In this document: piece after piece, positions 1 through 64,000 of the stretch
How the letters are laid out: every line of letters starts with the position of its first letter
Numbering within the stretch: position 1 is the first letter of the stretch
From: Candidatus Moraniibacteriota bacterium
Lineage (GTDB): Bacteria; Patescibacteriota; Minisyncoccia; Moranbacterales; GCA-2747515
DNA length: 64,000 nucleotides
NCBI GenBank assembly: GCA_942490825.1
Contig: CALNYG010000004.1
Location: 116,888 to 180,887, forward strand
Direction of reading: 5' to 3'
Position numbers and translations under genes: made by a program
The notes under the pieces: model-generated
Databases searched by the model: none
Told to the model about the DNA's origin: nothing
The model's input: the letters and a program-made list of their open reading frames with translations, nothing else

Positions 1-92
1 CTATTCATTTTACATTATCTATAGTTTGGTAGCAATACCATTTTTTTAAATATATTATAATTTTATTTGTTAAGTTTATTATAACATGCTAT

Positions 93-1124
93 CTAAAAAT
101 CCCAATTTCCATTCATACTGCTCGACTGCGTATAATTAACAACAGTAGCCTCAAGAAAATTACTTTTATCCCCTCTTGCATCTTGCACACGATCTAAGTG
201 TTTGTAAGGGTTTTCCACTGCTTCAGGATACAAAGGTTTAATACCTAACATATTCAAACGCTGATTTGCCAGCCATTTCGTATAATCAATCGTTGTCTCT
301 CCATTAATTCCAGGAATCTTATTGCCTAAAATGTGTTTACTCCACTTAATTTCTTGCTTCACAGCAATATCTGTCATTTCTTTAATCACTTCTTCATCAA
401 ACATAACTGGAAATTCTTTTTCAATCTCGCGAATAATATTTGAAAACATTGTAACATGTGTTAATTCGTCTCGACGAATATATGAAATCATTTTACCAGT
501 CGCCTGCATTTTTCCTTGATCAACTAATGTATCAAAAAATGCAAATCCATTGTAAAAATAAATCGACTCCAAAAGAAAGTTCGCCACAACACCTTTGAAA
601 AAATTTTCATCATTTGGTTCATCAATAAAATTCTGATAAATTTGTCCAATATACTCATTCCGTTCAAGTAAAATTTCATCCTCTTTCCAAAAATAATAAA
701 TTTCTTCTCGTTCATCGCTATCCACAATTGTTTCTAAAATTGTTGCATAAGATTGTGAATGAATTGCTTCTTGATAAGTTTGAATTGAAAGCAGTAAATT
801 CACTTCAGGAGAAGTTATGTAATTAGACAAATTAGGTAAATTAACCGTTTGGATTGAATCCAGAAAAATTAAAAAAGACAGAATTCCTTTATAAGCTCGC
901 TGTTCTTCTTCTGAAAGATGAGATTTAAACATTCTTGCATCATCTTTTAGTCCAACTACTTTTTCAGGAATCCAAAAATTTCCCACCATTACTATATATA
1001 ATGATTTTGCCCATTGATATTTTGACTCATTTAATTGAAAGAGACCAGTCATATCTCCTTTAATGATTGTTCTTTTAGACAAATCATCATTCCCCTGCGG
1101 ATTAAATATTTTATTTTTTTTCAT
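93..1124 (-). CDS. nrdB: ribonucleotide reductase class I small (beta/R2) subunit
   Basis: 343-aa ORF with ferritin-like R2 signatures (FLIFLDSIQ, HSQSYATILE, YIRRDELTHV). It lies downstream of the alpha subunit on the same strand. Confidence 0.9.
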   Translation of the reverse strand: MKKNKIFNPQGNDDLSKRTIIKGDMTGLFQLNESKYQWAKSLYIVMVGNFWIPEKVVGLKDDARMFKSHLSEEEQRAYKGILSFLIFLDSIQTVNLPNLSNYITSPEVNLLLSIQTYQEAIHSQSYATILETIVDSDEREEIYYFWKEDEILLERNEYIGQIYQNFIDEPNDENFFKGVVANFLLESIYFYNGFAFFDTLVDQGKMQATGKMISYIRRDELTHVTMFSNIIREIEKEFPVMFDEEVIKEMTDIAVKQEIKWSKHILGNKIPGINGETTIDYTKWLANQRLNMLGIKPLYPEAVENPYKHLDRVQDARGDKSNFLEATVVNYTQSSSMNGNWDF

Positions 1125-1196
1125 AGAATTATAGTTAAAAATTTATAAAGTATTAAGTTTATAAAGTTATTTTATTTTTTAATATTATTTTTTCAA

Positions 1197-1474
1197 ATGT
1201 CATTTCGACTAGGACATAGCGGAACGGAGAAATCTCAAAACTTTGTATTTTTCTAAAACTTTAAGATTTATTAATTTTATACTGCTCCAATCAAAATGAT
1301 ATTGAAGATTTTCCTAAAAAATATAATTTTCTTATTATTTTGAACGAAGTAAAATTTTTGTTAAAAAATTTAATATAATGAAGAATCTACTAAAGATAAT
1401 ACCCGACTTTTAAATTACTAAATTATCAGAAAAACTTACTGATATTATTCACTCCGCTACGTTCAGAATGACAG
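1197..1474. repeat. composite or decayed hairpin-repeat block in the nrdA-nrdB spacer
   Basis: The left end ATGTCATTTCGACTAGGACATAGCGGAACGGAGAAATCTCAAAAC (1197-1241) is about 87% identical to the reverse complement of 9125-9168. The right end CGCTACGTTCAGAATGACAG (to 1474) is the reverse complement of the CTGTCATTCTGAACG module seen at 40686 and 51127. Internal remnants are ATTTTGAACGAAGTAAAAT (1337-1355) and AATGAAGAATC (1378-1388). Confidence 0.75.
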
Positions 1475-1558
1475 GTTGTGAACTATTTGAAAATTAAAAA
1501 TTCGTAAATTTAAAATTTTACAAACAGTAATACCAATCATTGTAATGCAACTCTTCTG

Positions 1559-3868
1559 CTATCCTGAACATCCTTCACAAACATTACCAGTTTTCTCAAC
1601 TTCACCTGACAAACTCCTCACATAATAAATTGTCTTAATTCCCTTTCGCCAAGCATTAAAATAATAATTATATAGCTGTAACGGACTCGTTTTTACCGGA
1701 TCAATCATCCATTCAAAACTCACCGATTGATCAATCCACTTATAAATCACGCTCATCATATCGATCACATCGTCCATATCCATGTCCATATATTCTTTGT
1801 AAAAAAAGTAATTTTCCCGATTCAATTTCGGTGCCACACGAACTGTTGGCGCAGAAAGATTAGTCTCTACAAAATATCTCTTATAAATCGGTAACATAGC
1901 TGCAGTTGTCCCAACTACCCCCGCTGTTGAAGTGTTCGGAGCTGGAGCTGTATGATAAGAAAAACGCACACCATATTTTTTCATATCAGTAAAAAGCTGT
2001 TTCCACTTCTCACCATGATCAGTGTTTTCTTCATACCATTTATGATCTCGGTTTAAAATCAAACCTTTATCATAATCACTACCCTTGTAAACTTTGTAAG
2101 TCCCTCGCTCTTTTGCTAAGTCAACCGACACTCGATAAGTGTGATAGGAATATCGTTCAAATAAATTATTCACATATTCTCTCGCTTCTTTACTGTCATA
2201 TTTAATTTTATTCACTGCCAAATGCTCTGCCAAACCAAGATAACCGATTCCCATACTGCGATAACGCTCTGCTGTATATTCTGCTTCTTTAACAGGATAA
2301 GATGTTAAAGTAATCACATTATCAACAATACGCTCCACAACAGGAATAACTTCAGCTATAGTTTTATCATCGTGAACTTTTGCCACATTTATTGATGCTA
2401 AATTACACACAACAAAATCACCTGGTTTATATCGCAAAACAATTTTTCCATCCTCAATTTTTTCTTCAATAAATTTTGATGGATTTGAATTTTGGCAAAT
2501 TTCTGTGCAAGCCTGAGTTGAATAAATATTTCCCGCATGTCGATTAGCGTTTTCTCTATTGACCGTATCGCGAAAAAATACATAAGGCATTCCCGTTTCA
2601 ACCGCCACCTTCATAAACTTTTTAAATAAATCCTTCGCTTTCACAGTTCGCTTAACTTTCAGCCGATCATCTTTTTCTAGAACTTTATAAAGCTTAACAA
2701 AATCCTTATCAAAATTATCTTGTAATTTTTTACCATGAACTAATTCAATTTCATGTGGATCAAAAATTGTCCATTCCGCATCCTGCTCTACCCTTTCCAT
2801 AAACAAATCTGGAATAGAAATTGCTGGAAAAATATCATAAGCTTTAGATCGAATATCTCCAGACTCTGTTTGCAAATCAAGAAAATCGTAAATATCATAA
2901 TGCCAAACATCCAAGGTTGTTGAAATAACGCCTAAACGAGTTCCTTGCTGATTTACTGCTGTTGCGGTATCATTAATGACTTTTATCCAAGGAATCACAC
3001 CACCAGAAACACCTTTTTCACCACGAATTTCCGCCTCTCGAGAGCGAATATTTCCAAGGTAAACTCCCATTCCCCCGCCAAACTTTGAGATCTGTGCCAT
3101 ATTTTCAATACCATGATAAATCGCTCGCAAATCATCATCAATATTTAATTTGAAACAACTTGATAATTGATGATATGTTGTTCGTGCGTTTAACAGAGTT
3201 GGCGTCGGCAAAGAAATTTTTTGTTGTGAACAATTATCATAAATCTGCAAAGCAAATTTTAAACGATTTTCTTTCTTTTCTGGAATTGCTAAAAATAATG
3301 CAACTGACATGTACATTTGTTGTGGTAATTCTTTTACAACTTTATTCGGATTTAAAAGATAACGTTTTGCTAAAGATAAAACGGTTGTATATTCATAATC
3401 CTGATCACGTTTCGTATCAATGTGTCGACCAGCTTCTAAAATATCTTCCTTTGAATAATATTTGTAAAAGTCTTGATAATACAAATTGTTTTCCATGTAT
3501 TCCTCAAAGAGCGACAAATAAGATTCTGGAGTGTAAAGTTTTTCAACTGACAATCCTCGATTTCGTGAGGCTTGTTTGTAAAGATTACTCACGAAAATTC
3601 GTGCTGCGACGTGTTGCCAGGCAATATTAGTTACTGTAACTAAATCGATACAAGCTTTGACCATTAACTGATTGATGTTTGATGTTTTAATTTCATCAAC
3701 AACATTTTTTTCAAAAGCTTGGAGGAATGCATCAAATTTACATTCTTTTTTATAACCTTTAACACCCCGCTCAAAAACTTTTCTGATTTTTTCCACGTCA
3801 AAAGTTTTTTGAGAATTATCAAATTTAATAACTTTAATATTTTTTTCTTTAATTTTATTTTTAGACAT
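1559..3868 (-). CDS. nrdA: ribonucleotide reductase class Ia large (alpha/R1) subunit
   Basis: 769-aa ORF. It has an N-terminal ATP-cone-like segment (VIKFDNSQKTFDVEKIRKV), a conserved R1 core (LSSCFKL, PWIKVIND, TAPAPNTSTA) and a C-terminal redox tail CEGCSG. Confidence 0.93.
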   Translation of the reverse strand: MSKNKIKEKNIKVIKFDNSQKTFDVEKIRKVFERGVKGYKKECKFDAFLQAFEKNVVDEIKTSNINQLMVKACIDLVTVTNIAWQHVAARIFVSNLYKQASRNRGLSVEKLYTPESYLSLFEEYMENNLYYQDFYKYYSKEDILEAGRHIDTKRDQDYEYTTVLSLAKRYLLNPNKVVKELPQQMYMSVALFLAIPEKKENRLKFALQIYDNCSQQKISLPTPTLLNARTTYHQLSSCFKLNIDDDLRAIYHGIENMAQISKFGGGMGVYLGNIRSREAEIRGEKGVSGGVIPWIKVINDTATAVNQQGTRLGVISTTLDVWHYDIYDFLDLQTESGDIRSKAYDIFPAISIPDLFMERVEQDAEWTIFDPHEIELVHGKKLQDNFDKDFVKLYKVLEKDDRLKVKRTVKAKDLFKKFMKVAVETGMPYVFFRDTVNRENANRHAGNIYSTQACTEICQNSNPSKFIEEKIEDGKIVLRYKPGDFVVCNLASINVAKVHDDKTIAEVIPVVERIVDNVITLTSYPVKEAEYTAERYRSMGIGYLGLAEHLAVNKIKYDSKEAREYVNNLFERYSYHTYRVSVDLAKERGTYKVYKGSDYDKGLILNRDHKWYEENTDHGEKWKQLFTDMKKYGVRFSYHTAPAPNTSTAGVVGTTAAMLPIYKRYFVETNLSAPTVRVAPKLNRENYFFYKEYMDMDMDDVIDMMSVIYKWIDQSVSFEWMIDPVKTSPLQLYNYYFNAWRKGIKTIYYVRSLSGEVEKTGNVCEGCSG

Positions 3869-4047
3869 AATTTTTTGTTTAATTTTTTAGACTGAAATCA
3901 ACTTAACGTAACAATAATGTAGATGAAATGTTGACCTCTAATTAATCAAATTTTTCAAATTTTATTTGTAAATAATTTTTCAGAGTCAAAAAAAGAGGTA
4001 AGTCAAAAAAGCCCAACCCCTTTTAAACTCATTCACAAAAAAATAGC

Positions 4048-4674
4048 TTATAATTTCCCAATTAAATCAACGCCTGGCTTCAAAGTCTTTTTTCCTGGGG
4101 TCCAACTCGCTGGACAAACCTGACCTTTATTCTTATCAACAAACTGAGCCGCTTGAATTTTTCTAATCAATTCATCAACATTTCGTCCAATACTATTATC
4201 ATTCACTTCATAAGCCTTCAAAATACCTTTTGGATCGATAATAAAAGTCCCTCGTAAAGACAATCCCTCATCATCAATGTAAACACCAAACATTTGAGAT
4301 AACTTCCCAGTCGGATCAGCCGCCATCGGGAATTTTATCTTTCCAACTGCCGGAGAACTGTCATGCCAAGCCTTGTGACAAAAAGCTGTATCTGTAGAAA
4401 CACTAACTACTTCTACACCTAGACTCTTTAATTTAGCATAAGCATTTGCCATATCTTCTAACTCAGTTGGACAAATAAACGTAAAATCCGCTGGATAGAA
4501 AAACAAAATTGTCCATTTATTATTCCTCCTAAAATTTGAAAGTTTAGTTTTTTTAATTTTATTAGCATGATAAACTTCAAATTCACACTCTGGAACTTTT
4601 CTACCAATCACAGGCAGTTCATTTATTGAAAAATCTGAAAAATACATTTCGTCTTCCATTATTTCTTTTGTCAT
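4048..4674 (-). CDS. 2-Cys peroxiredoxin (AhpC/Prx1 family)
   Basis: Peroxidatic Cys motif FFYPADFTFICPTE and resolving Cys motif GQVCPASW. Confidence 0.9.
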   Translation of the reverse strand: MTKEIMEDEMYFSDFSINELPVIGRKVPECEFEVYHANKIKKTKLSNFRRNNKWTILFFYPADFTFICPTELEDMANAYAKLKSLGVEVVSVSTDTAFCHKAWHDSSPAVGKIKFPMAADPTGKLSQMFGVYIDDEGLSLRGTFIIDPKGILKAYEVNDNSIGRNVDELIRKIQAAQFVDKNKGQVCPASWTPGKKTLKPGVDLIGKL

Positions 4675-5096
4675 AATTTTTATGTTAACTATTTAATTTT
4701 CTTTAAAAACTTTTGAACGTATTATATTAATTGAAAAAATTTTTAATCAGATTATAAAATAAAAAATGAAAAGATCTCAAAAAATTTAACATTAATTTAA
4801 AATTAATTTATTATCAAGTTTTCCAAATAACTTTTAGCTACTTACTATATTCGTCAATAAAGTAAAGACTAAATTTCAGTTAAATAAAACGTAAGCTTTA
4901 AAGAAAGATTTATTAATATTCTTTAATATTAATTTGTATAATGTTTAAAGTCAATACCACAACATATTGTGTTATGTGGGTAACTCACCTATGCCTGTTT
5001 TTCAAAAGAACTAAATAATCCCTAACGTAAAAAGTCAGCCTTGAAATCAAGTTCTTTTAACTTAACTTTTTGAAATTAAATTTCATAATAAAAAAT

Positions 5097-5128
5097 AAAA
5101 GACTTTCACAAAAATGCAAAAGTCTTTT
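5097..5128 (-). terminator. rho-independent terminator-like hairpin downstream of the surface-protein gene
   Basis: AAAAGACTTT / AAAGTCTTTT stem with flanking A/T runs, 20 nt beyond the stop at 5148. Confidence 0.55.
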
Positions 5129-5147
5129 AAAAGTTAGCTATAAGAAT

Positions 5148-7190
5148 TTACAAATCTATAATCGTCTTTTTCTTTTCTCGACGTTTAAATTTAAATCCTC
5201 CTAACCTCTTCTGATTAAACCAAGCTGCCCCAGAAGCAATTATGGTTGCCATTCCCGTAATTGCAATTCCAGGACCCGTTGTTGGTGAAGTACTTACAAC
5301 AGGAATATTTGTTGGACAACGATAACCAAAATCTGCTTTTTTATAATGTTGATCATCATCTAAATCTTTTTTTGTTGAATGATCTAATTTACCATCACGA
5401 TCATATGTCTGATAACATCCATCTGGTAAAGTTTCTGCGGCTACTACAATTTTATATCCTCCCTCACACAAATCATCAAACTTGTAATCCCCATTGCTAT
5501 TTGTCCATGTTTTTTCAACATCATCACCATTATATAATTTTAACTTAACATTACTGATTCCCTCTTCTCCAGAATCTTGAACACCATCTCCATCCTTATC
5601 ATTCCACACGAAATCACCAATAGACGCTTCACATTTTTCTTTTTTCTTCTTTTTCTTTTTATCCTCTTCCTCCACCTCTTTTTTTTCTTCTTTCTTTACC
5701 TCTTTTTTTCCTTTGACTGAAACATTAGAAGTATCTGAATCAATATCTGAACCATTATCACTCTCACCTGTTGCAGTTGCAGTGTTAATATAAGAATTAG
5801 TTACATTCTTATCCGTACAAGTATAGCTAAAAGATTCATTTGGATCTAAATAAATATGATTTGAACCATATTTATCTTTAATCAAATCAGAAACCTTACT
5901 TTTACTAACAGAACAAGCTGAAACCTGATTATCACTTACAGAAACCGTATTTAATCGAGATTCTCCATTATTATTAACTGTAATTTTAAAGTGAGCATCA
6001 CTACCTTCGTCAATACTTTGACTATCTCCACCTTCCTTAGCTTCTTTATTTATATCAACACTAACACTTTTCTCTGGTTCATCTCCTACCACAACATCAC
6101 TATCATCATCGTCAGTAACACTCGTAGCATCATTATCCTCACCATTAACTACCGCAATATTCGTGAATGAATCTGTTACGTTTTCTATTGTACAAGTATA
6201 AGTGCTTTCTTCTCCAACCGTTAAGTCTCCGATTGTTTTATCACAACTTGGTGATAAAACATCAGTTACTTTTACATTTGAAAGGTCTGTGTTTCCATTA
6301 TTAGTTACTGTAATTGAGAAAGTTGCTGTTTCGCCTTCTTCTACTGTTTGAGTATCATCATTGTTGTCATTATCGTCTTTAATGATTTTAATTGAAGGAT
6401 CATTGATCTGTTGTATTTCTTTAGTTGCAGTACAAGTTGGTGTACTTCCTCCATCAGCTCCGCTACAATTCCATGTCCATGGACTCGCTTGTTCTCCTGT
6501 TCCTGATATAACTGATTCTGTTCCCACTGTACATAAACTTCCAGTTGCTGGAATTTCTGTTAATATTTGTCCATTGTATTGACTATTACATTGTCCATTT
6601 ACTGGAGTCGGTGAAGTTGGTGGAGTTACAGGTGGAGTTACAGGTGGTGGTGTTATGTCTTTTAAAAGCATACAAACTGGTATATGACTGTTTGGATTTG
6701 AATTTGGATAAGGTTTAACATGTCGCAATGAAATCATATCCACAGCTTTTCCCACATCGATATTTCCAACACCACCTGTCCAATAAGCTTGTTCTTTTCC
6801 GTCTGGTATATCTTTTGATGGATTAGTTACTGCTACAGTTTTATTATTAGCTGCTAAAAGTACCCAAAATTGTTCATTTGATTGATTAGCTGAACTTCTC
6901 CCTGAATACCCGTCAAATGATTGAAGAGTTACTGAATATTTTCCTTTTGGAATATTTACATTTTGATACAATACATCAGACCAAGTGCTAGTTTGTTCTG
7001 TTGATATTAAACCATATCCTTTTGCAGCATTATCAAACACGACTAAAACATCGCTTGCTTTTTCCTTTGATAATGTACAAGAAACTGGATAGTGTTCTAC
7101 AGCTTCTGCATTATATGTAGTTGCTAAAAATATTATCGCAACACTGAATACTGATAGTATTGTTGTGGCTAGGATTTTTTTCATACTCAT
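5148..7190 (-). CDS. secreted cell-surface protein with two DUF11-type repeats, an SdrD B-like domain and a C-terminal sorting-signal-like anchor
   Basis: N-terminal signal peptide and a PPVTPPVTPP linker. There is a Cys-rich module (GQCNS...LCTVG...WTWNCSG...CTA) and two repeats of the type TVTNNGNTDLSNVKVTD...C. A K/E-rich linker is followed by GDFVWNDKDGDGVQDSGEEGISNVKLKL. The C-terminus is SPTTG plus a hydrophobic helix plus a KRREKKK tail. Confidence 0.7.
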   Translation of the reverse strand: MSMKKILATTILSVFSVAIIFLATTYNAEAVEHYPVSCTLSKEKASDVLVVFDNAAKGYGLISTEQTSTWSDVLYQNVNIPKGKYSVTLQSFDGYSGRSSANQSNEQFWVLLAANNKTVAVTNPSKDIPDGKEQAYWTGGVGNIDVGKAVDMISLRHVKPYPNSNPNSHIPVCMLLKDITPPPVTPPVTPPTSPTPVNGQCNSQYNGQILTEIPATGSLCTVGTESVISGTGEQASPWTWNCSGADGGSTPTCTATKEIQQINDPSIKIIKDDNDNNDDTQTVEEGETATFSITVTNNGNTDLSNVKVTDVLSPSCDKTIGDLTVGEESTYTCTIENVTDSFTNIAVVNGEDNDATSVTDDDDSDVVVGDEPEKSVSVDINKEAKEGGDSQSIDEGSDAHFKITVNNNGESRLNTVSVSDNQVSACSVSKSKVSDLIKDKYGSNHIYLDPNESFSYTCTDKNVTNSYINTATATGESDNGSDIDSDTSNVSVKGKKEVKKEEKKEVEEEDKKKKKKKEKCEASIGDFVWNDKDGDGVQDSGEEGISNVKLKLYNGDDVEKTWTNSNGDYKFDDLCEGGYKIVVAAETLPDGCYQTYDRDGKLDHSTKKDLDDDQHYKKADFGYRCPTNIPVVSTSPTTGPGIAITGMATIIASGAAWFNQKRLGGFKFKRREKKKTIIDL

Positions 7191-7412
7191 TTTTTAATAT
7201 TTACAATTAATTTAAAAATATTTTATCTAACCGCTAATAATACCATTATTCTATTTTTTTGTCAATGGCTTGTCAACTCCCAAAAACTATGATAATCTAC
7301 TTAAAGACTTACAGGAAAGAAGTCCTTATTTAGTTTTCGAGTATTTTGATAGCACTGCTTTCAGAAAATCCATTACTATAAATTTATAATATTTATTTTT
7401 TTAAGAAAAAAT

Positions 7413-7709
7413 ATGAAAAAAGACATTCACCCTAAATATAACTCCAAAGCAACACTTTCTTGTTCTTGTGGAGCAAAATTAGTTACAGGAGCAGTAAAAG
7501 ATCTAGAAGTTGAGACTTGTTCACAGTGTCATCCATTTTACACTGGAAAACAGAAAATTGTTGATTCAGCTGGACGAGTAGAGAAATTCAAAAAACTTAG
7601 AGCAAAAGTATCTGAAACTCAAAAAGATCGTAAAAAAGTCCAAGATAAAGAAGAGAAGCAAAAAGTAAAAGCTGAAAAACAAGCTAAAAAAGAAACTGCT
7701 AAAGCCTAG
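7413..7709 (+). CDS. rpmE: 50S ribosomal protein L31 (Zn-ribbon type) with a Lys-rich C-terminal extension
   Basis: [13 protein letters not shown]...[13 protein letters not shown], and a roughly 35-aa K/E-rich tail. Confidence 0.92.
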
Positions 7710-7732
7710 CAATTCCAACTTAGAATTTAAAA

Positions 7733-7766
7733 AACACTGTAATTTTTCAAGAACAGTGTTTTTTAT
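7733..7766 (+). terminator. rho-independent terminator of rpmE
   Basis: AACACTGT / ACAGTGTT stem followed by TTTTT. Confidence 0.65.
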
Positions 7767-7875
7767 TTTATGTTATTATTAAATCACCTGTCATTACAAA
7801 GAGAAACAAAGTGACGACATGCCAATCTCGTTAAGCCTTTCCAGAACTTTAAATAAATCTCTAATAAAAAAATTT

Positions 7876-8952
<1,077 letters not shown>

Positions 8953-9041
8953 CCCTACTTCATCTTTCTCTTTTGAGAATTATAAAAAGTCCTGCGGACG
9001 GCTTTTCAAAACTTATCAGACATCTCTATCGACTTTAATTA

Positions 9042-9168
9042 ATGTCATTTCTACCGGAATATTTTTAAACGTAGTTTTAAAATATACAGTGGAGAAATCT
9101 CAAAGCTTTAGTTTCAACTTAGAGTTTTGAGATTTCTCCATTCCGCTACGCTCCAGTCGAAATGACAT
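9042..9168. repeat. 127-bp hairpin element with perfect 10-bp terminal inverted repeats
   Basis: Termini are ATGTCATTTC (9042-9051) and GAAATGACAT (9159-9168). There is an internal 14-bp stem GGAGAAATCTCAAA / TTTGAGATTTCTCC (9091-9139). The right half matches 1197-1241 in reverse complement. Confidence 0.85.
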
Positions 9169-9212
9169 AAGTAGGTTTTTTTTAAAAAGTCTAATCTCTT
9201 AATTTAGACAGT

Positions 9213-10409
9213 ATGCAAAATTCCAAAATCCAAAAACTAATCCAAGAAATAAACAATACCGAAAAACAAAAAGTAAAATTCCCCATCGCTGACAAAACAA
9301 TTCACTTGGATAGATTAGAAAATAATATTCATAAAATAAAAAAAGCTTTTCTAAAAAATAACAAGAAAATTCTAATTCCCGTAAAAGCCAATGCTTATGG
9401 TCACGGAATAATTCCTGTTGCAAAATTTTTAGAAGAAAAAAATTTAGTCGATTATTTTGGAACTGCTCATTTGGAAGAGGCTCGGCTGTTACGAAAAAAT
9501 GAAATTGAGACAAATATTTTAGTTTTGAGTCAACCTATTTTTAATGAAGAAAGTATTGATTTTATCATTGAAAACGATATCGAAATTTCTGTTTCTGATT
9601 TTAATTTTATAGAAAAAGTTTCTATTTATTTAAAAAATAGTGATAAAAAAATAAAAATTCACTTAATGATCGACACAGGAATGGGTCGTGAAGGAATTTT
9701 AGCAAAAAATTTAAAGAGTGAAGATTTACAAAAAATTAGAGAAAATAAAAATATTGATTTGATTGGCGTTTACACACATTTTGCTGTTGCGGATGAAAGT
9801 GAAAAAACAAGTGTTGAATTTACTGAATCGCAAATTGATAAATTTATAAAAGTTAAAGAAATAGTTGAAAATATTTTTGACGACAAGAAAATTATTTTTC
9901 ACACTGCAAATTCTGGTGCTACCCTGTCGAATAAAAAAGCTATCTTTGATATGATTCGTCCGGGAATTTTGACTTATGGTTATTCTGATAATTTAACTAT
10001 CGATGTGAAGCCTGTTTTGGAATTGAAAACTAAAATATCTTTAATTAAAAAATTTCCGCCAAATTATTCTATTGGTTATGGCAGAACTTATAAAACGAAA
10101 AATGAAGAAAATGTTGGAATTATTCCGATTGGTTATGGTGATGGTTTAATGAGGGCTGGGAGTAATAAATTTCGATTTATTGTGAATAATTCTTCTGCGA
10201 AAGTTTCAGGAAGGATAAGTATGGATCAAACTTCTGTTTTGATTGGCGAGAAGGTTAAAGTTGGTGATGAGGTTATTTTGATCGGTGAGAGTGGTGATAA
10301 GGGTGTTTGGGCTGATGATTTGGCGAAGTTGGTTGATTCTATTGCTTATGAGGTTTTGACTGGGTTTGGGGATCAGAAGAGAATTGGGAGTGTTTATAAG
10401 TACAAGTAA
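9213..10409 (+). CDS. alr: alanine racemase
   Basis: PLP-lysine motif VKANAYGHG and the PIGYGDG region; 398 aa. Confidence 0.9.
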   Translation: MQNSKIQKLIQEINNTEKQKVKFPIADKTIHLDRLENNIHKIKKAFLKNNKKILIPVKANAYGHGIIPVAKFLEEKNLVDYFGTAHLEEARLLRKNEIETNILVLSQPIFNEESIDFIIENDIEISVSDFNFIEKVSIYLKNSDKKIKIHLMIDTGMGREGILAKNLKSEDLQKIRENKNIDLIGVYTHFAVADESEKTSVEFTESQIDKFIKVKEIVENIFDDKKIIFHTANSGATLSNKKAIFDMIRPGILTYGYSDNLTIDVKPVLELKTKISLIKKFPPNYSIGYGRTYKTKNEENVGIIPIGYGDGLMRAGSNKFRFIVNNSSAKVSGRISMDQTSVLIGEKVKVGDEVILIGESGDKGVWADDLAKLVDSIAYEVLTGFGDQKRIGSVYKYK

Positions 10410-10433
10410 ACTTTAATCACTTTTTAAAAAATC

Positions 10434-12146
10434 CTATTCACTAAAAACTATCTTTTCAATAAATTTTCTAGCATCTTCTAATTCTGAATCACTAGCCAAA
10501 TCTTTTGTTTCTAAAACTTCATTTACCCACTTTGGACCATGATTACCGATACTTTTTACAAAACGTTCTAATTCACCAAGTTCAACAATAAATAATCCAC
10601 TTTTTTCAAATATTTCTTGTAACTCATTAAATTTACTAGTTGGATCACCTGACGGAACAGAGCACTTGCCGTCATCTTTAGCAATTTGCCATGGTGATTT
10701 TACCTTAATGATTTTTCTTATCTCTTTGGCGTCTTTAACAGAAATTATATCATTTGATATTCCATCAATATAATCTTTAATATTTTTTTCTAAACAATCT
10801 TTTCTTAAATTATCTACTGACTTTGAATCTATACTATTTTTAATCAACTTCCAATTACTTTCAACACTAGACCATTCTATCTCCAATGACTCAACAATCC
10901 CCTTTAATGGATTTTGATTATTCAAAACATCAAAATCAACGATCACTGAAACTGGCACTCCTATCTTTTTTAAAGCATTAACTACCGTACTTACCCTATC
11001 TTTACCTCCACAATGAACAAATAATAGATCTGTAGTATAATCATCCCTCTCCTCACAAATAGAATCTAATATCGCTGAATAAAACTTACAATCAGAATCA
11101 CTTTCACAAACGATTACTTTTTTATGAAATAAACCACTTAAAATATTTGAATACTTTAAAATAGGATCTTCCCATACATCTTTAACACCTTCATTATCTA
11201 ATTCACAAATATTATTTACATTTCCTTCTCTATTAATTCTAATTATTTTAACATTAGAATCCTTCTCATCTAACAAACCCTTTAAAAAATCCTCACTGTG
11301 AGTTGAAATAAAAACTTGTTTATCCTTTGTTAAACTTTGAGAAAGCATTTTACCTAGTAATTTTGCTTGAGGTGGATGTAAAAAAGCTTCTGGCTCATCT
11401 ATTAAAAATACAGATTTATAAGAAATTATCATATTAAGTAAAATTCCTACAAAACTTTTCATACCGTCTCCTTGTTCATGTAAAAAAGGCAATTTATCCA
11501 ATTTTTCATTATATTCATTTGAAATTCTATCATTTTCTTTAGTATATTCAATTTTTTCTCCAACATGTAACGGTATCTGATTTCCAGCTCTATAATTTAA
11601 AATAAGACACTCACCAAAAGATTTTTTAAAATAATCATTAATTTCATCTTGCAAATTCTCATCTTTATATAAAAAGTGTATCGGATGTTGCGGTTGTTCT
11701 TTAAAACCAATACTATTAGTTGGACCAACCATACCAAGACGATTTTGAGTATCAATAAAAGAAATAAAAATATTACTTAGCTCTCTTATTCCTTCCGCAT
11801 AACCGTTATAGTAACTTCTTATATTATTTTCATGTAAACTAAACTGATAACCTTCATATGTCTTAAAAGAATCTGCTCCGTATTTTTCTTCTGAAAATGA
11901 TTTTAAAAAATTAATAAAATTGTCATCGTTTCCTCTTTTGGAAATATTAATATTTTTAACTACTATTCCTGCATTTTCTGTGCTCGGATTATTTATAATT
12001 TTTTCTCTGATATTTTTTAAAACAACACTTTTACCTGAATTATTAGGACCAACAAAAACTACAGTACTATTCTCTTCAAGTATTATTTCATTACCATCAT
12101 TAAAAACTATTTTATCAACAAAAAAACTAAATTCATTATTTGACAT
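10434..12146 (-). CDS. OLD-family-like ATPase with a C-terminal Toprim/DUF4435-like nuclease domain
   Basis: Walker A FVGPNNSGKS, signature-like QGDGMKSF, Walker B VFLIDEPEAFLHP and H-loop ISTHSEDF. The C-terminal part has VIVCESDSDCKFY (Toprim Glu), HCGGKD and VIVDFDVL (DxD). Confidence 0.65.
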   Translation of the reverse strand: MSNNEFSFFVDKIVFNDGNEIILEENSTVVFVGPNNSGKSVVLKNIREKIINNPSTENAGIVVKNINISKRGNDDNFINFLKSFSEEKYGADSFKTYEGYQFSLHENNIRSYYNGYAEGIRELSNIFISFIDTQNRLGMVGPTNSIGFKEQPQHPIHFLYKDENLQDEINDYFKKSFGECLILNYRAGNQIPLHVGEKIEYTKENDRISNEYNEKLDKLPFLHEQGDGMKSFVGILLNMIISYKSVFLIDEPEAFLHPPQAKLLGKMLSQSLTKDKQVFISTHSEDFLKGLLDEKDSNVKIIRINREGNVNNICELDNEGVKDVWEDPILKYSNILSGLFHKKVIVCESDSDCKFYSAILDSICEERDDYTTDLLFVHCGGKDRVSTVVNALKKIGVPVSVIVDFDVLNNQNPLKGIVESLEIEWSSVESNWKLIKNSIDSKSVDNLRKDCLEKNIKDYIDGISNDIISVKDAKEIRKIIKVKSPWQIAKDDGKCSVPSGDPTSKFNELQEIFEKSGLFIVELGELERFVKSIGNHGPKWVNEVLETKDLASDSELEDARKFIEKIVFSE

Positions 12147-12195
12147 AAAAGATTGTATAACTTAATTATTTTAAAATATCATAGATTTACAATAT

Positions 12196-12224
12196 AAAAA
12201 GAGCTGGTCGCAAAACCAACTCTT
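12196..12224 (-). terminator. terminator-like hairpin after mreB
   Basis: The minus strand reads AAGAGTTGGT-TTTGCG-ACCAGCTCTT followed by TTTTTAT. This separates mreB from the OLD-like gene. Confidence 0.55.
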
Positions 12225-12230
12225 GAAATC

Positions 12231-13325
12231 CTACTTCAAAGGAATATTAGCCTCATTCTCCACAAGAACCTCCTGTAAGTTCTCCAAATCCTCCAAAACA
12301 ATCCCCGTCCCCCGAGCAACCGCCGTCAAAGGATCATCCATCATCACCACAGGAATCTCAGTCTCACTCGCAATCAATTTACTCAAATCACGAACCAAAC
12401 CACCACCACCAGCCAAAATAATCCCCCGCTGCATAATATCAGCCAAAAGCTCCGGCGGAGTCTCCTCAATAATAGTCTTAATAGAATTAATAATAACCCG
12501 AATCGAACGAGACATCGCTTCTCGAATATCAACATCAGTAATCTTAACTTTCTTCGGCAATCCAGTAACCAAGTCACGACCACGAACATCCATAAATAAT
12601 TCCTTCTCCTGCGGAAAGGCATTCCCAATCGAAATCTTAATTTCCTCAGCTGTCCTCTCACCAACCAATAAATTGAACTCATCACGCATATATCTTACAA
12701 TGTCCTCATTCATCTCATCACCAGCCGTACGCAAAGAACGTGCCACTACAATACCACCCAAAGAAATAACAGCAATCTCACTCGTCCCCCCACCAATATC
12801 CACAATCATATTTCCACCAGCGTCAGTAACAGGCAAACGTGCCCCAATCGAAGCCGCCATCGGCTCATCAATCAAATATGCTTCTCTAGCACCAGCATTC
12901 ATAGCTGCATCAATTACCGCTCGCTTTTCCACCTCTGTAACTCCCGAAGGAATACCAATCAAAACTCTCGGTCGCACAAAAACAGAAGAAGACTTTTTCT
13001 TAACTTTATCAATAAAATATTTAAGCATTTTCTCAGTCACCTCGAAATCGCTGATAACACCATCAACCAAAGGTCGACTCGCTACAATATGAGCAGGCGT
13101 TTTTCCAACCATCTTTCTCGCCTCCGTTCCAATTGCTAAAATTTGATCTGTTTTGGTATTAATCGCTACAACTGATGGTTCATTGATAATAATTCCACTT
13201 CCACTTAAATAAACTAAAGTATTTGCTGTCCCCAAATCTATTCCAATATCCTTTGAAAGATTTCCAAAAAACTTTCCACTCAATCTTTTGTAAATGTTTT
13301 TTAAAAATGTAATTATTTTTCCCAT
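12231..13325 (-). CDS. mreB: rod-shape determining protein MreB
   Basis: Actin-fold motifs DIGIDLGTANTLVY, VDIGGGTSEIAV and ILAGGGGL. I prefer the ATG at 13325 (365 aa) over 13415. Confidence 0.93.
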   Translation of the reverse strand: MGKIITFLKNIYKRLSGKFFGNLSKDIGIDLGTANTLVYLSGSGIIINEPSVVAINTKTDQILAIGTEARKMVGKTPAHIVASRPLVDGVISDFEVTEKMLKYFIDKVKKKSSSVFVRPRVLIGIPSGVTEVEKRAVIDAAMNAGAREAYLIDEPMAASIGARLPVTDAGGNMIVDIGGGTSEIAVISLGGIVVARSLRTAGDEMNEDIVRYMRDEFNLLVGERTAEEIKISIGNAFPQEKELFMDVRGRDLVTGLPKKVKITDVDIREAMSRSIRVIINSIKTIIEETPPELLADIMQRGIILAGGGGLVRDLSKLIASETEIPVVMMDDPLTAVARGTGIVLEDLENLQEVLVENEANIPLK

Positions 13326-13439
13326 AGTTTCTATATAAAATAAACGGTCAATATTCTTATTATGCCTTATTTTAAAGCTTTTGAAAAGGGTTTGTATATT
13401 TTTATTCCAAAACAAATTTTTCCAAATCTTTCTTTTCCT

Positions 13440-14093
13440 TCAAATACAAGGCATTTTTTCAATAAAATCTTTATAATCTTTTAGATCATAATCAAACTGC
13501 TCTAAAATAACATCTTTATCACACAACATTCCATTTCTTTTTCCAAGATAATCTAAAAGACTAGAATATTTCCAATTTTTATTTTTGCCTCCATGAATGA
13601 AATGATTTTGATTTACATAAGCAGATAGATACAAAAGATATTCATTTGAATCAATGTGAATTGACTTGAATTTTCCTTGAAAAAGTGAGCCTGAACGTTT
13701 GTGTTTTTTGTTAAAATACATCGTGTAAGAAGTTCCTAATTTCTGCATAAATCTTTCTACACCCTTATCTGCGTTTTGTTTCAAAATAAAATGATAATGA
13801 TTTGGATTTAAACAATATGCAACAAATTCAACAAGTTTATTCCTACTCTTAAGTTGTTCTTTGAAATTATTTTCAAACACTCCAAGGTTCGACCTTCGGG
13901 GATCCGAAGGTCGAACCTTTTCACGTTGATAATCTCTATAAAGTTGCATCAATCCATTGTTTTCATCATTCAACAAATTCATATTCAAGATAAATCTTTT
14001 GTAATCATCTTCATCCATAAAAACGTCCCTTTTATCAACACCTCGATTATATATATGATAGAATTCTCCATTTACAAATTCTGTTTTTCTCAT
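13440..14093 (-). CDS. REP-associated tyrosine transposase-like protein (RAYT / IS200-like Y1 HUH family)
   Basis: FYHIYNRG, the HUH motif in AYCLNPNHYHFIL, YTMYFNKKHKRSGSLFQGKFKS, catalytic-Tyr region YLLYLSAYVNQN, and WKYSS. I prefer the ATG at 14093; the ORF-track start at 14117 is a TTG. The stop codon is TGA. Confidence 0.85.
   Translation of the reverse strand: MRKTEFVNGEFYHIYNRGVDKRDVFMDEDDYKRFILNMNLLNDENNGLMQLYRDYQREKVRPSDPRRSNLGVFENNFKEQLKSRNKLVEFVAYCLNPNHYHFILKQNADKGVERFMQKLGTSYTMYFNKKHKRSGSLFQGKFKSIHIDSNEYLLYLSAYVNQNHFIHGGKNKNWKYSSLLDYLGKRNGMLCDKDVILEQFDYDLKDYKDFIEKMPCI
13884..13919. repeat. perfect 36-nt palindrome (16-bp arms, 4-nt loop) inside the RAYT-like ORF
   Basis: AAGGTTCGACCTTCGG-GGAT-CCGAAGGTCGAACCTT. 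It is a GC-rich island in an AT-rich gene and is translated in frame as KVRPSDPRRSNL. Confidence 0.95.
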
Positions 14094-14108
14094 AAAAAAA
14101 TTTAAATC

Positions 14109-14144
14109 AAAACTCAATCTTCAAAAACCCAAAGATTGAGTTTT
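14109..14144 (-). terminator. terminator-like hairpin after leuS
   Basis: AAAACTCAATCTT / AAGATTGAGTTTT 12-13 bp stem between the leuS stop (14160) and the RAYT ATG (14093). Confidence 0.5.
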
Positions 14145-14159
14145 AAAATAACTAAACCC

Positions 14160-17036
14160 CTAAACAACAATATTCAATAATCTTCCTTTCACAAAAATAA
14201 CTTTTCGAATTTCTTTACCTTCAATATGATTTTTAACCTTTTCACTTTCCAAAGCTTTTATCTTTACATCTTCTTCAGAAATTTCCGCTTCCACTTTAAT
14301 TTTATCGCGAAGTTTACCATTCACCTGAACGATTAATTCAATTACATCATCTTTAATCATTTCAGGATTAAATTCTGGCCATTCCGCCAAAAATATTGAT
14401 TTTTCATTTTTTAAAACTTCTTGCCAAATTTCTTCAGTCATATGCGGAGCAAACGGTGCAAGTAAAATCAAAAAGTTTTCCAAAGCAGCTTTCGGCAATT
14501 TTTCATGTTTTAACGCCTCATTCACAAAAATCATCATTTGAGAGATCGCTGTGTTAAAACTAAGCTTCTCAACATCTTCCGTAACTTTTTTAATAGTTTT
14601 ATGCAAAGCTGATTTAATTTCTTTCGTAACATCATCACACTTCCCCGCTTCACAATTAATCAATTCTTTCTCTGTACAAACTTTCCAAACTTTTTCTAGA
14701 AATCTATAAACTCCAACAATATTATCTTCATTCCAAACAACATCATCCTCAAGTGGTGCCGCAAACATCATATAACTTCGAACCGCATCCGCTCCAAATC
14801 TTTTCACCATTTCATTTGGATTAATCACATTTCCCTTTGACTTTGACATTTTCACACCCTCTTTATCTAAAACCATTCCTTGATGTCGTAACTTCACAAA
14901 TGGTTCATCAAAATCAATCAAGCCAATTTTTTTCATCGCTTTCACAAAAAATCTTGCATATAAAAGATGCATGTAAGTATGTTCCGCTCCGCCAATATAA
15001 ATATCTATCGGAAACCATTGTTTCAATTTTTCCGCTGAACAAAATTCGTTTTCGTTTTCTGTATCTGGATAACGTAAAAAATACCAAGCTGAATCCACAA
15101 AAGTATCCATCGTATCAACTTCTGGAGTCCAACCTTTTCCGAAGAGTTTTTCCACTCGCTCATGCAATTCTTTTGAGTTTTTCAACGGTGCTTCACCAGT
15201 CGGCACAAAATCTACATCTTCTGGCAAAGTCCATGGTAAATTTTCTTCACCAACAAATTTCGCCTCGCCCTCTGGTGAATAAACAATCGGAATCGGACAA
15301 CCCCAATATCTCTGTCGTGAAACAGACCAATCTCGTAATCGATAAGTTGAAGTCATTTCTCCACCAACAAATTCTGTGATTTTAGTTTTTGCTTCGTCTG
15401 AACTCATTCCGTCGAATTTTTCTGAATTAACTAAAATTCCTTTGTCTGAAAATATAATGTTATTAACAAGCTCATCCCACACAAATAAAAGACCTGGTGC
15501 TGTTAAATTATTTTTGATTTCGTCCTTATTCACCCAAACTATATCATGCTTTCTTTTTTCCTCCTCAATAATATCAATACATTCATCATTTTCTAATTCG
15601 AAATAAAAAGTTCTAAAATGAGCTAGCCTATTCACATTTTTTGGAACGTGAAAAAACTTCGCGTCAAGTTTACTTAATTCTTTAATTAGCTTTAAATTTT
15701 TATAGCCAGTCTCTTCTAGAACTTCCATTCTAGCTGCTTCTTCTGCTGTTTGTCCTTTTTCTATTCCGCCAGTAATAAATGTAGACCAATCAACTTTCTT
15801 CCACTTTAAAATAAGATATTTTTCTTCAGACCAATGCTTAACTATAGCTGTTATAGCATTTCTCTCAACAATTTCTTCATTATCACGAAAGGCATCATCT
15901 CCAGTATCTCTAGTAAAAATTGGTGCAACAACCTGCTTAACTTCTAAATCAAACTTCTTCGCAAACTCAAAATCCCTTTCATCATGTGCAGGTACCGCCA
16001 TAATTGCCCCAGTCCCATAACCCGCCAAAACATAATCCGCAATAAAAACAGGAATTGCCTCACCATTCGCAGGATTAATCGCTTTAATACCTTTCAATTC
16101 AACACCAGTTTTTTCTTTGCTTTCCATTCGATCAAGCTCAGATTTTTTTCTAGTTTCTTCTTGATATTTCTCAACCTCATCATAATTGGAAATTGAAAAT
16201 TGTAAATTGGAAATTAATTCATGTTCTGGAGCCAAAACCATATAAGTCACACCAAAAAGCGTATCCGGACGAGTCGTAAAAACCTCAATCTCCAAATTAC
16301 TATCATTTGAAACGCGATCAATCGACGCTTCTACTTTAAATTTAATTTTAGCACCCTCTGACTTTCCGATCCAAGCCTTTTGATTCTTTTTCGTATGTTC
16401 AGGCCAATCAACTTTATCCAAATCATCAATTAACTCATCCGCAAAATCCGTAATCTTAAAAAACCAACCTGGAACATCCCTCTGTTCAATTTCAGTTTTA
16501 CAACGCTCACATTTTCCACCTTCAACCTGTTCATTCGCAATTCCAGTATTACAACTCGAACACCAATTAATCATATCCGTTTTCTGAACAACTAAATCAT
16601 TCTCAAAAAATTTCCCAAACAAAAATTGCGTCCATTTATAATAAGAAGGATCCGAAGTATAAACCAAATGATCCAAATCATGCCCCAAACCAAGCATTCG
16701 CATCTGTTCCAAATAATTATCAGTATTAACTTTGGTTGTCTCCTTTGGATGAACGCCTGTCTTAATCGCATAATTTTCCGCAGGCAAACCGAAAGAATCA
16801 AATCCTTGTGGATGCAACACATTATATCCCTGCATTTTTTTGAATCGATAAATAATATCTGAAGCCGTGTAAGATTCGGTGTGTCCCATGTGCAAACCAT
16901 CCCCAGACGGATACGGAAACATATCCAAAACATAATAATTCTTTTTCTCAGAATTCTCCTCAACTTTATTCAAATCTTCTTCTCGCCACTTTTCCTGCCA
17001 CTTTTTTTCTATATTTTTGTGCGTATATTTTTCCAT
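14160..17036 (-). CDS. leuS: leucyl-tRNA synthetase with an inserted Nudix-like domain
   Basis: HIGH motif (GLHMGH), KMSKS, CP1 editing motifs TTRPDTLFG and GTGAIMAVPAHDERDFEFA, and YRLRDWSVSRQRYWGCPIP. It is 958 aa, longer than typical because of a roughly 140-aa insertion at residues ~385-530. Confidence 0.95.
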   Translation of the reverse strand: MEKYTHKNIEKKWQEKWREEDLNKVEENSEKKNYYVLDMFPYPSGDGLHMGHTESYTASDIIYRFKKMQGYNVLHPQGFDSFGLPAENYAIKTGVHPKETTKVNTDNYLEQMRMLGLGHDLDHLVYTSDPSYYKWTQFLFGKFFENDLVVQKTDMINWCSSCNTGIANEQVEGGKCERCKTEIEQRDVPGWFFKITDFADELIDDLDKVDWPEHTKKNQKAWIGKSEGAKIKFKVEASIDRVSNDSNLEIEVFTTRPDTLFGVTYMVLAPEHELISNLQFSISNYDEVEKYQEETRKKSELDRMESKEKTGVELKGIKAINPANGEAIPVFIADYVLAGYGTGAIMAVPAHDERDFEFAKKFDLEVKQVVAPIFTRDTGDDAFRDNEEIVERNAITAIVKHWSEEKYLILKWKKVDWSTFITGGIEKGQTAEEAARMEVLEETGYKNLKLIKELSKLDAKFFHVPKNVNRLAHFRTFYFELENDECIDIIEEEKRKHDIVWVNKDEIKNNLTAPGLLFVWDELVNNIIFSDKGILVNSEKFDGMSSDEAKTKITEFVGGEMTSTYRLRDWSVSRQRYWGCPIPIVYSPEGEAKFVGEENLPWTLPEDVDFVPTGEAPLKNSKELHERVEKLFGKGWTPEVDTMDTFVDSAWYFLRYPDTENENEFCSAEKLKQWFPIDIYIGGAEHTYMHLLYARFFVKAMKKIGLIDFDEPFVKLRHQGMVLDKEGVKMSKSKGNVINPNEMVKRFGADAVRSYMMFAAPLEDDVVWNEDNIVGVYRFLEKVWKVCTEKELINCEAGKCDDVTKEIKSALHKTIKKVTEDVEKLSFNTAISQMMIFVNEALKHEKLPKAALENFLILLAPFAPHMTEEIWQEVLKNEKSIFLAEWPEFNPEMIKDDVIELIVQVNGKLRDKIKVEAEISEEDVKIKALESEKVKNHIEGKEIRKVIFVKGRLLNIVV

Positions 17037-17126
17037 ATTTTTACGATAAATGTTAGGTTTTAAAACGTTATTTTATTCTTCTATCCTACCGCAAAATTTA
17101 ACTTTATTCAAATTTTCAAAAGAAAT

Positions 17127-17151
17127 AAAGTGCTCGCCGCACGGGCTTTTT
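17127..17151 (+). repeat. GC-box repeat copy 1 (AAAGTGCTCGCCGCACGGGCTTTTT)
   Basis: Exact consensus copy, about 90 nt upstream of the leuS start. Confidence 0.9.
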
Positions 17152-17196
17152 AAATTAAAACTTTTAAGATTTTACAAAATGATGATTATGATGTAA

Positions 17197-17233
17197 AATA
17201 TACAATCATGATTATTAATCGTGATTGTATATT
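17197..17233. promoter_or_regulatory. perfect 12-bp inverted repeat (candidate operator)
   Basis: AATATACAATCA-N13-TGATTGTATATT, about 45 nt upstream of the small Zn-ribbon ORF. Confidence 0.35.
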
Positions 17234-17277
17234 TATGTTCGTCCTGTCTAATTTAATTGAAAATTGGAGGAAAAAGA

Positions 17278-17463
17278 ATGGAGTTTATCAAAAAAGGCAA
17301 GGTTCCAAAAGAAGAATTTTGGGTTGGAACTTGCAATAAATGCAACAGCATATTAAGGGCAGAGGGTTCAGAATTGAAAATAACTGATGATCAACTTTTT
17401 GCTCATGCTGACTGTAAGTTGTGTGGAAAAGATGTCTGGTTTGATCTTGAAAAAGATCAATAA
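17278..17463 (+). CDS. small zinc-ribbon protein (hypothetical)
   Basis: CNKCNS...CKLCGK pairs. A GGAGG RBS lies 8 nt upstream of the ATG at 17278, and a terminator follows. Confidence 0.55.
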   Translation: MEFIKKGKVPKEEFWVGTCNKCNSILRAEGSELKITDDQLFAHADCKLCGKDVWFDLEKDQ

Positions 17464-17472
17464 AGAAACAAT

Positions 17473-17512
17473 AAACCGCCCAAGGAGGAAATCTTTAAAA
17501 GGGCGGTTTTTT
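17473..17512 (+). terminator. rho-independent terminator
   Basis: AAACCGCCC / GGGCGGTTT stem followed by a T-run. Confidence 0.6.
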
Positions 17513-17611
17513 AATTTTATAAAAATAATTTCAAAATTTCAGTTGTAAACATCCCCTCTTTCTGCTACCATAAAAGCATCAAAAAGTCCTTAATTTTAAC
17601 AAAAAAACTCA

Positions 17612-18829
17612 ATGAATAACTACAAAAAAGACTTTACAATTTTAAGAAATGATCCTACTTTAATTTATCTTGATTCGACTAATACTTCATTAACCCCCGA
17701 CTCAGTGATTAATAAAATCAATGAATATTACACAAAATATAACGCCAACATCGGACGCGGAATTTATAAAATAAGCGAAAAAGCTACTGAAGAATACGAA
17801 GCAACCCGTGAAAAAATCGCGGAATTTATCAATGCCAAAGAAAATGAAGTTGTTTTCACTTCAGGAGCAACTATGGGTTTAAATTTAATCACGTATGGAC
17901 TAGTGGATCTAGTTGAAAAAAAAGATAATATCGTAACCACTGCTATGGAACATCACGCTAATTTTATTCCCTGGCAACAACTTGCAAAAAACAAAAAGGC
18001 TGAATTTAGAATCGCCAAAATCGATGAGCAAGGCAGATTAGATCTAGAAGACTTAAAAAACAAAATTGATAAAAACACAAAAATTTTTTCCTTAACTTAT
18101 GTTTCAAATGTTTTAGGTACAATTAATCCTGTTGAAAAAATTATTCAGGAAGTAAAAAAAATAAATCCAGAAATCATCACCGTCGTTGATGCTGCTCAAG
18201 CCGTACCCCACATGGAAATTGATGTTAAAAAAATTGATTGCGATTTCTTATCTTTTAGTTCTCACAAAATGTTAGGACCAACTGGAGTCGGCGTACTTTA
18301 TGGAAAAATTGAGAAGTTAGAAAAATTAAAACCTCTTTTTACTGGTGGCGAAATGATTAACGAAGTAACTTGCCAAGAAAGCACTTTCGCTGAACTGCCC
18401 CACCGCCTCGAAGCTGGCACACCTAATATTGCTGGAGTAATCGCCTTAAAAGAAGCTGTAAATTATTTGAAAAATATTGGCTTTGATGTAATTCAAAAAC
18501 ACGAACAAGAATTAGTTAAATATACTTTCGAAAGATTAGAAAAAGAATTTGGTGATGACGCAAAAATTTTCGGACCTAAAAATTTAAATGAAAGATCCGG
18601 ATCAATCAGTTTTACTTTCGGAAAATATCACCCTCATGACATCGCCGCTATTTTAGATCAAGAAAAAAACGTTTGTATTCGAGTTGGAATGCACTGTGCC
18701 ATGCCCCTACACCGAGAATTTTTAAATATCCCAGCTTCTGCCAGAGTAAGTTTTTATTTATACAATGATAAAAATGATATTGATAAGTTTATTGAAGGAT
18801 TAAAAAGAGTCGAAGAAATTTTAGGTTAA
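17612..18829 (+). CDS. sufS: cysteine desulfurase, SufS type
   Basis: PLP-Lys motif SFSSHKMLGPTG and catalytic Cys in RVGMHCAMP; 405 aa. Confidence 0.88.
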   Translation: MNNYKKDFTILRNDPTLIYLDSTNTSLTPDSVINKINEYYTKYNANIGRGIYKISEKATEEYEATREKIAEFINAKENEVVFTSGATMGLNLITYGLVDLVEKKDNIVTTAMEHHANFIPWQQLAKNKKAEFRIAKIDEQGRLDLEDLKNKIDKNTKIFSLTYVSNVLGTINPVEKIIQEVKKINPEIITVVDAAQAVPHMEIDVKKIDCDFLSFSSHKMLGPTGVGVLYGKIEKLEKLKPLFTGGEMINEVTCQESTFAELPHRLEAGTPNIAGVIALKEAVNYLKNIGFDVIQKHEQELVKYTFERLEKEFGDDAKIFGPKNLNERSGSISFTFGKYHPHDIAAILDQEKNVCIRVGMHCAMPLHREFLNIPASARVSFYLYNDKNDIDKFIEGLKRVEEILG

Positions 18830-18851
18830 AAAATAATTAAAATAAAATATT

Positions 18852-19199
18852 ATGAATAAAATAAATAAAGTAAAAGAATTCTCAATTGGATTTATCATTG
18901 GATTTTTTTTCACTATAAACATGTTTATAGCTGCATTATTTGTAGTTCCTGTAACACAAATATTAGTTCCTCAAAATAATTATCTACCCTTGTTCCTATT
19001 AATGCCAATCTTCATACTTATATTGTTATATATAATGAAAAAATTCAAAAAAAATGAATTCTTAAAAATAGGAATAATTTCAGAATTAATAATGTTTGCT
19101 ATATTAGTAAATTCAATTAACCTAATGAATATAAAACCAATAAACAGTTTATATTTTACAGTTTATAGGTATATTGAAAATATTTTAAATTTTTTATAA
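18852..19199 (+). CDS. hypothetical small membrane protein
   Basis: 115 aa with about 3 predicted hydrophobic helices, sitting between sufS and sufU. No recognisable motif. Confidence 0.4.
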   Translation: MNKINKVKEFSIGFIIGFFFTINMFIAALFVVPVTQILVPQNNYLPLFLLMPIFILILLYIMKKFKKNEFLKIGIISELIMFAILVNSINLMNIKPINSLYFTVYRYIENILNFL

Positions 19200-19209
19200 T
19201 TAAAAAAAT

Positions 19210-19581
19210 ATGAACATCTATCAAGAACAAATTTTAGAGCATTATCATAACCCATCAAATCAAGAAAAAATTGAAAAGCTAACCCACAAACACTGCGGGC
19301 AAAATTCAAGTTGCGGAGACAGTTTATGCTTCGACTTAAAAATTGAAGACGATAAAATTAAAGAATTAAGTTTTTCCGGAGAAGGCTGTGCCATCTCTCA
19401 AGCAGCTGCTTCAATGTTAAGTGAAGAAGTAAAAAATAAAAATATCGATTTTGTAAAAAATTTAACTGGAAATGATATTGTTGAAATACTAGGTTTAAAA
19501 TTAAGTCCAACCAGATTAAAATGTGCTTTACTGTCTTTGGAAGTTTTAAGAAAAACTTTAGAAAATAAAGTTGAAAAATAA
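19210..19581 (+). CDS. sufU: Fe-S cluster scaffold / sulfur acceptor SufU (IscU-like)
   Basis: EHYHNPSN, SCGDSL, GEGCAISQAAASM and RLKCALLSLE. Confidence 0.85.
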   Translation: MNIYQEQILEHYHNPSNQEKIEKLTHKHCGQNSSCGDSLCFDLKIEDDKIKELSFSGEGCAISQAAASMLSEEVKNKNIDFVKNLTGNDIVEILGLKLSPTRLKCALLSLEVLRKTLENKVEK

Positions 19582-19643
19582 TATTTTTATTACTTTAAGT
19601 ATTTTAAACAAAAAGTCACTAAATTATAAAAATTAAAATTGCT

Positions 19644-19943
19644 ATGAAAAAAGACAAAAAACTTTTCAAACTACTAGACCAAGTTATCGACCCTGAGCTA
19701 CACATACCCATAACTGACATGGGTTTAGTTTACGGTGCAGAAATTGACGAAAATAAAATTGCACAAATCACAATCACCTTAACAACAATTGGCTGTCCGT
19801 TGGCTGATGTAATTTGTGATGATATAAAAAATATTTTGATTAAAGAAAAAAATATTGAAGATGTTAAAGTTGAAATTACTTTTGATCCACCATGGACGCC
19901 ATCAATGATGAGCGACTCCGCAAAAATGGATTTAGGTTTTTGA
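19644..19943 (+). CDS. DUF59 / SufT-like Fe-S assembly protein
   Basis: VIDPELHIPITDMGLVYG and TLTTIGCPLAD. The stop codon is TGA. Confidence 0.75.
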   Translation: MKKDKKLFKLLDQVIDPELHIPITDMGLVYGAEIDENKIAQITITLTTIGCPLADVICDDIKNILIKEKNIEDVKVEITFDPPWTPSMMSDSAKMDLGF

Positions 19944-20024
19944 ATTTGACTTTTGCGTCAATATGGATTAATTTAAATTTAAGTTAATCTACTAGTACTT
20001 TCAAATAAAAGTTAGGGGGAATAA

Positions 20025-20402
20025 ATGAATAAAATATTTAAGTTAATAAACTTAATTCAAGCTGATCAACTATTGTTACATCTCGAAAAATTAATTGATA
20101 TAGATGTTACAATAGAAAGAAGAGGTAAAAAAATATCTTGCTATATATCTGAAATTATATTACATGATGATACTAGAATAAAAATATTTTTTTATCCCTT
20201 TCAAGAAAATAAAGATTTTTTAATAATCTTTCCCTACTCCGAAATAAATTACCAGTGTTCCAAATACAGCACCCGTTTTACTATAACTGAGCCTAGTAAT
20301 TTAATGTCTAATATTACCGCAAAACAAAGAAATGGGATCATATCCCTTTCCCCTGCTAGATACAGCACAGGGGAGAGATGGACAATCTCAAAAAAGTACT
20401 AA
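20025..20402 (+). CDS. hypothetical protein
   Basis: 125-aa ORF preceded by AGGGGGA and followed by a strong terminator. No recognisable motif. Confidence 0.45.
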   Translation: MNKIFKLINLIQADQLLLHLEKLIDIDVTIERRGKKISCYISEIILHDDTRIKIFFYPFQENKDFLIIFPYSEINYQCSKYSTRFTITEPSNLMSNITAKQRNGIISLSPARYSTGERWTISKKY

Positions 20403-20405
20403 ACC

Positions 20406-20448
20406 GTGGTGCTTTATCAATATCTGATAAAGCACCACTTTTATTTTT
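20406..20448. terminator. bidirectional terminator between convergent genes
   Basis: GTGGTGCTTTATC / GATAAAGCACCAC 13-bp stem, then TTTTATTTTT. Confidence 0.7.
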
Positions 20449-20453
20449 AAAAA

Positions 20454-21401
20454 CTATTCCATTTCCAAAGCTTCAAATCGCCTTTTGTATTCAGAAAAAA
20501 CTTTTGGACCATGCGGTTCTGGCAAAAAAACCAAATGATTATCATTTGCAATAATTAAAGCTCCCATTTTTTTAGTCTTAGGATTATTTAGAATCTTTTT
20601 CTTTTGAAAATCCCTCATTTTATTTTCAATTAATTCAAAATTAAAATTTTTTTCAAAAAACACTCTAAACAATTTACTAAATTTAGAATCATGAATAGTC
20701 AATTCACTATCAAAATTATAAAAATCATAATTCGGTTTATATTCCCTCATCCATATCGAATTAGCTTTTTGAAAATCAGCAAAAACTTTTCCGCAATCAA
20801 AAATTGGCAAAATGAAACTATATTCTTGAGCTGAAAATAAATCCTGCGTCGGAACTTTTAAAGATTTATCTGTAATATAATAATTCAAACAAATTCGATT
20901 TTTCTGCTTTTTACCATACCGTCGCCAACCCAAAATTTGCGTAACTGCCGTCATAAAAAAACGGCCTGTCCAAATATGTTTATTTTTCAAAACTATTAAA
21001 ACATCTAAGTCACTTTCATTATTCCCATTCTTCTGAGACAATCCCCCTGTTAAGCAAATCATCCGCACAAACGGAACAAATTTTAAAATAAAAGTTTTTT
21101 TCCTTAGCTTTTTAATTTTATCGACACTAATCGTTTCTCTTTTTTTTCTTTTACTAATAAGATCCTCCCTGCCCTGTAAAAAATAAAATCCATTTTTCTC
21201 ACTGGCATATTTCTTAACTGTAGAACCTTCTAAGGCAAACATCACTTCAGTTAATGTCCAACTACTTTTTTCGTCTTCAATATTCACAGATGAGCTGGCT
21301 TTAATTAAATGTTTCCAAATTTCAAAAGCGGTCAATGGGTAATCATTGACATCGAAATAGGTTATTGTTGCTATTATGTTTTTTTGTAGTTGGTTGGTCA
21401 T
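20454..21401 (-). CDS. nucleotidyltransferase-domain protein (Pol-beta superfamily-like), hypothetical
   Basis: GGLS...ESDLDVLIV motif resembling the G[SG]-x(n)-DxD of MNT/KNTase-type NTases; 315 aa. Confidence 0.45.
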   Translation of the reverse strand: MTNQLQKNIIATITYFDVNDYPLTAFEIWKHLIKASSSVNIEDEKSSWTLTEVMFALEGSTVKKYASEKNGFYFLQGREDLISKRKKRETISVDKIKKLRKKTFILKFVPFVRMICLTGGLSQKNGNNESDLDVLIVLKNKHIWTGRFFMTAVTQILGWRRYGKKQKNRICLNYYITDKSLKVPTQDLFSAQEYSFILPIFDCGKVFADFQKANSIWMREYKPNYDFYNFDSELTIHDSKFSKLFRVFFEKNFNFELIENKMRDFQKKKILNNPKTKKMGALIIANDNHLVFLPEPHGPKVFSEYKRRFEALEME

Positions 21402-21429
21402 TTAAAATTAAGTAATCCGTAAATTGTAA

Positions 21430-22083
21430 CTAATTATTATTTAAATATAAGTTAATCTCCTTTAATGTTTCGTCATAAATTTTATTTACTTTTTGCATAG
21501 TTTCTTTATTATTCAAAAAAACTTTGATATTTTCTCTAATTTCTGTTCGGCTCTTTTTACTTATACCTAAATCCCTGCATGTCTGTATACAATCTTCAAT
21601 AACAATAGATTTTTCATCTTTATACAAATCAACTATTATTTGATTATATTTCTTATTGTAATCAAAAATTTCATCATTTGGATTAAAAGTATAGTTTTTA
21701 ATAAATTCAACGCATTGACTCAAATCAAATTTTTGTATATCATCTATATCTTGAATAATTTTTATAGCTGTAAAAATAGGATATTCTTTATACGTAAATT
21801 TACCTTCATTTACAAAACTTGGAACTAAGTCTGCAAAAAACTTACCAATAATAAAATTCTGCTTATCATCTACCAATAAATGGCAATGCCAACCTTTATG
21901 AAAATCATCTTTCGCAAATTCAGAGTTTAAAAATTTCTCATTATGAGTTAAATTTCTATCAATACCAGAAATATATCTACTATCTGGATAAATAGCACCA
22001 ACAATATATTTTTCTAAATCCTTCACTTGATATCTTTCTTTTAAATCAAGTGCAAATCTCATGTGCGTTGCTTCTAATGCCAT
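21430..22083 (-). CDS. hypothetical protein (His-rich, possible metal-dependent hydrolase)
   Basis: 217 aa with THMRFA...YPDSRY...GWHCHLLVD motifs. The assignment is weak. Confidence 0.3.
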   Translation of the reverse strand: MALEATHMRFALDLKERYQVKDLEKYIVGAIYPDSRYISGIDRNLTHNEKFLNSEFAKDDFHKGWHCHLLVDDKQNFIIGKFFADLVPSFVNEGKFTYKEYPIFTAIKIIQDIDDIQKFDLSQCVEFIKNYTFNPNDEIFDYNKKYNQIIVDLYKDEKSIVIEDCIQTCRDLGISKKSRTEIRENIKVFLNNKETMQKVNKIYDETLKEINLYLNNN

Positions 22084-22145
22084 AATAAAATATTTTGAAA
22101 TTTTATTTATTCAAGATTTTAAATTCCTAATTCAAAACTTTACCC

Positions 22146-24989
22146 CTACAAATATTTCCCCGTCAAACTTTTCTTACACTTCTTTAACTTATCAGGTCTT
22201 CCCACAAAAATAATCTCACCACCAGCATCACCACCATCTGGCCCAAGCTCAACCACCCAGTCCGCCTGTTTAACCACATCCAAATTATGCTCCACAACAA
22301 TAATCGTATTTCCCTTATCAACCAATCGTTCTAAAACATGTAACAATTTTCTAATATCCTCAAAATGCAAGCCAACTGTTGGCTCATCTAAAATATATAA
22401 AGTATTTCCAATCGACTTTCTTGCCAATTCAGTCGCTAACTTAATTCTTTGCGCTTCACCACCAGAAAGATTTGTCGCACTCTGTCCTAACTTTAAATAA
22501 TCTAAACCAACATCCTTCATAATTTGCAACTTGTCCGCAATCAAAGGCTCGTTCCTAAAAAATTCCAACGCATAACCCACACTCATACCTAACACATCCG
22601 CAATATTTTGACCACAATGCTCAATTTCTAAAATTTTATTACTGTACCGACTACCATTACAAGCCTCACATTCAACATACACATCTGGCAACAAATGCAT
22701 CTCAACCTTTGTTACACCATCACCATGACACACCTCGCAACGTCCACCTTTCATATTAAAACTAAAATGACGTGCTGTATATCCTCGCTCCTCAGCTTGC
22801 CCAACTTCCGCAAATAACTCTCGAATATGTGTAAAAATTCCAGTATAAGTTGCTGCATTTGAACGAGGAGTTTTACCGATTGGAGACTGAGTAATATTAA
22901 TTACTTTTTTAATATTTGCCAAACCTTCAATTGATTTATGTAAACCAGGATTTGCCTTTGCATTATAAAAATGCTTACTTAAAGCTCGAGCTAAAATATT
23001 ATTTACTAAAGTTGATTTACCGCTGCCAGAAACTCCTGCCACAACATTAAAAGATTCCAATGGGAAATCAATTGACACGTTTTTTAAATTATTCTCCTCT
23101 GCATCATTCACAGAAATAAATTTACCATTGCCATGACGATACTTTATTTTATTATGAACCTTCTTTTTTCCACTAATATATTGACTAGTCAAACTATTTG
23201 ATTTTTCAAGTTTTTTAAAATCACCATCAAAAATTAACTCACCGCCTAATTCACCTGCTCCCTCACCCATATCAATAATATGATCTGCTGATTTAATCAC
23301 ATCTGCATCATGCTCAACAACTAATAAAGTATTTCCTGACTCCTGCAAGTTTTTCATCGTTTCAATAAGTTTGAAAGTATCTCGACTATGCAAACCAATT
23401 GTTGGTTCATCTAAAACATAAATCACTCCCGTCAAATCAGATTTAATTTGAACTGATAGACGAATTCGCTGAGCTTCACCACCGCTCAAAGTGTTACTCG
23501 TTCGTGATAAAGATAAATATTCTAAACCAACATTACAAAGAATGTTCGTACGTGAAGACATTTCACTAACTAATTGACTAACAACACTTTTCTTTGAGCC
23601 ATTTTCCCACTTCAAAGTATTCAATTTGACTATTTCATTTTTAAAATCACCTAAAGACATTTGAACATAGTCATCAATTGATTTACCATCAATTAATACT
23701 GAAAGGTATTCTTTTCTTAATTTTCTACCATCACATTCAGTACAAATATGTTTATCCATATATCTTTCCAAATCTATTCGCATATGATCAGATTTAGTGT
23801 TATCATACTTATCCTCTAAATCTTTAATAACACCATCGAATTTTACTTTCTCTCCTTTTACTGTCATCATATCTTCTGAACCCTGAAAAATAATATCTAA
23901 TTGTTTCTTGGTAAATTTACTAACTGGTTGATTGACTGAAAATTTATATTTTCTGCCCAAAGATCTTAAAAGTGCTATTTTATCTTGATTAAAATTACTC
24001 TTATGATTAAAGTTTGCCCAACAATGAATAGCACCTTCTAAAATTGATAATTTTTTATTTGGAATAAGTAGATCAGCATCAAACTTATTTTGCTTTCCAA
24101 TTCCATCACAGACAGGACAAGCTCCCTCTGGATGATTAAAAGAAAAATTTCGTGAATTTAGTTCTGACAGATGAAAGCCTGACTCTGGAGAAAAAAACTC
24201 ATTTGAATACAATTTCTCCTCCTTCTTATAAAGAATAATACAAGCGCCTAAACCTATTTTCATAGCTGTATCTATCGAATCGAAAATATATTCTCGATCT
24301 TCTTCATCTCCAGAAAAAGTAAATTCATCAATCACAATTTCAATCTTTGCATCCACCTCATCATCAACAACTGACTGAATATCATTAACTGTAACAATTT
24401 TGTCATTGTAACGAACTCTTGCAAATCCTTTCTTTGCAACTAAATTTAATACATTACTGTTCTTTTTTTCTTCTGTGACAAATGGCGCCAAAATCATAAC
24501 CCGTTCATCTTTATCAAACTGTAAAATTTCATCTACTATATCAGAAGCAGTTTTTCTATCTAAAGACTTCCCTGTCTTAGGACAATGTGGAATTCCCACT
24601 GTAGAAAAAAGTATTCGAAGATAATCATAAATCTCAGTCATTGTTCCTACTGTAGAACGTATTGACCGACCAACACTCTTTTGATCAATGGCAATTGCTG
24701 GTGAAAGATTTTCTATCTTCTCAACATCTGGCTTAGTTGCTACTCCAATTAAAGTTCTAGCGTAAGATGACAAACTCTCCATAAATCGCCGATTACTTTC
24801 TGCATAAACTACGTCAAAAACCAATGAGCTTTTTCCACTTCCTGACAGTCCAGTTACCACTGTCATTTTGTTTCTTGGAAATTTTACTGAAATATCTTTA
24901 AGATTGTTTTCTTTTGCTCCGTAAACTGAAATGTTACTAAAGTCTGTTTTTGACTTACTTGATTTCGAGGCTGTTTTCTTTTTTGACAT
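22146..24989 (-). CDS. uvrA: excinuclease ABC subunit A
   Basis: Two ABC modules (GLSGSGKSS, GVSGSGKST, LSGGEAQR x2) and Zn-finger Cys clusters. I prefer the ATG at 24989. Confidence 0.95.
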   Translation of the reverse strand: MSKKKTASKSSKSKTDFSNISVYGAKENNLKDISVKFPRNKMTVVTGLSGSGKSSLVFDVVYAESNRRFMESLSSYARTLIGVATKPDVEKIENLSPAIAIDQKSVGRSIRSTVGTMTEIYDYLRILFSTVGIPHCPKTGKSLDRKTASDIVDEILQFDKDERVMILAPFVTEEKKNSNVLNLVAKKGFARVRYNDKIVTVNDIQSVVDDEVDAKIEIVIDEFTFSGDEEDREYIFDSIDTAMKIGLGACIILYKKEEKLYSNEFFSPESGFHLSELNSRNFSFNHPEGACPVCDGIGKQNKFDADLLIPNKKLSILEGAIHCWANFNHKSNFNQDKIALLRSLGRKYKFSVNQPVSKFTKKQLDIIFQGSEDMMTVKGEKVKFDGVIKDLEDKYDNTKSDHMRIDLERYMDKHICTECDGRKLRKEYLSVLIDGKSIDDYVQMSLGDFKNEIVKLNTLKWENGSKKSVVSQLVSEMSSRTNILCNVGLEYLSLSRTSNTLSGGEAQRIRLSVQIKSDLTGVIYVLDEPTIGLHSRDTFKLIETMKNLQESGNTLLVVEHDADVIKSADHIIDMGEGAGELGGELIFDGDFKKLEKSNSLTSQYISGKKKVHNKIKYRHGNGKFISVNDAEENNLKNVSIDFPLESFNVVAGVSGSGKSTLVNNILARALSKHFYNAKANPGLHKSIEGLANIKKVINITQSPIGKTPRSNAATYTGIFTHIRELFAEVGQAEERGYTARHFSFNMKGGRCEVCHGDGVTKVEMHLLPDVYVECEACNGSRYSNKILEIEHCGQNIADVLGMSVGYALEFFRNEPLIADKLQIMKDVGLDYLKLGQSATNLSGGEAQRIKLATELARKSIGNTLYILDEPTVGLHFEDIRKLLHVLERLVDKGNTIIVVEHNLDVVKQADWVVELGPDGGDAGGEIIFVGRPDKLKKCKKSLTGKYL

Positions 24990-25066
24990 AGAGAGTTTTT
25001 TATGAATAGTTATCAATTATTTATAATACCATTTTTTAAATTTTTGTAAAGAACTTAATTTTTTAT

Positions 25067-25088
25067 GTGCTCGCCGCATGGGCTTTTT
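25067..25088 (+). repeat. GC-box repeat copy 2
   Basis: GTGCTCGCCGCATGGGCTTTTT, with one C>T change that keeps a G.T pair. Confidence 0.9.
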
Positions 25089-25190
25089 AAAGCTTTGTTT
25101 TTTCTTGAAATTATTATTAAAATCACACCATTTTTTAAAGACATAGTGGTGCTACGTCTTCATGCTACAACATCACAATTAAAAAATGAT

Positions 25191-27878
25191 TTACTCATTC
25201 TCGTTTGTAGAAGAAAAATTACTTTTTTTAAGGCTAATCTCATCAATCAATTTCTGAACACTTTCCCTAGCTTGACTATCTTTTGGTAAAGTTTCTAAAA
25301 CCTTTTTATACTGTTCAATCGCCTCATCAAAACGATCTGTCATTTCATAAAGATGACCTAAACTTATTAATACACTAATTTCTGCACCATCCACTCCTAA
25401 AATTTGCTTAAACAAATTCTCTGCTCTCTCATTGTCAACTTTCGCATTCACATTGTTTTCGTCTGCACCACGAATCTGAAGCAATCTAGCTAAATTAAAA
25501 CCATAATTAATTTGTTGATTCATTGCTTTGTCACGACCAAGTTGATCTTTTATACTCAAATCTTTCTTGCTCGCTTCAATCGACTTTTCCATATTTTTGA
25601 TTGCACTATCAATATCACCTAAGAATTCATCAGCTGTAGCTAAATAATAATAAACAGATGCACTTCTATCACTTAAAATAAACTTACTTTCTGCCGTTCT
25701 AAAAAAACTTTGAGCATTTTTTGCTAACTCTTTTTTACGATTAACGCTTACTTCATCTATTGCACTAATCGTCTGCAATTCAATCAAATCAATCCTTCCT
25801 AATGAAATATAAAAAGATGGATTCTCTGGCTCTAGTTCTGATGCTTTTTTATAAAATTTTCTAGCGTTATCTAATGCTCCATCAGGAATATATTTCCATC
25901 CACTTTCATAAACAAATCCTGCCACTTCATTTGCAAAAACATCGTTTGGCATCATTTCTGCCCCACGAATAGCCTGCCCAACTGCATTATTAACATGGTC
26001 ATACACTTGTGTATCATCTTCCGCTATACTTTTATTAGCTAGAAGCAAACTGTACTGAGCTCCAATAGTGTAATAACGACCCTCCTTATGTCTAAGGTCA
26101 TTAGTTTTCATTAAATATTTTAAACCTTCTGCAAATTCATTTCGACTCTCCGCCCTGACAGCATTACCAGCGTATAAATCATCCATAAACATCTTACTAA
26201 AAGTAACTGCGCCAAAAATTATACTTATAACTACAACTAAAAATAAAAATGAATGCATTAAAGCATGTTGTGGAGAAGTTTTCAGAGAGAAAGTTTTAGA
26301 CGTACCATCTGAATTTGATTCACCTTGTACAACTCTAATTGATAAAGCCCCAAGTAAACTACCCAATAAAATCAACCCTCCATCTAAATTCCAAACTGAT
26401 CCTGAAAATATTAAAATAATAACTGAAACAAAAAGACCCAGTGACATCATCTTACTTTTATTACCGTATTTATTCAACATATGAACAAATGATCCAATAT
26501 AAGTCAAAATAACTGCTATCAAACCAGTGAATCCTAAGATCCCAGTTGTAGTCAAACTTTCAAAAATTATTCCCCTTCCTGAATAAATCCTTACATCCAT
26601 TGGCTTATTTAAAAATAAAGAAAAATTATAACCAAAAGTACTTGGGCCACTACCTAGTATAGGCTTGTTTTTTATAGTCTGTTCAGCTATTTTCCAAGAA
26701 TCATTATAATTAATTGGCGGAATTTCAACAGATAAAATTTCACTTTTAAAAATAGATTCTCCAAATATAAACAAAGCAATTAAAACCAAAAAAGTTCCAA
26801 CTGAAATATATATAATCTTTTGAGAAACATGTATAACTCTTGCTAATATAAAAACCAAAAAAATACTAATTGATATCAATATAGGAATCCACCTTACATA
26901 TTCAAAAAGAATTGAGATATTAAAAATAGTAACCACTAAAATCAAAAAAATAAAAACATTTGTAACAGGTTTAAATTCAGAAATTTCATTAGATTCATCA
27001 ACGATAGCTAACGTTGTTAGCAGCATGATTACCAAAACGCCAAAATAAACAGTCAAGCTAGCGAAAGAATCTCCTATTAGATTTAATGGAATGATTTCTA
27101 AAACATTAGATGGAATTATCTTTAACATACATAATGTAAACCACACAGAAATAGTCGAACCTATGACAACAGTTGAGAATAATAAAATTTTAGCACGCGA
27201 ATAATTAACATTCAAAATTATTAAATAATACGCTAAAATCATAATTAAAACACTCACAAATCCATGTACAGAATTAGAGAAAAACCCAAAAAAACTATGA
27301 TAACGATCCACCGAAAACAAAGCTGATAAGCCATATATAATCAAAAAAGCCAATAATACGAAATCCAAAGGAGTTCTACGAAGAGTTAGTGAACCTGCAA
27401 TTATACTCCTAATACCCCAAATCACTAGTCCAGCAAAGGTCCATAAATAAAAATAATATTGCTTTTCAAAATTTATTCCCTGATAAGTTAAATTAAGAAA
27501 AAATAACGGCAAACCAATAAATAGCATAGAAATACTCACCATCAGTAGTTTATCTAAAATAGCAATTTTTTTTCCATCTACATTTAAATTATTATTCTCA
27601 TTTTTATTAATAATTTTTTCTTGAGACAAGTATCTTTTTTGTTCTGATAATCTTTTTTTATTTTTAATATCTCCTAAATTAATTCCTATATTATTTTTTG
27701 GAGCTACTTTTTTTGATTGTTTAAATGAGTCGCTAACTGGTCTATTATTTAATGAATAACCACTAATGTTTTTAGAAAAATCTACTTGCTTCCTTGGTTG
27801 AGAAGAAAAATTTGATGCAGAGAAATTTGATTTCGCTCCATCAAAAGACTTTTTACTTTTTTTATTAATAAGGTCCAT
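25191..27878 (-). CDS. polytopic membrane protein, O-antigen-ligase-like (Wzy_C) with a C-terminal TPR domain
   Basis: 895 aa with more than 10 hydrophobic helices, followed by TPR-like repeats in the C-terminal ~330 aa. Confidence 0.55.
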   Translation of the reverse strand: MDLINKKSKKSFDGAKSNFSASNFSSQPRKQVDFSKNISGYSLNNRPVSDSFKQSKKVAPKNNIGINLGDIKNKKRLSEQKRYLSQEKIINKNENNNLNVDGKKIAILDKLLMVSISMLFIGLPLFFLNLTYQGINFEKQYYFYLWTFAGLVIWGIRSIIAGSLTLRRTPLDFVLLAFLIIYGLSALFSVDRYHSFFGFFSNSVHGFVSVLIMILAYYLIILNVNYSRAKILLFSTVVIGSTISVWFTLCMLKIIPSNVLEIIPLNLIGDSFASLTVYFGVLVIMLLTTLAIVDESNEISEFKPVTNVFIFLILVVTIFNISILFEYVRWIPILISISIFLVFILARVIHVSQKIIYISVGTFLVLIALFIFGESIFKSEILSVEIPPINYNDSWKIAEQTIKNKPILGSGPSTFGYNFSLFLNKPMDVRIYSGRGIIFESLTTTGILGFTGLIAVILTYIGSFVHMLNKYGNKSKMMSLGLFVSVIILIFSGSVWNLDGGLILLGSLLGALSIRVVQGESNSDGTSKTFSLKTSPQHALMHSFLFLVVVISIIFGAVTFSKMFMDDLYAGNAVRAESRNEFAEGLKYLMKTNDLRHKEGRYYTIGAQYSLLLANKSIAEDDTQVYDHVNNAVGQAIRGAEMMPNDVFANEVAGFVYESGWKYIPDGALDNARKFYKKASELEPENPSFYISLGRIDLIELQTISAIDEVSVNRKKELAKNAQSFFRTAESKFILSDRSASVYYYLATADEFLGDIDSAIKNMEKSIEASKKDLSIKDQLGRDKAMNQQINYGFNLARLLQIRGADENNVNAKVDNERAENLFKQILGVDGAEISVLISLGHLYEMTDRFDEAIEQYKKVLETLPKDSQARESVQKLIDEISLKKSNFSSTNENE

Positions 27879-27917
27879 TTTTTATTACTTTAAACTTAAG
27901 ATTTAAAAATCAAGATT

Positions 27918-28817
27918 TTAATTATTCTCTTTTAAGTCATTAAAATGACTTCTAATCTGCTCTCCAAAATTATCACTATGATTATCCACCTGACTATTAT
28001 CAATTACATTTTTCTTTTTAAACTCTTCAAAAGTTAAATTATTTTTAGGAAAAACGCCAATTTCATAAAGAACTTCATCAAAAAAACCTGGCAAAATCGT
28101 TTTGTAAGTAATAGGAAATTCTAAAATAGAGATTTCTTCAACTCTTCGAGTAATCGTATTAATACAACTATTAAATAATGTATTATAAAAAGTTGGATTA
28201 TCATAAACATTATTAATATCTTCTGCCAACAATTTAAAAAGTTCTTGGGATTTCTCTGGTGTAGCAATAGTTGGATATAAGTAGACCCGCTCACCCCTGC
28301 CATCTTCTCGAACATTTGTTCTAACGCCAATTAAATCTTCCTCCGTCGCCACCACATAAATAATTTCAAATTTTCTAAACAAACCCTTAATTGGCTCGAA
28401 TTCTTCAAAATCTTCTCTTCGAGTTTCCACTGAAATTGCTATGTTTTCATTGTCTTCAAATCGAAAAGTTAAAAAAATATGTGCCATCCCTTCAAAATCA
28501 GAAAAATGTGAAATAACCACATCAACACCATCTAGCTTATTTAAATCAAAAGTTTTTTCAATATAATTTACTTCAGTCCCCTCTTTTTGCCAATCGAAAT
28601 CTCGCAAATTTTTCACTGTAATTAAATTATCATCAATTTCTATCTTTGGTAATTTTTCTTGTCCTAACTCCCAGTCTCGGTCATGACTTGGTTTTTTTGA
28701 TAAAACTACTGCAGAAAAAATAATTAAAACCAACAAAATAACATACACAAAAATTCTTTTCTTTGTCATATCTTGCACCTTCTCTTTAAAATTTTGAACT
28801 AACTTTTGCATATTCAT
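27918..28817 (-). CDS. DUF4105 (Lnb N-terminal periplasmic domain-like) protein
   Basis: N-terminal TM helix, then SHDRDWELGQ, ISVETRRE, FEIIYVVATEEDLIGVRTN and YNTLFNSCINTI, as I recall the family pattern. Confidence 0.55.
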   Translation of the reverse strand: MNMQKLVQNFKEKVQDMTKKRIFVYVILLVLIIFSAVVLSKKPSHDRDWELGQEKLPKIEIDDNLITVKNLRDFDWQKEGTEVNYIEKTFDLNKLDGVDVVISHFSDFEGMAHIFLTFRFEDNENIAISVETRREDFEEFEPIKGLFRKFEIIYVVATEEDLIGVRTNVREDGRGERVYLYPTIATPEKSQELFKLLAEDINNVYDNPTFYNTLFNSCINTITRRVEEISILEFPITYKTILPGFFDEVLYEIGVFPKNNLTFEEFKKKNVIDNSQVDNHSDNFGEQIRSHFNDLKENN

Positions 28818-28867
28818 TTTAATTAATTTTAAAAACTTAAAAATATATTTAAATTAAGATTATTCTT

Positions 28868-28888
28868 GTGCTCGCCGCACGGGCTTTT
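28868..28888 (+). repeat. GC-box repeat copy 3
   Basis: GTGCTCGCCGCACGGGCTTTT. Confidence 0.9.
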
Positions 28889-28903
28889 CGCCACTTATCG
28901 CAC

Positions 28904-28982
28904 ATGTCATGCTGGAAGATATAATTTGTCCTCGACATTAAAAATATACGGGGTTACAAATTAATCTATTCAGTGTCTACAC
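28904..28982. repeat. degenerate copy of the ATGTCATT hairpin module
   Basis: ATGTCATGCTGGAAGATATAATTTGT...ACAAATTAATCTATTCAGTGTCTACAC aligns to the module at 33077-33164, but the CCGG arms are mutated. Confidence 0.6.
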
Positions 28983-29178
28983 TTTAAGCTTAAGAAAAAA
29001 TTTAAAGTATAATTTTCTTCTGATATCCTAAATAAATTTTTTCAAAATTTTTCAAGATAACATTAGTGACAAATTTACAAAAATTTTCGCTGGAATTAGT
29101 GTGTCGAAGACCACTGATTACGAAACGTTTCTAAATCTTAATAAGTCAACGCCTCAATAAATTCATTAAAATTACATT

Positions 29179-29931
29179 TTATAAACCTTCAGTCACCTCT
29201 CGATACTTACAAAAATCACAATCATCATCGCCCTCAGGAATTTCATCACTCATCAAGCAATCTTTAATATCAACTAAAGTTTTTTCAATCCATTCATCAT
29301 TTCCCTTATACGGAATCAAATCAACATCAAACTCTAATTTACTATCAAACGCCCGTAAATCAGTCCTACCATTACAATAAACGAAATAACCAACATCATC
29401 AACTCGAAAATCATTTTTTCTCAACAACCACTGATAAATTTCCATCTGTCTCTTATACACAATCTGCCAAGGTGAATGAATATCAACTTGTCCGTCTTTT
29501 GATGTAGCTTTGTAATCAACCACAATTAATTCTTCTGTTTTTTGATTGATCCACACATCATCTACTGCACCAGAAATAATTAAATTTGTCGGCTCATGAT
29601 GAAATGTTATTCCTTTGAAATTTTCTCTCCACTCATCTATTTTACCACACTGAAACGGCACAATACTTTCTAAACCATAATTTTCCATCAAAGGATGACT
29701 TTCGTTTTCTGCCCGATGAATATCAAATTCTTTTTTCAATAAAGTATCAACTGCTAAATTTAGATTAAATGGAAAACTGGGTGGCTGTGCAATTCCTAAT
29801 CGCCTGTCTAAATAAAAGCATTTTGGACATTTTAAAAAGTTCTCAATTTTTGATCGAGAAAGCTTAAATGGTTTTTCGCTTTTCGGATTGAATATGTTCC
29901 GAGTTCTTTTTGGATTATATTTTTTGAACAT
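29179..29931 (-). CDS. PD-(D/E)XK nuclease, Cas4/RecB-like, with putative Fe-S Cys ligands
   Basis: N-terminal CPKC, VVDYKATSK (D..K), QMEIYQWLL (QxxxY) and C-terminal CDFCKY. Confidence 0.65.
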   Translation of the reverse strand: MFKKYNPKRTRNIFNPKSEKPFKLSRSKIENFLKCPKCFYLDRRLGIAQPPSFPFNLNLAVDTLLKKEFDIHRAENESHPLMENYGLESIVPFQCGKIDEWRENFKGITFHHEPTNLIISGAVDDVWINQKTEELIVVDYKATSKDGQVDIHSPWQIVYKRQMEIYQWLLRKNDFRVDDVGYFVYCNGRTDLRAFDSKLEFDVDLIPYKGNDEWIEKTLVDIKDCLMSDEIPEGDDDCDFCKYREVTEGL

Positions 29932-29939
29932 TTTAATTT

Positions 29940-30386
29940 TTAATTTATCTTCTTTTCACAAAGAATATCCCAAAATTTATTTATATTAAAGCTAAATCTA
30001 TTTGATATCTTAATCAAAGCAAATAATTGATACACGAATTCTTTGCTTAATTTTTCTTTTAATCCAAATTCTAACTGATCATTAAATTTTCCTATCCCCT
30101 TTTTGCCCAAATCTTTTAATGTTGAATTTATCTGATTTTCCAATTTATGAGCAGTCACTTTTTTTCTAATAACGTAAGAATCTCTCAAATCTTCTAATCT
30201 TTTTTTTAATTGTCTAATTTTTTCACAATTAATTTTATTTATCTCTTCAGGAGCTAAGCTATCAAGAATAAAAAAACTATCCTTACCTTGGCTAATTTTA
30301 TCAATTCTTAATATCAACGAATAACATTTAGTACAATACCCTCTTCTAAATTTATAATCACCTCTTTCACAATTTTTACATTTCAT
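29940..30386 (-). CDS. hypothetical protein with an N-terminal zinc ribbon
   Basis: CKNC...CTKC. It lies 8 nt upstream of the nuclease gene on the same strand. Confidence 0.45.
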   Translation of the reverse strand: MKCKNCERGDYKFRRGYCTKCYSLILRIDKISQGKDSFFILDSLAPEEINKINCEKIRQLKKRLEDLRDSYVIRKKVTAHKLENQINSTLKDLGKKGIGKFNDQLEFGLKEKLSKEFVYQLFALIKISNRFSFNINKFWDILCEKKIN

Positions 30387-30599
30387 ATAAAAAATTTTTT
30401 CGATTTTACAATCTCATTCTAACATTTTTAAAATTCAAAATCTACTCAAATAATACCAAAACTAACTAACCGTCCAACACCGTTAAAATTAAACTTTATT
30501 TCTATAAAAGAAAAAAGTGAATAAGTAATTTGTTTAAAGTGTTGATAGGTTTATTAATAATGGTATAAAATCTGTCCCACCATTAGCTATTTAAAAAAA

Positions 30600-31745
30600 T
30601 TACTTACTATTTATCGAATTCAAAAAAATATCTACTGTATTATTCCAATCAAACTTCTGTAAATGTCTTGTTTTATTATTCATCAAAAGATATCGCATCC
30701 GATTATTATCTAAAATTTCTCGCAAAGCCAAATAAATCTCCTCCGACCGAAAACAATCAATCATGATTGAATGTCTACCTACGACTTCAGGCAATGACGA
30801 AGCATGTGAAACAATCGTTGGCACATCACAGGCAATCGCCTCCAAAGCTGGAAAACCAAAACCTTCGAAGAATGATGGATAAACAAATATCGATGAAAGT
30901 GTAATCAAAGCCTCTTTCTCATCCTGCGGAATATCATTTAAAATAATGATTTGATCTTTAAATTCAGAATTTTCAATAGCTTTATAAATTTTTTTTGCCT
31001 TCCAGCCACTTGCACCAGCAATCACTAAAGAATGTTTTTTTTCTGGGTTATGTTTTTTCAACAAATCAAAAGATTTAATTAAACTAACAATGTTTTTTCT
31101 CGGCTCAATTGTTCCAAAATATAAAATAAAATTAAACGGTAATTTATACTTTTCTTTGACTTCAAGTAATTTAACATTATTTCTTCCTAATTTTCCTTGA
31201 ACACTTGTTTTGCCACTCAAAGTTAATTTCATCTTTTTTGAATCAATATGATAAGTTTCTTTGATATCCTTTTTTGTAAACTCAGAAACTGCAAAAATCT
31301 TATCAGCTCTTTTGCATAATAATCGTGGATTAACTACAAAATGCCAAATTCTTCTTCGTAAAGAAAAAACTTCTTTGTAATGTTCAAATGATAAATCATG
31401 CATTGTTACAAATAGTTTTGTTTTTCGGCTAACTGCATAAAAATTAATATTTGGCATATAAAAAATATCTACTCCGCCACAAAGTTTATCTAATTTTGGA
31501 TAACGCAAAAACCACAATGAGAAGTTTAAAAGTTTATTTGGAATATTATATTGTTTGACTTTTACATTTTCATATTTTGTCGCCCACGAAAAATCAACTG
31601 GAACTTTTCGCCAACTATTAAAAAATAATATAAATTCATACTCTGAAGATCGCTGAAAAAGCGTTTCTAAAAAACACTTTGCAAATTCTTCAACTCCTGT
31701 ATTTTTACCCTGTGCGAATAATCTCGCATCAATTCCTATTTTCAT
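30600..31745 (-). CDS. glycosyltransferase family 4
   Basis: GT-B C-terminal motif FVYPSFFEGFGFPALEAIA (E-x7-E). Confidence 0.8.
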   Translation of the reverse strand: MKIGIDARLFAQGKNTGVEEFAKCFLETLFQRSSEYEFILFFNSWRKVPVDFSWATKYENVKVKQYNIPNKLLNFSLWFLRYPKLDKLCGGVDIFYMPNINFYAVSRKTKLFVTMHDLSFEHYKEVFSLRRRIWHFVVNPRLLCKRADKIFAVSEFTKKDIKETYHIDSKKMKLTLSGKTSVQGKLGRNNVKLLEVKEKYKLPFNFILYFGTIEPRKNIVSLIKSFDLLKKHNPEKKHSLVIAGASGWKAKKIYKAIENSEFKDQIIILNDIPQDEKEALITLSSIFVYPSFFEGFGFPALEAIACDVPTIVSHASSLPEVVGRHSIMIDCFRSEEIYLALREILDNNRMRYLLMNNKTRHLQKFDWNNTVDIFLNSINSK

Positions 31746-31754
31746 TTTTTAAGA

Positions 31755-32246
31755 TTAATCCATTAAGTCAATTAAGTAAGTAAAAAATTGAAATACAAAA
31801 TAATTCATAAAAAATAAGTAAAAAATTGATATCAGATATAATTTTAAACATATTTTTTTAGGAATAGTATTTAAAAATAAAAAACCTAAAAAAGTTGGTA
31901 ATCCAATCAAATATGACCAGCCAAATGTAAACTTATCAATATAATAAATATTAAACCTATCAAAGTTATTAATTAAAGAACTAACTACTAGCATTATAAA
32001 CATTGTCGTTATTGAAAAAACAAAAATAACCCAATAGTATTTTTTATTTATATTTAGTCTTTTTTGCAAAACCGTTAAAATAAAGTGATTTAAGAAAATT
32101 AACAAAAAAATTAAAACGTAGAAATTTAAATTCAAATAATCAACCCACAAATTAGCCATGAAACTCACTGTCATTATTTCAAAACCAAGAAAAACAAAAG
32201 GAAATATAAATGCCGAAACAAAACTAAATAAAATATTTTTTTTCAT
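31755..32246 (-). CDS. hypothetical polytopic membrane protein
   Basis: 163 aa with about 5 hydrophobic helices, inside the glycan gene cluster. Confidence 0.4.
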   Translation of the reverse strand: MKKNILFSFVSAFIFPFVFLGFEIMTVSFMANLWVDYLNLNFYVLIFLLIFLNHFILTVLQKRLNINKKYYWVIFVFSITTMFIMLVVSSLINNFDRFNIYYIDKFTFGWSYLIGLPTFLGFLFLNTIPKKICLKLYLISIFYLFFMNYFVFQFFTYLIDLMD

Positions 32247-32370
32247 AAAATTATCTTAAACAAATTAAAAAACAAACTCATTCAAAGCTTTTCAAAATTA
32301 TTTTTATTTTAAAAGTTTTATTTTTGTTTTTGAAAAATCTAACAATCTACAAATCTGCCTGTCTAAAAAT

Positions 32371-32991
32371 CTATTTCTCTTCATTCCAATAATGTCGAAA
32401 CATCACCACCACAAAACTAACGAATAACCCCATCATACCAGTCAATGCCAATAAAAACAACAAGCTCTTTTCTTTCAAGGTAACCACTGGCTCATCACCA
32501 ATAACCACAAACCAGCCATCCTGTTTTTGCTTTTCATTCAACTTTTCCGCTTCACCATTGATATTTTTCTTTAAATCATCAGAAATAATCTTAGCATCTT
32601 TCTCGTCTGAAATAGAAAAAGTCACGTCCACAACCTGAGAAGACATCCTTTTTACACTAAAAAAACTACTCAATTGTTTATCATCAAAAGTAAAAGCTGA
32701 ATTTTGCCCAAAATAATTCTCTAAAATATTTTTCACCACTCTTGGAGAACCTAACCATCGAACAACAGTATCCGCAAAACGCTCATCTGCCTGTAAACGA
32801 TAAAAATCGCCATAATTATATTCATCCAAATTAGATTCACTTCCCCGAGAAATATTCAAAGTAAGCGAGGCATTGTAAGTTTCAGGTTGTATAAAAAAAT
32901 AAGTCGCCCCACACAATACAAAAAACACAATAATTCCAAAAAATGTTTTTTTATATTCTATAAATATTTGTAAAAATTCTCTTAGTTCCAT
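32371..32991 (-). CDS. Wzz-like polysaccharide chain-length determinant (short form)
   Basis: N- and C-terminal TM helices flank a soluble domain, with an N-terminal ...IQPETYNASLTL pattern. The assignment is moderate. Confidence 0.4.
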   Translation of the reverse strand: MELREFLQIFIEYKKTFFGIIVFFVLCGATYFFIQPETYNASLTLNISRGSESNLDEYNYGDFYRLQADERFADTVVRWLGSPRVVKNILENYFGQNSAFTFDDKQLSSFFSVKRMSSQVVDVTFSISDEKDAKIISDDLKKNINGEAEKLNEKQKQDGWFVVIGDEPVVTLKEKSLLFLLALTGMMGLFVSFVVVMFRHYWNEEK

Positions 32992-33076
32992 AAAAATAGA
33001 TATTTAGATTATTAGACTTTTAGTGTTTTAATTTTTTTACTAACAAACCCATAAAAATTCGCATACGCTCCCAAAC

Positions 33077-33164
33077 ATGTCATTCCGGAAAATATATTTT
33101 CTTTTGTAGAAACGTCGATTTATCGCGTTTTATAGATAGAAAATAATTTATCCGGAATCTACAC
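33077..33164. repeat. ATGTCATT hairpin module (single)
   Basis: ATGTCATTCCGGAAAATATATTTTCT-[loop]-AGAAAATAATTTATCCGGAATCTACAC. Confidence 0.85.
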
Positions 33165-33205
33165 TTAAAATTTTCTCAAACTAAAAAAATATAGTTTCAA
33201 TAAAT

Positions 33206-33226
33206 AAAGTGCTCGCCGCACAGGCT
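33206..33226 (+). repeat. GC-box repeat copy 4
   Basis: AAAGTGCTCGCCGCACAGGCT. It carries a G>A change in the stem and lies 25 nt beyond the stop of the GT4 gene at 33251. Confidence 0.85.
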
Positions 33227-33250
33227 ATGATACATTAAACTAAAAAATTT

Positions 33251-34360
33251 CTAATTCTGTGCCCTCCTCTTAAATTCCTCAACTTCCCTCTCTACATATT
33301 CTTTAATCTTACCTTTAAAAATCTCCCTGTCAAATTTCAACGCAATTTCTCGATTATGTTGACTATCAAACTGGAAATTATCAAATTTCTTAATCGCACT
33401 AATTAGACTTTCAGAGCTTTGCTCGTCAAAAAATATACCCTCCTTGCCATCTTCAATATGCTCAACAATATCCCCTCCACGATAAGCAATGATCGGACGT
33501 CCCGCCGCCAAAGCCTCAATCGCCACAATCCCAAAATCCTCCTCCTGCGGAAAAATAAAAGCTTTACATTCCGCATAATATTTAGTCACTTCTTCATCAG
33601 AAAGTCTCCCTAAAAATTCAATATTCTTACCAGCTTTCTTTTTTAGTTTTTCTAACTCTGGGCCCTTACCTAAAATTTTCAAAGGCAATCCTAATTCATT
33701 AAAAGCGTCCACAACTATATCATGTCGTTTATATTTCATCAATCTTCCTACCATCAAAAAATAATCTTTCGTTTTTTCATACTTATTAAACCTCTTTACA
33801 TCTACTGAAGGATTTATTACTGGAACTTTATTTTTATAATATTTATTAATCCTTCGAGCTACAAATTTAGAATTGGCAATATAACGATCAACTCTATCAC
33901 TAGTCACGCCATCCCAAAGTCTAATATAATTCATAACAAAAGGGATAAACATTTTTATAAATTTTGGATAATAAAAATCATCTGTGTATTCTTGGCAATC
34001 ATCCCAGGCGTAACGCATTGGAGTATGTGTGTAGCAAATATGCAGAGTGTCTGGACCTGTAATAATTCCTTTTGCATAGCTAGATGAATCCGACAAAACA
34101 ACATCGTACATCGAAAAATCAAATTCTTCAATCGCCGCTGGCATCAATGGTGGAAGTGTTCGATGCCAATTTTTCGAAAAAGGTAATTTTTGCAAACTGG
34201 AAGTGTAAACTCTCCTATCAGCAAACGAATCACCCATTGCCTCTTTGCTGTAAATTAGAGTATAAATTGGTGCGTTAGGAAAAATTTCGCAAAAACACTG
34301 TAGGACTCGTTCTGCCCCACCGTGTTGCACTAAATAATCATGAACTAAAGCTATTTTCAT
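33251..34360 (-). CDS. glycosyltransferase family 4
   Basis: FPQEEDFGIVAIEALAAGRPIIA (E-x7-E); 369 aa. Confidence 0.8.
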   Translation of the reverse strand: MKIALVHDYLVQHGGAERVLQCFCEIFPNAPIYTLIYSKEAMGDSFADRRVYTSSLQKLPFSKNWHRTLPPLMPAAIEEFDFSMYDVVLSDSSSYAKGIITGPDTLHICYTHTPMRYAWDDCQEYTDDFYYPKFIKMFIPFVMNYIRLWDGVTSDRVDRYIANSKFVARRINKYYKNKVPVINPSVDVKRFNKYEKTKDYFLMVGRLMKYKRHDIVVDAFNELGLPLKILGKGPELEKLKKKAGKNIEFLGRLSDEEVTKYYAECKAFIFPQEEDFGIVAIEALAAGRPIIAYRGGDIVEHIEDGKEGIFFDEQSSESLISAIKKFDNFQFDSQHNREIALKFDREIFKGKIKEYVEREVEEFKRRAQN

Positions 34361-34370
34361 TTAAAAACTT

Positions 34371-34706
34371 CTAAGATTTTTTAATTTTAATCTCAACCAA
34401 TTCACCATCATCAAATCCTGTAAAAATATATTCAAATTTATAAAAAAATTCTATTAATTCATTATTATTCAAAACTTTATTCAAAGTTTTAATAGTTAAG
34501 TCAGAAAATTCTCGCCAACTTAATTCTGAAATTAATTTATCTTTAATTAATAAATATTTATCGCTTGGCACAAAGTCTTCATTGCAAGCCCAATCAGCAT
34601 TATCAATATCATATTCCCTTGAACCAATTATATACAATGAATAATATTTTTTAGAATTAGCAACGCTTTCAAATATTCCAAAATTAATTACCTTTATACT
34701 ATCCAA
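34371..34706 (-). CDS. hypothetical protein, start uncertain
   Basis: The ORF-track start is a TTG. The frame stays open for 36 more codons up to 34814 with no ATG, GTG or TTG, so the N-terminus is unresolved or the gene is truncated. Confidence 0.35.
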   Translation of the reverse strand: MDSIKVINFGIFESVANSKKYYSLYIIGSREYDIDNADWACNEDFVPSDKYLLIKDKLISELSWREFSDLTIKTLNKVLNNNELIEFFYKFEYIFTGFDDGELVEIKIKKS

Positions 34707-34840
34707 AATATTTTCTTTTTTAATAATTTTAGATATCCACTTTTCTAATTCTTTTTCAAAATTACATCCAAAACCAAGTATATTTTCAAAATTAAAGTCT
34801 AAAAATCTACGCCTCTAAAAATCTAGCGATCTAATTCTCA

Positions 34841-35179
34841 TTATTCCAAAAAGAAATCTACCAACCAAACTGTCGCACTAACAAAAAGTGATCCCAAAAG
34901 AGCAGCTATAAATCCATCTATTGTAACTCCATCTAAGAATCCTAACATCCAAAAAATCAAAGCATTAATTACAAAAGTAAACAAACCTAAAGTTAAAATA
35001 GTAATTGGAAAAGAAAAAAACGAAATAACAGGTTTAATGATCAAACTTAAAATTCCCAATAAAATCGCTGCAATTACCGCCGTTGGAAAAAAACTATCCA
35101 CACTAACACCTACACCATCAATTGAACTCAAGAGTAAAAAAACTCCAGCAACCGCAAACATTTTTATGATCAATTTCAT
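34841..35179 (-). CDS. Phage_holin_4_2 / YvlD-like small membrane protein
   Basis: 112 aa with 4 helices. The pattern ITILTLGLFTFVINALIFWMLGFL..DGF..ALLGSL is typical of that family as I recall it. Confidence 0.5.
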   Translation of the reverse strand: MKLIIKMFAVAGVFLLLSSIDGVGVSVDSFFPTAVIAAILLGILSLIIKPVISFFSFPITILTLGLFTFVINALIFWMLGFLDGVTIDGFIAALLGSLFVSATVWLVDFFLE

Positions 35180-35234
35180 ATTTTTTTTATTAATTATTAT
35201 TTAAATTATTTTAATTTACACAAGCTACCAAGAC

Positions 35235-35405
35235 ATGTCATTCCGGAAAATATATTTTCTTTTCGAACGAAGTGAGAAATTAGAAAATAATTTATCCGGA
35301 ATCTATACCTAAAATTTTTTATATCTTAAAGTGTAGATTCCGGATAAACTAATTTGTATTCAATCGCTATCGCTCTTGAACAAATTATGTCTTCCGGAAT
35401 GACAT
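35235..35405. repeat. 171-bp double-hairpin element with ATGTCATT / AATGACAT termini
   Basis: Left hairpin at 35235-35307 (ATTCCGGAAAATATATTTTCT...AGAAAATAATTTATCCGGAAT). Right hairpin at 35331-35405 (ATTCCGGATAAACTAATTTGT...ACAAATTATGTCTTCCGGAAT). The outer termini are inverted repeats. Confidence 0.9.
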
Positions 35406-35438
35406 AATGTAAAGCGAATTACAAACCATCAATCAATT

Positions 35439-36863
35439 CTAATTATTCATCCGATTCCTCAACAACGAAATCGGCGTCTTCAATATAATTATAACATCCA
35501 AATACAAAGACCAGTTTTCAATATAATAAACATCCAACCGATATTCATCCTCAAAATCCAAATCACTTCTCCCCGAAATCTGCGCCATACCAGTAATTCC
35601 AGGAGTAACCGTCAAAAGACGACGATGATATTCACGATATTTATTCACCTCCCTTTCCTGATGTGGTCGTGGCCCCACTAAACTCATATCACCTTTTAAA
35701 ACATTAAAAAACTGTGGAAATTCATCAATTGAAAACTTTTCTAAAATTTTACCAATCCGAGTTCGACGTGGATCATTAACAATCTTATAAATCGGACCCA
35801 CTCTTTGAGAACTGTTTTTGATCAATTCTTGTTCATATTTAATAGCATTTTCATAATTAGGATTTCTCTTGGTTGTGCACCACTTCCACTTAAAATAACG
35901 AAATTTATAAACAAAAATCTCTTCTCCATTTGCACCCACTCGAGCATTTTTAAAAATAATCGGACCTTCTGGATCCTCCAATTTAATAATGATAACAACT
36001 ATTAACATTATTGGACTCGTAAGAATAATCAAAGCAGTTGATCCAATAACATCAAAAATTCTTTTTGCAATTTTACCCCAACCATCTAACGGTGTATGAT
36101 TAATTTCAATAATAGGTTCGCCATTGAAAATATTCACATTAAATTGTGTTGCTTGCCGTAAAGATGGAATAAACTTATAGGTAATATTATTGATCTGACA
36201 GTAATCATAAAGTTTCAAAAGTAAATCATCTGGTACTGAAGACTCATGTACAATAATCTCGTCAATTCCGAATTTTTTCTTAGATTCTTTAATCTCTCGA
36301 ATATCTACATGATCCATAAAACCAACAACTCGATATCCCAATTGTGGCTTACTGATAATAGTTTCACGAACATTTTTTACTTTATTACCTAATCCAATAA
36401 CCAAAACTCGATGATAGCCAATACCTTTCAAAACTAAAAGTTTTCGCTGAATTATTTGCAAAAATAAACGCCCACACATCACAAAAGAAATTATCAACAT
36501 CCAAGCCATCACAATAATAAAACGAGAAGAAAACCACTCTCGTTGTAAAAAGAATCCTACCATTACTAAAACCAGAACTACAGTTGTCGCTTTAAAAACT
36601 AAATAACCCTCTTTAAAAAATTTACGAGTAGATCTAATATTATACAAGCCTTCAAAAGCATAGACCACCAAAAATAAAGGTGCAATCATGTATACAATAT
36701 ACATGAATTGCTCAAAAGAAAAATTGTAAAGTCCTTCCTTTTGAATTAAACTCTGGACTTGAGAAATATGCCTCAATTGATAAGCTAAAGCCGAACCCAA
36801 TAAAACCATCGATAAATCAACAAAAACCTGAATAATACTAAAAGTAAGTTCTGACTTTTTCAT
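35439..36863 (-). CDS. polyprenyl-phosphate sugar phosphotransferase (WbaP/bacterial sugar transferase family)
   Basis: KRIFDVIGSTALIILTSP, DEFPQFFNVLKGDMSLVGPRP and N-terminal TM helices. I prefer the ATG at 36863. Confidence 0.85.
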   Translation of the reverse strand: MKKSELTFSIIQVFVDLSMVLLGSALAYQLRHISQVQSLIQKEGLYNFSFEQFMYIVYMIAPLFLVVYAFEGLYNIRSTRKFFKEGYLVFKATTVVLVLVMVGFFLQREWFSSRFIIVMAWMLIISFVMCGRLFLQIIQRKLLVLKGIGYHRVLVIGLGNKVKNVRETIISKPQLGYRVVGFMDHVDIREIKESKKKFGIDEIIVHESSVPDDLLLKLYDYCQINNITYKFIPSLRQATQFNVNIFNGEPIIEINHTPLDGWGKIAKRIFDVIGSTALIILTSPIMLIVVIIIKLEDPEGPIIFKNARVGANGEEIFVYKFRYFKWKWCTTKRNPNYENAIKYEQELIKNSSQRVGPIYKIVNDPRRTRIGKILEKFSIDEFPQFFNVLKGDMSLVGPRPHQEREVNKYREYHRRLLTVTPGITGMAQISGRSDLDFEDEYRLDVYYIENWSLYLDVIIILKTPISLLRNRMNN

Positions 36864-36939
36864 AAAAAACTTTAACAAAATTATTTTTCCTATCTCTAAA
36901 ATACTAAAAATATATACCCCTCTAAATTTCACAGGCCAT

Positions 36940-37279
36940 CAAAAGATAATCTATAAGCTGGATTCTGTCGAGAATAGTGATTTACCTTGTTTATATGTTG
37001 CCATATAAATCCTCGCGACTCACCCCACACCCACAATTTAAATATAAATTATGGGTGTGGGGTACGGTCTTGCACTTAAGTAAGGATTTAGCCGTTTCAC
37101 CTTCCATGTTTCCACAGAAGCTTATCCCGAAGGATAGATCAGAGCTTTCGCGCCAATCCGTCTCTGCTCGCACCTCATGGGTCACCCCAGACGGGAGTTA
37201 CCCGCTACCTCGCTGTCTTCGTAAAAAAAAGACAAGTGTCCAGACTTTCCTCTCCGTAGAGCCACTATTTAATCATCTT
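36940..37279 (-). ncRNA. rnpB: RNase P RNA, bacterial type A
   Basis: The minus strand carries GGAGAGGAAAGTCTGGACAC (CR-I), GGAAGGTGAAACGGC and GACAGAATCCAGCTTAT (CR-V). P1 pairs AGAUGAUU with GAUUAUCU. The region is a local GC-rich island, and the ends are approximate. Confidence 0.85.
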
Positions 37280-37536
37280 TTAATGGACAATATTATTTAG
37301 AGTATTATTTTTAACTGTGGTTATTATACAATAAATTTAACGAAAAATAAAGGAAAAGTTGATTGACTTTTTAATCTCTCTATTGAGTTGAATACAATAT
37401 TTTAAAAGTTCAGATTTAATTTTAAAATTGAAAAAAAATATAAATCATTTAATTTATAAAAAATTTTCTATAAAATTTCTAGTCTACCAACTCTTTATTC
37501 TTATTAATGTTGCTGAAAAGCTGGTATTTAAAAAGT

Positions 37537-37568
37537 AAAAGGCAAGTCCACAACAGAAAATGCCTTTT
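37537..37568 (-). terminator. terminator-like hairpin after the sigma-r4/HARE-HTH gene
   Basis: AAAAGGCA / TGCCTTTT stem, 26 nt beyond the stop at 37594. Confidence 0.45.
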
Positions 37569-37593
37569 TAAAATTCTAAATTTATATAAAAAT

Positions 37594-38631
37594 TTAAACT
37601 AAGTAATATTTTCCATCTTTCTTCTTTGCTACAGCATTTAAATTAGTTTTAATAGTTGAAGGACTGACCTCTCGAATCTTCAATACGCTCTTCACAATAT
37701 CATTTGCTGTCAAAGCCTCTGCAGAATTTTTCAAAATATTCTTAATCACATCTTCAACAGTTCCCTCAGCATAGCCCCAAGACTCCAGAGCATAGATACC
37801 CCGACCGACCAAAACAAAATTCTTATTCTTAATTAACTCATTATGAACGGTTTGTTCATGAGACTTGCGGTTGCCTTTGTTCAAACCTGCATCATTAATA
37901 GCTTCAGTAATTTCAGAAAAGTGCATCGGTCGCTTTTTTTCTTTCAAAACAATAACTGCTTTTTCTCTCACACCTCTTGGACTAATATCATCCCATTTAA
38001 TCATTCCCCACTTACCAAAGGGATTATAATCAATTTCATTAGATGCTTCTAAATAATTTCGTAAAGAAACTTTACAAACTTCATTGTTCTTTTCTGAAAC
38101 TTTTTCATATAAACTATTGTAATCAAAAGTGTCCTTATGACTTTCAAATATTTTTTTCACTATAATATGCGTTTCATTCCACTGATCAATATCAAAATCC
38201 TTAAAAATAATGACATCTTCCAACACTGGATATTTTTTAAAATTAGCCGAATTTAAATGTTCAGTAATTTCTACAAAAAATCGAATTGATCCTCTTTCAT
38301 AATTGTCATCACCTGCCAAATCATTTAACAAATATTCTCCTACAACAATTCCATTTTTATCTTTAACATAATTTAAAATTTCCTTTTCAGTTAACTGAAA
38401 AAGTTTTTGATTTTTTTGATTGCGAACTTCTCTAATTCCAGAATTTACAATTTGTCTTACTCTTTCTCTACTTACCTCATAATCATCACCGATACCTTGT
38501 AAAGTCATTGATTTTTTATATCCTATACCAAAACGCTTTTTGACGATGTCTTGTGTTCTTTCTGATAGATTTTTCAATACTTCGCTTATTGCAGTGTAAA
38601 AAGTCTTTTCTTGTTTTTCTTGGTTGCTCAT
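37594..38631 (-). CDS. DNA-binding protein with a sigma-70 region-4-like HTH and a C-terminal HARE-HTH-like domain
   Basis: MTLQGIGDDYEVSRERVRQIVNSGIREV (region 4.2-like). The C-terminal part is MHFSEITEAI...FVLVGRGIYAL (RpoE-delta/HARE-HTH-like). Confidence 0.55.
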   Translation of the reverse strand: MSNQEKQEKTFYTAISEVLKNLSERTQDIVKKRFGIGYKKSMTLQGIGDDYEVSRERVRQIVNSGIREVRNQKNQKLFQLTEKEILNYVKDKNGIVVGEYLLNDLAGDDNYERGSIRFFVEITEHLNSANFKKYPVLEDVIIFKDFDIDQWNETHIIVKKIFESHKDTFDYNSLYEKVSEKNNEVCKVSLRNYLEASNEIDYNPFGKWGMIKWDDISPRGVREKAVIVLKEKKRPMHFSEITEAINDAGLNKGNRKSHEQTVHNELIKNKNFVLVGRGIYALESWGYAEGTVEDVIKNILKNSAEALTANDIVKSVLKIREVSPSTIKTNLNAVAKKKDGKYYLV

Positions 38632-38816
38632 ACTTTAAAATTAATGAATTCTATTAAACTATATAATAACAAAATAGCTCTTTTTTGTCAACTGATTTTT
38701 AGCAAACCTTTTATTTTTAGCTTAAAACAAGGATTCTTTGGCATTTTCATCTTTGACTTTATTCTAAAAATATGCGATACTGAAATAATTGAATCAGCTT
38801 AAAACTTTTTAAATTT

Positions 38817-40592
38817 ATGTTTGAAAAAATTAAAAATGAGCCGACTATTTTTCTTTTCAGAAAGATGTGGAAATTTTCTGAAGGCAATCGCAAGAAGGTT
38901 GTTTTGTTTATGGTTTTATTTTTATTTTCAAATTTAGTAGGATTAATAGAACCAATAATTTTAGCAAAATTATTAAATGAAATTCAAAATAATGGAATCG
39001 ATGCAGAAAATATAAAATTTTTAATTTTACTTTCAACATCCTTTATTTGGTTAAGTCTAGCTTTTTGGATTTTTCAAAGCAATGGTCGTATTTTAGAAAG
39101 AACCAATTCATTTATTGTAAGAAAAAAATATAAAGAATATTTATTAAAAAAAGTTTTAGATTTTAATTTAAATTGGCATAGTAACATGGATAGTGGAGAT
39201 ACTATTGATAAAATAAATAAATCTACAACTGGACTTTTTAATTTTTCAGGTACCACTTTTCGTGTTTTGTATATAATCGTTCAAATAATTGGAGTCACTA
39301 TTGCTTTAACATATTTTGATTTAAGAATTGGAATATTCAGTTTATTTAGCACAATTTTTGCATTTTTTATATTATATCAATTTGATAAGCGACTTGTGCC
39401 TCAATATAAAAAACTAAATAAATATGAAAATAAAATTGAAGCAAAAATATTTGATTCAATTTCCAATATAACCAGTGTAATAATTTTGAATATAAAAAAA
39501 AGTGTTTTGAATAATATTTCTAAAAAAATAAATAACCCTTTTATTTTATATAAAAAAAATGTGGTATTAAATGAAAGGAAGTGGTTTACAGCAGACATTT
39601 TATTCAATTTATTGATAGTAATCTTACCATTAACTTTTTACATTTTTAATATTTACAAATATTCTTTAGCAGTTGAAATTGGAACAATTGCTGCTTTAAA
39701 TGCGTATTTAAATAAAATGAGAAATGTATTTTTTAATTTTAGTGGAACTTATGAAGAATTAATCCAAAGAAAAGCCTCTATCCAAAATGCAGACTCAATC
39801 GAAGAAAATTTTAAAAAAAATGAGCAAATTATCAAAAAACCAATTGAAAATTGGAATGAAATTCAAATTACCAATCTAAATTTTTCTTATCAAGAAACTC
39901 AAGGAGAAATCCATTTAAATAATGTAAACATAAATATAAGTTCAGGAGAAAGAATCGCCTTAATCGGAGAATCAGGCTCAGGAAAAACAACATTCCTCAA
40001 AGTGCTCCATGGACTTTACGATAACGCTCAAGCAAAAATATCAGTCGACAACAATCAAAAATCAGAAACAAATTTTGATGATTTAGATCTAAAAACAATG
40101 TTAGTTCCCCAAGAACCAGAACTATTCTCTTCAAGCGTCCGTGAGAATATAACATTCGGATTAGAATACACTCAAGAAGAAATTGAAAAAATGACTAAAT
40201 TAGCCGAATTCAGCGACGTCATAGAAAAACTACCCCAAAAATATGATTCTGTAATAAATGAAAAAGGTGTCAATCTATCAGGCGGACAAAAACAAAGACT
40301 CGCCTTAGCTCGTGCTTTAATATTTGCTCAAGAAAAAAATATAATTCTCTTGGATGAATCCACATCATCAGTCGATCCAGAAACAGAAGTAAAAATTTAC
40401 AAAAATATTTTTAGACATTTTAAAAATAAAACTGTCATTGCTTCTATTCACAAAATTAATTTATTAAAATATTTTGATCGAATCATAATGTTTCAAGATG
40501 GTAAAATTGTTGACTCTGGGACTTTCAACGAATTATTAGAGACAAATGAAAAGTTTAAATCTGACTGGGAAGAATATATCAAGAAAGCATAA
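38817..40592 (+). CDS. ABC transporter, fused permease/ATPase (type I exporter)
   Basis: 6-TM N-terminal half, GESGSGKTT, LSGGQKQRLALARAL and ILLDESTSS. Confidence 0.88.
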   Translation: MFEKIKNEPTIFLFRKMWKFSEGNRKKVVLFMVLFLFSNLVGLIEPIILAKLLNEIQNNGIDAENIKFLILLSTSFIWLSLAFWIFQSNGRILERTNSFIVRKKYKEYLLKKVLDFNLNWHSNMDSGDTIDKINKSTTGLFNFSGTTFRVLYIIVQIIGVTIALTYFDLRIGIFSLFSTIFAFFILYQFDKRLVPQYKKLNKYENKIEAKIFDSISNITSVIILNIKKSVLNNISKKINNPFILYKKNVVLNERKWFTADILFNLLIVILPLTFYIFNIYKYSLAVEIGTIAALNAYLNKMRNVFFNFSGTYEELIQRKASIQNADSIEENFKKNEQIIKKPIENWNEIQITNLNFSYQETQGEIHLNNVNINISSGERIALIGESGSGKTTFLKVLHGLYDNAQAKISVDNNQKSETNFDDLDLKTMLVPQEPELFSSSVRENITFGLEYTQEEIEKMTKLAEFSDVIEKLPQKYDSVINEKGVNLSGGQKQRLALARALIFAQEKNIILLDESTSSVDPETEVKIYKNIFRHFKNKTVIASIHKINLLKYFDRIIMFQDGKIVDSGTFNELLETNEKFKSDWEEYIKKA

Positions 40593-40617
40593 TTTATTTT
40601 CTCAATTCAAAGTAAAT

Positions 40618-40780
40618 AAAGTGCTCGCCGCACGGGCTTTTCTGAACAAGGGGTCATGACCCCTTGTTCAGATTCTAAAAATTTTCTGTCATTCTGAACG
40701 GATTTATTTTTTTCAGAAAAAATATAGTAGTGAAGTCTGCCTATCGGCAGATAGGAATCCCCCACAGAGAATCACAAAAC
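40618..40780 (+). repeat. composite repeat with GC-box copy 5, a 32-nt perfect palindrome, a GTCATTCTGAACG hairpin module and a nested 20-nt mini-palindrome
   Basis: GC-box at 40618-40641. The palindrome TCTGAACAAGGGGTCA|TGACCCCTTGTTCAGA is at 40641-40672. CTGTCATTCTGAACG...GTGAAG[TCTGCCTATCGGCAGATAGG]AATCCCCC has the bracketed insert at 40736-40755. The whole block is colinear with 51077-51201. Confidence 0.9.
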
Positions 40781-40812
40781 AATATTTTTAAAAAACTGAA
40801 AATACTAAAATC

Positions 40813-40841
40813 AAAAAAGCCGACCAAAAGGTCGGCTTTTT
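40813..40841. terminator. bidirectional rho-independent terminator
   Basis: AAAAAAGCCGACC-AAAA-GGTCGGCTTTTT between the convergent ABC and KH genes. Confidence 0.75.
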
Positions 40842-40862
40842 ATCTTTGAAAAATATCAAATA

Positions 40863-41195
40863 CTAGATTTGAATATCATCAACTACTTCACTAAGAGTTT
40901 TCTTCTCACCATCTCTATTTTCTCGACGAGCTGGTCTTTCAGATCCCTCTGGTTCATCAATCTTCAAGTTAACACGAGCGTTGTTTCGAGCACCTACTAC
41001 ACGTAGTAATGTTCGCAAAGCCTTAGCTGTGCTTCCCTCACGACCAATAACCATTCCCATATCAGCTGCGTTTACACCAAGAGTTATCAAAACACCCATT
41101 TCATCAACTGTACGATCAACTTTCACATCGTCAGGATTATCCACTAGCATTTTTACTACCTCTTCGATAAACTTTGCATCTTGTTCTTGTTCCAT
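40863..41195 (-). CDS. KH-domain RNA-binding protein (KhpA/YlqC-like) with a C-terminal extension
   Basis: MVIGREGSTAKALRTLLRVVG (GxxG KH core); 110 aa. Confidence 0.8.
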   Translation of the reverse strand: MEQEQDAKFIEEVVKMLVDNPDDVKVDRTVDEMGVLITLGVNAADMGMVIGREGSTAKALRTLLRVVGARNNARVNLKIDEPEGSERPARRENRDGEKKTLSEVVDDIQI

Positions 41196-41369
41196 ATTTT
41201 TAAAATATAAATTCTTTATTATTTTGGAAAATTGATAACGGCGTTTACGACCTTATCAACGCTGCATGAATATCAATCTTTCTACTTAAAATTATATACT
41301 AAAATTAAACTCCCTGCAAACGCTTTAAAAAATAAAATATATTTGTCACGCAGACTTCAAAAAATAAAT

Positions 41370-42074
41370 TTAAAACATAGTCGCCATTGTAAAAAATAAT
41401 GTCCAGAAAAATCCAAGAACCCTTGAGAAAAAATTGGAAAAAATTGGAATCGATAAAATGAATACAATAAAAAAGATCCCCCATCGCTCTAATGTTATCC
41501 TTGTTTTTGAATCAATATCAACAAAATAAAAAAGTAATTTTGAACCATCTAATGGCGGAACTGGGATTAAATTAAAAACTGCTAAAATTACATTCCAAAA
41601 AATCAACATCACACATATTGAAAATAAAATACTCATTGGTGCACCTGCCACTAAAATTGATAGTTCACTCCAATTACTTAATTGTGAAATAATATCCCAC
41701 TTTATCGCAATAGATAGAGGAGTTAACATTCCTAAAATTGATGCAATCAAAGCTATGGAAAAATTTGTAAATGGACCTGCAAATGCTACTAAAACCTCAC
41801 CCCATTTTCCACCTCGCAACTCATACGGATTGTACGGCACTGGTTTTGCCCATCCGAATGCAAATGCTCCACCTGACATATAAAACATTAATATTGGTAA
41901 AATTATTGAACCAAATGGATCAATATGTTTTATTGGATCTAAAGTTAATCGTCCTGCTAATCTAGCTGTGTGATCACCTAACCACATTGCCATAACTCCA
42001 TGTGCAATTTCATGCAAAATAATACTAAAAAATAATGTTACTAGATAAAATATTATTAAAATAATTTGTTCCAT
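41370..42074 (-). CDS. site-2 protease family (peptidase M50) membrane metalloprotease
   Basis: HEIAHG (HExxH), NLIPVPPLDGSKL, polytopic. Confidence 0.8.
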   Translation of the reverse strand: MEQIILIIFYLVTLFFSIILHEIAHGVMAMWLGDHTARLAGRLTLDPIKHIDPFGSIILPILMFYMSGGAFAFGWAKPVPYNPYELRGGKWGEVLVAFAGPFTNFSIALIASILGMLTPLSIAIKWDIISQLSNWSELSILVAGAPMSILFSICVMLIFWNVILAVFNLIPVPPLDGSKLLFYFVDIDSKTRITLERWGIFFIVFILSIPIFSNFFSRVLGFFWTLFFTMATMF

Positions 42075-42226
42075 AAATGTTTAGTTAAAAAATAAAGATA
42101 AAACTCACCTTCTAAATAATAACATGAATTGATGTAGATTTGTAGATAACTAAATATTTAAATTTACAAAATTTTTATCGCGGTTTTTTTAATATAAAAA
42201 TGTAGCAACACTATATCTCTCAAAAC

Positions 42227-42565
42227 TTAACTTTCCAATAATTTATTTACATCAACCCAATTCCCACTTTCTTTAATAAGCTTAATCAATTCATCAATTA
42301 TCTCTTCTTCAGGAACATTCCTTTTGACCAATTCACTTCAATAATAAAGACTAACCTTTCTTGAAAAGTCTCCAGCATAACCATAATCAGATCCAACCAT
42401 TTTGCCAGGACCATTCATAATACATCCAATCACCGCAATTTTTAAGCCTTTCAATTGACTCATTTTAGCCTTTATTTTTTTAGCTACTAATTCAAAAAAT
42501 ATCAAATAAAGCTCTTCTGCAATAAGAACATAAAATAAACGCTGTCTTTGTGATTTTTCACTGAA
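42227..42565 (-). pseudogene. ispG: remnant of ispG (HMBPP synthase), C-terminal about 110 codons only, with an in-frame TGA
   Basis: The minus-strand translation is ...LKIAVIGCIMNGPGKMVGSDYGYAG...SLYY*SELVKRNVPEEEIIDELIKLIKE. This matches the conserved IspG C-terminus (AVMGCxVNGPGE...LFxKGExVxKVPEEE). The TGA is at 42348-42350 and the upstream frame closes with TAG at ~42566. No N-terminal TIM-barrel part is present. Confidence 0.65.
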
Positions 42566-42725
42566 CTACTTTAAAATTATATAACGTAATAGTTCTCTAC
42601 TTACAGTCAGGATTTTTATAAATTTTATAAGTTAATGCACTAAAATCTAAAAGTAACCAAATGGAATTAAATTTAACTTTTGCTTAAATTTTTCTTAAAA
42701 TAACTTAATTTTAACTAAAATCCAC

Positions 42726-42753
42726 TTGCCCATTTCTCAAAAAACCTTATAAT
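42726..42753 (+). promoter_or_regulatory. sigma-70-like promoter candidate for the sugar dehydrogenase gene
   Basis: TTGCCC-N16-TATAAT, about 50 nt upstream of the ATG at 42803. Confidence 0.4.
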
Positions 42754-42802
42754 TAAATTGTTCATGATTTTACAATCTTAAATTAATAATTTAAAAAATA
42801 AT

Positions 42803-44095
42803 ATGAAAAAAAATAACTTAAAGCAAAAAGAAACAGTTTGCGTTGTTGGCTTAGGGTACGTTGGTCTTCCCCTAGCAGTTCGTGCAAAAGAAAAAGGATA
42901 TAATGTAATTGGTTTAGAATTAGATAAAAAAAAGATTGAATTAATTAATAAAAAACAATCACCAATTGAGGATGAATATCTTTATGAAAATTTACCTAAA
43001 TATTCAATTAAAGCTACCGATGATGCAAAGGAAATAAAAAAAGCAGACATTATTTTAATTTGTGTACCAACTCCCGTTGATAAATATTACAATCCAAATT
43101 TAGAACCTGTTCGAAAATCTTGTGAAATGGTTGCTCAAAATTTAAAAAAAGGAGCTTTAGTAGTTTTAGAATCAACTGTGAATCCTGGAGTTTCTGAGGA
43201 AATCGTTCGTCCAATATTTGAAAGTTTTAAACATAAAGTCGGTTCTGATGTTTTCATTGCTCACTGTCCCGAAAGAATTAATCCCGGAGATCCAAAATGG
43301 AATGTAACTAACATACCTCGTGTAGTAGGAGCTTTCACAAAAAAAGGATTAAAAAAAGCCGTTGACTTTTATGAAGATATAATTGATGGCGAAATTCGAC
43401 CGATGAAACATATTCGCGAAGCTGAAGCTTGCAAAGTTATTGAAAATTCTTTTCGTGATGTAAACATTGCCTTTGTAAATGAATTAGCAAAATCTTTCGA
43501 TGCACTAAATATTGACATTAAAGATGTCATTGATGGAGCAAGTACCAAACCTTTTGCTTTCATGCCTCATTATCCATCTTGTGGAATTGGTGGACATTGC
43601 ATCCCAGTTGATCCTTATTATTTAATCGAGAGAGCTAAACGAGCAGGCTTTGATCATAAATTTTTGCGTACTTCTCGAGCAATTAATAATTCAATGCCAG
43701 AATACACTGTAGAACTTTTACAAGACAGCCTTAACCAAGTAAAATTACCATTAAATGGAACAAATATTGGAATTCTTGGAATTGCCTATAAACCAAATGT
43801 AGATGATGATCGAGAGTCTCCTTATTATGCTATTGTAAAATCTTTAGAAAAACATGGTGCGAGAATTCATTCTTTTGATCCACACATTAAAGAAAAATCT
43901 TCAGTGAAAACTTTGGCGACTTTGCTAAAAAAATCTGATGCTATTATTCTTGTGACTAATCATAAAGAATTTAACGATTTAAATGGAAAAACACTAAAAG
44001 CAAATAAAATTAAAGTTATTATCGATGGTAAAAATGCTTTGGATAAAAAAGATATAGAAAAAAATAGTATTGTTTATAAGGGGATCGGAAGATAA
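42803..44095 (+). CDS. nucleotide-sugar dehydrogenase (UDP-glucose/GDP-mannose dehydrogenase family)
   Basis: Rossmann VCVVGLGYVGLPLA and catalytic Cys GGHCIPVDPYYL; 430 aa. Confidence 0.88.
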   Translation: MKKNNLKQKETVCVVGLGYVGLPLAVRAKEKGYNVIGLELDKKKIELINKKQSPIEDEYLYENLPKYSIKATDDAKEIKKADIILICVPTPVDKYYNPNLEPVRKSCEMVAQNLKKGALVVLESTVNPGVSEEIVRPIFESFKHKVGSDVFIAHCPERINPGDPKWNVTNIPRVVGAFTKKGLKKAVDFYEDIIDGEIRPMKHIREAEACKVIENSFRDVNIAFVNELAKSFDALNIDIKDVIDGASTKPFAFMPHYPSCGIGGHCIPVDPYYLIERAKRAGFDHKFLRTSRAINNSMPEYTVELLQDSLNQVKLPLNGTNIGILGIAYKPNVDDDRESPYYAIVKSLEKHGARIHSFDPHIKEKSSVKTLATLLKKSDAIILVTNHKEFNDLNGKTLKANKIKVIIDGKNALDKKDIEKNSIVYKGIGR

Positions 44096-44122
44096 AACAT
44101 TTAGTTTAAATACTCTCGAATA

Positions 44123-44154
44123 AAAAAACTGCCTTAATTTAAGGCAGTTTTTTA
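44123..44154 (+). terminator. rho-independent terminator
   Basis: AACTGCCTT-AATTT-AAGGCAGTT followed by TTTT. Confidence 0.7.
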
Positions 44155-44267
44155 TTCAAAAATCAATCATATATATTTTAATTTAAAAGATTTATTTTTA
44201 ATTTAAAGATTTTTAAAAAATAATAAGGTAAATTATGAAAATCTCTTTTGCGAAAAATATTAAAAGA

Positions 44268-46361
44268 TTATTTTCTCTTACATTTCCCCATCTTCAATTT
44301 TTTATCACAAACATTTTTCTCTAGATCACGAAAAACCTTTTCTGAAATCAAGCCTTTTTTATAAAAACTTTTTTGACACTCATACTCCTTACTTAAACAA
44401 GATCGTTGTGCAGTTCTAATTCTTTCAGGAATAACCACTTCAGGAAATTGCTCTTCTAATTTCTCTACTTTTTTTTGAGCATTATCATGCCATTCTTGAT
44501 ACCTTTCAATAATTTTATCCAAAATACCCTCCTCTCCAAAAATAGCATGGTGCTCTGCTAACTTTTCTAAATCACTAATAACTTTAAATCCTGCAATTCG
44601 ACGAGCTCTATAATGTTGTAAACGTTCTACAATTTTACTCTTTTGATTTTTCTTAAACAAAAATTTAACAATATCACGAATAATTCCTATAGGAATTTTA
44701 TTGATCCAAGAAATTTGTTGTGGTATTTCTGGAGCGTATTTTATCGGAGACTTCCTTTCTTCTGGTAATTCATTACGATCCAAACGATCCATCTGACGAA
44801 GAATACTTTCATTTAAAGTACAAAATCTATTTTCTGAAATTTCATCCTGTTCCAATAAATTTTGATAACATTTTTTCTCTATTTCTAAAGTGTAATAAGT
44901 CAAAATCTTTTCTATTTCTCGACTAGACTTATTATTTAATTTATTCTGTATTTTTTGCAAATTAACAATAGCCTCATCTTCCGCTGTAGAATATCCCCTC
45001 TCTAAATCTTTAAAAATATCCTCTGAAATATAATCTTGTTCACGAATTTGGTGTAAATACTCCTTAACCTCCTCATCTATTAATATTTCAGCTTCAAATT
45101 TTTGAATCTTTTCTGAGGCAGTAAAATCGATAAATTTAAGCTTCTTCAACAACAATGGAATAGTCATTGCATTAAAAATAAATGTAGCTAAAATAGTTCC
45201 CGCTGTCATCGCTAATAATTCTGAAAAATACTGAAAATCCTCTGGTATCAAAAGAACTGCTGTTGCAGCAATTGCTCCACGAAGACCTCCCCAAAAAACA
45301 ACAGTTTGATATTTAAAAGAAATTTTTTCACATTTACTTCTAAATAAATTTGAAATTAAAAATGAAACAAAAACAGAAATAGGTCTAGCAATTAAAATAA
45401 CCACAAATGCTGAAATTAAAACTAATCTCCAATGAGAAATAAAATCAACTTGAACAAACTTCATTCCTAACAATAGGAAAATCAAAGAGTTTGCCACAAA
45501 TCCCATAAACTCCCAAGTTTCAGTAAAAAGATTTCTCGTTTCAGATGATAATTTTCGCATACCAAAATTACCAACAACCAACCCAGCTGACATTGTAGCT
45601 AATATCCCTGAAACTCCCAAAATACCTTCAGCAAAGATAAAAGTGGCATGAGCCAATATCAAGCTTAAAGTAAGTTGCACGCCCTTTGATTCAGACTTAG
45701 CAATAGCATAAGTAAAAACCCAACCTAATACTAAACCTATTCCTAAACCTTTCATTAAAGAAATAATAAAATTTCCACCTTCATTAATAAATAATTGAGA
45801 ACTCAAAGCAACCGTTCCACCAATGACTACTTTTATAACAAAATTGAAAACTATTAAACCAGTTCCGTCATTTAATAAGCTTTCTCCATCTATCATAGTA
45901 GATAATTTCTTAGGAGTCCTTAATTCCTTAAAGATAGCCAAGACTGCCACTGGATCCGTAGCTGAAATAAGAGCTCCAAACAAAAAAGCTACACCCCAAT
46001 TAATTCCCGTGAAATAATACATCAACCCCGCAACAATACTAGTAGACAAAAACAAGCCAAATGTTGCCATTAAAGCGACCTCACCTAAAACTCCTTTTAA
46101 CTGACGAAAATTTAAATTATAAGCCGACTCAAAAATTAAGGTTGGCAAGAAAATATAAAAAACAACTTCCGGAGAAAATTGAAAATGCTCAAAAATACTA
46201 ATATCAAAATAATCAACCAATAAAGCTAGCATTAATCCACCAAGTAAAAGTCCTACTGAAAAAGCTACTTTTATTTTTTTACATATAGCGTGAACAATTG
46301 TAGCAAAAGTAAGGCTAGAAAAAATTGCGATTGCTCCATATAAAAATTCTGAGTGTTCCAT
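44268..46361 (-). CDS. Na+/H+ (cation:proton) antiporter, CPA1 family, with a long cytoplasmic C-terminal domain
   Basis: About 12 TM helices with LISATDPVAV and ESLLNDG motifs; 697 aa. Confidence 0.8.
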   Translation of the reverse strand: MEHSEFLYGAIAIFSSLTFATIVHAICKKIKVAFSVGLLLGGLMLALLVDYFDISIFEHFQFSPEVVFYIFLPTLIFESAYNLNFRQLKGVLGEVALMATFGLFLSTSIVAGLMYYFTGINWGVAFLFGALISATDPVAVLAIFKELRTPKKLSTMIDGESLLNDGTGLIVFNFVIKVVIGGTVALSSQLFINEGGNFIISLMKGLGIGLVLGWVFTYAIAKSESKGVQLTLSLILAHATFIFAEGILGVSGILATMSAGLVVGNFGMRKLSSETRNLFTETWEFMGFVANSLIFLLLGMKFVQVDFISHWRLVLISAFVVILIARPISVFVSFLISNLFRSKCEKISFKYQTVVFWGGLRGAIAATAVLLIPEDFQYFSELLAMTAGTILATFIFNAMTIPLLLKKLKFIDFTASEKIQKFEAEILIDEEVKEYLHQIREQDYISEDIFKDLERGYSTAEDEAIVNLQKIQNKLNNKSSREIEKILTYYTLEIEKKCYQNLLEQDEISENRFCTLNESILRQMDRLDRNELPEERKSPIKYAPEIPQQISWINKIPIGIIRDIVKFLFKKNQKSKIVERLQHYRARRIAGFKVISDLEKLAEHHAIFGEEGILDKIIERYQEWHDNAQKKVEKLEEQFPEVVIPERIRTAQRSCLSKEYECQKSFYKKGLISEKVFRDLEKNVCDKKLKMGKCKRK

Positions 46362-46482
46362 ATATTATATTATTTTAGTTAAAAACTATTTTTAAATATC
46401 TTAAAATACACTTCAACATACCATAAAAAAAATAAAAAGTCAAGAGAAGCTCCTGACCTTTTATAAAAACAAATCGTATGTT

Positions 46483-47781
46483 CTATAGTCTATCCTTATA
46501 GTTTTTTGCCCAATACATCACATCATTTGCATAATTTACGCAAACACTTCTGGAAATATTAGATCCACAATAATATCGACGAGCTGCATCAAATTCTCCG
46601 CTCTTACTAGAAGCTCCGGAGTCTTTTAAATACTCAGCCATAGCCATAACGCCATCAGTCAAACTCCACGGATCAGCTGGAGAATGTCCCGTATACTTTT
46701 CAATTCTTGACTCATAATGTACCCATGTTGTAGGCATAAATTGAGCCACTCCCATAGCACCACCAATACCATAACTTAACGGACAAGAAACTTTCTTTTT
46801 TTTGTAATCATATCCTAAATCTTTACATATACGTTTGAATATTTTACTATTCGTGTCTCCCATTCTACTTTTTTTATATGTACAACCTCCTGTATAGCGT
46901 CCTAAATTTGTTTCTTTAACTAACATTCCTAAAATGAAACTTTTTCGAACACCTGTTTTTTTACTAGCAAATTCAGCTGCCTCTCCAATATCGCCTGCCT
47001 CAACTGATTCTCCTAATAAACTAGATAAATCTGATTCAACTTCTGCCAATTTAGTATTTAACTCAGAAATTGTAGCTTGTTTAGAAGATATTTCACTTTG
47101 AGTTTGATTTTTTTCAGAAGCTAAAGTTTGTTCCTGTTTCTGTTGAAGTAAATGTAAGTCCTTCTTTTCTTCCACAACACCTTGAACTTCCCTTTTTTTA
47201 TTCTGTGTAATTTCTTTTGTGTTATTTATTTCATTAACTAAATCCAAAACATCATCCTTTAAAACATCATAATCATCCGCTAAACCAAGGAATTTACTTT
47301 CATTTTCAGAATTAAATATTGAAATAAAAGTTGCTTCATTCTGTTGATAATTCAATCTTCTTAAAGTTGAAGCTAATGCCCTTTGATAAAGTTCTTTTTT
47401 TTGATTAAGTAATTCTAATTCTTTATTATGACGTTCAATTTCTTGCTCTCTACTTTCAATCTCGCCTTCAGTTTCTTTTATCGATTGTTGTGCTGAAACT
47501 AAAGACTGTTGCACTACATTTAAATTTTGTTGTAAATTACTCTTTTGCGCTTCAACTTTTTCAAGTTCTCCTTCAATTTCCTCTTTCTTCTCTTCAATTT
47601 TTTCTTTTTCTTTTTCAATTTTTTTCTCAACCTCTTTTAATTCTTCTTTTTCCTCTTCTGTCATCTCTTCTTTTTCCTCATTATCATCCGCCAATACAAA
47701 ATGATTTATACTAATAAAACTAATTAAAAATATTAGCGTAAAAAGTAAAGTATATTTTGTTTTTTTATTTGTTTTTTTCAT
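46483..47781 (-). CDS. secreted coiled-coil protein with a C-terminal lytic-transglycosylase-like domain
   Basis: Signal peptide, a long E/K/Q-rich coiled coil, and a C-terminal GIGGAMGVAQFMPTTW motif typical of MltB/SLT_2-type enzymes. Confidence 0.55.
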   Translation of the reverse strand: MKKTNKKTKYTLLFTLIFLISFISINHFVLADDNEEKEEMTEEEKEELKEVEKKIEKEKEKIEEKKEEIEGELEKVEAQKSNLQQNLNVVQQSLVSAQQSIKETEGEIESREQEIERHNKELELLNQKKELYQRALASTLRRLNYQQNEATFISIFNSENESKFLGLADDYDVLKDDVLDLVNEINNTKEITQNKKREVQGVVEEKKDLHLLQQKQEQTLASEKNQTQSEISSKQATISELNTKLAEVESDLSSLLGESVEAGDIGEAAEFASKKTGVRKSFILGMLVKETNLGRYTGGCTYKKSRMGDTNSKIFKRICKDLGYDYKKKKVSCPLSYGIGGAMGVAQFMPTTWVHYESRIEKYTGHSPADPWSLTDGVMAMAEYLKDSGASSKSGEFDAARRYYCGSNISRSVCVNYANDVMYWAKNYKDRL

Positions 47782-47800
47782 TCTTTTAAAAACTGGTCTA

Positions 47801-48316
47801 TTATCTAAATTTTACTTTCCATTCTCTTAACTCCTCAAAAATTTTATCATTAAAATCTTTTGGCTTATATTTAAAAATTAAATTTAAAATATTTAAACAA
47901 TGATTTGTTAATTGCTCTTTATTATTTTGAGCATAATACCACTTAAAACTATCTATTGTATCAGCAGCTTTAACTATTAGAGCATCTTGTCCATCCTTTA
48001 CACACCTTTTAATAAGCTCTTCATTTCTTTTACTTTTTTCTATTGATTTATTCTTAGTACTTGCCAAAACTAATTTAGCAACATCTCCTCCAAACTCTTC
48101 TTTTAATATTTCTACCGTTATATCTGACCATTCAATTGCATCATGCAGTAATCCTGCTAAAACAATATCTTCAGAATATCTATTTTCATGTAAATAAACG
48201 CCCACTCTAATATCATGAAATAGAATAGATTTTCTACTGTCTTTATCAGAAACTGGAAGATATTCCGAAATCAATCTTACAGCTTTTTCAAGTTTCATAA
48301 TTGAAAGCTTATTCAT
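47801..48316 (-). CDS. HD-domain phosphohydrolase (SpoT/Mesh1-like hydrolase fold)
   Basis: HDIRV...AGLLHDAIEWSD...FGGDVAKLV resembles the RelA/SpoT N-terminal HD hydrolase domain. Confidence 0.5.
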   Translation of the reverse strand: MNKLSIMKLEKAVRLISEYLPVSDKDSRKSILFHDIRVGVYLHENRYSEDIVLAGLLHDAIEWSDITVEILKEEFGGDVAKLVLASTKNKSIEKSKRNEELIKRCVKDGQDALIVKAADTIDSFKWYYAQNNKEQLTNHCLNILNLIFKYKPKDFNDKIFEELREWKVKFR

Positions 48317-48380
48317 ACCACAACAATAGTTATTTAAAAATCATTCAACTAAACTCATAATACCATACATCCGAAATACA

Positions 48381-48409
48381 AAAAAGTCGTCTTTATTCGA
48401 CGACTTTTA
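48381..48409 (-). terminator. rho-independent terminator after rplY
   Basis: AAGTCGTC-TTTATTC-GACGACTT with A/T flanks. Confidence 0.65.
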
Positions 48410-48430
48410 AGTTTTAAGTTCCAAAAAAAA

Positions 48431-49105
48431 TTATTTTTCTTCTTTTTTTCCTTCCTCACTATTTTCTTCAACAACATCCTCAGCAGCACCTTCAACTTTA
48501 GAAACATCTGCGTTAACCTCTTCATCAAGAGCTTCCATTTCAGCATTTGTTCGAGGTGGCATTACTGAAGCAATAATACTTTTTTCATCTAAAACTAACT
48601 CCACTTCACCTTTAAGTTTAATATCATTAGTGGTGATATGATCCTCAAAAGTAACTATCTTACTCAAGTCAATCTCAATTTCACTTGGTAAATCAGCTGG
48701 TAAAGCTCTAACATTAACAAAATCGAAAGATTTAACTAGAGTACCACCTAAACTTTTAACTGCAGCAGACTCCCCAACAAATACCAATGGAACTTCAGCT
48801 TCAGTAAATTCATCCATTCTAACCTGTATAAAGTCAATGTGGATTACATCATTATTAATTTTATCAACTTGATATTCATGCACTAAAACATTTAATGCCT
48901 CATCTTTGTTAATTTTTAATTCAATAACTGTGTTTTTACCTGATTCACTAAATGCTCGTATAAATTCAGCCTTTTCTACCCAAAGAACAATTGATTTCAT
49001 TCCAGTACCATAAACAACTGCTGGAATTCTATCTTCAACTACTGAACGCATTTTTCGTCCCATTTCCTCACGCTTCTCCACTTTAAGAGCTATTTTTTTA
49101 CCCAT
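48431..49105 (-). CDS. rplY: 50S ribosomal protein L25 / general stress protein Ctc
   Basis: IPAVVYG, two-domain Ctc form with an acidic tail. Confidence 0.88.
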   Translation of the reverse strand: MGKKIALKVEKREEMGRKMRSVVEDRIPAVVYGTGMKSIVLWVEKAEFIRAFSESGKNTVIELKINKDEALNVLVHEYQVDKINNDVIHIDFIQVRMDEFTEAEVPLVFVGESAAVKSLGGTLVKSFDFVNVRALPADLPSEIEIDLSKIVTFEDHITTNDIKLKGEVELVLDEKSIIASVMPPRTNAEMEALDEEVNADVSKVEGAAEDVVEENSEEGKKEEK

Positions 49106-49122
49106 AGTATTTTAAATTATAA

Positions 49123-49458
49123 TTAATTACTTTTCTTGCAGACATCACTAGTACATCCGCTAAAATTATTTAAATATTCATGAACCTCGATAACATCATC
49201 ATCCGATATAGACATAGCTCCAAAGAAATTTTTAGCTTCTCGAGCATTGACATCAGCTAAAACACCCATAGTTATAATACCCATTTCATTTTGAGTAATA
49301 AAAAATACTATAGATGCTAAACATTTTTCACACGATACATAAATAGCTGTACGATCCTTATCTTTACCAACTGGCTCACAACTCAAACTATCCTGTTTTG
49401 ATCCACATACAGGACATTTTTGTGGTATTATTCGGTCATATTCACGTGAAATATTCAT
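49123..49458 (-). CDS. hypothetical zinc-ribbon protein
   Basis: CPVCGS...CEKC; 111 aa. Confidence 0.4.
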   Translation of the reverse strand: MNISREYDRIIPQKCPVCGSKQDSLSCEPVGKDKDRTAIYVSCEKCLASIVFFITQNEMGIITMGVLADVNAREAKNFFGAMSISDDDVIEVHEYLNNFSGCTSDVCKKSN

Positions 49459-49513
49459 AGAGTTATATTAATATATTTACAGAAAAAAAGCAAATTAAGA
49501 AAATAGATCTAAT

Positions 49514-49930
49514 TTAAAAATTCTGTTTATTTTTATTAATTTTAGACTTAAGTATTTCTAATATTTTCTCTTTATTAAAAGAATAAATTCTAATATCTGG
49601 AATTTTATTTTTACTATGCTTGATTCGAATATATTTATTAAAATCGACATATCTTTCAATAGCAACATATTCTATATCTTCATAATTTAAAATAATCTCT
49701 TTTTGAAAATATCTAATCACTATAAAATCATCATATATAGATAATCTAGCCATGAATGGGGGTATAACTGCGGAATTAAATAGACCTGCACACCGCTCTT
49801 TATATAAAACCTCTTTATTTCTTTCAAGCTCTAAGATTTTATTAGTCTTTTTAAAATAAAAAATAATTATAAAAACAGCCACAAACCAAAGAGCCTTAAG
49901 ATCTACAATCAAGAAAACAATAACATCCAT
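49514..49930 (-). CDS. hypothetical membrane-anchored protein
   Basis: N-terminal TM helix followed by a soluble domain. No recognisable motif. Confidence 0.35.
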   Translation of the reverse strand: MDVIVFLIVDLKALWFVAVFIIIFYFKKTNKILELERNKEVLYKERCAGLFNSAVIPPFMARLSIYDDFIVIRYFQKEIILNYEDIEYVAIERYVDFNKYIRIKHSKNKIPDIRIYSFNKEKILEILKSKINKNKQNF

Positions 49931-49962
49931 ATATGTTTTTCTTATTTAAGCTAATTAAAAAA

Positions 49963-51048
49963 TTAACCCTCCAACTTCCTCAACTCCTCAATCAATCTTT
50001 TCTCTTTTCCAGAAAGCTTAGTCGGAACATCAACAATCACTTTAACCAAATGATCACCTCGCCCAAAACCACGCAACTTCGGCACACCTTTAGAACGAAT
50101 ACGATAAGTTTCACCCGATTGAGTCCCAGCTGGAACTTTCATTTTTACAGAGCCCTCAACAGTTTCCACATCAATCTTATCTCCCAAAGCCGCCTGAGCA
50201 AAACTCACATGAACTGTACTACTAATATCATCACCATTCCGTTCAAAACGATCATCCCGAACAACAGAAATAGTCACCAACAAATCGCCTGCAGGAGCAC
50301 CATTCTCACCAGCTTCACCCTTACCGCTCATCGCCAATGTTTGACCAGCATTAATCCCAGCTGGAACTTCCACTTTTTCAATAATTTCTTCTTTATGCCG
50401 ACCATCACCGCCACACTGACTACATTTTTTATCAAAACTTCTACCTTTACCTTTACAATCATTACAAACAACATTCTGTGCAAAATTCCCCAACATAGTT
50501 CGCATCATTTTCTGAATTTTTCCACTTCCCTTGCAAGTCTTACAGGTCTCTTCTTTACTTCCAGGTTCACCACCATTACCACCACATTTTTTACAACTAA
50601 TCGATTTATATAATTTAATTTCTTTTTGAACACCTGAAATCATCTCTGCAAAAGTAATCTCCATTTCAACTTGAATATCTCGTCCTCGAGATTGTCCTCC
50701 GCCACGTCCACCACCAAAAATATCCGAAAAAATATCACCAAATCCCTCGCCACCACCAAAATTAAATTCAAAACCACCATCTTGACCTCTAAATTGATTA
50801 GGATCAAAACCACCACTTTGTTGACCACCGCCAGCACCATTGAAAGTTTGTCCAAACTGATCATACTGAGACTTCTTCTGCTTGTCTGACAAAACCTGGT
50901 AAGCCGAATTAATTTCTTTAAATTTAGCTTCATCACCACCCTTTTTATCCGGGTGATACTTATGAGCCAATTTTCGATAAGCTTTCTTAATTTCATCTTC
51001 AGAAGCGCCTTTATCAACTCCTAAAATTTTATAATAATCTTCTGCCAT
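49963..51048 (-). CDS. dnaJ: molecular chaperone DnaJ
   Basis: J domain (DYYKILGV...KYHPDK), G/F-rich linker and four CxxCxGxG zinc-finger repeats. Confidence 0.95.
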
Positions 51049-51076
51049 TTTGTTTATTTTAAAGTTTAAAAAATAT

Positions 51077-51201
51077 AAAGTGCTCGCCGCACGGGCTTTT
51101 TAGATTTTATTTTTTCTAAAAGTTTTCTGTCATTCTGAACGCATTTATTTTTTATTTAAAAAATAAAGGAGTGAAGAATCCCCCAAAGAAAATCATAAAA
51201 C
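51077..51201 (+). repeat. composite repeat with GC-box copy 6 and a GTCATTCTGAACG hairpin module
   Basis: AAAGTGCTCGCCGCACGGGCTTTTT ... CTGTCATTCTGAACG ... GAGTGAAGAATCCCCCAAAGAAAATCATAAAAC. It is colinear with 40618-40780 but lacks both palindromic inserts. It sits between CIRCE and the dnaJ start. Confidence 0.9.
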
Positions 51202-51253
51202 CGTTAATTTTAACTCTTAAAGTTTAATACCAATTTATCATAAAATAAAAAAA

Positions 51254-51280
51254 TTAGCAATCACTTGACTTGAGTGCTAA
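51254..51280. promoter_or_regulatory. CIRCE element (HrcA operator)
   Basis: TTAGCAATC-N9-GAGTGCTAA versus the consensus TTAGCACTC-N9-GAGTGCTAA, about 206 nt upstream of the dnaJ ATG. Confidence 0.8.
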
Positions 51281-51351
51281 TTTTAATTTAAAAGACTATT
51301 TAAAAAATCCTATATTCTACTACTCTCAGTATTATAAAATACCAATCAAAA

Positions 51352-52737
51352 TTAAACCGAACTCTGTGAAATAATCATTTCCGTTTCACGTTTAACCTTC
51401 GTCACTTTTATAAAATTAATCTTTCGCAAGATCCAAAATAATCCAACTACTAGCAAAACTATAAATGGTCGCAAAATTGCTTTTAAAGTCAAAGCAGATA
51501 CAAAAAGCAAAATAGTCAAAAACAACGCTAAATAAGAAACCCTTCCTTCTTCCTCTGTATCACCATTTTTATTTTTACTAAACCAACCTGCTATCTTCTC
51601 ATACATCATGTCATCAAAAACATCCGCAATATATTCTTCACCACTTAATTCTCGCCCTAACTGCTTAGATAAATTTTTTCTCATCGTCTCCACTACAATT
51701 TCATCAACTTTTTCACTACCTGCCATTTTAACATCCTCAACCTTACTACCAACACTTTCTACAACTTTATCTTTGTCGATTCCAATATTACTCAAAAAAC
51801 CACCAAACATACTTTTATCCTCTTGAGATTCATTTTCATCAACTACATTTATCAACTGCTCGTTCTCAATTAAATTTTGATCTCCCTCGCCCTTAACACT
51901 CATCAACAAAAATTCATCCACTGTAATTTTACTAGATCCTTCACCTTCCGCATTTTTTGTCTTAACAAATTTTCCTAAAATATTCCCTGAAATGCTAACT
52001 TTATCAAATCTAGGCATCAAATCCAAAACACCACGATCATGTACCATCCAATAATATTGACTACACATTACAAAAATAACAGAAAAAATAATTCCACTAA
52101 TTCCCAAACGTACCAAATTTCCTACATTAATCTTTGCGCTGTCTAAAAGTGCTTTACGCATTTGATGAACTGTCCAATAAGTTATCAAAAAACTCAAAAT
52201 AATAACTAAACCATGCCAAATCTGTAATGCAAAAAATAAACTAATTGCAAAAGAAGCAAAAATAGTCCCTAAAAGCATCTCTTTAATATGTACAGTAATT
52301 GAATAAATCAAAAGAAGAACTATAAAAAAGGAAATGCTTAAAATTGGCAATAACCAAGACTGAATTCCCTCAAGATCGCCATTGACAGTCTGACGAAAAA
52401 GAAAGAAAAAACTACTCGCACTAATCAAAAGTAAAACTGACATTATAATATCGTAAAAGTAAGCCTGAAAATCTCTTTGTGGCGGAAAATAACCAGCTGC
52501 ATCTAGATCAGTTGCCATGCTAGATTTTTGCCTAATATGTTTTCCTCCACTACTCTTTAAATTAAGTAACGGACTACTCTTAATTTTTTTATTAAATTTT
52601 TTATCTTTTTTCTTTGAAGATTTATTCTTTTCTTTTTTCTTATCACTTTTAACATTATCTTCATCAGCTACAGAAGCTTTAAGATCGCTCTTCTCTTTTT
52701 TCTTATCAGACCTAAAATCTAATTCGTTAAAATTCAT
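51352..52737 (-). CDS. hypothetical polytopic membrane protein with a Lys-rich N-terminus
   Basis: Long ORF with several hydrophobic helices. I prefer the ATG at 52737. Confidence 0.45.
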   Translation of the reverse strand: MNFNELDFRSDKKKEKSDLKASVADEDNVKSDKKKEKNKSSKKKDKKFNKKIKSSPLLNLKSSGGKHIRQKSSMATDLDAAGYFPPQRDFQAYFYDIIMSVLLLISASSFFFLFRQTVNGDLEGIQSWLLPILSISFFIVLLLIYSITVHIKEMLLGTIFASFAISLFFALQIWHGLVIILSFLITYWTVHQMRKALLDSAKINVGNLVRLGISGIIFSVIFVMCSQYYWMVHDRGVLDLMPRFDKVSISGNILGKFVKTKNAEGEGSSKITVDEFLLMSVKGEGDQNLIENEQLINVVDENESQEDKSMFGGFLSNIGIDKDKVVESVGSKVEDVKMAGSEKVDEIVVETMRKNLSKQLGRELSGEEYIADVFDDMMYEKIAGWFSKNKNGDTEEEGRVSYLALFLTILLFVSALTLKAILRPFIVLLVVGLFWILRKINFIKVTKVKRETEMIISQSSV

Positions 52738-52845
52738 ATTTATTTTTGTTAAACTATTTTGAAATAATTGATTACACCAAAAAATCAACCAAATTTAAAA
52801 GACTTTTATTTAATAATTTTATTTTAACATGGGAACTAAATACTT

Positions 52846-52872
52846 AAAAGGCACGGTGATCGTGCCTTTTTT
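52846..52872 (-). terminator. rho-independent terminator after the small basic ORF
   Basis: AAAAGGCACG-GTGAT-CGTGCCTTTT. Confidence 0.65.
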
Positions 52873-52876
52873 AAAT

Positions 52877-53008
52877 CTATCTATTTCCAGCTCTTCTTGC
52901 AGTAAATTTATTAACTCGTGATGCACTAACTTTATTTCCTTTAGGAGCAGGATTTTTAAAACCTTGAGGTGCAGCATTTTTCTTTGCACCACTTTTTTTC
53001 TTCTTCAT
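52877..53008 (-). CDS. small basic protein (43 aa), below the ORF-track length cutoff
   Basis: Translates as MKKKKSGAKKNAAPQGFKNPAPKGNKVSASRVNKFTARRAGNR. It has an ATG start and a TAG stop, and its own terminator follows immediately. Confidence 0.4.
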   Translation of the reverse strand: MKKKKSGAKKNAAPQGFKNPAPKGNKVSASRVNKFTARRAGNR

Positions 53009-53074
53009 AATAAATTCTATTATTAAAAAATTAATTCCATTATTATTACTTTAAAAATATTTTCAAAACTTAAA

Positions 53075-53374
53075 TTAATCAATTCTAGTCATTACACCAT
53101 CAACCTTTTTATAAACTCTATCCTTATTTTTTTCAATTTTATTTAAAATTTCTTTTTCTAAATCCACATCCAGAATTTCTGCGATTCCCAATAAATATAT
53201 AGCAACATCGGCCAATTCTTCTCCTAAATCTGGCAGTTTTTTATCATAAGATCTATATGCTTCAGATAATTCTTCGCTCGTTAAACAAAATTCTCTAGCG
53301 ATATTCTTTACATCAAAACCTTTTTCGATCTTATTTTGGTAAATTTGTTCTTGTATTTTCTTTAAATCAATCAT
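53075..53374 (-). CDS. MazG-like all-alpha nucleotide pyrophosphohydrolase (small form)
   Basis: SEELSEAYRS...LGEELADVAIYLLGIAE; 99 aa. Confidence 0.65.
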   Translation of the reverse strand: MIDLKKIQEQIYQNKIEKGFDVKNIAREFCLTSEELSEAYRSYDKKLPDLGEELADVAIYLLGIAEILDVDLEKEILNKIEKNKDRVYKKVDGVMTRID

Positions 53375-53392
53375 AATTATTATTTTAAAAAC

Positions 53393-54148
53393 TTAATTCA
53401 ACATCTGAACCAATCTTGCAAAAGTCTCAGGATTCAAACTAGCACCACCAATCAAAACTCCTTGCACATACGCATTATGACAAATATCCGTAACATTTTC
53501 TGAATTAACACTACCACCATAAAGAATTCTGGTTTGACTAGAAAGTTCTTGACTATAAATTCTAGAAATCACATTCCGAATAAAAATAACCACTGTATGA
53601 ATTTCCTCTATCTTTGGTATTTTCCCACTACCAATCGCCCAGACTGGTTCATACGCAAAAACAACTTTACTAAATTCCTCTGAATCTAAATTTTCCGCAA
53701 TTAAATTTACTTGATTTTTAATGTTTTCCATTTCATCTTCACCATCTGCAACATAACCAACGCAAACAATCGGAATCAATCCAGTTCTCAAAGCCATTAA
53801 AGTTTTTTTCATCACAATGTCATTATTCTCTGAATTGTATTCACGTCTTTCGCTATGACCTAAAATTACATACTTTCCACCCAATGAAGAAACTGTTTTT
53901 GGTGAAATATTACCCGTATAACTACCATGTAATTCCCAAAAACAATCTTGTGCACCAAATTCAACTGGAAGTTTTCCAATTACATTAACAAAATGATCTA
54001 AATGTGCAATCGGTGGACAAAAAACGATTTTATTTTTACTTTCTTTACTTAATTTTTTAAAAAACTCATAAGACTGCAGGCAATATTCATCACGTTGTGA
54101 TTTGGTTTCTAAGTTCATTTTCAAATTCCCGACAATTAATTTGTTCAT
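53393..54148 (-). CDS. tpiA: triosephosphate isomerase
   Basis: GNLKMN, ILGHSERR, YEPVWAIGSG and GGASL. Confidence 0.93.
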   Translation of the reverse strand: MNKLIVGNLKMNLETKSQRDEYCLQSYEFFKKLSKESKNKIVFCPPIAHLDHFVNVIGKLPVEFGAQDCFWELHGSYTGNISPKTVSSLGGKYVILGHSERREYNSENNDIVMKKTLMALRTGLIPIVCVGYVADGEDEMENIKNQVNLIAENLDSEEFSKVVFAYEPVWAIGSGKIPKIEEIHTVVIFIRNVISRIYSQELSSQTRILYGGSVNSENVTDICHNAYVQGVLIGGASLNPETFARLVQMLN

Positions 54149-54651
54149 ATAAAAAGATTAGAAAATAATGATGATGCAAATATAGACAATAAAACCAGTA
54201 TAATTCCTGAAATAACTGAGCCAATTGCTAAAAGTGGAATCGCCTTTTTGAAAGGAATATCGAAAATACTAGCCGCCACTGCTCCAGTTACAATCCCTGT
54301 AAATGGCAACGGAATTGCCACAAAAGCTATCAAAGCGAAAGCTCCCCACTTTTCAAATTTATCAATATTTTTTGTTTGAATTCGGTGAATATATTTTTTC
54401 CAAATTTTATTTAACCATTCAATTTTCTTTAGGAAAAAATCGAATATATTATCTACAAAAACAAACGTTAAAATCCCCACTAAAACATTACCTAAAATTG
54501 AGTAGATAAAGGCTGCAAATGGATTCATTTCATATCCTATGATTGCTACAGGAATTGAAGCTCTTATTTCTGTAATTGGTATCATTGCGAGTAGGAATGT
54601 TGCCCACTCATGCGACAAATTTGAAACTGATTCTATAATTATTTCTTTCAT
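54145..54651 (-). CDS. small multidrug-export-like membrane protein (COG2426/Sm_multidrug_ex family)
   Basis: LAMIPITEIRASIPVAI pattern with 4-5 helices. It overlaps tpiA by 4 nt. Confidence 0.45.
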   Translation of the reverse strand: MKEIIIESVSNLSHEWATFLLAMIPITEIRASIPVAIIGYEMNPFAAFIYSILGNVLVGILTFVFVDNIFDFFLKKIEWLNKIWKKYIHRIQTKNIDKFEKWGAFALIAFVAIPLPFTGIVTGAVAASIFDIPFKKAIPLLAIGSVISGIILVLLSIFASSLFSNLFI

Positions 54652-54667
54652 TTATTTATTTAAAAAA

Positions 54668-55102
54668 TTAAAATCCAAAATCACTATAAAAGCTATCTTT
54701 ACGTATATTTTCAAGAGCCTGTTTAATAAAAGGAATTGTATTTTCTGGCAAGTCATCCAAATCAAACCAACTAACATCATCACACTTATTAGACTCTGCA
54801 ACTTTCGGTTCGCCTTTCCATTTTTTTGCCATAAAAAATACATCGATTCTATTACCATTTTGTTGTCTATGTAAAACATGTACTGCATCAAGACTATCTG
54901 AACATAAATCAATATCAACCTCTTCTTTAGCTTCCCTAATCATTGCATCTTTGTACGCCTCACCATCATCAACATGACCGCCGACCAAACTATAATTTCC
55001 ATCTTCATAACCAGTATTGTATCTTCGCAATAAAAGAATTTTATTATCTTTAACTAAGACAAGATAAATTCCTGGAGTTATTTTTAATCTCTCTTTAGAC
55101 AT
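54668..55102 (-). CDS. Nudix hydrolase (paralog A1)
   Basis: Canonical Nudix box GGHVDDGEAYKDAMIREAKEEVDI. About 85% aa identity to the ORF at 61372-61806. Confidence 0.88.
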   Translation of the reverse strand: MSKERLKITPGIYLVLVKDNKILLLRRYNTGYEDGNYSLVGGHVDDGEAYKDAMIREAKEEVDIDLCSDSLDAVHVLHRQQNGNRIDVFFMAKKWKGEPKVAESNKCDDVSWFDLDDLPENTIPFIKQALENIRKDSFYSDFGF

Positions 55103-55156
55103 ATTTTTAAATTTTATATTTTTTAAATAATTCTTTCATAAATCTTAAACAAAACC

Positions 55157-56182
55157 CTACAAACTATCCCTCAAAAACTTTGCTGCATCTTCTGGAGAAA
55201 TTGGCACAACCTCAATATCCGTCGCAAACTCAAACCCAGCATAAAGATGAGTCCTCGGAAAAATATCAATATGATAACTATAATGCTGATATGCATTACC
55301 ATCACACGGAGCCGTATGTATGTAATAATTAAAATCTGGATCCTCCAAACCATTATACAACGATCGCAAAGAGACCGATAAAATTTCCGCTAAAGATAAT
55401 TCCATCTCTTCATTAATTCTCTCAAAGTACGGCTGAGACTTTTTTGGTAAAATTCTAATTTGAAAAGCACGATCAGAAGCAAATGGACAATATGCTATAA
55501 AATTCTCATTCTCATAAACTACTCGCTCACCCTTTTTCAATTCATGTTCCACAATTAATTCAAACAAATTTCGCTTATTGCTTTTATAAAACCTCTCACT
55601 TGCTTCAATTTCTTTCATAACCGCTGGCGTAGTAACTGGCAGTGCGATAATTTGAGAATGCGGATGAATTACAGAAGCTCCCGCCTTTCTTCCATGATTA
55701 TGAAAAATTGTAATGCTTTTAATGTCCTTCTTTCTCATCAAAGAAATATAACGCTCACGATAAGCATCAATCACTTCTGCTAATTCATAAATATCCAATA
55801 GTGCAAAAGTTTTTTTTCCATCTCGAGTAACAACTATTTCATGATTTCCAACAGCAGTCAAAGCCGGGTAAAAATTTTCCGAAATATCTTTCAATTTTTC
55901 ATCATTCTTAACAACTGGAAATTTATTTGGAAAAACTCGGGTTGTCCATTCTCCGTCATCATCAGAATAAATTAAAGTATCTTTTTCTTGTCCGCTTTTT
56001 TCAGGATCGTAAAAAACATCTGTTTCCTTATCATACTCAACTTTTTCCTCTTCTGATTTAAATTGATCTGGTCGCTTTTTTCTATTTTTAGCGATTATCA
56101 CCCATTCATTTCTGAGAATATTATATCTGAGCTCAGATTGTCCTGAATCTATTTTCTTATGTTTTAATTTTATTTCTTTCAT
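55157..56182 (-). CDS. GalT-family (HIT branch) hexose-1-phosphate nucleotidyltransferase
   Basis: Active-site HPHSQI (HxHxQ); 341 aa with a two-lobed HIT-like organisation. Confidence 0.7.
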   Translation of the reverse strand: MKEIKLKHKKIDSGQSELRYNILRNEWVIIAKNRKKRPDQFKSEEEKVEYDKETDVFYDPEKSGQEKDTLIYSDDDGEWTTRVFPNKFPVVKNDEKLKDISENFYPALTAVGNHEIVVTRDGKKTFALLDIYELAEVIDAYRERYISLMRKKDIKSITIFHNHGRKAGASVIHPHSQIIALPVTTPAVMKEIEASERFYKSNKRNLFELIVEHELKKGERVVYENENFIAYCPFASDRAFQIRILPKKSQPYFERINEEMELSLAEILSVSLRSLYNGLEDPDFNYYIHTAPCDGNAYQHYSYHIDIFPRTHLYAGFEFATDIEVVPISPEDAAKFLRDSL

Positions 56183-56205
56183 TTTTTTGTTTTTATTTTT
56201 TGTTT

Positions 56206-56472
56206 TTATAAATATTCTTCAGGAATATTTTTTAACTGTTCTTCTAAATTCCAATTATCTGGCTTTTCTTTGGAATGAAACCATTTTGCTCCTGAATTCA
56301 GCCATTTTTGTCTAAATTTTTTAGTACTACTCACTTGATAATCCTCATATCCAAATTCAACGCCACAACACTCACAAATATCATAAGAAGGCATCTTACC
56401 ATCTTCGCCCCAAGGAAATAATTTATGATATAATCCACAAACCTTACAAAAATTTAATTCTTCTTTTTTCAT
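56206..56472 (-). CDS. hypothetical Cys-rich zinc-binding protein
   Basis: CKVCG...CECCG. I prefer the ATG at 56472, which avoids overlap with the upstream GT2 gene. Confidence 0.4.
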   Translation of the reverse strand: MKKEELNFCKVCGLYHKLFPWGEDGKMPSYDICECCGVEFGYEDYQVSSTKKFRQKWLNSGAKWFHSKEKPDNWNLEEQLKNIPEEYL

Positions 56473-56476
56473 AAAT

Positions 56477-57250
56477 CTATTTCTCAATCTCCTCAATATT
56501 CTTATCCAATTTATAAACCCCAAAAACCATATTCTTTTTCACTGTAAACAAATCCCTCAAAGTCTGAAAATATCCACTTAACCCAACTAAACTTTCACCT
56601 TTATCAATCCAATCAACAGGAACCTCTGCAATTTTATAACCCAACTTTTTTCCAATCATTAAAATTTCAAAATCAGTTCCCCAAGTATCTATAACCATTC
56701 GAGGAAAAATGTCTTCAACAGCATCTTCAGTCAAAGCCTTAAAGCCACACTGTGTATCTTTAACTCCCCATAAACCAGTCACCGCCTGAATCAATAAATT
56801 TCCCATATCACCAAATGCTTCTTTCCATTTTGGTTGATGAACCTTCACGTCAGCTTCTTTTAAATCTCTTGACGCAATAACAATCTCAGCTCCTTCATTA
56901 AATTTAGGTAAAAAACGATCGAACATCTCAATCGGAGTTGCTCCATCCATATCTGTAAACATTCGAATTTTACCTTCAGCAACTAGCATTCCTTCACGCA
57001 CAGAATATCCTTTTCCTCTATTTTTCTTTCGATCAATAATTCTAATGTTTTCTAAATTTTTAGTTTTTTCTCGAACTAAATCTGGCGTTCCATCAGTGGG
57101 ACCATCCAAAACTATAATGATTTCGAAAGATTGTTCTAATTTATTAAAGTAATTAACGATTGAATTTAAATTGTGTTCCATGTCCTCTGGCTTGCTAGCT
57201 TCATTGTAAGTTGGAATGATTACAGAATACATCGGTTTTGTATCTTGCAT
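56477..57250 (-). CDS. glycosyltransferase family 2 (polyprenyl-phosphate glycosyltransferase-like)
   Basis: YSVIIPTYNE, VLDGPTDGT and FTDMDGATP (DxD-like). Confidence 0.8.
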   Translation of the reverse strand: MQDTKPMYSVIIPTYNEASKPEDMEHNLNSIVNYFNKLEQSFEIIIVLDGPTDGTPDLVREKTKNLENIRIIDRKKNRGKGYSVREGMLVAEGKIRMFTDMDGATPIEMFDRFLPKFNEGAEIVIASRDLKEADVKVHQPKWKEAFGDMGNLLIQAVTGLWGVKDTQCGFKALTEDAVEDIFPRMVIDTWGTDFEILMIGKKLGYKIAEVPVDWIDKGESLVGLSGYFQTLRDLFTVKKNMVFGVYKLDKNIEEIEK

Positions 57251-57374
57251 AATGTTTTTTAATTTATTTTTTAGTTATTATCTTTATTTTACTAGATTTT
57301 AGAGAATGTGGGAAGTTTTATTTTATTAAATGTATTTTTTATAAGTATTCATTTTAATCTACTAACTACTAGAC

Positions 57375-57593
57375 ATATCATTCCGGAAAATATATTTTCT
57401 CCTTCAGAGCGTAGCGATGAAATAGAAAATAATTTATCCGGAATCTAGAAAACTTTAAGATTATAAATAAACTTTAATTTTTTATTTTTCTCTTGTAATT
57501 TCTAAATACCGGATAGACGAACCTGTCTGCCGAACAGGCAGGTTTAAATCAATCGCTACGCTCTTGAATAAATTCTGTCTTCCGGCATGACAT
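57375..57593. repeat. 219-bp double-hairpin element with ATATCATT / CATGACAT termini and a nested mini-palindrome
   Basis: Same architecture as 35235-35405. The right hairpin additionally contains ACCTGTCTGCCGAACAGGCAGGT (57521-57543), which is absent from the 35331-35405 copy. Confidence 0.9.
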
Positions 57594-57613
57594 ATTTGAG
57601 AGTTTTATGATCA

Positions 57614-57997
57614 CTAATTATCCAAATAGCTCTGTAACAAAATTCTTGCTGCCTCGGCATCATCTTTTGAATCAAGTTTTTTAACATCTTGAGCTCTTAA
57701 ATTAGTCTGGGCCTCTCGAGTGGAGAACATTTCTTCCGTAAAAAAAACTTCAACATTAAATTTACTTTTTAATTCATCTGCAAAAAGTCTAATCTTTTTT
57801 TCATTATCAGTCTGAACATCATTTGTCGAAAGTCCGATCACAATTTTCTCAATGGAATATTCATCAATAATACTTGATAAATTTTCCCAAATGTTTTTAT
57901 CATTTAAAATAACTTGATTAGCAAAAGCCATCCGCATTTCTTCATCTGCAATTGCTAAGCCTATTTTTTTTTCACCCCAGTCTATTCCTAGATACAT
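57614..57997 (-). CDS. ruvX: Holliday-junction-resolvase-like RuvX/YqgF
   Basis: MYLGIDWGEKKIGLAIAD; 127 aa. Confidence 0.85.
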   Translation of the reverse strand: MYLGIDWGEKKIGLAIADEEMRMAFANQVILNDKNIWENLSSIIDEYSIEKIVIGLSTNDVQTDNEKKIRLFADELKSKFNVEVFFTEEMFSTREAQTNLRAQDVKKLDSKDDAEAARILLQSYLDN

Positions 57998-58001
57998 AAA
58001 A

Positions 58002-58622
58002 TTATTTTCTCCAAAGATATTCTTGACTTTTATCTATTTCATTATTAATACAAGTTAATTCATCATTATCATCAACTTTATAAAAACAATTTGTATTGCC
58101 CACGCATTTCAACTCATTTTTATCAGAATTATATTCATACAAAGTACAATTTTTATCACGATACATATTATCACTATATTCAATTCTCTCAAAACTTCCC
58201 GCATCTATTTTTAAGTTTTTCTTTTTATATTCACGAAAAATCCTATATCTATCTTCTTCTTGAAAACTAACACAGATATCTTTTTTGTTAGAAAAAAATA
58301 TTATACCCTTAGGACCTTTTTCATATTCAACTTCAGCATAACAACCGTCTAACATTCTTTGCCAACCAAATGGCAAGTGTATCAATGCCAAAATTATAAT
58401 TAAAACAGTTGCAACTTTACTCCTCCATAAAAGAAGAAGGGAAAATATCAATATAATAAAAAATAAATATCCATACCTAAACAAATCCGCTAACCCAGAA
58501 AATTCTTTAAGTCTATCTACTGGACTAGATTCATAACCAGCATAAATTGACCACACACCGATAATCATGAAAAATGCACCTACAATAACCAACAACCATT
58601 CTGAATTTAAAAGTTTTTTCAT
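58002..58622 (-). CDS. hypothetical membrane protein
   Basis: Four N-terminal helices and a Cys-containing C-terminal domain. No recognisable motif. Confidence 0.35.
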   Translation of the reverse strand: MKKLLNSEWLLVIVGAFFMIIGVWSIYAGYESSPVDRLKEFSGLADLFRYGYLFFIILIFSLLLLWRSKVATVLIIILALIHLPFGWQRMLDGCYAEVEYEKGPKGIIFFSNKKDICVSFQEEDRYRIFREYKKKNLKIDAGSFERIEYSDNMYRDKNCTLYEYNSDKNELKCVGNTNCFYKVDDNDELTCINNEIDKSQEYLWRK

Positions 58623-58641
58623 AAAAATTTCACACTAAAAT

Positions 58642-59409
58642 TTAAGCCTGTGTCAAAACCTCATATCCATTCTCTGTAACAACAATCGTATTCTCCCAAT
58701 GAGCACTTAATTCACCATCCTCCGTAACATAAGTCCAACCATCACTCGCTATCCTCACCACAAAAGTACCCACATTAATCATCGGCTCCAAAGCAAAAGT
58801 CATACCCGCTTTAAGTTCAAAATCATAAAAACGTTTTTCAATATAATTAGGAATCTGCGGATCCTCATGCAGTTCATGACCAATCCCATGTCCCACCAAA
58901 TCCCTCACTACAGAATAACCATTACTCTCTGCATATTCCTGAACTCCTTTAGAATAATCTGACATTCTTGCACCTTCTTTAATATTTTTTAGTCCAGCTA
59001 ATAAAGATTTTCTAACATGTTCTGTAATATCTTTACATTCCTGATCAACTTCACCAACACAAAAAGTTCTTGCCATATCAGCATGAAAACCATCTTTTTT
59101 TAAACCAATATCAATCTTGACTAAATCACCATTTTGAATAATTTTTTCCTCAGTTGGAAAACCATGCACTATTTCTTCATTAATAGAAAAACAAATTGTG
59201 TATGGAAAAGGATCGCCAGACTCTGCACCGTAATTTTTAAAAGATGGCACTGCACCATTGGCACGAATTTGTTCTTCCGCAAAATCATCTAATTCTTTAC
59301 CACTGACACCAGCTTTAACTTTTTTTTCTAAATCCAAAACGATCCCAGCCAAAATCCGCCCATTTTCTCGCATTATTTTAATTTCTTGAGTTGTTTTTAT
59401 AATACTCAT
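58642..59409 (-). CDS. map: methionine aminopeptidase type I
   Basis: Pita-bread fold motifs with metal ligands in DLVKIDIG, GHGIGHELHE, FALEP and WENT. Confidence 0.92.
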   Translation of the reverse strand: MSIIKTTQEIKIMRENGRILAGIVLDLEKKVKAGVSGKELDDFAEEQIRANGAVPSFKNYGAESGDPFPYTICFSINEEIVHGFPTEEKIIQNGDLVKIDIGLKKDGFHADMARTFCVGEVDQECKDITEHVRKSLLAGLKNIKEGARMSDYSKGVQEYAESNGYSVVRDLVGHGIGHELHEDPQIPNYIEKRFYDFELKAGMTFALEPMINVGTFVVRIASDGWTYVTEDGELSAHWENTIVVTENGYEVLTQA

Positions 59410-59431
59410 AATTTATTTACTTAGCTTTCAA

Positions 59432-59962
59432 TTAATTCCTTTCTGCTAATTTAACATATAATTCTCTCATCAACTTAACATCATCCAAAGAATTGTGCAA
59501 TTGATAATTATCTAAATCTACACCAAACTGTGCGAAAAAAGTTTTCTTTTCATCACCGATCTCACGCGCTGGATTTAATCCGAGTCCGAAAAGTATCGAC
59601 GCAAAATCAATCGGAATTCTGTGAATTGGTTCTTCTTCTTCATCAAATAAGTCATGCCAAAAAGCCATGTCGTACTGATTAACTGTTGCTACTAAAAAAG
59701 GTTTACTTTTTCCACAAAATTCTCTAATTTGCTTTTTTGCTTCTTCACGAGAAATTGGATTTCCTTTTAAATAAGGTTCAACGTTTTCCTGAGTCCAATC
59801 ACTAATACATCTGTCATCATATTTCAACTCTAAATAGAGTTCTTTTTTTCCGTCTAACGACACCATACCGATTGACATTAAGTCACCTTTTAATACTCCT
59901 GAACAGGTAAATTCTGAGTCAAAAAATACGATATCATCTGAAAATGGTTTGAATTTTTGCAT
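59432..59962 (-). CDS. DEDDh (DnaQ-like) 3'-5' exonuclease
   Basis: FFDSEFT (DxE), VNQYDMAF and HNSLDDV (H-x4-D). Confidence 0.65.
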   Translation of the reverse strand: MQKFKPFSDDIVFFDSEFTCSGVLKGDLMSIGMVSLDGKKELYLELKYDDRCISDWTQENVEPYLKGNPISREEAKKQIREFCGKSKPFLVATVNQYDMAFWHDLFDEEEEPIHRIPIDFASILFGLGLNPAREIGDEKKTFFAQFGVDLDNYQLHNSLDDVKLMRELYVKLAERN

Positions 59963-60045
59963 AATTAAATTTAAAAATATTATTTATATATTTTCAGTAT
60001 AGCATTTTTAAATAAAGAATAAACTACTAAATACTGGAACTCACG

Positions 60046-60876
60046 CTAAAACAAAGACGGCTGTTGAGCCTCTGGAAAAAATATCTTTTCTACCAAATCA
60101 CATTCCTGTCTCACAAATTCATTTTCAATCTCCAAAACAATCGGTAAGTGATCCGACCCAGCACAATTCTCAATTTTTGAATCATTAATCTTTTTCATAA
60201 AGTTTTCAGAAACTAAAAAATAATCCAATCTAACATTAGCATGACACAATCTCAATTTAGGATTTTCAAGCCATGAATATTCTTTTCCTTCAGGATATAA
60301 ATTTCTGTAAGTATCCACAAAACCCGAATCTAAAATATTTTTAAATCCAATCCTTTCATTAACAACTTTTTTTCTAAAATTAAAATCTTCAAGAAAATGT
60401 TCGTGATGTTGTAAATCTAAATCAGACCCTAAAACATTCAAATCTCCGCAAACAATAACGTTTTTACTCGCAGATAATTTTTTCAAATGTTGCAAAAAAT
60501 TAACATCCCAGACATCTCTTCTATAATCCAATCTTGATAAATCATTTTTAGAATTAGGTGTATAAACGTTTACCAGAAAGAAGTCTGCAAACTCCAAAGT
60601 TATCACTCTTCCTTCTTGATCAATATTTTCAAGTCCAAAAGTATGTGAAATCGGTTTTTGTTTTGAAAAAATTGCCGTCCCAGAATAACCGTTTTTCTCT
60701 GCAAAATGATAAAAATGAAAAGGAAAATCTTTCAAAACTTCTGGCAACTTTTCATGCGAAGTTTTTATTTCCTGAACACAAAAAATATCTGGATCATGTT
60801 TTTCTAAAAATTCAAAGCAATCACCTTTTTCTTTCCAAGATTTTATTCCATTTATATTCCACGATATTATTTTCAT
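60046..60876 (-). CDS. xth: exodeoxyribonuclease III / AP endonuclease
   Basis: MKIISWNINGI, CVQEIK, GDLNV and SDHLPI. Confidence 0.9.
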   Translation of the reverse strand: MKIISWNINGIKSWKEKGDCFEFLEKHDPDIFCVQEIKTSHEKLPEVLKDFPFHFYHFAEKNGYSGTAIFSKQKPISHTFGLENIDQEGRVITLEFADFFLVNVYTPNSKNDLSRLDYRRDVWDVNFLQHLKKLSASKNVIVCGDLNVLGSDLDLQHHEHFLEDFNFRKKVVNERIGFKNILDSGFVDTYRNLYPEGKEYSWLENPKLRLCHANVRLDYFLVSENFMKKINDSKIENCAGSDHLPIVLEIENEFVRQECDLVEKIFFPEAQQPSLF

Positions 60877-60885
60877 AAGTTAAAA

Positions 60886-61335
60886 TTAATTCCAACCAAA
60901 TTCACTGTAAAAATTATCATTCTTAATATTTTCAAGAACCTGAAGAACCTCTGGAGCAATATTTTCTGGTAAACTATTCAAGTCAAACCATGATAAATCA
61001 TCACATTTCTCTGGTTCCATGTTTTTAATCTCACCATCCCATTTTTCACTCACAAAAAATGCACTGACTCTTTCATTATTCTGAGTGATCCCAAAATCTC
61101 CATGTATCACATGAGCTACTTTTAAATTTTTTGATTCTAAATCAACTCCTATCTCTTCCTTTGCTTCCCTAATTACACATCGAGTAAAACTTTCTCCGAC
61201 TTTAACGTGTCCAGAAGGTAATGAATATTTGCCATTACAATACTTTTTATTATAACGTCTCGACATTAATACTTTCTTATCTTTTAATAAAATCAGATAT
61301 GACGCTGGAATTATTTTATGTCTTTCTTTTTTCAT
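60886..61335 (-). CDS. Nudix hydrolase (paralog B)
   Basis: Nudix box SGHVKVGESFTRCVIREAKEEIGV. About 50% identity to paralogs A1 and A2. Confidence 0.85.
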   Translation of the reverse strand: MKKERHKIIPASYLILLKDKKVLMSRRYNKKYCNGKYSLPSGHVKVGESFTRCVIREAKEEIGVDLESKNLKVAHVIHGDFGITQNNERVSAFFVSEKWDGEIKNMEPEKCDDLSWFDLNSLPENIAPEVLQVLENIKNDNFYSEFGWN

Positions 61336-61371
61336 ATTTTTTAAATTTAATTATTTTTATAAGTTCAAAAC

Positions 61372-61806
61372 TTAAAATCCAAAATCACTATAAAAAACTT
61401 CTTTCTTTATATTTTTAAGAGCTTGTTTTATAAAAGGAATTGTATTATCAGGTAAATTATCCATATCAAACCAACTAACATCATCACATTTTTCAGATTC
61501 TGCAACTCTAGGCTCACCAGTCCAATCATTTGCCATAAAAAATACATCGATTCTATTACCACTTTGTTGCCTATGCAATACATGCACAGCATTTAAATCT
61601 GCTGAATTTATTTCTATATCAGCTTCCTCTTTAGCTTCTCTAATCATCGCATCCTTATAAGCTTCACCATCATCAACATGTCCACCTACTAAACTATAAT
61701 TACCATCTTCGTATCCAGTATTATATCTTCTAAGTAAGAGAATTTTATTATCTTTTATTAAAACAAGATAAATTCCCGGAATAATTTTTAATCTTTCTTT
61801 AGACAT
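61372..61806 (-). CDS. Nudix hydrolase (paralog A2)
   Basis: GGHVDDGEAYKDAMIREAKEEADI. About 85% aa identity to 54668-55102. Confidence 0.88.
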   Translation of the reverse strand: MSKERLKIIPGIYLVLIKDNKILLLRRYNTGYEDGNYSLVGGHVDDGEAYKDAMIREAKEEADIEINSADLNAVHVLHRQQSGNRIDVFFMANDWTGEPRVAESEKCDDVSWFDMDNLPDNTIPFIKQALKNIKKEVFYSDFGF

Positions 61807-61827
61807 ATTATAATTTTAAAAGTTTAA

Positions 61828-62403
61828 TTATTTATTAAAATCATAACCCTGCTTTTTCAAAATCCCAAAAACATACCCGTCCTGATCTTCCTCACCAACT
61901 TCAGCGTTAAATTTTTCCAAAACAGAAAATAAATATTTTTTAGCTTCTTTAGGATTATCAGAGTGAGATGTAAGTTCTAGTTCAATAAAAACACCGTAAT
62001 CTTTTACCTCATCAATTGCAATTTCCACATCATCAAACTGCCAAGTACTTCTAACTTTATCAACAATTAATATTTCCTTAAATTCAAGAATATTCAATAT
62101 TTTAAACAAAGACTCTGAGCTATCCACTTTCGTTTCAAATTCATCAAAATATTCAACCTTATTTGAATTTTCCGGATGACAATGTTTATAAGTAAAAAAA
62201 TCACCTTTCTCAGATTCACGAACTCTTAAATATTGATATGGATGATCTGCGTCAATAAAATCTTTGTGAGCTGGAGTATAATAAGTATCTTTTTGACGTA
62301 AGTCTACAGTTTTTATTTCAGCATTTTTATTCAAAAAGTTCGTAACTTCATCCTTATTATTCAAAGGTAATTTAATTTCTATTTCAATATCTTTATTTGC
62401 CAT
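61828..62403 (-). CDS. CYTH-domain protein (triphosphate tunnel metalloenzyme / CyaB-like)
   Basis: N-terminal EIEIKLPL (ExExK); 191 aa. Confidence 0.75.
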   Translation of the reverse strand: MANKDIEIEIKLPLNNKDEVTNFLNKNAEIKTVDLRQKDTYYTPAHKDFIDADHPYQYLRVRESEKGDFFTYKHCHPENSNKVEYFDEFETKVDSSESLFKILNILEFKEILIVDKVRSTWQFDDVEIAIDEVKDYGVFIELELTSHSDNPKEAKKYLFSVLEKFNAEVGEEDQDGYVFGILKKQGYDFNK

Positions 62404-62424
62404 TTTTTTTAAATTAAAATTGAT

Positions 62425-62829
62425 TTATTTATCTTCCTCAATCTCTGCATCTTTTATTTTTTCGCTTCCCTTGTTTGTATCGCATTTAGAATCATTTTTA
62501 ATCTGATTATTGTTTTTTAAATTAGAATTTACCACAGAACTTTCAAGTGCTTGCAAATAATTCAAAACGGCTGCAATAACATGCAATGCCCACCCTATAA
62601 AAGGAATGATCGCAAAAGCAGTCGCTAAAATACCTGCCATACTACCAGTTATATTTCTCTTTTCTTGATTAGCCAAAACAAGTGTCAAAATATGAATAAC
62701 TAAACTAACCACAATAAAATTACCCCAAGAACCAACGTAGACCATCCAACCTAAGAAAGGTATTGCAAAAAAGGTCTCATAAATAGCCGCTACTAAAAAT
62801 GCCGTCTGAACATTCTTCATTTTTCTCAT
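62425..62829 (-). CDS. hypothetical membrane protein with an internal two-fold repeat
   Basis: FAIPFLGWMVYV and AIIPFIGWALHV repeats. Confidence 0.35.
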   Translation of the reverse strand: MRKMKNVQTAFLVAAIYETFFAIPFLGWMVYVGSWGNFIVVSLVIHILTLVLANQEKRNITGSMAGILATAFAIIPFIGWALHVIAAVLNYLQALESSVVNSNLKNNNQIKNDSKCDTNKGSEKIKDAEIEEDK

Positions 62830-62948
62830 ATAAATAATATTAATGTTTATTTAAATATCTTAGCATGATGAATTCATTTTTACAAAAAGAAAAAACCTCC
62901 GCCAAGAGGCAAAGGTCTTTAAGAATCAATAAAAAATTCTCACATTAA

Positions 62949-63257
62949 TTATTTCTTACGTCGAAACAAAAATGCAACAATAGCACCTAAAACTACACCA
63001 ATTCCAGCCGCAATACCAACAGACTTCTCAGGATTTTCCTTAACATATTCTCGTGTATCTTCATGAACCTCTTTAGCTTTTTCTTTAGCTACTTCAACTT
63101 TTTCTTCTACCACTTCCTTTACCGCTTCAACCTTCTCTCCAACTTTTTCTTTCATTTCACCCATTTTTTCAACAGCCTTATCTTTCATTTCTTCAGCTTT
63201 ATCTTTAGCTTCAGAAGTACAACATTTAACACTTTCCTTACAATCACATTTTTTCAT
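62949..63257 (-). CDS. DUF883 (ElaB/YqjD-like) tail-anchored stress protein
   Basis: K/E-rich helical region, then ENPEKSVGIAAGIGVVLGAIVAFLFRRKK. Confidence 0.6.
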   Translation of the reverse strand: MKKCDCKESVKCCTSEAKDKAEEMKDKAVEKMGEMKEKVGEKVEAVKEVVEEKVEVAKEKAKEVHEDTREYVKENPEKSVGIAAGIGVVLGAIVAFLFRRKK

Positions 63258-63283
63258 ATTTTTATTTATTATCTAATTAAATT

Positions 63284-63595
63284 TTATTTAATTTTTCTAA
63301 TCAAAGTTATTAATAACATAAGCAAAAAAATTGAACCTCCCACAACCATCAAACCAAACCCTAAACCAAATCCTGTAAAGCTGCCTAACCAAATCGCTAC
63401 ACCAACAAGAAGAAAAGTGAATCCAATCAGTCCTAAAAAAGCAATTGTAATAACACTAACTATATCTCGAACAATATTACTTGCAGTTTTTTCTATTCTC
63501 TCTATAATTCCCGCCTGCATAACTTTTAGCATCGATCCAACTACTTCAGATACAGTGCTAATTATAGTTGACTTATCATTATTTTGATCTTCCAT
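63284..63595 (-). CDS. YqjE / holin-X-like small membrane protein
   Basis: 103 aa with two long hydrophobic helices. It is adjacent to the DUF883 gene, as in the yqjD-yqjE pairing. Confidence 0.4.
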   Translation of the reverse strand: MEDQNNDKSTIISTVSEVVGSMLKVMQAGIIERIEKTASNIVRDIVSVITIAFLGLIGFTFLLVGVAIWLGSFTGFGLGFGLMVVGGSIFLLMLLITLIRKIK

Positions 63596-63696
63596 AAAGT
63601 TTCGTATTTATATTTAATTTCCCTTGTATTATAGCATAATGTAAGGCTGTTGTAAAATTTTGAGCGTTTTTTCAACTTATTTCTAAACTAATTTTT

Positions 63697-63737
63697 GTGC
63701 CTGTCTGCCGATAGGCAGGCTCGCCGCACGAGTTTTT
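63697..63737 (+). repeat. GC-box repeat copy 7, interrupted by a 20-nt mini-palindrome
   Basis: GTGC[CTGTCTGCCGATAGGCAGGC]TCGCCGCACGAGTTTTT, with the bracketed insert at 63701-63720. Confidence 0.9.
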
Positions 63738-63850
63738 AAACTTAAGATTTTTATAATTTATATTTCGTTTACTAAATTTAAAAGTTTAATTACTTTATTA
63801 TAAACTCCACAATAGATATCGCATTGTAAGCTTACACTTTTTATAATTTC

Positions 63851-64000
63851 ATGTCATTCCGGAAGTTATAATTTTTTCAAGAGCGTAGCGATTGAATAAA
63901 AATTAATCTATCCGGAATCTCAACAAGCTTTCCTGACACTTAAAGAGATTCTGGAAAATAATTTTTCCGTTCTGCTACAAAATTATTTTCTGGAATAACA
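63851..64000. repeat. double-hairpin ATGTCATT element, right end cut by the window edge
   Basis: Left hairpin at 63851-63922 (ATGTCATTCCGGAAGTTATAATTTTT...AAAAATTAATCTATCCGGAAT). Right hairpin at 63946-64000 (ATTCTGGAAAATAATTTT...AAAATTATTTTCTGGAAT). Confidence 0.85.

Follow-up and report, generated by a model that had tools for sequence, protein, structure and literature searches.

Genes and features at the locus

The window, i.e., the whole 64-kb stretch of DNA analysed in this study, contains at positions 13440..14093 of the minus strand an open reading frame (ORF) that starts with ATG and encodes a protein of 217 amino acid residues, identical (100%) to the database protein P0001. This ORF had been taken as a RAYT-like Y1/HUH gene in a preliminary description, and all of the motifs quoted there, namely YHIYNRG, NPNHYHFIL, SGSLFQGKFKS and YLSAYVNQN, were indeed found in the ORF at these positions and on this strand. 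The suggested match with the Pfam family Y1_Tnp (PF01797) was also obtained; residues 84-163 were hit at 35.5 bits, which is above the gathering cutoff of 23 (E = 1.2e-8). In an alignment of 26 sequences (A1), furthermore, H99 and H101 of the HUH motif (H99-Y100-H101 in NPNHYHFIL; 13791..13799, minus strand) were invariant, as were N163 and the candidate catalytic tyrosine, Y159, in YLSAYVNQN (13617..13619, minus strand). The AF2 model of the protein (pLDDT 81.6) places the HUH motif on a beta strand (E100-106) and the single Tyr on a later helix (H150-161), which is the arrangement of a Y1/HUH protein.

When the PDB sequences were searched with a profile of the family alignment, no Y1 protein was hit at E ≤ 1, and only spurious matches to ArsR proteins appeared; the link to RAYT thus needed a fold search. 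The top match by fold was 4er8_A, E. coli RAYT+REP (E = 3.3e-5, probability 1.00, target-normalised TM 0.67), and TnpA of IS608 and ISDra2 ranked below it (E values of 3e-3 to 1e-1). Also in NCBIfam, the only hit was to the RAYT model NF047646 (REP_Tyr_transpos), but its score of 28.2 bits is far below the cutoff of 80. These matches support the earlier view that the protein is RAYT-like and not an ordinary IS200 TnpA.

As was described previously, the gene is located between leuS and mreB, both of which are on the same (minus) strand. The upstream neighbour, leuS with a NUDIX insert (14160..17036; identified by Pfam), is conserved in this Y1 lineage, while the downstream neighbour, mreB (12231..13325; Pfam MreB_Mbl, E = 6e-139; extended to a TTG at 13415 in the ORF list), is given here for context only. 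Between leuS and the Y1 gene lies a terminator-like stem-loop (14107..14146, minus strand; inverted repeat I14), which is unrelated to the palindrome described below. Except for this stem-loop, no hairpin was found at the gene ends, and none within 150 nt matched that palindrome. A Pfam search of the window detected no tnpB near the Y1 gene, and no second Y1 copy was found in the 64 kb.

A perfect palindrome inside the ORF

Inside the ORF, we noticed a perfect palindrome at 13884..13919 (inverted repeat I19), in which two arms of 16 nt with 100% complementarity, AAGGTTCGACCTTCGG and CCGAAGGTCGAACCTT, are separated by GGAT (16+4+16). The palindrome encodes K59-L70, the loop with the lowest confidence in the AF2 model. 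Each arm by itself holds a small hairpin, AAGGT-TCG-ACCTT, and the whole corresponds to a REP doublet, or a REPIN-like unit. No match to this GC-rich palindrome was obtained in 100 shuffles. Also, neither further copies of the palindrome nor relatives of its single unit were found outside the ORF in the 64 kb, when up to three mismatches were allowed or regular expressions (AAGGT..ACCTT, CGAAGG..CCTTCG, and similar ones) were used; the absence of extra cognate copies from the window (0 in 63 kb vs ~2.4 expected at the family average) is not significant alone. An internal transcription terminator was considered for the palindrome and rejected, because no T-run follows it. The palindrome was missing from the preliminary description and is, in our opinion, the most telling feature of the gene.

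Cognate hairpins in related genes of Patescibacteria

Homologues of the window protein were found in at least 4959 protein clusters and in more than 595 GTDB genomes; almost all of these are labelled as Patescibacteria lineages. Among 79 related genes, hairpins occur within the gene in 63, upstream in 61 and downstream in 55, so that the clade has the flanks of a REPtron and the window gene does not. The description of the gene as a "lone" RAYT therefore holds for the window, which has one copy without flanking hairpins, but not for the family, which is typically a REPtron. The hairpin of the relatives is short, GC-rich, perfect and genome-specific; its core within the gene is the same as the upstream core in 40 of the 63 genes and the same as the downstream core in 31. 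Perfect hairpins are denser within the genes (1.35/kb) than outside (0.31/kb), and cognate copies more than 150 nt past the gene ends amount to 0.039/kb, with at least one such distant copy in 20 of 78 related loci. Doublets away from the gene were seen in L006, L012, L014, L015, L080 and L155, and the hairpin sequence of the relatives is found also outside transcribed ORFs, in both orientations. The feet of the hairpins are of the CACTTGG/CCAAGTG or CC(A/T)AAGG types and fully paired; with respect to a GT[AG]G guide 5' of the foot, no GTAG was noticed on reading through the listed hairpins.

Because the hairpin of the relatives flanks the gene, recurs inside the gene and has one specific sequence per genome, a cognate hairpin can be identified. 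Relatives indeed hold homologous palindromes, with compensatory changes, at the site equivalent to K59-L70, and by the criterion of flanks and recurrence taken from them, the cognate hairpin of the window protein is identified as the AAGGTTCGACCTTCGG palindrome in its own ORF. The in-frame positions of the hairpins are confined to two recurrent loops: site 1 before the HUH motif and site 2 after the Tyr helix, the latter of which carries no hairpin in the window gene. In homologues without a hairpin, the loops are simply shorter and the gene looks intact; the hairpins are hence in-frame insertions. A metagenome scan with the single protein retrieved only distant relatives (≤48% identity), in the light of which flanking hairpins are general and the insertions at sites 1 and 2 are clade-specific.

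It is extremely unlikely, in our view, that the window gene is an ordinary IS200/IS605 transposase in a mobile IS. The Pfam family carries the name "Transposase IS200 like", and the hairpin-gene-hairpin layout of the relatives resembles IS200; indeed, TnpA of IS200/IS605 (IS608, ISDra2) has the catalytic core and the recognition of sub-terminal ssDNA hairpins in common with the window family (PMC6006769). The IS200/IS605 proteins of subclass 1.1 are, however, composed of the core only (~150 aa) with Y---Q, whereas the family members have 217-225 aa with extra helices, a C-terminal domain and Y---N, and their fold is closer to RAYT. The window has neither end hairpins nor tnpB, as had been noted before, the location beside leuS is maintained among the orthologues, and no IS200 model of NCBIfam was matched at E ≤ 1. 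Near-identical paralogues are absent from the sampled genomes; those in the same genome (L009/L017/L045 and L154a/b) are divergent, with only ~50-60% identity, and have their own hairpin each.

Vertical inheritance and a frameshift at the 3' end

The linkage with leuS is shared by six genomes; besides the window gene, five orthologues (L001, L004, L082, L151 and L152) lie directly downstream of leuS. Between the window gene and these orthologues, dN is 0.19-0.32 and dS is 0.97-2.5 (saturated), which gives dN/dS of ~0.1-0.3. Judging from these sequence comparisons, the gene is low in copy number, vertically inherited, housekeeping-like and under purifying selection, and its characterisation as a domesticated gene is thus upheld. 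All six leuS-linked genes keep the palindrome at one codon position, and no flanking or nearby copies of it were found around them in the limited flanks examined. The palindromes of the orthologues differ from one another by changes that are mirrored on the two arms. In the closest orthologue (L151), the stem has one mismatch, and hence the palindrome is not always perfect.

The 3' end of the window gene is frameshifted. Three-frame translation compared with A1 locates the break at a run of six A (13454..13459, minus strand), where the family C-terminus would need A7 to be in frame. Past this run, the annotated frame reads MPCI*, whereas the other frame (frame 2) reads KNALYLKEKKDLEKFVLE* and ends at 13403; the out-of-frame remainder (13403..13453, minus strand), NALYLKEKKDLEKFVLE*, is the conserved C-terminus with the near-invariant K/Y/E columns of the family. 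As this tail remains perfectly readable, the shift is either very recent or an assembly error; in other words, this copy may be undergoing decay, or a homopolymer error may be present in the assembly.

The loss of a C-terminus of 17 residues that is nearly invariant in the family would be consistent with a decaying pseudogene of a former REPtron that is now inert, and so would be the lack of flanking hairpins and of a site-2 hairpin and the insertion of seven extra residues that follow the palindrome and are not found in the orthologues. Such decay is nonetheless unlikely; the catalytic and invariant residues are all intact over 213 codons, dN/dS is as low as described above, the tail can still be read out of frame, and the orthologues are full length.

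Covariation of the palindrome arms

To examine the pairing of the arms, 17 distinct doublets were aligned (A3, built without two sequences that had misaligned in A2). Pairing was found in 96.2% of the cells, a percentage inflated by the preselection of the doublets for stems of at least 12 bp, whereas controls with slid registers paired in 22-56%. All of the 20 pairs (20/20) have changed on both sides, and only one change was one-sided. A single G-U state was present among 340 cells, the remaining changes being strictly Watson-Crick, and the central 4-mers were self-complementary in 14 of the 17 doublets.

The palindrome might also act as a hairpin in mRNA, where it would affect the stability of the transcript, its processing by RNase III or the pausing of translation; the strong covariation and the folding of the mRNA segment at -31.9 kcal/mol speak for this. 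We consider this quite unlikely, however, because a nearly complete absence of G-U pairs, self-complementary centres, which leave no loop in duplex terms, and copies outside transcribed ORFs in both orientations are signatures of a DNA palindrome.

Since the palindrome has stayed symmetric while the orthologues became saturated at silent sites, it is actively maintained. This upkeep may reflect selection on a site of self-recognition (e.g., for autoregulation) or, alternatively, repeated copying of one arm from the other. A rival possibility, which we regard as somewhat doubtful, is that the palindrome is a neutral passenger: the enzyme would prefer to act in cis near its own gene, REP/REPIN copies would be repeatedly inserted or gene-converted into the few tolerant loops, and the symmetry would be renewed from genomic copies and not by function. 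In-gene copies match flanking copies in the numbers given above (40/63 and 31/63 genes), hairpin-less homologues look intact, the insertions map to low-confidence loops, and doublets occur away from the gene in the six loci already listed, all of which favour a passenger; the same interpretation has been given for the insertions in subclass 2.4 (Quentin 2018; PMC6006769). It is less easily reconciled with the six leuS-linked genes, in which the palindrome was kept through saturated dS without donor copies in the flanks examined.

Repeat families elsewhere in the window

The preliminary description had regarded the window as saturated with hairpin repeats and the RAYT as a candidate for the enzyme that disseminates them. 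Three repeat families are real and intergenic, but "saturated" was an overstatement, given that only nine perfect hairpins with a stem of at least 10 bp exist in the 64 kb. Family A (GTGCTCGCCGCACGGGC), with a stem of 4-5 bp, is present in 6-7 intergenic copies, each of them on the plus strand; family B consists of AT-rich elements of ~80 nt that fold into long hairpins, with TGTCATTCYGRA heads at 10 sites vs 1.4 expected; and the third family, C, has two copies. When the window was searched against Rfam at gathering thresholds, only RNase P was hit, and none of the families corresponds to a known RNA.

That the protein disseminates these families is very unlikely, even though they are multi-copy and the elements of family B form long hairpins. 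None of the three families has any sequence in common with the palindrome in the ORF, that is, with the hairpin of the lineage, and none of them flanks the Y1 gene; family A, moreover, always lies on one strand and was found in only one of the 79 related loci (L001-L079). In the relatives, the hairpin that is cognate to the gene is without exception the one located at its ends or within it. The proposed tie between the RAYT and the repeats of the window accordingly did not hold, and as far as sequence tells, families A, B and C are not substrates of the Y1 protein.

Proposed function of the protein and its hairpin

The window gene probably encodes a domesticated and vertically inherited Y1/HUH ssDNA endonuclease of the RAYT/TnpA_REP kind, with its cognate hairpin in its own ORF, and is a member of a large clade that is specific to Patescibacteria. 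Each gene of the clade would co-evolve with one short, GC-rich and perfect hairpin, placed upstream and downstream and sparse elsewhere, and two surface loops would have received it as an in-frame insertion, namely that leading from helix A to the pre-HUH strand and that just past the Tyr helix. In the lineage of the window, the gene may have settled downstream of leuS and lost its flanking copies, with the REPIN-like doublet in the ORF remaining as the disordered loop K59-L70. Where DNA becomes single-stranded, the palindrome would fold into a hairpin to be bound by the Y1 protein, and the metal bound at the HUH motif together with Tyr159 may then cut and rejoin the strand beside the hairpin, as has been demonstrated for E. 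coli TnpA_REP.

For the leuS-linked lineage, a narrower and doubtful reading may also be put forward: the only remaining cognate hairpin would be that within the coding sequence of the gene, where selection would preserve its symmetry, so that the gene forms a self-contained module of an HUH enzyme plus a hairpin. If this were true, the protein would recognise its own gene, as ssDNA in replication or transcription, or would bind its mRNA; the purpose could be self-regulation, or nicking and rejoining at a fixed chromosomal site for the host. It would then represent a domesticated RAYT that does without any REP population.

Comparison with known systems

With TnpA_REP/RAYT of E. coli (YafM; 4ER8), the window protein shares the Y1/HUH fold, the low copy number and a housekeeping-like vertical inheritance, and its relatives are likewise bracketed by cognate hairpins, with protein and hairpin co-evolving as in the E. 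coli REPtron (PMC8266576, PMC5581495). The identity between the two proteins is, however, only 14%, the clade has Y---N[NH], an extra helical insert of 45 residues before HUH and a C-terminal domain of ~55 residues, and the window copy lacks the flanking REPs of a REPtron. The Y---NP signature of class 2 is absent; the motif reads YVNQNH in the window protein and YVNxN[NH] in the family, so that N at +4 is kept and P is not. Compared with the REPs of E. coli, the hairpins of the clade are perfect and bulge-free with no GTAG guide seen, and their dispersed copies are few, as the above density indicates.

In subclass 2.4 (group 4 of Bertels), REPs were described in frame within tnpA_REP genes (Quentin 2018; PMC6006769). 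This is the only described group with such REPs (PMC6006769), and the pairing of its "double foot" REPs is complete at both ends, as in the palindromes of the clade. The two nonetheless differ in their motifs (NH[IFV]H, WQ and YIxNNP in subclass 2.4; NHYH, (L)FQG and YVNxN[NH] in the window clade), in the place of insertion (generally between HuH and Y in the former; before HuH or after the Y helix in the latter) and in the hosts, which are Cyanobacteria and Bacteroidetes for subclass 2.4 (PMC6006769) and Patescibacteria for the window clade. Parcubacteria and Microgenomates are not mentioned in Quentin 2018 (PMC6006769), and a search for published work on RAYT/REP in Patescibacteria, CPR or Parcubacteria returned only chance co-occurrences and one mention of a KEGG label in a paper on an archaeal genome. 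The hairpin in the ORF is, therefore, a variant of the in-frame REPs known from subclass 2.4, in a lineage for which we found no published description. Functional proteins that accommodate short palindromes in frame in their surface loops are known also from intragenic REPs and Rickettsia palindromic elements (PMC3733652). In contrast to these elements, the palindrome here lies in the gene of the putative mobilising enzyme, at a site conserved over a large clade, and in the leuS-linked lineage no copy other than that within the gene was seen.

The host role of RAYTs and their persistence as single copies are open questions (PMC5581495, PMC8266576), and the clade extends RAYT-like systems to Patescibacteria, with genomes of ~1 Mb and little intergenic space. 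Non-IS Y1 genes have been reported to occur preferentially in large genomes (PMC6006769), and the clade runs counter to this trend. With a very small hairpin population, gathered at the gene itself, it would be an unusually clean test case; one lineage indeed appears to retain only the copy in the ORF, with the gene under purifying selection and the palindrome symmetric. In terms of annotation, thousands of CPR genes labelled as "transposase" are probably domesticated genes and not active IS elements, and GC-rich palindromes within the ORFs of this clade are to be read as features and not as assembly errors.

The Y1 gene of the window and its in-gene palindrome

The RAYT-like Y1/HUH gene is an ORF of 217 aa (13440–14093, minus strand, ATG start), and an alternative TTG start at 14117 would give the protein 8 extra residues. 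The RAYT motifs quoted in a preliminary description, which a model had made from the sequence alone, are all present in its translation, and residues 84–163 match Pfam Y1_Tnp (PF01797; E = 1.2e-8) with 35.5 bits, above the gathering score of 23. The sole other notable library match was the NCBIfam model for REP-associated tyrosine transposases, at 28 bits and far below its cutoff of 80. LeuS is encoded upstream and MreB downstream on the same strand, with a terminator-like stem-loop (14107–14146) between leuS and the Y1 ORF; further neighbours are an OLD-like ATPase/TOPRIM protein, an alanine racemase, and a class-V aminotransferase. Pfam revealed no TnpB among the neighbours, and tblastn no second copy or fragment of the gene in the 64-kb window, in agreement with the earlier view of a lone gene without tnpB.

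As for the surroundings, LeuS (14160–17036, minus strand) carries a NUDIX hydrolase domain at residues 416–508, inserted after the editing domain (Pfam, E = 1.6e-10), and alignments of LeuS from relatives with the window LeuS break in this region. The OLD-like protein two genes from the Y1 gene (10434–12146, minus strand, 570 aa) combines an AAA_21/AAA_15 ATPase domain with an OLD-like TOPRIM domain and is an OLD-family nuclease, a type known from anti-phage systems. GC skew is negative in all 2-kb bins of the window (1–64000) except two, and the minus strand holds most genes; the window thus appears to lie inside one replichore.

Within the Y1 ORF, we noticed two features that the preliminary description had missed. 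One is a perfect palindrome at 13884–13919, with 16-bp arms and a 4-nt centre, which encodes K59–L70 and is GC-rich against a genome G+C of about 30%; a single copy exists in the window, and shuffled sequences gave none. The other is a loss of frame near the 3′ end: after a run of six A (13454–13459), the annotated frame ends MPCI-stop, and another frame reads KNALYLKEKKDLEKFVLE followed by a stop at 13403–13405. By comparison with alignment A1, KNALYLKEKKDLEKFVLE and its stop are the nearly invariant C-terminus of the Y1 family, and one additional A in the run would restore this frame; the break may be an assembly error or else a recent frameshift.

Size, hosts, and structure of the family

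Homologues of the window protein (E ≤ 1e-5) form at least 4959 clusters at 90% identity, all full length at about 210–240 aa and, where named, called "transposase" or "RayT" of Moranbacteria, Parcubacteria, or Patescibacteria. A GTDB scan with one genome per species gave at least 595 confirmed loci, and almost all of the 79 that were kept are labelled as Patescibacteria lineages. Several Y1-bearing contigs (L018, L019, L020, L024, L035, L040, L041, and L054) are publicly labelled Bdellovibrionales, Gammaproteobacteria, or Bathyarchaeia, which are probably bin or taxonomy mislabels.

H99, H101, Y159, and N163 are invariant in the alignment, and an AlphaFold2 model from the family alignment (pLDDT 81.6) has the expected Y1/HUH catalytic core of strand-HUH-strand and Tyr helix, to which helices ahead of HUH and a helical domain at the C-terminus are added; its lowest-confidence stretch is the palindrome-encoded residues. 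In a Foldseek search of the PDB, the top match was 4ER8, the E. coli RAYT-REP complex (E = 3.3e-5, target-normalised TM 0.67), ahead of the IS608, ISDra2, and IS200 transposases. The family sequence profile matches none of these structures, and the Y1 clade is therefore remote from everything characterised.

Cognate hairpins inside and beside the Y1 genes

When every homologous Y1 gene was searched for perfect Watson–Crick hairpins, a stem of 10–24 bp was found inside the coding sequence in 51 of 76 genes, nearly always at one of two positions, and hairpin density was 1.35/kb within the genes versus 0.31/kb outside, where many hairpins abut the gene. A census of 79 Y1 genes with 150 nt on either side gave an in-gene hairpin in 63, an upstream hairpin in 61 (typically ending 4–25 nt ahead of the ATG), and a downstream hairpin in 55 (0–35 nt past the stop or overlapping it). 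In-gene and upstream copies share their loop-proximal 7-mer in 40 genes, and in-gene and downstream copies share it in 31. A genome-specific, cognate hairpin tracks the gene across the clade: ACTTGGAGGT stands at all four positions in locus L027, as do ACTTGGACAT in L047 and ACTTGGGAGT in L054, and paralogues within one genome (L009/L017/L045; L154a/b) each have their own version. At L154, one contig carries two divergent Y1 genes (890–1561 and 2351–3025) separated by 0.8 kb, each with a site-1 doublet variant of its own (cores GGTTCGACC and GGCGAAGCC).

Mapped onto the protein alignment, the in-gene hairpins prove to be inserted in frame at two variable loops conserved in position: site 1, past the first helix and ahead of the strand that precedes HUH, and site 2, immediately after the Tyr motif; in hairpin-less homologues, the loops are shorter to match. 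Cognate copies more than 150 nt past either gene end are rare, numbering 28 in 725 kb (0.039/kb), and were seen in 20 of 78 loci. In distant relatives (30–48% identity), flanking hairpins are still common (upstream in 23/48, downstream in 16/48) and insertions at both sites are mostly missing. The layout is that of the REPtron (PMC3733652, PMC6006769), to which the in-gene copies are added.

Symmetric evolution of the palindrome

Site 1 of Moranbacteria-type relatives holds a doublet, namely a long palindrome with the small hairpin inside each arm, which thus resembles a REPIN. We aligned 17 distinct site-1 doublets without gaps (alignment A3); standard pairs occupy 96.2% of cells, a percentage inflated by the choice of doublets with stems of at least 12 bp, and pairing was 22–56% when the partner was slid by 1–3 columns. 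Both-sided changes occur at all 20 pairs (58 cells) and a one-sided change in one cell only (G-U); the mirrored differences and the scarcity of G-U are independent of the stem selection. The central 4-mer is self-complementary in 14 of the 17 (TCGA, CTAG, ATAT, AATT, CGCG, or AGCT; chance 1/16 each), so that the doublets are full DNA palindromes and not stem-loops. An element at the level of DNA, and not an RNA fold, is indicated by strict Watson–Crick symmetry, by the symmetry of the centres, and by copies that lie in either orientation and beyond ORFs. Nor does selection on the protein explain the symmetry, since the peptide encoded there lacks conservation and disorder is predicted for it.

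The window Y1 gene has the site-1 doublet as its sole hairpin, with none upstream, downstream, or at site 2, and neither the doublet nor its single unit has another copy in the 64 kb. In five other genomes (L001, L004, L082, L151, and L152), the Y1 gene likewise lies directly downstream of leuS, with a palindrome in the gene and no matching flank hairpins. The six leuS-linked orthologues have a dN of 0.19–0.32 against a saturated dS of 0.97–2.5. Y1 identity to the window protein is 62–71%, and LeuS identity is 46–55% apart from the LeuS C-terminal fragment recovered for L151 (76%); the gene has hence been inherited vertically under purifying selection. Across these orthologues, many palindrome positions vary, and each difference is mirrored on the opposite arm, with one mismatch near the apex in L151 as the sole exception; the in-gene palindrome has evolved symmetrically in this lineage. 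The preliminary observation is real, and the earlier reading of a domesticated RAYT is largely right.

By analogy with TnpA_REP of E. coli, Stenotrophomonas, and Marinomonas (PMC8266576), the Y1 protein would bind the folded hairpin on single-stranded DNA, and would then cut and rejoin beside it via Tyr159 and the HUH-bound metal. We prefer the reading that the in-gene palindrome is actively maintained, which might occur through selection on a self-recognition site or through recurrent use of one arm as the template for the other. As the main rival, the in-gene copy would be renewed from a dispersed hairpin population outside the DNA examined, with cis preference and insertion-tolerant loops in addition. 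Other close relatives of the gene are found away from leuS, after secY, a Mur ligase, or a giant Peptidase_S74 protein, or beside a diversity-generating retroelement, and some of them have flanking or dispersed doublets. In the last case (L085/L086, 85–3818), the close homologue P0033 adjoins RVT_1 reverse transcriptase, bAvd, and Lcl_C target-like genes, with a second hairpin family (GGGAGCTCAACTCCC) immediately downstream.

Comparison with described TnpA_Y1 groups

Quentin, Siguier, Chandler and Fichant (2018) sorted TnpA_Y1 proteins into 12 subclasses (PMC6006769), among which subclass 2.4 has "double foot" REPs and, as its unique feature, REPs in frame within the tnpA_REP gene, generally between HuH and Y; the phenomenon itself is therefore known. 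The Patescibacteria clade differs from subclass 2.4 in motifs (NHYH, FQ, YVNxN[NH]), insertion sites, and host phylum, and a text search of PMC6006769 found no mention of Parcubacteria or Microgenomates. Since it also lacks the Y---NP signature of class 2, showed no GTAG guide in the hairpins listed, and scores under the NCBIfam RAYT cutoff, we describe the clade as RAYT-like in its working and file it in no described subclass. The literature searches turned up no account of a REP/RAYT system in Patescibacteria. Of greater interest than the first proposals are that the ORF holds its own cognate palindrome, that this palindrome has undergone compensatory evolution in the leuS-linked orthologues, and that reduced CPR genomes harbour a REPtron-type clade of very large size.

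Other repeats of the window

The preliminary description counted at least 20 repeat units in three or more families, confined to intergenic DNA; some 20 units in three families is about right, and all copies are indeed intergenic. Family A (GTGCTCGCCGCACGGGC, in most cases with TTTT after it) comprises 6–7 copies, all on the plus strand (17130, 25067, 28868, 33209, 40621, 51080, and 63722), with a weak stem of just 4–5 bp; its units often adjoin those of family B or C. Family B consists of AT-rich imperfect hairpins of about 80 nt (−20 to −28 kcal/mol; 33074–33165, 35232–35408, 57372–57596, and 63848–63925), sometimes as inverted pairs, and MITE-like in appearance; its TGTCATTCYGRA heads occur at 10 sites versus 1.4 expected, including 1462, 28905, 40687, and 51128. 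The third family, C, has two copies adjoining family A units. The proposed partnership of these repeats with the Y1 protein found no support: none of the families resembles the cognate palindrome, and 78 of the 79 related loci L001–L079 lack family A. None of them matches Rfam at the gathering threshold, where the sole match in the window is bacterial class A RNase P RNA (36938–37280, minus strand, 114 bits). A perfect 16+16 palindrome without spacer (TCTGAACAAGGGGTCA/TGACCCCTTGTTCAGA) lies at 40641–40672 between family A and family C units. Also, a 300-nt direct repeat with 80% identity (54641–54940 and 61345–61644, separated by 6.7 kb), of which part of a third copy lies near 60896, probably reflects paralogous genes.

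Follow-up and report, generated by a model that had tools for sequence, protein, structure and literature searches.

Short palindromic repeats within bacterial genes have been described in several settings, and the closest of these concern the REPs and their associated enzymes. In Cyanobacteria and Bacteroidetes, tnpA_REP genes of subclass 2.4 are known to carry in-frame REPs (Quentin, Siguier, Chandler, Fichant 2018, PMC6006769). The enzymes of this subclass are characterised by the motifs NH[IFV]H, WQ and YIxNNP, and the REP is inserted between HuH and Y (PMC6006769). Subclass 2.1 carries NH[YF]H, FQ and an 'SS' tail, and no REPs have been reported for it (PMC6006769). Intragenic REPs of the GTAG/CGTC type have also been described, and uvr and other repair genes are frequent hosts (De Nocera et al. 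2013, PMC3733652). The palindromic elements of Rickettsia (RPEs), as they are cited in that paper (PMC3733652), are palindromic repeats that lie in frame in functional genes.

Our search of the literature on REP/RAYT systems in Patescibacteria or CPR found nothing relevant. This report addresses a perfect palindrome inside a RAYT-like gene from this group, which lies in a 64-kb window, the window being the whole stretch of DNA that was analysed. Most probably, the palindrome is an in-frame REP/REPIN-like miniature element, seated in a loop of RAYT-like HUH/Y1 enzymes that are found across the Patescibacteria. We will present the gene and the palindrome, their occurrence in orthologs and in unrelated genes, the constraint acting on the pairing of the arms, and the comparison of this locus with the known systems.

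The RAYT-like enzyme and the palindrome within its gene

The enzyme gene, its motifs and the palindrome occupy the following positions of the window.

13440 to 14093, minus strand: HUH/Y1 'RAYT-like' gene, 217 aa plus stop, identical to P0001, with a Pfam Y1_Tnp match of 35.5 bits
14040 to 14060, minus strand: N-terminal YHIYNRG block, codons 12-18, with Y12, H13, N16 and G18 invariant in the alignment
13791 to 13799, minus strand: HUH motif H99-Y100-H101, with H99 and H101 invariant in the alignment
13617 to 13619, minus strand: presumed catalytic Y159 in YVNQN, with Y159 and N163 invariant in the alignment
13884 to 13919, no strand: perfect 36-nt palindrome, putative in-frame REP/REPIN-like element corresponding to codons 59-70

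The gene begins with the ATG at 14093 and ends with the stop codon at 13440-13442. Its Pfam Y1_Tnp (PF01797) match lies above the cut-off of 23 (E = 1.2e-8) and covers residues 84-163 only, and its score with the NCBIfam equivalog REP_Tyr_transpos is 28.2 bits, below the cut-off of 80 for RAYT/TnpA_REP. The database holds 4960 relatives of about 220 aa which, where they are named, belong to Patescibacteria or Moranbacteria. Throughout an alignment of 38 homologs, the YHxxNRG block, H99 and H101 of the HUH motif, and Y159 and N163 are unchanged. The protein combines the HUH motif with a single tyrosine in a C-terminal helix (residues 150-161 of the model), and this residue, Y159, is the one that we take to be the catalytic tyrosine from what is known of the IS200/RAYT family. 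The class 2 tyrosine motif Y---NP is absent, the window protein having YVNQNH and the family the consensus YVNxN[NH]F, with no proline. Additionally, the window protein is without the last ~17 residues that are present in most homologs.

Structurally, the enzyme resembles TnpA_REP. The best solved-structure match of the model in Foldseek is 4er8_A, the E. coli TnpA_REP with a REP hairpin (E = 1.8e-5, TM 0.65, target-normalised), and the IS608 and ISDra2 transposases rank after it. The fold search is the sole link to the solved RAYT/IS200 structures, since a sequence profile of the family, compared with solved structures, reached no PDB sequence, 4ER8 included. The AlphaFold (AF2) model has a mean pLDDT of 85, and the palindrome-encoded block 61-70 has a mean of 50, the lowest in the model, with residues 65-68 below 50. 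The peptide is thus modelled as a disordered loop at the surface, after the N-terminal helices and ahead of the HUH strand, which answers the question put to structure prediction by an earlier, sequence-only reading of this DNA.

The palindrome itself, AAGGTTCGACCTTCGG-GGAT-CCGAAGGTCGAACCTT, consists of two arms of 16 nt (13884-13899 and 13904-13919) that are 100% complementary around a 4-nt centre. In frame from gene offset 174 onward, it takes up codons 59-70, which translate to KVRPSDPRRSNL, while none of the six frames of the 36-mer contains a stop. The claim of the sequence-only reading that a perfect palindrome with 16-bp arms lies in the coding sequence is borne out by the complementarity of the arms and by the frame, and the richness in GC that it had noted is equally evident, at 56% in the palindrome against 27% in the remainder of the gene. 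In organisation, the palindrome is a short hairpin unit of roughly 13-17 nt, AAGGT-tcg-ACCTT, present twice in inverted orientation. Within the 64-kb window, the 16-mer arm has no other occurrence at up to three mismatches (0.22 expected by chance), and no further copies or half-units of the palindrome were found. The window contains two perfect stems of 16 bp or more whose loop does not exceed 10 nt, against 0.01 per dinucleotide-preserving shuffle. The same reading had called for folding of the region, and the palindrome proves far more stable than shuffled sequence, both as RNA (-32.5 kcal/mol, z = -6.7) and as single-stranded DNA (about -20 kcal/mol for either strand, z = -8.5 and -7.4).

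Filled and empty sites, dispersed copies and flanking hairpins

Seventy-nine genomic loci were retrieved, and the segment from the YH motif to HxH was located in 80 genes. In 49 of the 80 genes (61%) this segment contains a perfect stem of 9 bp or longer, compared with 1% after codon shuffling, and in 17 (21%) one of 16 bp or longer, compared with 0%. These internal hairpins begin at a median of 48 aa past the YH motif. The segment measures 68-70 aa in genes without a hairpin, mostly 71-78 aa with a single hairpin, and 80-96 aa with the long palindromes. About a third of the orthologs have an empty site; they are ~20 aa shorter in the segment and usually keep the flanking hairpins. The length of the segment tracks the presence and size of the hairpin, and the palindrome therefore behaves as an indel, which settles the ortholog alignment that the sequence-only reading had proposed for the 12 codons. 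That reading had also taken the segment to be about 30 aa longer than usual. Longer it is, but at 90 aa in the window the excess over the genes without a hairpin is ~20 aa, 12 of which come from the palindrome. Across the enzyme family, the site is polymorphic for the insertion.

The internal hairpins of the orthologs are highly divergent in sequence among genomes and are read in all three frames, giving peptides such as KVRPS..RRSNL, GGSTS..EVEPP and QLGxxxSKL. Close relatives carry palindromes of 36-52 nt, often without a loop, and distant relatives a single hairpin with a stem of 10-13 bp, typically ACTTGG-NNNN-loop-NNNN-CCAAGT. Most of the single-hairpin orthologs follow the pattern ACTT[GA]G...C[CT]AAGT, and a few (L026, L034) have GTAG...CTAC. 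The 5' GT[AG]G foot of REPs is missing from the window element, which has no GTAG. No ortholog was found to encode the same peptide by non-palindromic codons, and the segment lies outside the structured core of the protein; the sequence-only reading had named the opposite of each as a refutation.

The element is not confined to the genes of these enzymes. An exact-pattern scan of metagenome contigs recovered the same palindrome in 18 contigs, one of which carries a RAYT ortholog that has it at the corresponding position. In 13 of the 18, the palindrome lies in frame inside long ORFs, at nine distinct sites in unrelated genes, and in the remaining contigs it lies in short-ORF or intergenic DNA. 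The hosts confirmed by Pfam are FolD, UvrC (at two positions), a class I/II aminotransferase, DUF763 and a P-type ATPase. NCBIfam confirms UvrA (TIGR00630, 957 bits, above the cut-off) and a CopA-like ATPase, where the insert occupies the linker after the metal-binding domain; an 866-aa host ORF has no family match in Pfam or NCBIfam. The inserts are read as KVQPSxxRRLNL, EGSTFGxPKVEPS or QRFNLRxSRRLNL, according to the three frames, and both orientations occur among the host genes and intergenic DNA. The uvrA gene of the window (22839-24950, minus strand) offers an empty site, with a 9-aa gap exactly at the insert of the L083 uvrA. Viral contigs gave no exact copy of the palindrome. The many dispersed copies in one genome that are expected of a REP are not seen within the 64-kb window, which holds a single copy; dispersed copies are present in related loci and in metagenomes. 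The element family is dispersed, with near-identical copies in the housekeeping genes and intergenic DNA of relatives.

An in-frame palindromic insertion was the first of three explanations offered by the sequence-only reading, and it is the best supported of them, through the unrelated host genes read in three frames, the empty sites and the surface loop. A chance palindrome, or a peptide selected as protein, would have in its favour nothing beyond the fact that the segment is translated, and its probability is practically negligible. Chance is ruled out by the shuffles, with their 0.01 such stems per window. Selection of the peptide is excluded because different hosts read the element in three frames and because the encoded peptide is disordered, in the loop of lowest confidence in the model. 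As a separate matter, an assembly artefact is ruled out by the occurrence of the element in many independent assemblies, always in frame.

The surroundings of the enzyme gene contain a second structure.

14109 to 14144, no strand: upstream hairpin with a 13-bp perfect stem and a 10-nt loop, between the leuS stop and the RAYT start

In the orthologs, the flanks were searched for the 10-nt arm of the internal hairpin within 120 nt of the start and the stop. Of 48 orthologs, 35 have the arm again, as a hairpin, ahead of the start codon, and 28 of 49 have it beyond the stop; 23 have it on both sides of the gene. Control arms taken from other loci match at ~3%. The internal arm also occurs at a second in-frame site past the Tyr motif in 10 orthologs, and farther off in the same locus in 31. 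Within the gene, the main site precedes HUH, a second follows the Y motif, and a third lies close to the C-terminus. The sequence of the internal hairpin is genome-specific and equals that of the hairpins directly flanking the gene, and where a genome or locus has several paralogs, the hairpin type differs from one to the next. The orthologs show a REPtron-like layout, in which the gene is flanked by its own hairpin repeat.

The locus L098, whose Moranbacteria protein is 66% identical to the window protein, displays this layout fully. Its upstream copy, 'form A', has a 13-bp stem and a 10-nt loop (AAGGCTCAACCTT-gggggcattt-AAGGTTGAGCCTT), its internal copy is a 44-nt perfect palindrome, a form-A copy lies in frame near the C-terminus, and a 46-nt palindrome stands 3' of the stop, with another 2.8 kb away. 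The upstream hairpin of the window, which is terminator-like with a T tail and folds as single-stranded DNA with z = -6, shares 10 of 13 arm bases with form A, and all three differences are compensated. It has the same shape and the same position relative to the ATG. It is probably a diverged, AT-enriched copy of the L098-type upstream REP 'form A', judging from this likeness. As a candidate in its own right, an intrinsic terminator within the gene was rejected; only the upstream hairpin is terminator-like, the palindrome is not.

This diverged hairpin is the only one in the flanks of the window gene, which has no downstream hairpin copy. The leuS-RAYT arrangement is common to three genomes, those of the window, L001 and L004. 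The system in the window genome may be quiescent or decaying, because the downstream copy and the C-terminal ~17 residues are missing, yet every invariant residue is kept.

The regularity of the main site raises the question of whether the internal hairpin is a mere passenger. The same loop is filled in 61-69% of 80 orthologs, from Moraniibacteriota to Paceibacteria-type lineages. Such filling in very distant orthologs is not predicted for a passive passenger, so a selected role or a targeting bias may exist. The internal sequence also follows the flanking copies of the same gene, and in the window, L001 and L004, which share the leuS synteny, it is GC-rich and perfect with no other copy in the DNA examined. 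Furthermore, the synonymous sites of the palindrome are far more conserved than those elsewhere in the gene. Between the window and L002, L003, L004 and L080 (62-71% protein identity), the nucleotide identity is 86-92% in the palindrome and 64-71% in the rest of the gene, and the corresponding values for third codon positions alone are 92-100% and 43-58%. These features would suit a selected cis component, either an autoregulatory site at which the enzyme would bind its own gene or transcript, or a 'master copy'. We consider such a role unlikely, though still credible. About one third of the orthologs are empty and yet retain the flanking hairpins and all catalytic residues, the element also sits in unrelated genes where such a role is inapplicable, and some orthologs have at least two other in-gene sites, as tolerated insertions predict.

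If the nested hairpin were a functional part after all, as master or reference copy or as autoregulatory site, with template-switch maintenance linked to it, which we put forward tentatively and as the lesser prospect, the HUH enzyme would be physically coupled to its substrate, and enzyme and hairpin would be inherited together and co-evolve. This would explain the occupancy of the same loop in distant lineages, as well as the GC-rich, perfect internal copy where no others are seen. Upkeep by fold-back or template switching, with outward growth, would explain the self-complementary centres and the extensions of the stems.

Constraint on pairing and a putative route of dispersal

The pairing of the arms was assessed in eight centre-aligned orthologous palindromes, which were picked for perfect stems. 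In these, 15 of 17 pairs show substitutions in both partners, and no pair has changed in a single partner. Paired cells amount to 99.3%, against 78% in shuffles and at most 54% when the partner is slid, and G-U pairs are absent from the 136 aligned cells. The palindromes of the window, L001 and L004 likewise differ by compensated changes. Since the eight had been chosen for their perfect stems, copies were also located by one arm alone, and 90 of the 122 copies found in this way have a perfect 10/10 partner arm; among the near-perfect copies, 2 of 18 mismatched pairs are G-T. Arm complementarity is thus maintained through compensatory changes, as the sequence-only reading had proposed to examine. 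Its third explanation, a conserved feature of the protein subfamily with palindromy selected at the nucleic-acid level, holds in part: compensation and third codon positions show that the palindromy is a nucleic-acid matter, but the element is not a universal feature of the subfamily.

A role in the messenger, controlling translation or stability through a ribosome pause or an RNase III site and unrelated to DNA mobility, would draw on the very stable RNA hairpin in the coding region and on the possibility that the product is needed at a low level. We judge this quite improbable. The palindromes lack G-U pairs and single-sided changes, and their mismatches are not enriched in G-T. In many copies the symmetry continues across the centre, a feature that an RNA hairpin has no need of, and both strands fold equally well. 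The palindrome is not terminator-like and belongs to no Rfam family, and the same sequence turns up, in either orientation, in other genes and between genes. In Rfam searches at gathering thresholds, the window contained only RNase P, and a permissive scan of the RAYT-like gene gave one sub-threshold miRNA-hairpin match only. Strict Watson-Crick pairing, the equal folding of both strands and the central symmetry indicate that the constraint acts on DNA and not on RNA. It could lie in single-stranded DNA hairpins or in fold-back templating.

Templating bears on a further possibility, that fold-back or template-switch replication of local sequence created each palindrome where it now lies, that it remained immobile, and that it resembles the others by convergence. 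The palindromes are indeed perfect through the centre. Of 148 copies, 24% (2% expected) have stem extensions of 3 bp or more that are copy-specific but complementary, as template switching is expected to leave, and self-complementarity of the 4-nt centre in the dimer form is far more frequent than 1 in 16. Origin in place is nevertheless very improbable, as the arms have 56% GC in a gene of 27% GC, and arms of 16 nt that are identical or nearly so in unrelated genes and genomes rule out convergence. A simple cut-and-paste of a fixed unit leaves the copy-specific extensions and self-complementary centres unexplained. Template switching on top of mobility may keep the copies perfect.

A mobile, in-frame REP/REPIN-like element remains our preferred reading, and it can be given a conditional mechanism. 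The palindrome is the presumed single-stranded DNA hairpin substrate of its host enzyme, and the RAYT-like enzyme probably spreads such elements. By analogy with IS608, ISDra2, the IS200/IS605 TnpA and E. coli TnpA_REP, the enzyme would bind hairpins extruded in single-stranded DNA, cut at the foot of the hairpin, and rejoin the hairpin at a new place. Selection would purge the copies that break genes in these gene-dense genomes. The survivors would be the intergenic copies and the copies that keep the frame in tolerant loops, including a loop of the enzyme's own gene, which is nearest to the source copies. The second explanation of the sequence-only reading, a hairpin recognised by the transposase, gains from the identity of internal and flanking sequences and from the fold shared with 4ER8; the recognition itself, which we infer, is plausible.

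Significance and comparison with known systems

The ultra-small, gene-dense genomes of Patescibacteria (CPR) host a widespread REP/RAYT-type system, most likely, with an enzyme family of ~5000 proteins. Survival of the elements seems to depend largely on in-frame insertion into protein loops, as in uvrA, uvrC and folD, and this has a consequence for annotation. Short GC-rich inserts encoded by palindromes in CPR proteins should be treated as mobile DNA and not as lineage-specific protein features. The clade supplies many natural filled and empty sites, hairpins with strict Watson-Crick pairing, and copies that lie within the gene of the enzyme. It is useful for studying the choice of target by Y1 enzymes, the co-evolution of enzyme and hairpin, and why repair genes recur as hosts.

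Subclass 2.4 provides the nearest parallel. Like its REPtrons, the present system has an HUH/Y1 gene with its own flanking hairpins, additional in-gene copies that keep the frame in a peripheral variable region, and symmetric ('double foot') hairpins. However, the organisms are Patescibacteria and not Cyanobacteria or Bacteroidetes, the clade motifs are NHYH, FQ and YVNxN[NH]F with a WxYSS tail (YVNQNH in the window), the main insert lies before HUH and not between HuH and Y, and the window-type element has no GT[AG]G foot. By its motifs and by the position of the insert, the enzyme falls outside subclass 2.4, and the motifs of the clade are closer to those of subclass 2.1.

The E. coli REP/BIME system with TnpA_REP (4ER8) and the REPINs of Pseudomonas share with this system the enzyme fold, the flanking hairpins, the inverted-dimer organisation of the hairpin unit, and a separate hairpin type for each paralog. 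The REPINs are reportedly the subject of the work of Bertels and Rainey in 2011. Unlike TnpA_REP, the present enzyme has no detectable sequence similarity to 4ER8 and scores below the NCBIfam cut-off for RAYTs. Unlike the E. coli REPs and the REPINs, the hairpins here are perfect, free of bulges and without GTAG. The dimers measure just 36-52 nt and are often loopless, and the copy numbers seen are low.

The RPEs and the intragenic REPs resemble the present case in that palindromic repeats, in frame in functional genes, are tolerated in loops, and in a striking recurrence in DNA-repair genes, here uvrA and uvrC. The likeness to RPEs is one of function only. The sequence family is called unrelated to RPEs and GTAG/CGTC REPs, although for RPEs the likeness was judged by function and not by sequence. 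RPE-1, as it is cited in PMC3733652, is a longer palindromic insertion than these REP-sized repeats. A further difference from both groups is that the element here also sits inside the gene of the presumed mobilising enzyme.

Like IS200/IS605, the present system has hairpins beside a Y1 transposase gene at either end, which are read in single-stranded form. It departs from these insertion sequences in that it is not a set of multicopy identical elements, the paralogs being only 50-60% identical, in that the leuS-linked position is kept in three genomes, and in that the hairpins also occur within the ORF and dispersed alone. Set among these systems, the event is of a known type, a REP-like element in frame in the gene of its presumed enzyme, which is new for the Patescibacteria and involves a non-GTAG hairpin at a different site.

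Hairpins and possible truncation at the ends of the RAYT gene

The HUH/Y1 RAYT-like gene (13440-14093, minus strand, 217 aa) is preceded in the window by one hairpin feature:

14107-14146, minus strand: hairpin with a T-rich tail, terminator-like, in the interval that separates the leuS stop from the RAYT start

This hairpin resembles the REP copy found upstream of the RAYT gene at L098, a locus encoding a Moranbacteria ortholog 66% identical to the window protein; the window version looks like a homolog of that copy which has drifted towards AT, with its pairing still perfect, and may represent a REP remnant which now serves as the leuS terminator. No hairpin copy is present downstream of the window RAYT gene. 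At this 3' end (13440-13500), the stop of the window protein falls about 17 aa before that of most homologs, and the conserved tail NALYLKEKKELEKYILE is absent. The gene may have suffered a truncation here.

Hairpin copies at ortholog loci

Among the genomic loci carrying RAYT orthologs (L001-L079), a common core unites the members of a given hairpin family at each locus (as in L047, 9964-10722, and L072, 9864-9912), and the perfect stem is prolonged in each copy by flanking bases that differ, yet remain complementary. The dimer hairpin forms are, in addition, frequently palindromic through their centre (AATT, ATAT, CTAG, CGCG). Together, the copy-specific complementary extensions and the palindromic dimer centres suggest that fold-back or template-switch processes act on the hairpin copies.

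Two further observations concern these loci. L055 (2747-4169) bears a 32-nt hairpin, GAGACTCGGTTTCC-cgtt-GGAAACCGAGTCTC, in 5 copies within 1.4 kb at irregular spacing, a different type of clustered repeat. Seven GTDB records (L018, L019, L020, L024, L039, L040, L054) contain a Patescibacteria-type RAYT gene with hairpins, under the titles 'uncultured Gammaproteobacteria', 'Bdellovibrionales' or 'Bathyarchaeia', and are probably mislabelled or contaminated bins.

A second palindrome and a structured RNA in the window

An intergenic spacer holds the second perfect palindrome of the window, of 32 nt and without a loop (40641-40672; TCTGAACAAGGGGTCA directly followed by TGACCCCTTGTTCAGA), which has no sequence relation to the RAYT palindrome. 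A structured RNA was also identified:

36938-37280, minus strand: class A bacterial RNase P RNA, with a score of 114 bits, which exceeds the gathering score

Repair genes as hosts of the palindrome

Nucleotide-excision-repair genes host five of the 13 non-RAYT intragenic matches to the RAYT palindrome, namely uvrC, which carries it in two separate places, along with uvrA (metagenome loci L082/L096, L090 and L083/L095). The window uvrA (22143-24950, minus strand) has a 9-aa gap at the exact position of the in-frame palindrome in metagenomic uvrA (L083, L095), and is thus an 'empty site' for the palindrome in this genome. The recurrence of the palindrome in nucleotide-excision-repair genes echoes the enrichment of unrelated REP families in such genes of other phyla, as described by De Nocera et al. 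2013 (PMC3733652).

Follow-up and report, generated by a model that had tools for sequence, protein, structure and literature searches.

The 64,000-nt stretch of the Candidatus Moraniibacteriota genome analysed here (the window) exhibits seven copies of a short GC-rich repeat, which we call the GC-box. We propose that the GC-box is the invariant core of BIME-like REP/RAYT mosaics: it would not itself be a REP, and would serve as a gene-proximal anchor, on the T-run side of which the modules M2, M3, M4, M5 and M6 gather. We give this reading a probability of about one half. A repeat of the REP/BIME type is more likely than a dedicated gene signal.

The GC-box and its copies in the window

A search for the 15-nt core GCTCGCCGCACGGGC, allowing up to three mismatches, returned seven matches, none with more than two mismatches and all on the plus strand (starts at 17132, 25069, 28870, 33211, 40623, 51082 and 63719). 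Shuffled versions of the window are expected to yield 0.02 matches, and none of 100 shuffles reached seven. The full 25-mer, also with up to three mismatches, matches four times on the same strand (17127, 25064, 40618 and 51077) against an expectation of 0.00. All seven copies lie between long ORFs, at coordinates that match those of the first-pass annotation, which had described seven co-oriented intergenic copies. The conserved unit is 21 nt long (GTGCTCGCCGCACGGGCTTTT), each of its positions being conserved at 87–100% over 87 copies. An A-rich tract occupies positions -14 to -5, and nothing is conserved further to the left. Pfam matches agree with the neighbouring genes named earlier (leuS, uvrA, an Lnb_N/DUF4105 gene, an ABC exporter gene and dnaJ). 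The plus strand of the window is C-rich throughout (GC skew -0.03 to -0.43) and the majority of genes, including most neighbours of the box as had been stated, are on the minus strand.

Four of the copies are perfect 21-mers. Copy 1 (17130-17150, plus strand, as are all the others) precedes the leuS start by 95 nt, in a spacer between divergent genes. It is flanked by two divergent sigma70-like promoters and is a singleton without attached module. Copy 3 (28868-28888) precedes the Lnb_N/DUF4105 gene by 52 nt. Copy 5 (40621-40641) is found in a convergent spacer, in sense orientation, 30 nt past the stop codon of the lagging-strand ABC exporter gene. Copy 6 (51080-51100) lies antisense in the dnaJ 5'UTR, 33 nt upstream of the ATG. 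The other three deviate in the ways previously described. Copy 2 (25067-25087), which follows the stop of a TPR gene after 107 nt and precedes the uvrA start by 52 nt, has a C->T change at core position 11 that retains a G.T pair. In copy 4 (33209-33225), 25 nt past the stop of a glycosyltransferase gene, a G->A change breaks a C-G pair, and the T-run is absent too, TATGATACAT standing in its place. Copy 7 (63697-63738) is degenerate and split, about 123 nt upstream of a gene for a 103-aa membrane protein: GTGC (63697-63700) is followed by an 18-nt hairpin insert (63701-63718) and by GCTCGCCGCACGAGT (63719-63733), in which a G->A change turns the T.G pair into T-A. A like insert occupies the same position of the box at two other loci (L014 and L024).

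Conservation in the sister genome and its relatives

The sister metagenome-assembled genome (MAG) Moraniibacteriota RS_12_31, with about 80% nucleotide identity in genes, contains at least 85 unique GC-box copies. In both genomes the copies lie outside long ORFs, except for a few at doubtful ORF calls, and their density is about one per 9 kb. The box thus shares with REPs the feature of many extragenic copies (7 in the 64 kb of the window, at least 85 in the MAG).

At orthologous sites the box is constant. The counterpart of copy 1 (L008:755-775) is identical over 26 nt while its flanks have diverged, and that of copy 3 (L051:3824) has an identical core between unalignable flanks. The counterpart of copy 2 (L051:41) lies beside the 876-aa counterpart of the TPR gene, this orthology being based on gene size and synteny rather than on an alignment. 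At the ortholog of copy 5 (L048:7579) a different module follows the box. Altogether the 21-mer is identical at five of the five comparable orthologous sites, in genomes whose 4-fold degenerate sites are only 50–57% identical; neighbouring UTR sequence, aligned and assessed by eye, is about 60% identical. For a selfish repeat, decay or divergence between species would be expected. The leuS site, moreover, is a singleton without flanking homology to drive gene conversion. The cross-species invariance of the box suggests that it may be recognised in a sequence-specific manner.

The dnaJ locus allows the box to be followed further. An identical core upstream of dnaJ is found in at least five related genomes (the window, L064, L067, L068 and L071). 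The box is present there at DnaJ identities of 82–95% (BLASTP) and absent at 72–73%. The minus-strand hairpin at 51254-51280 (TTAGCACTC-N9-GATTGCTAA), which we take to be a CIRCE operator from its published consensus, accompanies the dnaJ promoter; it was considered as a terminator and rejected as such on this identification. CIRCE is conserved in seven genomes (the window, L064, L067, L068, L069, L070 and L071). An M5 module (51127-51201, plus strand) accompanies the box between CIRCE and dnaJ. Since the CIRCE/dnaJ promoter is outside the block formed by M5 and the GC-box, the block is transcribed as part of the 5'UTR, the box standing antisense between promoter and ATG.

Not all copies are intact, nor all sites shared. 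Decayed copies are seen at L071:347, upstream of CIRCE in L021, and as window copies 4 and 7. Two mosaics are specific to the MAG (L022:5856 and L051:4767), and the window copy at 33209 has no counterpart there. One synteny break coincides exactly with a GC-box. No target-site duplication of the box alone and no clean empty site was seen.

Beyond these genomes, a scan of JGI metagenomes gave only three matches, all in contigs of 64–68% GC and judged to be chance. A viral scan for the GC-box gave none, and BLAST of the whole mosaic against phage and plasmid collections returned nothing. The GC-box family is found only in a narrow clade within the Moranbacteria (Patescibacteria/CPR). The first-pass annotation had allowed that the motif might prove to be part of a promoter or RNA conserved in distant taxa; the narrow distribution speaks otherwise.

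Orientation, mosaic modules and the RAYT gene

Over the window and the MAG together, 72 copies lie on the lagging strand, 9 on the leading strand and 11 are ambiguous (p = 2e-13), the replication strand being deduced from the coding-strand-corrected GC skew of 8-kb loci. The orientation bias noticed in the window is thus a true one that recurs in a second genome. It persists in spacers that are symmetric with respect to the flanking genes (convergent and divergent; 17 lagging to 4 leading, p = 0.007). In spacers between tandem genes, 49 copies are antisense and 5 sense. The other modules are biased alike, the M5b pattern reaching 19:0. Replication and gene direction are largely confounded, about 85% of genes running the same way as replication, and tandem pairs of lagging-strand genes, with 2–5 versus 3 copies, are too few to separate the two. 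The occupancy of tandem (50/154), convergent (11/37, 30%) and divergent (8/44) spacers is similar, as expected of a dispersed repeat. A gene start lies 21–250 nt from the 5' side of the box in 65 of the 85 copies with a called gene on that side. The other 20 are sense-downstream of that gene, and 12 of them lie within 35 nt of its stop codon. The direction of the box is probably set by a replication-strand bias together with selection against the terminator-like orientation.

The box does not usually stand alone. M2, M3 and M4 start directly after its T-run and M5 and M6 lie further out, all in one common orientation. Such a fixed order and orientation beside REP units is a trait of BIMEs, and about 20 M3 copies abut a GC-box. 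At orthologous sites it is the modules that vary between species. Next to copy 5, the perfect palindrome CTGAACAAGGGGTCATGACCCCTTGTTCAG of M2 (40642-40671) directly follows the T-run; species differ in whether M2 is there at an orthologous site. It is followed by M5 (40686-40780, plus strand), an extended hairpin that runs from TCATTCTGA through a variable stem to GTGAAGAAT and ends in CCCCCAC (GTGGGGG on the minus strand), with a nested 20-nt hairpin at 40736-40755. The M5 stem exhibits compensatory changes in 9 of its 18 pairs, and 16 of 37 M5 copies contain GT[AG]G on the minus strand. M3 is a REP hairpin with a GT[AG]G guide, and so is M5 in about half of its copies; the box is therefore physically joined to hairpins of the GT[AG]G type in the same orientation. 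The single M3 match in the window (position 204) was discarded as a chance match inside a gene.

RAYT-type Y1 (HUH) transposases, which would serve REPs of this kind, appear to be encoded in both genomes. In the MAG, the ORF L054:4471-5031 scores 26.8 bits with Pfam PF01797 (cut-off 23), exhibits weak similarity to TnpA-REP (PDB 4er8), and has homologs named RayT by JGI. A homolog (P0127) is very probably encoded on the window's own 182,390-nt contig. Within the window itself there is none, and tblastn with IS608 TnpA, IS200 and E. coli RayT sequences as queries matched only the L054 ORF. The first-pass annotation had connected the orientation bias with Y1 transposases, and such a system does exist in this lineage. 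On both sides of the L054 gene lies GTAGGGGTTTGCCAnTGGCAAACCCCTAC, which is M3 (4424-4452 and 5079-5110). The GC-box closest to the gene is a further 200 nt away, past M3 and upstream of a GTPase gene that we judge from its sequence to be typA/BipA-like.

The earlier suggestion that the box itself is a REP-type hairpin fares less well. REPs carry a GTAG/GTGG guide 0–2 nt 5' of the hairpin foot, and a basal stem of 7–20 fully paired nt with a loop of 2–5 nt (PMC6006769). M3 possesses the guide. The box reads GTGC on the plus and CCCGTGCGG on the minus strand, with no GT[AG]G beside its hairpin on either strand. Its best stems are of 5 bp including a G.U pair (plus strand) and of 4 bp (minus strand), and at the L054 RAYT gene it is M3 that takes the flanking place expected of a cognate REP. 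Without a guide and with a stem of 4–5 bp, direct mobilisation of the box by RAYT is unsupported. Elements of the IS200/IS605 type possess left and right ends with hairpins and cleavage sites, and insert 3' of a fixed tetra- or pentanucleotide; no such partner end was found for the box. An A-rich 5' flank also occurs at one empty site that is not fully clean (window 18830-18851 compared with L022), which hints at a target preference.

These observations can be combined as follows. The mosaic would spread and turn over by way of single-stranded DNA on the template of the lagging strand, in the fashion of Y1 enzymes. The strand with the REP guide, and with it the complement of the box, would thereby come to lie on the leading-strand sequence, creating the replication bias. 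In the orientation written here, the transcript of the box would form a short GC hairpin followed by UUUU, possibly a weak polar terminator, because of which sense copies would survive only right behind stop codons. Antisense copies would be tolerated in spacers and even in 5'UTRs, and the bias relative to genes would become sharper. Conservation of the exact sequence of the box would imply that a protein reads the sequence and not the hairpin.

Alternative explanations and known systems

The alternative that survives best, although we consider it unlikely, is that the box is a host-beneficial, sequence-specific signal under purifying selection, either a factor-dependent polar terminator or roadblock, which would halt antisense or head-on (lagging-strand) transcription on its way out of a gene, or an oriented site for a DNA-binding protein. 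The identity of the 21-mer at orthologous sites in at least five genomes, including a singleton without repeat flanks, agrees with it, as does a loop as invariant as the stem. The T-run is always directed away from the nearest gene. Of the 13 convergent spacers that could be classified, 11 have the box on the lagging strand, just past the stop codon of the gene on that strand; the strand appropriate for terminating head-on transcripts carries 89% of copies. However, no candidate factor was found, the hairpin is weak, some copies decay as described above, and only one of the four lagging-strand transcription units of the window carries a box. Sites are gained and lost between sister species, and the turnover of M5 at the same sites shows that concerted evolution operates there. 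We regard as slightly less probable still the more specific version in which the box, far from being a passive repeat, is an orientation-dependent signal under purifying selection across species. Its most attractive form would be a polar stop that depends on a factor and acts on head-on or antisense transcription at the boundaries of genes in a very AT-rich CPR genome; otherwise the box could be a recognition or nick site of an HUH enzyme that organises the REP arrays nearby. The REP modules would then dock safely at it.

An ordinary Rho-independent terminator, possibly bidirectional and multiply duplicated, is improbable. It would consist of GCUCG/CGGGC followed by UUUU on the plus strand, and of GUGC/GCAC with a U-rich tract on the minus strand. 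The layout of A-tract, GC hairpin and T-run is indeed that of a terminator, and a consensus scan flags the plus strand as terminator-like. Sense copies lie 6–35 nt past stop codons, and in 90% of cases the box faces one or more gene 3' ends. But the box folds at only -4.6 to -7.7 kcal/mol (z-scores -0.2 to -1.0; RNA and DNA, both strands), no better than shuffled sequences. Hairpins with a terminator-like form after window genes have stems of 10–15 bp; one of them, when folded, gave -19.1 kcal/mol (z-score -7.7), against -5.7 to -7.7 kcal/mol (z-scores -0.2 to -1.0) for the fold that the first-pass annotation had called terminator-like. We dropped explanations driven by structure because of this lack of stability beyond that of shuffles. 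Compensatory pairs were not found among box variants, which exhibit nearly exclusively G->A changes; the variation among copies is a matter of mutational decay, not of covariation. The invariant loop, the 8–9 copies in divergent spacers, the antisense placement of 49 of 54 tandem copies and the dnaJ copy between promoter and ATG are also at odds with a terminator.

As for known RNAs, a search of Rfam 15 (gathering scores, and E-values up to 5) returned RNase P RNA alone at gathering score. Up to an E-value of 5 the GC-boxes are free of overlapping matches, except for unconvincing sub-threshold sRNA matches in the spacer 40636-40904. These are centred on a canonical terminator (40806-40841), and two of them, MicX (40639-40852) and sRNA162 (40636-40807), extend into the end of box copy 5. 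An origin from tRNA or tmRNA was rejected, none being found.

The idea of a promoter-associated element of the 5'-side gene (an operator, a UP-like element or the -35 of an alternative sigma factor) that defines a regulon is largely refuted. It would account for the many gene starts off the 5' side of the box, and at uvrA and leuS the box lies just upstream of sigma70-like -35 hexamers. No -35/-10 is found at a fixed spacing, however, and the information content beyond position -14 is below 0.3 bit, for which reason we reject a fixed-distance promoter. The box lies at widely varying distances from the start codon, boxes occupy 30% of convergent spacers and follow stop codons in 20 cases, the dnaJ copy is downstream of its promoter, and the flanking genes are functionally unrelated. 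Just as improbable is a signal oriented by replication or recombination, resembling Chi, KOPS or Ter, or else a sequence for DNA uptake: the strand skew, kept in symmetric contexts, and a density close to that usually given for KOPS in E. coli fit such a signal, but the box is 21 nt long, strictly intergenic and physically tied to REP modules, whereas Chi and KOPS are of 5–8 nt and also occur within genes, and uptake sequences are not known to have an orientation bias and occur at about ten times the density.

The repeat mosaic found here, elaborate and strictly oriented, belongs to a streamlined CPR lineage of about 30% GC and is present even in the 5'UTR of a heat-shock gene. A negligible hairpin combined with identity at orthologous sites, in genomes saturated at silent sites, is unusual for this class of repeats. 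Should the box act as a polar terminator or insulator, it would show how tiny AT-rich genomes curb antisense and head-on transcription; should it be a recognition site of an HUH enzyme, it would show how domesticated Y1 enzymes structure intergenic DNA. In practice the GC-box is a sharp clade marker; it is also a hotspot of rearrangement and of errors in assembly or binning.

Among known systems, intrinsic terminators share with the box a GC-rich stem-loop with a T-run, a preceding A-tract and, for some copies, a position just past stop codons. They differ in that the box has a stem of 4–5 bp of marginal energy, about 100 copies identical even in the loop, and mostly an antisense placement relative to flanking genes, with one copy in a 5'UTR. 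The GC clusters of yeast mitochondria are short GC-rich elements in AT-rich intergenic DNA, with families, nesting, and presence/absence variation. To our knowledge they have no link to Y1 enzymes and no reported strict replication strand bias; the similarity, with another domain of life, is a resemblance only.

Elements of the IS200/IS605 family and their non-autonomous derivatives, the PATEs, which Y1 TnpA mobilises on the template of the lagging strand, are alike in the Y1 HUH enzyme, in asymmetric elements with subterminal hairpins, and in the lack of terminal inverted repeats. The strand bias of IS200/IS605-type elements follows replication direction (PMC6006769), as does that of the GC-box by the skew-based strands. 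Unlike them, the GC-box has no recognisable pair of left and right ends and no cleavage tetranucleotide, and the enzyme here, instead of being a TnpA borne by the IS, is a RAYT encoded by a single-copy gene with REPs on its flanks.

The closest parallel is with the BIMEs (bacterial interspersed mosaic elements) of E. coli, which combine REP/PU hairpins with non-REP accessory motifs and go together with TnpA-REP/RAYT. REP families have mostly been described in Proteobacteria (PMC6006769), and our literature search found no paper on REP/RAYT systems in Patescibacteria. Both systems exhibit intergenic mosaics in which several short conserved modules follow one another in stereotyped order, REP hairpins with a GT[AG]G guide, and mosaics in transcribed spacers and UTRs; each REP family also appears to have a single, REP-flanked RAYT gene, and the GC-box behaves as a non-REP external motif. 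In contrast to the alternating inverted pairs or REPINs of E. coli, the modules here are single and co-oriented, with a strong orientation bias relative to replication and transcription, and the host is a CPR bacterium. REPs are described as species-specific (PMC6006769), whereas the accessory motif of the present mosaics is more conserved than the REPs that it accompanies, and is identical across species.

Copies of the GC-box and their distribution

The first-pass annotation described seven co-oriented copies of a short intergenic repeat, the GC-box, and these were confirmed. The 15-nt core GCTCGCCGCACGGGC occurs seven times with at most two mismatches (positions 17132, 25069, 28870, 33211, 40623, 51082 and 63719), always on the + strand (the "written" orientation), against 0.02 copies expected from dinucleotide-preserving shuffles of the window. 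The window has a GC content of about 30%, its + strand is C-rich throughout, and the majority of its genes are on the - strand. The earlier description of variant copies (a G.T pair in the second, a broken pair in the fourth, T-A for T.G in the seventh) was correct on re-inspection, and copy 7 is interrupted, as noted, by a hairpin of 18 nt that separates GTGC from GCTCG. Pfam upheld the neighbouring genes it had named, i.e. leuS, uvrA, the Lnb_N/DUF4105 gene, the ABC exporter and dnaJ.

A scan of the GTDB species representatives with GTGCTCGCCGCACGGGCTTT returned at least 60 loci. Among the matches listed, about 50 come from one MAG, Moraniibacteriota RS_12_31 (JAGLWU01); apart from one probably mis-binned contig (see below), the remainder are single chance matches in GC-rich genomes. 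The coding DNA of this MAG is about 77-91% identical to that of the window, which makes it a sister species; its fetched loci alone contain at least 85 unique GC-box copies. A scan of JGI metagenomes yielded just three chance matches, on contigs of 64-68% GC, the viral contigs scanned gave 0 matches, and the phage and plasmid collections held nothing resembling the mosaic that the GC-box forms with other repeat modules (M2 to M6) on its T-run side. The repeat family belongs to a narrow CPR clade. JAGLUC010000165.1 (loci L037 and L058), labelled Methylococcales MAG RS_11_22, also bears a GC-box, accompanied by M4 and M5 modules; this contig, which stems from the same study as RS_12_31, probably belongs to Moranbacteria and was mis-binned.

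A profile of 87 copies delimits a conserved unit of 21 nt, GTGCTCGCCGCACGGGCTTTT (87-100% per position), preceded by an A-rich tract at -14 to -5, to the left of which there is no conserved position. The 15-nt core is perfect in 76 of 97 matches when up to three mismatches are allowed. Among the variants, G->A on the written strand predominates (21 cases, vs 4 of C->T), a pattern of mutational decay, not of covariation.

Several other features of the window were recorded. A very small GC-rich hairpin, CTGCC-N3-5-GGCAG (18-36 nt), recurs within other repeats at 63701-63718, 40736-40755 and about 57527, and in copies of the related loci L014 and L024; in three independent GC-box copies it occupies exactly the same position, the GTGC/GCTCG junction, which suggests that it may be inserted by a site-specific process. 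The leucyl-tRNA synthetase (14160-17036, - strand) carries an inserted NUDIX domain (aa 416-508, PF00293), an architecture common to many Moranbacteria homologs; the precomputed Pfam domains of the sister MAG's 873-aa LeuS include no NUDIX. A class A bacterial RNase P RNA (36938-37280, - strand, 114 bits) is the sole Rfam family above gathering score, and the 64 kb contain no tRNA gene. There are also a 300-nt direct repeat of 80% identity (54641-54940 and 61345-61644) and two tandem paralogous genes of about 145-149 aa (60886-61335 and 61372-61806), whose products appear by eye to resemble NUDIX hydrolases.

Conservation of the sequence and the dnaJ leader

Five window copies have counterparts at matching positions of the MAG. 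The core is identical in all four aligned pairs, with flanks diverged or unalignable, and one of these pairs, upstream of leuS, is a singleton without repeat modules. Between the same two genomes, 4-fold degenerate sites are 57% identical in dnaJ and 50% in the ABC exporter. For dnaJ, relatives were picked as a graded series of DnaJ homologs: the ATG is preceded, at a distance of 33-50 nt, by an identical 17-nt core in L071, L064, L067 and L068 (dnaJ loci with 95%, 89%, 84% and 82% DnaJ identity, respectively), and none was found upstream of dnaJ in L070 (73%) or L069 (72%). Decaying copies do occur, for instance at L071:347 and as a remnant upstream of the CIRCE operator in the MAG locus L021.

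The fold of the GC-box is marginal. The + strand reaches -6.0 to -7.7 kcal/mol through GCUCG/CGGGC and the - strand -5.7 to -5.8 kcal/mol through GUGC/GCAC, with z-scores of -0.2 to -1.0 and about -3 kcal/mol under DNA parameters. By comparison, a genuine terminator at 40806-40837 reaches -19.1 kcal/mol (z = -7.7), and further terminator-like hairpins behind window genes have stems of 10-15 bp. The two bases unpaired in both alternative GC-box hairpins vary no more than those of the stem. The sequence is kept between species, and the hairpin is not the reason. The GC-box could be a sequence-specific signal of the host, for example one that halts antisense or head-on transcripts in a polar manner, or a site bound by a protein; exact cross-species conservation, singleton included, fits such a signal better than a purely selfish model. 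This is the main alternative to the reading favoured below, and a less probable one.

Upstream of dnaJ, window 51254-51280 (reading on the - strand) bears TTAGCACTC-N9-GATTGCTAA with an overlapping promoter, which is identified as a CIRCE (HrcA) operator by its match to the published consensus. This arrangement, TTAGCACTC-N9-GAnTGCTAA plus promoter, is common to seven of seven related genomes. The distance from CIRCE to the ATG is about 75 nt (L070) and 110 nt (L069) in genomes lacking the GC-box; in those bearing it, operator and ATG are separated by an M5 module and the GC-box, joined in the MAG by an M2 module. The leader in the window is about 215 nt long; in the GC-box clade, repeat insertions have stretched the dnaJ 5'UTR to about this length from about 75-110 nt. 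Given its location, the block is transcribed as reverse complement in the 5'UTR and therefore holds no efficient terminator in that orientation. The clean UUUU belongs to the antisense orientation, which fits counter-selection of sense-oriented copies within transcription units. The internal M5 hairpin at dnaJ is wholly different between orthologous copies, yet self-complementary, and its variants correspond to subfamilies elsewhere in the genome; copies are therefore being replaced at these sites (concerted evolution). The genes flanking the dnaJ GC-box (51080-51100) lie on different MAG contigs (L021:1171 and L040:7449), the homology of each stopping at a GC-box, which indicates a rearrangement or an assembly break exactly at this repeat.

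Genomic context and orientation

Of the 92 copies of the window and the MAG, all turned to the written orientation, 49 lie in gene pairs (left, right) of type (-,-), 14 in (+,-), 9 in (-,+) and 5 in (+,+). With a 5'-side gene on its own strand, the GC-box usually lies hard behind the stop codon of that gene (within 35 nt in 12 of 20 copies); with one on the opposite strand, it is 21-250 nt, typically about 80 nt, upstream of the start. Either way, the T-run is directed away from the closest gene.

The replication strand was inferred from GC skew after correction for the coding strand; the contributions to the skew in the window are about +0.175 from the sense strand and about 0.15 from replication. 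This assigns 72 copies to the lagging (C-rich) strand and 9 to the leading strand, with 11 ambiguous (p = 2e-13). The bias is still 17:4 (p = 0.007) in convergent plus divergent spacers, where flipping the GC-box leaves its relation to transcription unchanged. In tandem-gene spacers antisense copies outnumber sense copies 49:5, and the few tandem lagging-strand contexts are roughly evenly split. The orientation bias is thus genuine, with a replication and a transcription component; as about 85% of genes run in the direction of replication, the two cannot be fully told apart.

A dedicated mRNA terminator is expected to be missing from divergent spacers, and a promoter element from convergent ones. 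Occupancy of spacers of at least 60 nt is similar in the three classes: tandem 50/154, convergent 11/37 and divergent 8/44. The GC-box is unlikely to be a plain intrinsic terminator: its stem is weak, most copies are antisense and one lies within a 5'UTR. That it is a promoter or operator is highly improbable, the spacing being unfixed and copies being present in convergent spacers.

The REP/RAYT mosaic

M2, M3 and, in some copies, M4 start directly after the T-run, whereas M5 and M6 are more distal. M2 is a perfect palindrome; M3, GGGTTTGCCAnTGGCAAACCCCTAC, is a textbook REP with a GTAG guide. A tblastn search with Y1 transposases, followed by Pfam, identified a 186-aa ORF at L054:4471-5031 (-), which matches PF01797 (26.8 bits vs a cut-off of 23), carries the HIH and YYEH motifs, is weakly similar to the TnpA-REP of PDB 4er8, and has homologs named 'REP element-mobilizing transposase RayT' in JGI. 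This RAYT ORF has GTAGGGGTTTGCCAnTGGCAAACCCCTAC (= M3) on both sides. The homolog P0127 is near-identical to it in the N- and C-terminal regions (57% identity overall), and the window's genome very probably also has a RAYT, P0127, outside the window. In-frame GTAGGGG...CCCCTAC REP hairpins occur within the coding sequence of the RAYT genes L054:4471-5031 (-), L073:1748-2341 and L074:348-935, in the variable middle of the protein (e.g. NVGICQWQTPT), and a remnant second copy of the MAG RAYT lies at L052:1211-1285.

M5 folds into an extended hairpin, about 65 nt long, with compensatory changes at 9 of 18 pairs; it occurs in the window at 40686-40780, at 51127-51201 and, on the - strand, at about 1330-1475, and related loci contain 37 copies. 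Its base, AUUCU/AGAAU with a tandem GA/GA internal loop, is invariant and its distal stem variable; Rfam gave no match for it. As about half of the copies (16/37) start with GT[AG]GGGG on the - strand, opposite to the GC-box, M5 looks like a second REP family. M6, CATGTCATTCCGGAAAATATA...TTTATCCGGAATCT, is a MITE-like palindrome of about 85 nt (33076-33160, 35234-35304, 35335-35404 (-), 57376-57446 and 63850-63920), mostly in + orientation and often apart from the GC-box; the copy at 33076 has a GTAG-type hairpin in its loop. Two mosaics (L022:5856, L051:4767) are present only in the MAG and one GC-box copy (33209) only in the window, and one synteny break coincides exactly with a GC-box, which points to sites being gained, lost and rearranged.

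REPs are described as species-specific, and by definition have a GT[AG]G guide 0-2 nt away from a hairpin whose stem is 7 bp or longer, with copies flanking the RAYT gene (PMC6006769). The GC-box has neither the guide nor the stem, nor does it flank the RAYT gene at L054; it belongs to the REP/RAYT mosaic but is no REP itself. A Chi-, KOPS- or uptake-type signal has very little to recommend it, the motif being overlong, strictly intergenic and REP-linked. We favour, with a probability of about 0.5, the GC-box as a non-REP anchor motif of a BIME-like mosaic in a REP/RAYT system. The leading-strand sequence (i.e. the lagging-strand template) reads 5'-REP(GT[AG]G-hairpin)-AAAA-GCCCGTGCGGCGAGCAC-3'. 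The strand bias would probably be a product of Y1-type processing of single-stranded DNA on the lagging-strand template, and would probably be sharpened by selection against the terminator-like orientation within transcription units. The GC-box is a new family of the known REP/BIME-type intergenic repeats, from which it differs by its CPR host, its unusually strict orientation and its invariance.

Follow-up and report, generated by a model that had tools for sequence, protein, structure and literature searches.

What kind of repeat occupies so many of the intergenic spacers around this surface-polysaccharide gene cluster, and which protein, if any, acts on it? We addressed this question in a stretch of 64,000 nucleotides from a Candidatus Moraniibacteriota bacterium (the whole of this stretch is referred to as the window), which has ~30% G+C and a strongly negative GC skew. 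We found that the repeats are a long-stemmed variant within the CGTC/TGTC-tagged REPs, a superfamily identical to the NTS/SRM elements and including the Neisseria NTS/dRS3. The hairpin family itself is known; what is new is a long-stemmed variant of the candidate phyla radiation (CPR) in which the loop is replaced by a covarying inner stem. We give a probability of roughly 0.7 to the fuller reading that these elements are CGTC/TGTC-tagged REP-type (NTS/SRM) hairpins and that an Ssn-type GIY-YIG nuclease, with its gene at another place in the genome, is the likeliest partner.

Hairpin units in the window

Eight hairpin units with the stem ATTCCGGA/TCCGGAAT were found, all intergenic. Six of them make up three inverted doublets, and the remaining two are a single unit and a decayed one:

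28904..28982 (+): decayed single unit, ATGTCATGCTGGAAG...TTCAGTGTCTACAC; the 3' tail of the family, CTACACTTTAAG, is still present after the unit
33077..33164 (+): single subtype 1 unit whose apical part is longer; placed between a GT1/4 and a Wzz-like gene
35235..35405: HH doublet, tags outside; unit 35235-35307 (+) of subtype 1, spacer 35308-35332, unit 35333-35405 (-) of subtype 2; flanked by the WbaP-like gene, which stops at 35439, and the holin-like gene, which starts at 35179
57375..57593: HH doublet; unit 57375-57448 (+) of subtype 1 with the tag mutated to ATATC, spacer 57449-57504, unit 57505-57593 (-) of subtype 2; placed between ruvX and a GT2 gene
63851..64000: HH doublet; unit 63851-63921 (+), subtype 2-like, spacer 63922-63935, decayed unit 63936-64000 (-), TGTTATTCCAGAA...

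Re-inspection of the sequence bore out the element coordinates given by the first-pass annotation, and the repeat family that it had proposed is real. The motif ATGTCATTCCGGAA has seven matches in the window at two or fewer mismatches, compared with 0.38 expected, and none of 100 shuffles reached seven. The hairpin folds are likewise significant, with z values of -4.1 to -5.8 for the four intact units, the single unit, and the degenerate unit at 57505-57593, whereas the decayed units fold more weakly (z -2.7 at 28904 and z -3.4 at 63936-64000). The entire doublet at 35235-35405 can also fold as one long hairpin (z -9.4). The third element had been thought to run beyond position 64000; in fact this doublet is complete within the window, and its right unit (63936-64000, minus strand) is decayed, with the tag TGTT and a CCAG stem. 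The placement of elements in spacers between co-directional genes (holin-like/WbaP, GT2/ruvX, and Wzz-like/GT4) was confirmed, the gene pairs being Phage_holin_4_2 and Bac_transf (WbaP-like), GT2 and RuvX, and Wzz and GT1-4, all on the minus strand, and no ORF is interrupted.

The components of a unit are an unpaired (A)TGTC tag, the 8-bp basal stem, a C directly after the palindrome, and a tail TACRCTT, which appears in the window units as CTA(C)ACTT. The tag is TGTC in all intact units and is mutated in 57375-57448 and 63936-64000. Between the arms of the basal stem lie 45-63 nt that form a second, covarying AT-rich stem; this inner stem is 12-16 bp long and has a variable apex, often with GAGCGWAGCGA, such that the units measure ~70 nt. 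In the degenerate unit at 57505-57593 (minus strand), the stem is ATGCCGGA/TCCGGTAT with a G.T pair, the 3' C is gone, and a GC palindrome is nested at 57522-57542. The GTAG tetranucleotide, which had been likened to that of REPs, is incidental, as it occurs in some loops only, within the apical GAGCGTAGCGA motif, and is not a terminal tag. All three doublets have their tags outside, with spacers of 14, 25, and 56 nt, and the two units within one doublet differ in subtype. The arms of the 33077-33164 unit are identical to those of the units at 35235 and 57375, and its apex differs. The three subtype 1 units of the window have identical arms and unrelated apices, as would be expected were the hairpin base the part that counts.

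Further intergenic units share the frame (Y)GTCATT ... AATC(Y) and have other stems. Such units are found at 1197(+), 1476(-), 7788(+), 9041(+)/9168(-), 40686(+), and 51127(+):

1197..1476: a pair of tagged units from sister subfamilies, facing outward, at 1197-1242 (+) and 1435-1476 (-), with a degenerate unit between them, in the nrdB/nrdA spacer
7788..7832 (+): degenerate tagged unit, CTGTCATTACAAAG...GCCAATCTC; sequence resemblance only, the fold being not significant
9041..9168: HH doublet of a sister subfamily (GTCATTTCGAC/GTCATTTCTAC ... GAGAAATC); unit 9041-9103 (+) of extended form, unit 9120-9168 (-) of short form with central GAGCGTAGCG
40686..40766 (+): single unit, subfamily CTGTCATTCTGAAC...GAATC; positions 40734-40753 are an inserted GC palindrome
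51127..51180 (+): single unit, subfamily as for the 40686 unit, CTGTCATTCTGAAC ... GTGAAGAATC, z -4.2

A central GAGCGTAGCG is present in several of these units and is the same motif as that in the apex of the long units. Roughly half of the long intergenic spacers of the window contain a unit of this frame. A generic finder for "GTCAT + hairpin + C" performed no better than on shuffled sequence in this AT-rich window (10 matches; the shuffles averaged 5.35 and peaked at 12).

A long-stemmed variant of the CGTC/TGTC-tagged REPs

The CGTC-tagged REPs were described by Di Nocera, De Gregorio & Rocco 2013 (PMC3733652) as families CGTC-1 to CGTC-4, which include Neisseria dRS3 and Rickettsia RPE-4/RPE-6. 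These repeats carry a CGTC or TGTC tag, an 8-9 bp stem that opens with A-T, T-A, a 4-5 nt loop, and a short CCA tail, and a unit measures 20-40 bp; longer loops were noted only for some Bradyrhizobium, Kosmotoga, and Marinitoga repeats (PMC3733652). They occur mainly as HH dimers with the tags outside and spacers of 20-100 bp, often as heterodimers, and they "apparently lack a dedicated transposase" (PMC3733652). The units in the window resemble them in the unpaired tag, the 8-bp stem starting with AT, the short 3' tail, the HH heterodimers, and the position between co-directional or convergent genes. However, the 4-5 nt loop is represented here by a covarying AT-rich stem-loop of 45-60 nt, the units are ~70 nt rather than 20-40 nt long, the tail is C-T-A rather than CCA, and the host phylum, Patescibacteria/CPR, is outside the five phyla of the earlier work (PMC3733652).

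The second point of comparison is the Neisseria Transformation Sequence (NTS), CGTCATTCCCGCGMAVGCGGGAATCYRG, which includes the dRS3 palindrome. According to Chenal et al. 2025 (PMC11893778), the NTS is bound by SsnA, a GIY-YIG nuclease of 94 aa belonging to CDD family cd10448, which cuts a few nt upstream of the NTS, and does so solely in single-stranded DNA and solely on the NTS strand. In their mutagenesis, cleavage was governed by the GTC that precedes the palindrome, and no base was more critical for binding than the C that follows it; the loop could be replaced, its sequence being dispensable, and a longer stem was tolerated without loss of cleavage (PMC11893778). The outer part of the NTS (CGTCATTCCCGCG..CGCGGGAATCYRG) is identical to the GTCATTCC...GGAATC-Y-R of our units. 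The GTC 5' and the C 3' of the palindrome are present, which makes the units oriented, with the exception of the 57505-57593 unit, which lacks the 3' C, and of the 57375-57448 and 63936-64000 units, whose tags are mutated (ATATC and TGTT). The frame shared by the families is (Y)GTC, a palindrome beginning with AT, and then C-Y-R.

The published SRM pattern, HGTCWYN(0-2)YYVSBRHN(0-5)WNVSBRGN(0-2)RNCYNB, has no match in the window because it permits loops of only 0-5 nt. When the pattern was compared with the window units, its left half and right end fit, and its loop-length limit and right-arm pattern failed. The units carry the functional determinants but fall outside the length definition, and we therefore call them a variant. 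In the sections of Chenal et al. consulted, there is no description of doublets that combine two fixed subtypes and keep a conserved spacer, as found in this lineage (PMC11893778).

To place the family more widely, the pattern TCATTCCGGA-N40-70-TCCGGAATC was scanned over 185,579 species genomes, which gave at least 118 loci in many phyla, several Moraniibacteriota among them. A first metagenome scan with both arms of subtype 1 had no match, and a second, in which the pattern itself required the G of the tag, gave 46 loci. The genome-scan pattern did not demand this G, yet it is found at -1 in 104 of the 133 genome-scan matches. The inner segments of the 162 G-tagged matches from the genome and metagenome scans have a median z of -3.6 (72% are below -2), whereas the 29 matches without the G behave like random sequence (median z -0.2). 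The base at -2 is T or C in 150 of the 162 G-tagged matches, and their 3' flank reads C/T, then A, then G, which reproduces the ATCYRG of the NTS. A phage origin was also considered: the pattern is nearly absent from viral DNA, with four matches in 2.9 million viral contigs.

Covariation and strand comparisons indicate what is maintained in these repeats. Among 24 aligned copies from CPR genomes and the window, ATTCCGGA/TCCGGAAT is invariant, compensatory (both-sided) changes are found at 12 of the 24 pairs, and 94.8% of cells are paired; with the partners slid, 25-55% are paired, and the observed score was reached in none of 500 shuffles. Selection on the hairpin is strand-asymmetric: of 154 informative cases, the tagged strand gives the better fold in 109 and its complement in 45 (p = 2e-6). 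The heterodimer geometry is equally regular, as the tags are outside in all 13 of the close inverted pairs inspected in the scan outputs and in the three doublets of the window.

Relatives and a GIY-YIG neighbour

The WbaP/RNase P region of the window has 68% DNA identity to the complete Candidatus Moraniibacteriota MKparc2 genome (CP175956.1), and several CPR metagenome contigs carry two hairpin subtypes much like those of the window (subtype 1, ...GGAAAATATATTTTTC...; subtype 2, ...GGAAAGTATAATTTCT...). In loci L119, L122, L140, and L148, the HH doublets again join a subtype 1 unit to a subtype 2 unit, and the doublets of this CPR lineage have a conserved spacer of ~55 nt in common. Near-identical copies are present at separate loci of one metagenome (L122, L129, and L130), which indicates recent spread or homogenisation.

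A search for an autonomous partner in relatives, as proposed by the first-pass annotation, did lead to a gene adjoining the same hairpins, but this gene encodes a 94-aa GIY-YIG nuclease and not a Y1 transposase. GIY-YIG ORFs lie 8-120 nt from a hairpin in five of the 164 pattern-derived loci (L009, L022, L028, L093, and L148), compared with a chance expectation of well under one. In L148, metG is followed by the 94-aa GIY-YIG gene and then by a subtype 2/subtype 1 doublet. This order recurs in L170, which comes from a Patescibacteria single-cell genome and encodes a protein 82% identical to that of L148. In MKparc2 (CP175956.1, L165), GTCATCCTGAAC..TTCAGGATC flanks the homolog P0059 on either side in HH orientation, and in L171-L174, GTCATCCTGAAC hairpins in short and long forms are found on both sides of the GIY-YIG gene. 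A single-domain GIY-YIG gene of 94 aa beside or between hairpins corresponds to the "NTS-ssnA-NTS" layout of Chenal et al. (PMC11893778).

The L148 protein has a single GIY-YIG domain (Pfam match). By residue spacing and length, its Y7/Y18/E65 correspond to the catalytic residues Y6/Y17/E64 that were mutated in SsnA, both proteins being 94 aa long. The GIY-YIG protein has 2275 homologs at E <= 1e-10, and among the 120 matches listed, most of the named ones are from Moranbacteria/Moraniibacteriota. A PDB sequence search with this protein returned spurious WD40 matches only. Within the 64-kb window, there is neither a GIY-YIG ORF or remnant nor metG; a weak tblastn match at 28804-28851 (E = 0.3) was taken as noise.

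These neighbourhoods suggest how the units of the window may work. The tagged strand would become single-stranded during replication, repair, or DNA uptake and then fold. A small single-domain endonuclease of the GIY-YIG Ssn type, whose gene would be located outside the window, may bind the basal stem (the ATTCC/GGAAT base) together with the flanking GTC and C, and may nick a few nt 5' of the tag. Such nicking would influence how DNA recombines or integrates near the flanked genes, in this case the surface-polysaccharide cluster, by analogy with NTS around surface-antigen genes in Neisseria, and the same nuclease may also drive the spread of doublets. What the data show directly is the family identity, the strand-asymmetric hairpin selection, the HH heterodimer geometry, the GIY-YIG neighbourhood in the nearest relatives, and the lack of linkage to Y1; a cognate Ssn in this genome, its binding and cleavage at these sites, and their biological role are inferred, and mobility of the doublets would be hypothetical. 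Ssn enzymes are sequence-specific, which counts against an Ssn reading for the ATTCCGGA stem.

Alternative explanations and implications

The doublets invite comparison with REPINs and BIMEs, which are reportedly mobilised by RAYT (Y1) transposases (Bertels & Rainey 2011; Nunvar 2010; Ton-Hoang 2012). The likeness is that two inverted REP hairpins can also fold as one long hairpin, that the copies are many and intergenic, and that a single-copy partner gene is flanked by its own repeats. In this respect, the earlier analogy with REP doublets stands as far as REP-type hairpins in inverted doublets are concerned, and fails for the Y1 partner and for the assignment to PATEs and MITEs. If the doublets were REPINs mobilised by a RAYT-type Y1 (HUH) tyrosine transposase, the candidate would be the ORF at 13440-14117. 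This ORF was identified in a Pfam scan that covered 60 of the ~66 ORFs of the window (the remainder being short) as Y1_Tnp (RAYT-like; E = 1.4e-8), such that the first-pass annotation was correct about the lack of a DDE transposase in the window but missed this gene. The encoded protein has an HUH-like NHYHF motif, and its homologs are abundant in Moranbacteria/Moraniibacteriota; its match to REP_Tyr_transpos (NCBIfam) is weak and sub-threshold, at 28 bits compared with a cut-off of 80. However, the tag of the units is TGTC rather than the GTAG or GGAG of RAYT-associated REPs, and this tag and the C after the palindrome are the frame of CGTC-REPs and NTS/SRM. The Y1 gene fits tightly between leuS and mreB, from which it is separated by just 42 and 24 nt, and TGTC hairpins are absent alongside it. 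The hairpin upstream of it at 14108-14145, AAACTCAATCTT...AAGATTGAGTTT, is unrelated to the TGTC units and unique in the window, and a related private hairpin is found on both sides of the Y1 homolog in L175. No Y1-like ORF is present in the 174 loci (1.2 Mb; within ~4 kb of ~190 hairpins), in contrast to the adjacent GIY-YIG genes described above, which are not of the HUH-Y1 type. Di Nocera et al. likewise found no RAYT flanked by CGTC units (PMC3733652). The dependence on a Y1 transposase that had been proposed is not supported, and we consider mobilisation by the 13440-14117 protein very unlikely. The leuS-Y1 gene order is conserved in L179, and the RAYT-like gene of the window appears to be a separate, vertically inherited system.

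The hairpins may instead act mainly as RNA, as co-transcribed terminators, 3' stabilisers, or processing sites with no dedicated partner at the DNA level. All units are located between genes, mostly just past the stop codons of co-directional genes, their predicted structures are strong and covarying, and secondary RNA roles are known for REPs of other bacteria. However, no T-run follows the hairpins and a terminator scan found none at the elements; Rfam, at gathering and permissive thresholds, matched no family to the elements and returned just RNase P and chance microRNA matches. The flanks are asymmetric (GTC and C-Y-R), but show no orientation preference relative to transcription (22 sense and 30 antisense in 52 co-directional contexts), and the tagged strand is nonetheless the better folder. 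In the single units of the window, this strand is antisense to the genes, and the hairpins are linked to a DNA nuclease gene. The orientation of single units relative to GC skew also has no bias (33 and 27). Because there is no terminator at the elements and no preference of flank orientation relative to transcription or GC skew, an RNA role is at most secondary, and we regard a mainly RNA-level function as improbable.

The assignment as classical TIR MITEs, mobilised in trans by the DDE transposase of an IS elsewhere in the genome, was suggested by the inverted ends (ATGTCATTCCGGAA / TTCCGGAATGACAT) and by the small size, AT-richness, and intergenic position of the elements. This is the explanation to which we give the least credence, as it is unsupported because no consistent target-site duplication was found across the window and related copies, which also answers the insertion-site comparison proposed earlier, and because no DDE transposase is present in the window or beside the copies in the loci. 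Moreover, half-elements (single hairpins) are as common as doublets, and the supposed TIR is the hairpin base of a bacteria-wide motif and not an IS end. The near-identical assemblies (L165-169, L171-174, and L175-178) have no hairpin-sized indels, and no presence/absence polymorphism was found among them. In L139, the WbaP ortholog has no hairpin downstream, but the downstream gene differs as well, and this locus is not a clean empty site.

We return to CGTC/TGTC-tagged hairpins with an Ssn-type partner as the preferred reading. A further step would be to regard the doublets of subtype 1 and subtype 2, whose spacer is conserved in relatives, as units that replicate in the manner of REPINs and need an Ssn GIY-YIG nuclease for their copying, a reading that we hold to be possible but rather doubtful. 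If this were true, these would be the first non-autonomous elements driven by a GIY-YIG enzyme, and Ssn/SRM systems would be far more widespread than now counted, including in streamlined CPR genomes, because the long-stemmed forms are invisible to the published SRM pattern. Whether Ssn enzymes spread such repeats is the question that was left for the CGTC REPs in 2013 with the remark that they "lack a dedicated transposase." The small CPR genomes with the metG-ssn-doublet layout offer a compact system in which an Ssn that restricts single-stranded DNA may be distinguished from one that also spreads hairpins.

Apart from the question of copying, an anonymous repeat of a CPR genome is tied here to a recently characterised nuclease system, and the published motif census misses long-stemmed forms that our scan found in many phyla. 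For annotation, these units account for a large share of the long intergenic spacers in this genome region and should not be called ORFs, terminators, or MITEs.

Hairpin repeats and a 17-mer in the spacers

Some of the TGTC units, hairpin repeats that lie between genes singly or as inverted doublets, have a small GC palindrome, CCTGYCTGCC-N4-GGCAGRCAGG, nested within them. The same palindrome sits at hairpin apices in eight loci from other genomes or metagenomes (L124, L127, L131, L143, L145, L157, L160, and L162), and it is also found beside a GC-rich 17-mer, GTGCTCGCCGCACGGGC. The positions of both sequences in the window, and of two altered TGTC units, are as follows.

57522-57542, 40734-40753, and 63696-63721: GC palindrome
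17130, 25067, 28868, 33209, 40621, and 51080 (+): full copies of the 17-mer
63717 (+): partial copy of the 17-mer
57505-57593 (-): degenerate unit of a doublet, with part of the inner stem replaced by the GC palindrome
63936-64000 (-): decayed right unit of the third doublet

The GC palindrome looks like a third hairpin repeat that inserts independently, which would give the spacers a mosaic (BIME/NIME-like) make-up. In the decayed unit, the same CCGG-to-CCAG change is present in both arms of the basal stem; these changes break the pairing and are not compensatory, and they may reflect one mutational process acting on both arms, e.g., at CpG.

All copies of the 17-mer in the window (six full and one partial vs. 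zero expected) are intergenic, and their distance to a TGTC unit is often 15-130 nt. Four of them precede the start of a minus-strand gene by 34-96 nt. The 17-mer was not found in the loci of relatives. It could serve as an operator or as a promoter element, or it could form a small hairpin.

The RAYT-like gene and other features

Several other genes and one RNA were identified in the window.

13440-14117 (-): RAYT-like Y1 (IS200-like, HUH) protein of 217-225 aa, between leuS and mreB
14108-14145: private hairpin with a 12-bp stem, preceding the Y1 gene and occurring only once in the window
54668-55102, 60886-61335, and 61372-61806 (-): three NUDIX paralogs, two in tandem
10434-12146 (-): protein with AAA_21/OLD-like TOPRIM domains, adjoining alanine racemase
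36938-37280 (-): bacterial class A RNase P RNA (114 bits), directly upstream of the WbaP-like gene

A protein identical to the Y1 protein is recorded at NCBI. The leuS-Y1 order is kept in a second Moraniibacteriota genome (L179), and a Y1 homolog in L175 is bracketed on both sides by a hairpin related to that at 14108-14145. The NUDIX paralogs account for the direct repeats D1, D8, and D9 (about 80% DNA identity). The protein at 10434-12146 is a nuclease of the OLD family with a possible role in defence. The ORFs predicted at 36977-37300 (+) and 36991-37185 (-) overlap the RNase P RNA and are spurious.

Stem classes in other Moraniibacteriota

At L165 (CP175956.1, MKparc2) and L171-L174, the GIY-YIG gene, which encodes a small single-domain nuclease, probably of the Ssn type, is flanked by hairpins of a different stem class, GTCATCCTGA...TCAGGATC, which occurs at one locus in two forms, short (loop of 4-6 nt) and long (about 65-80 nt). 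ATTCCGGA units also occur in the MKparc2 genome (L039). These observations suggest that a single genome has several stem classes and may also encode several paralogs of the nuclease.
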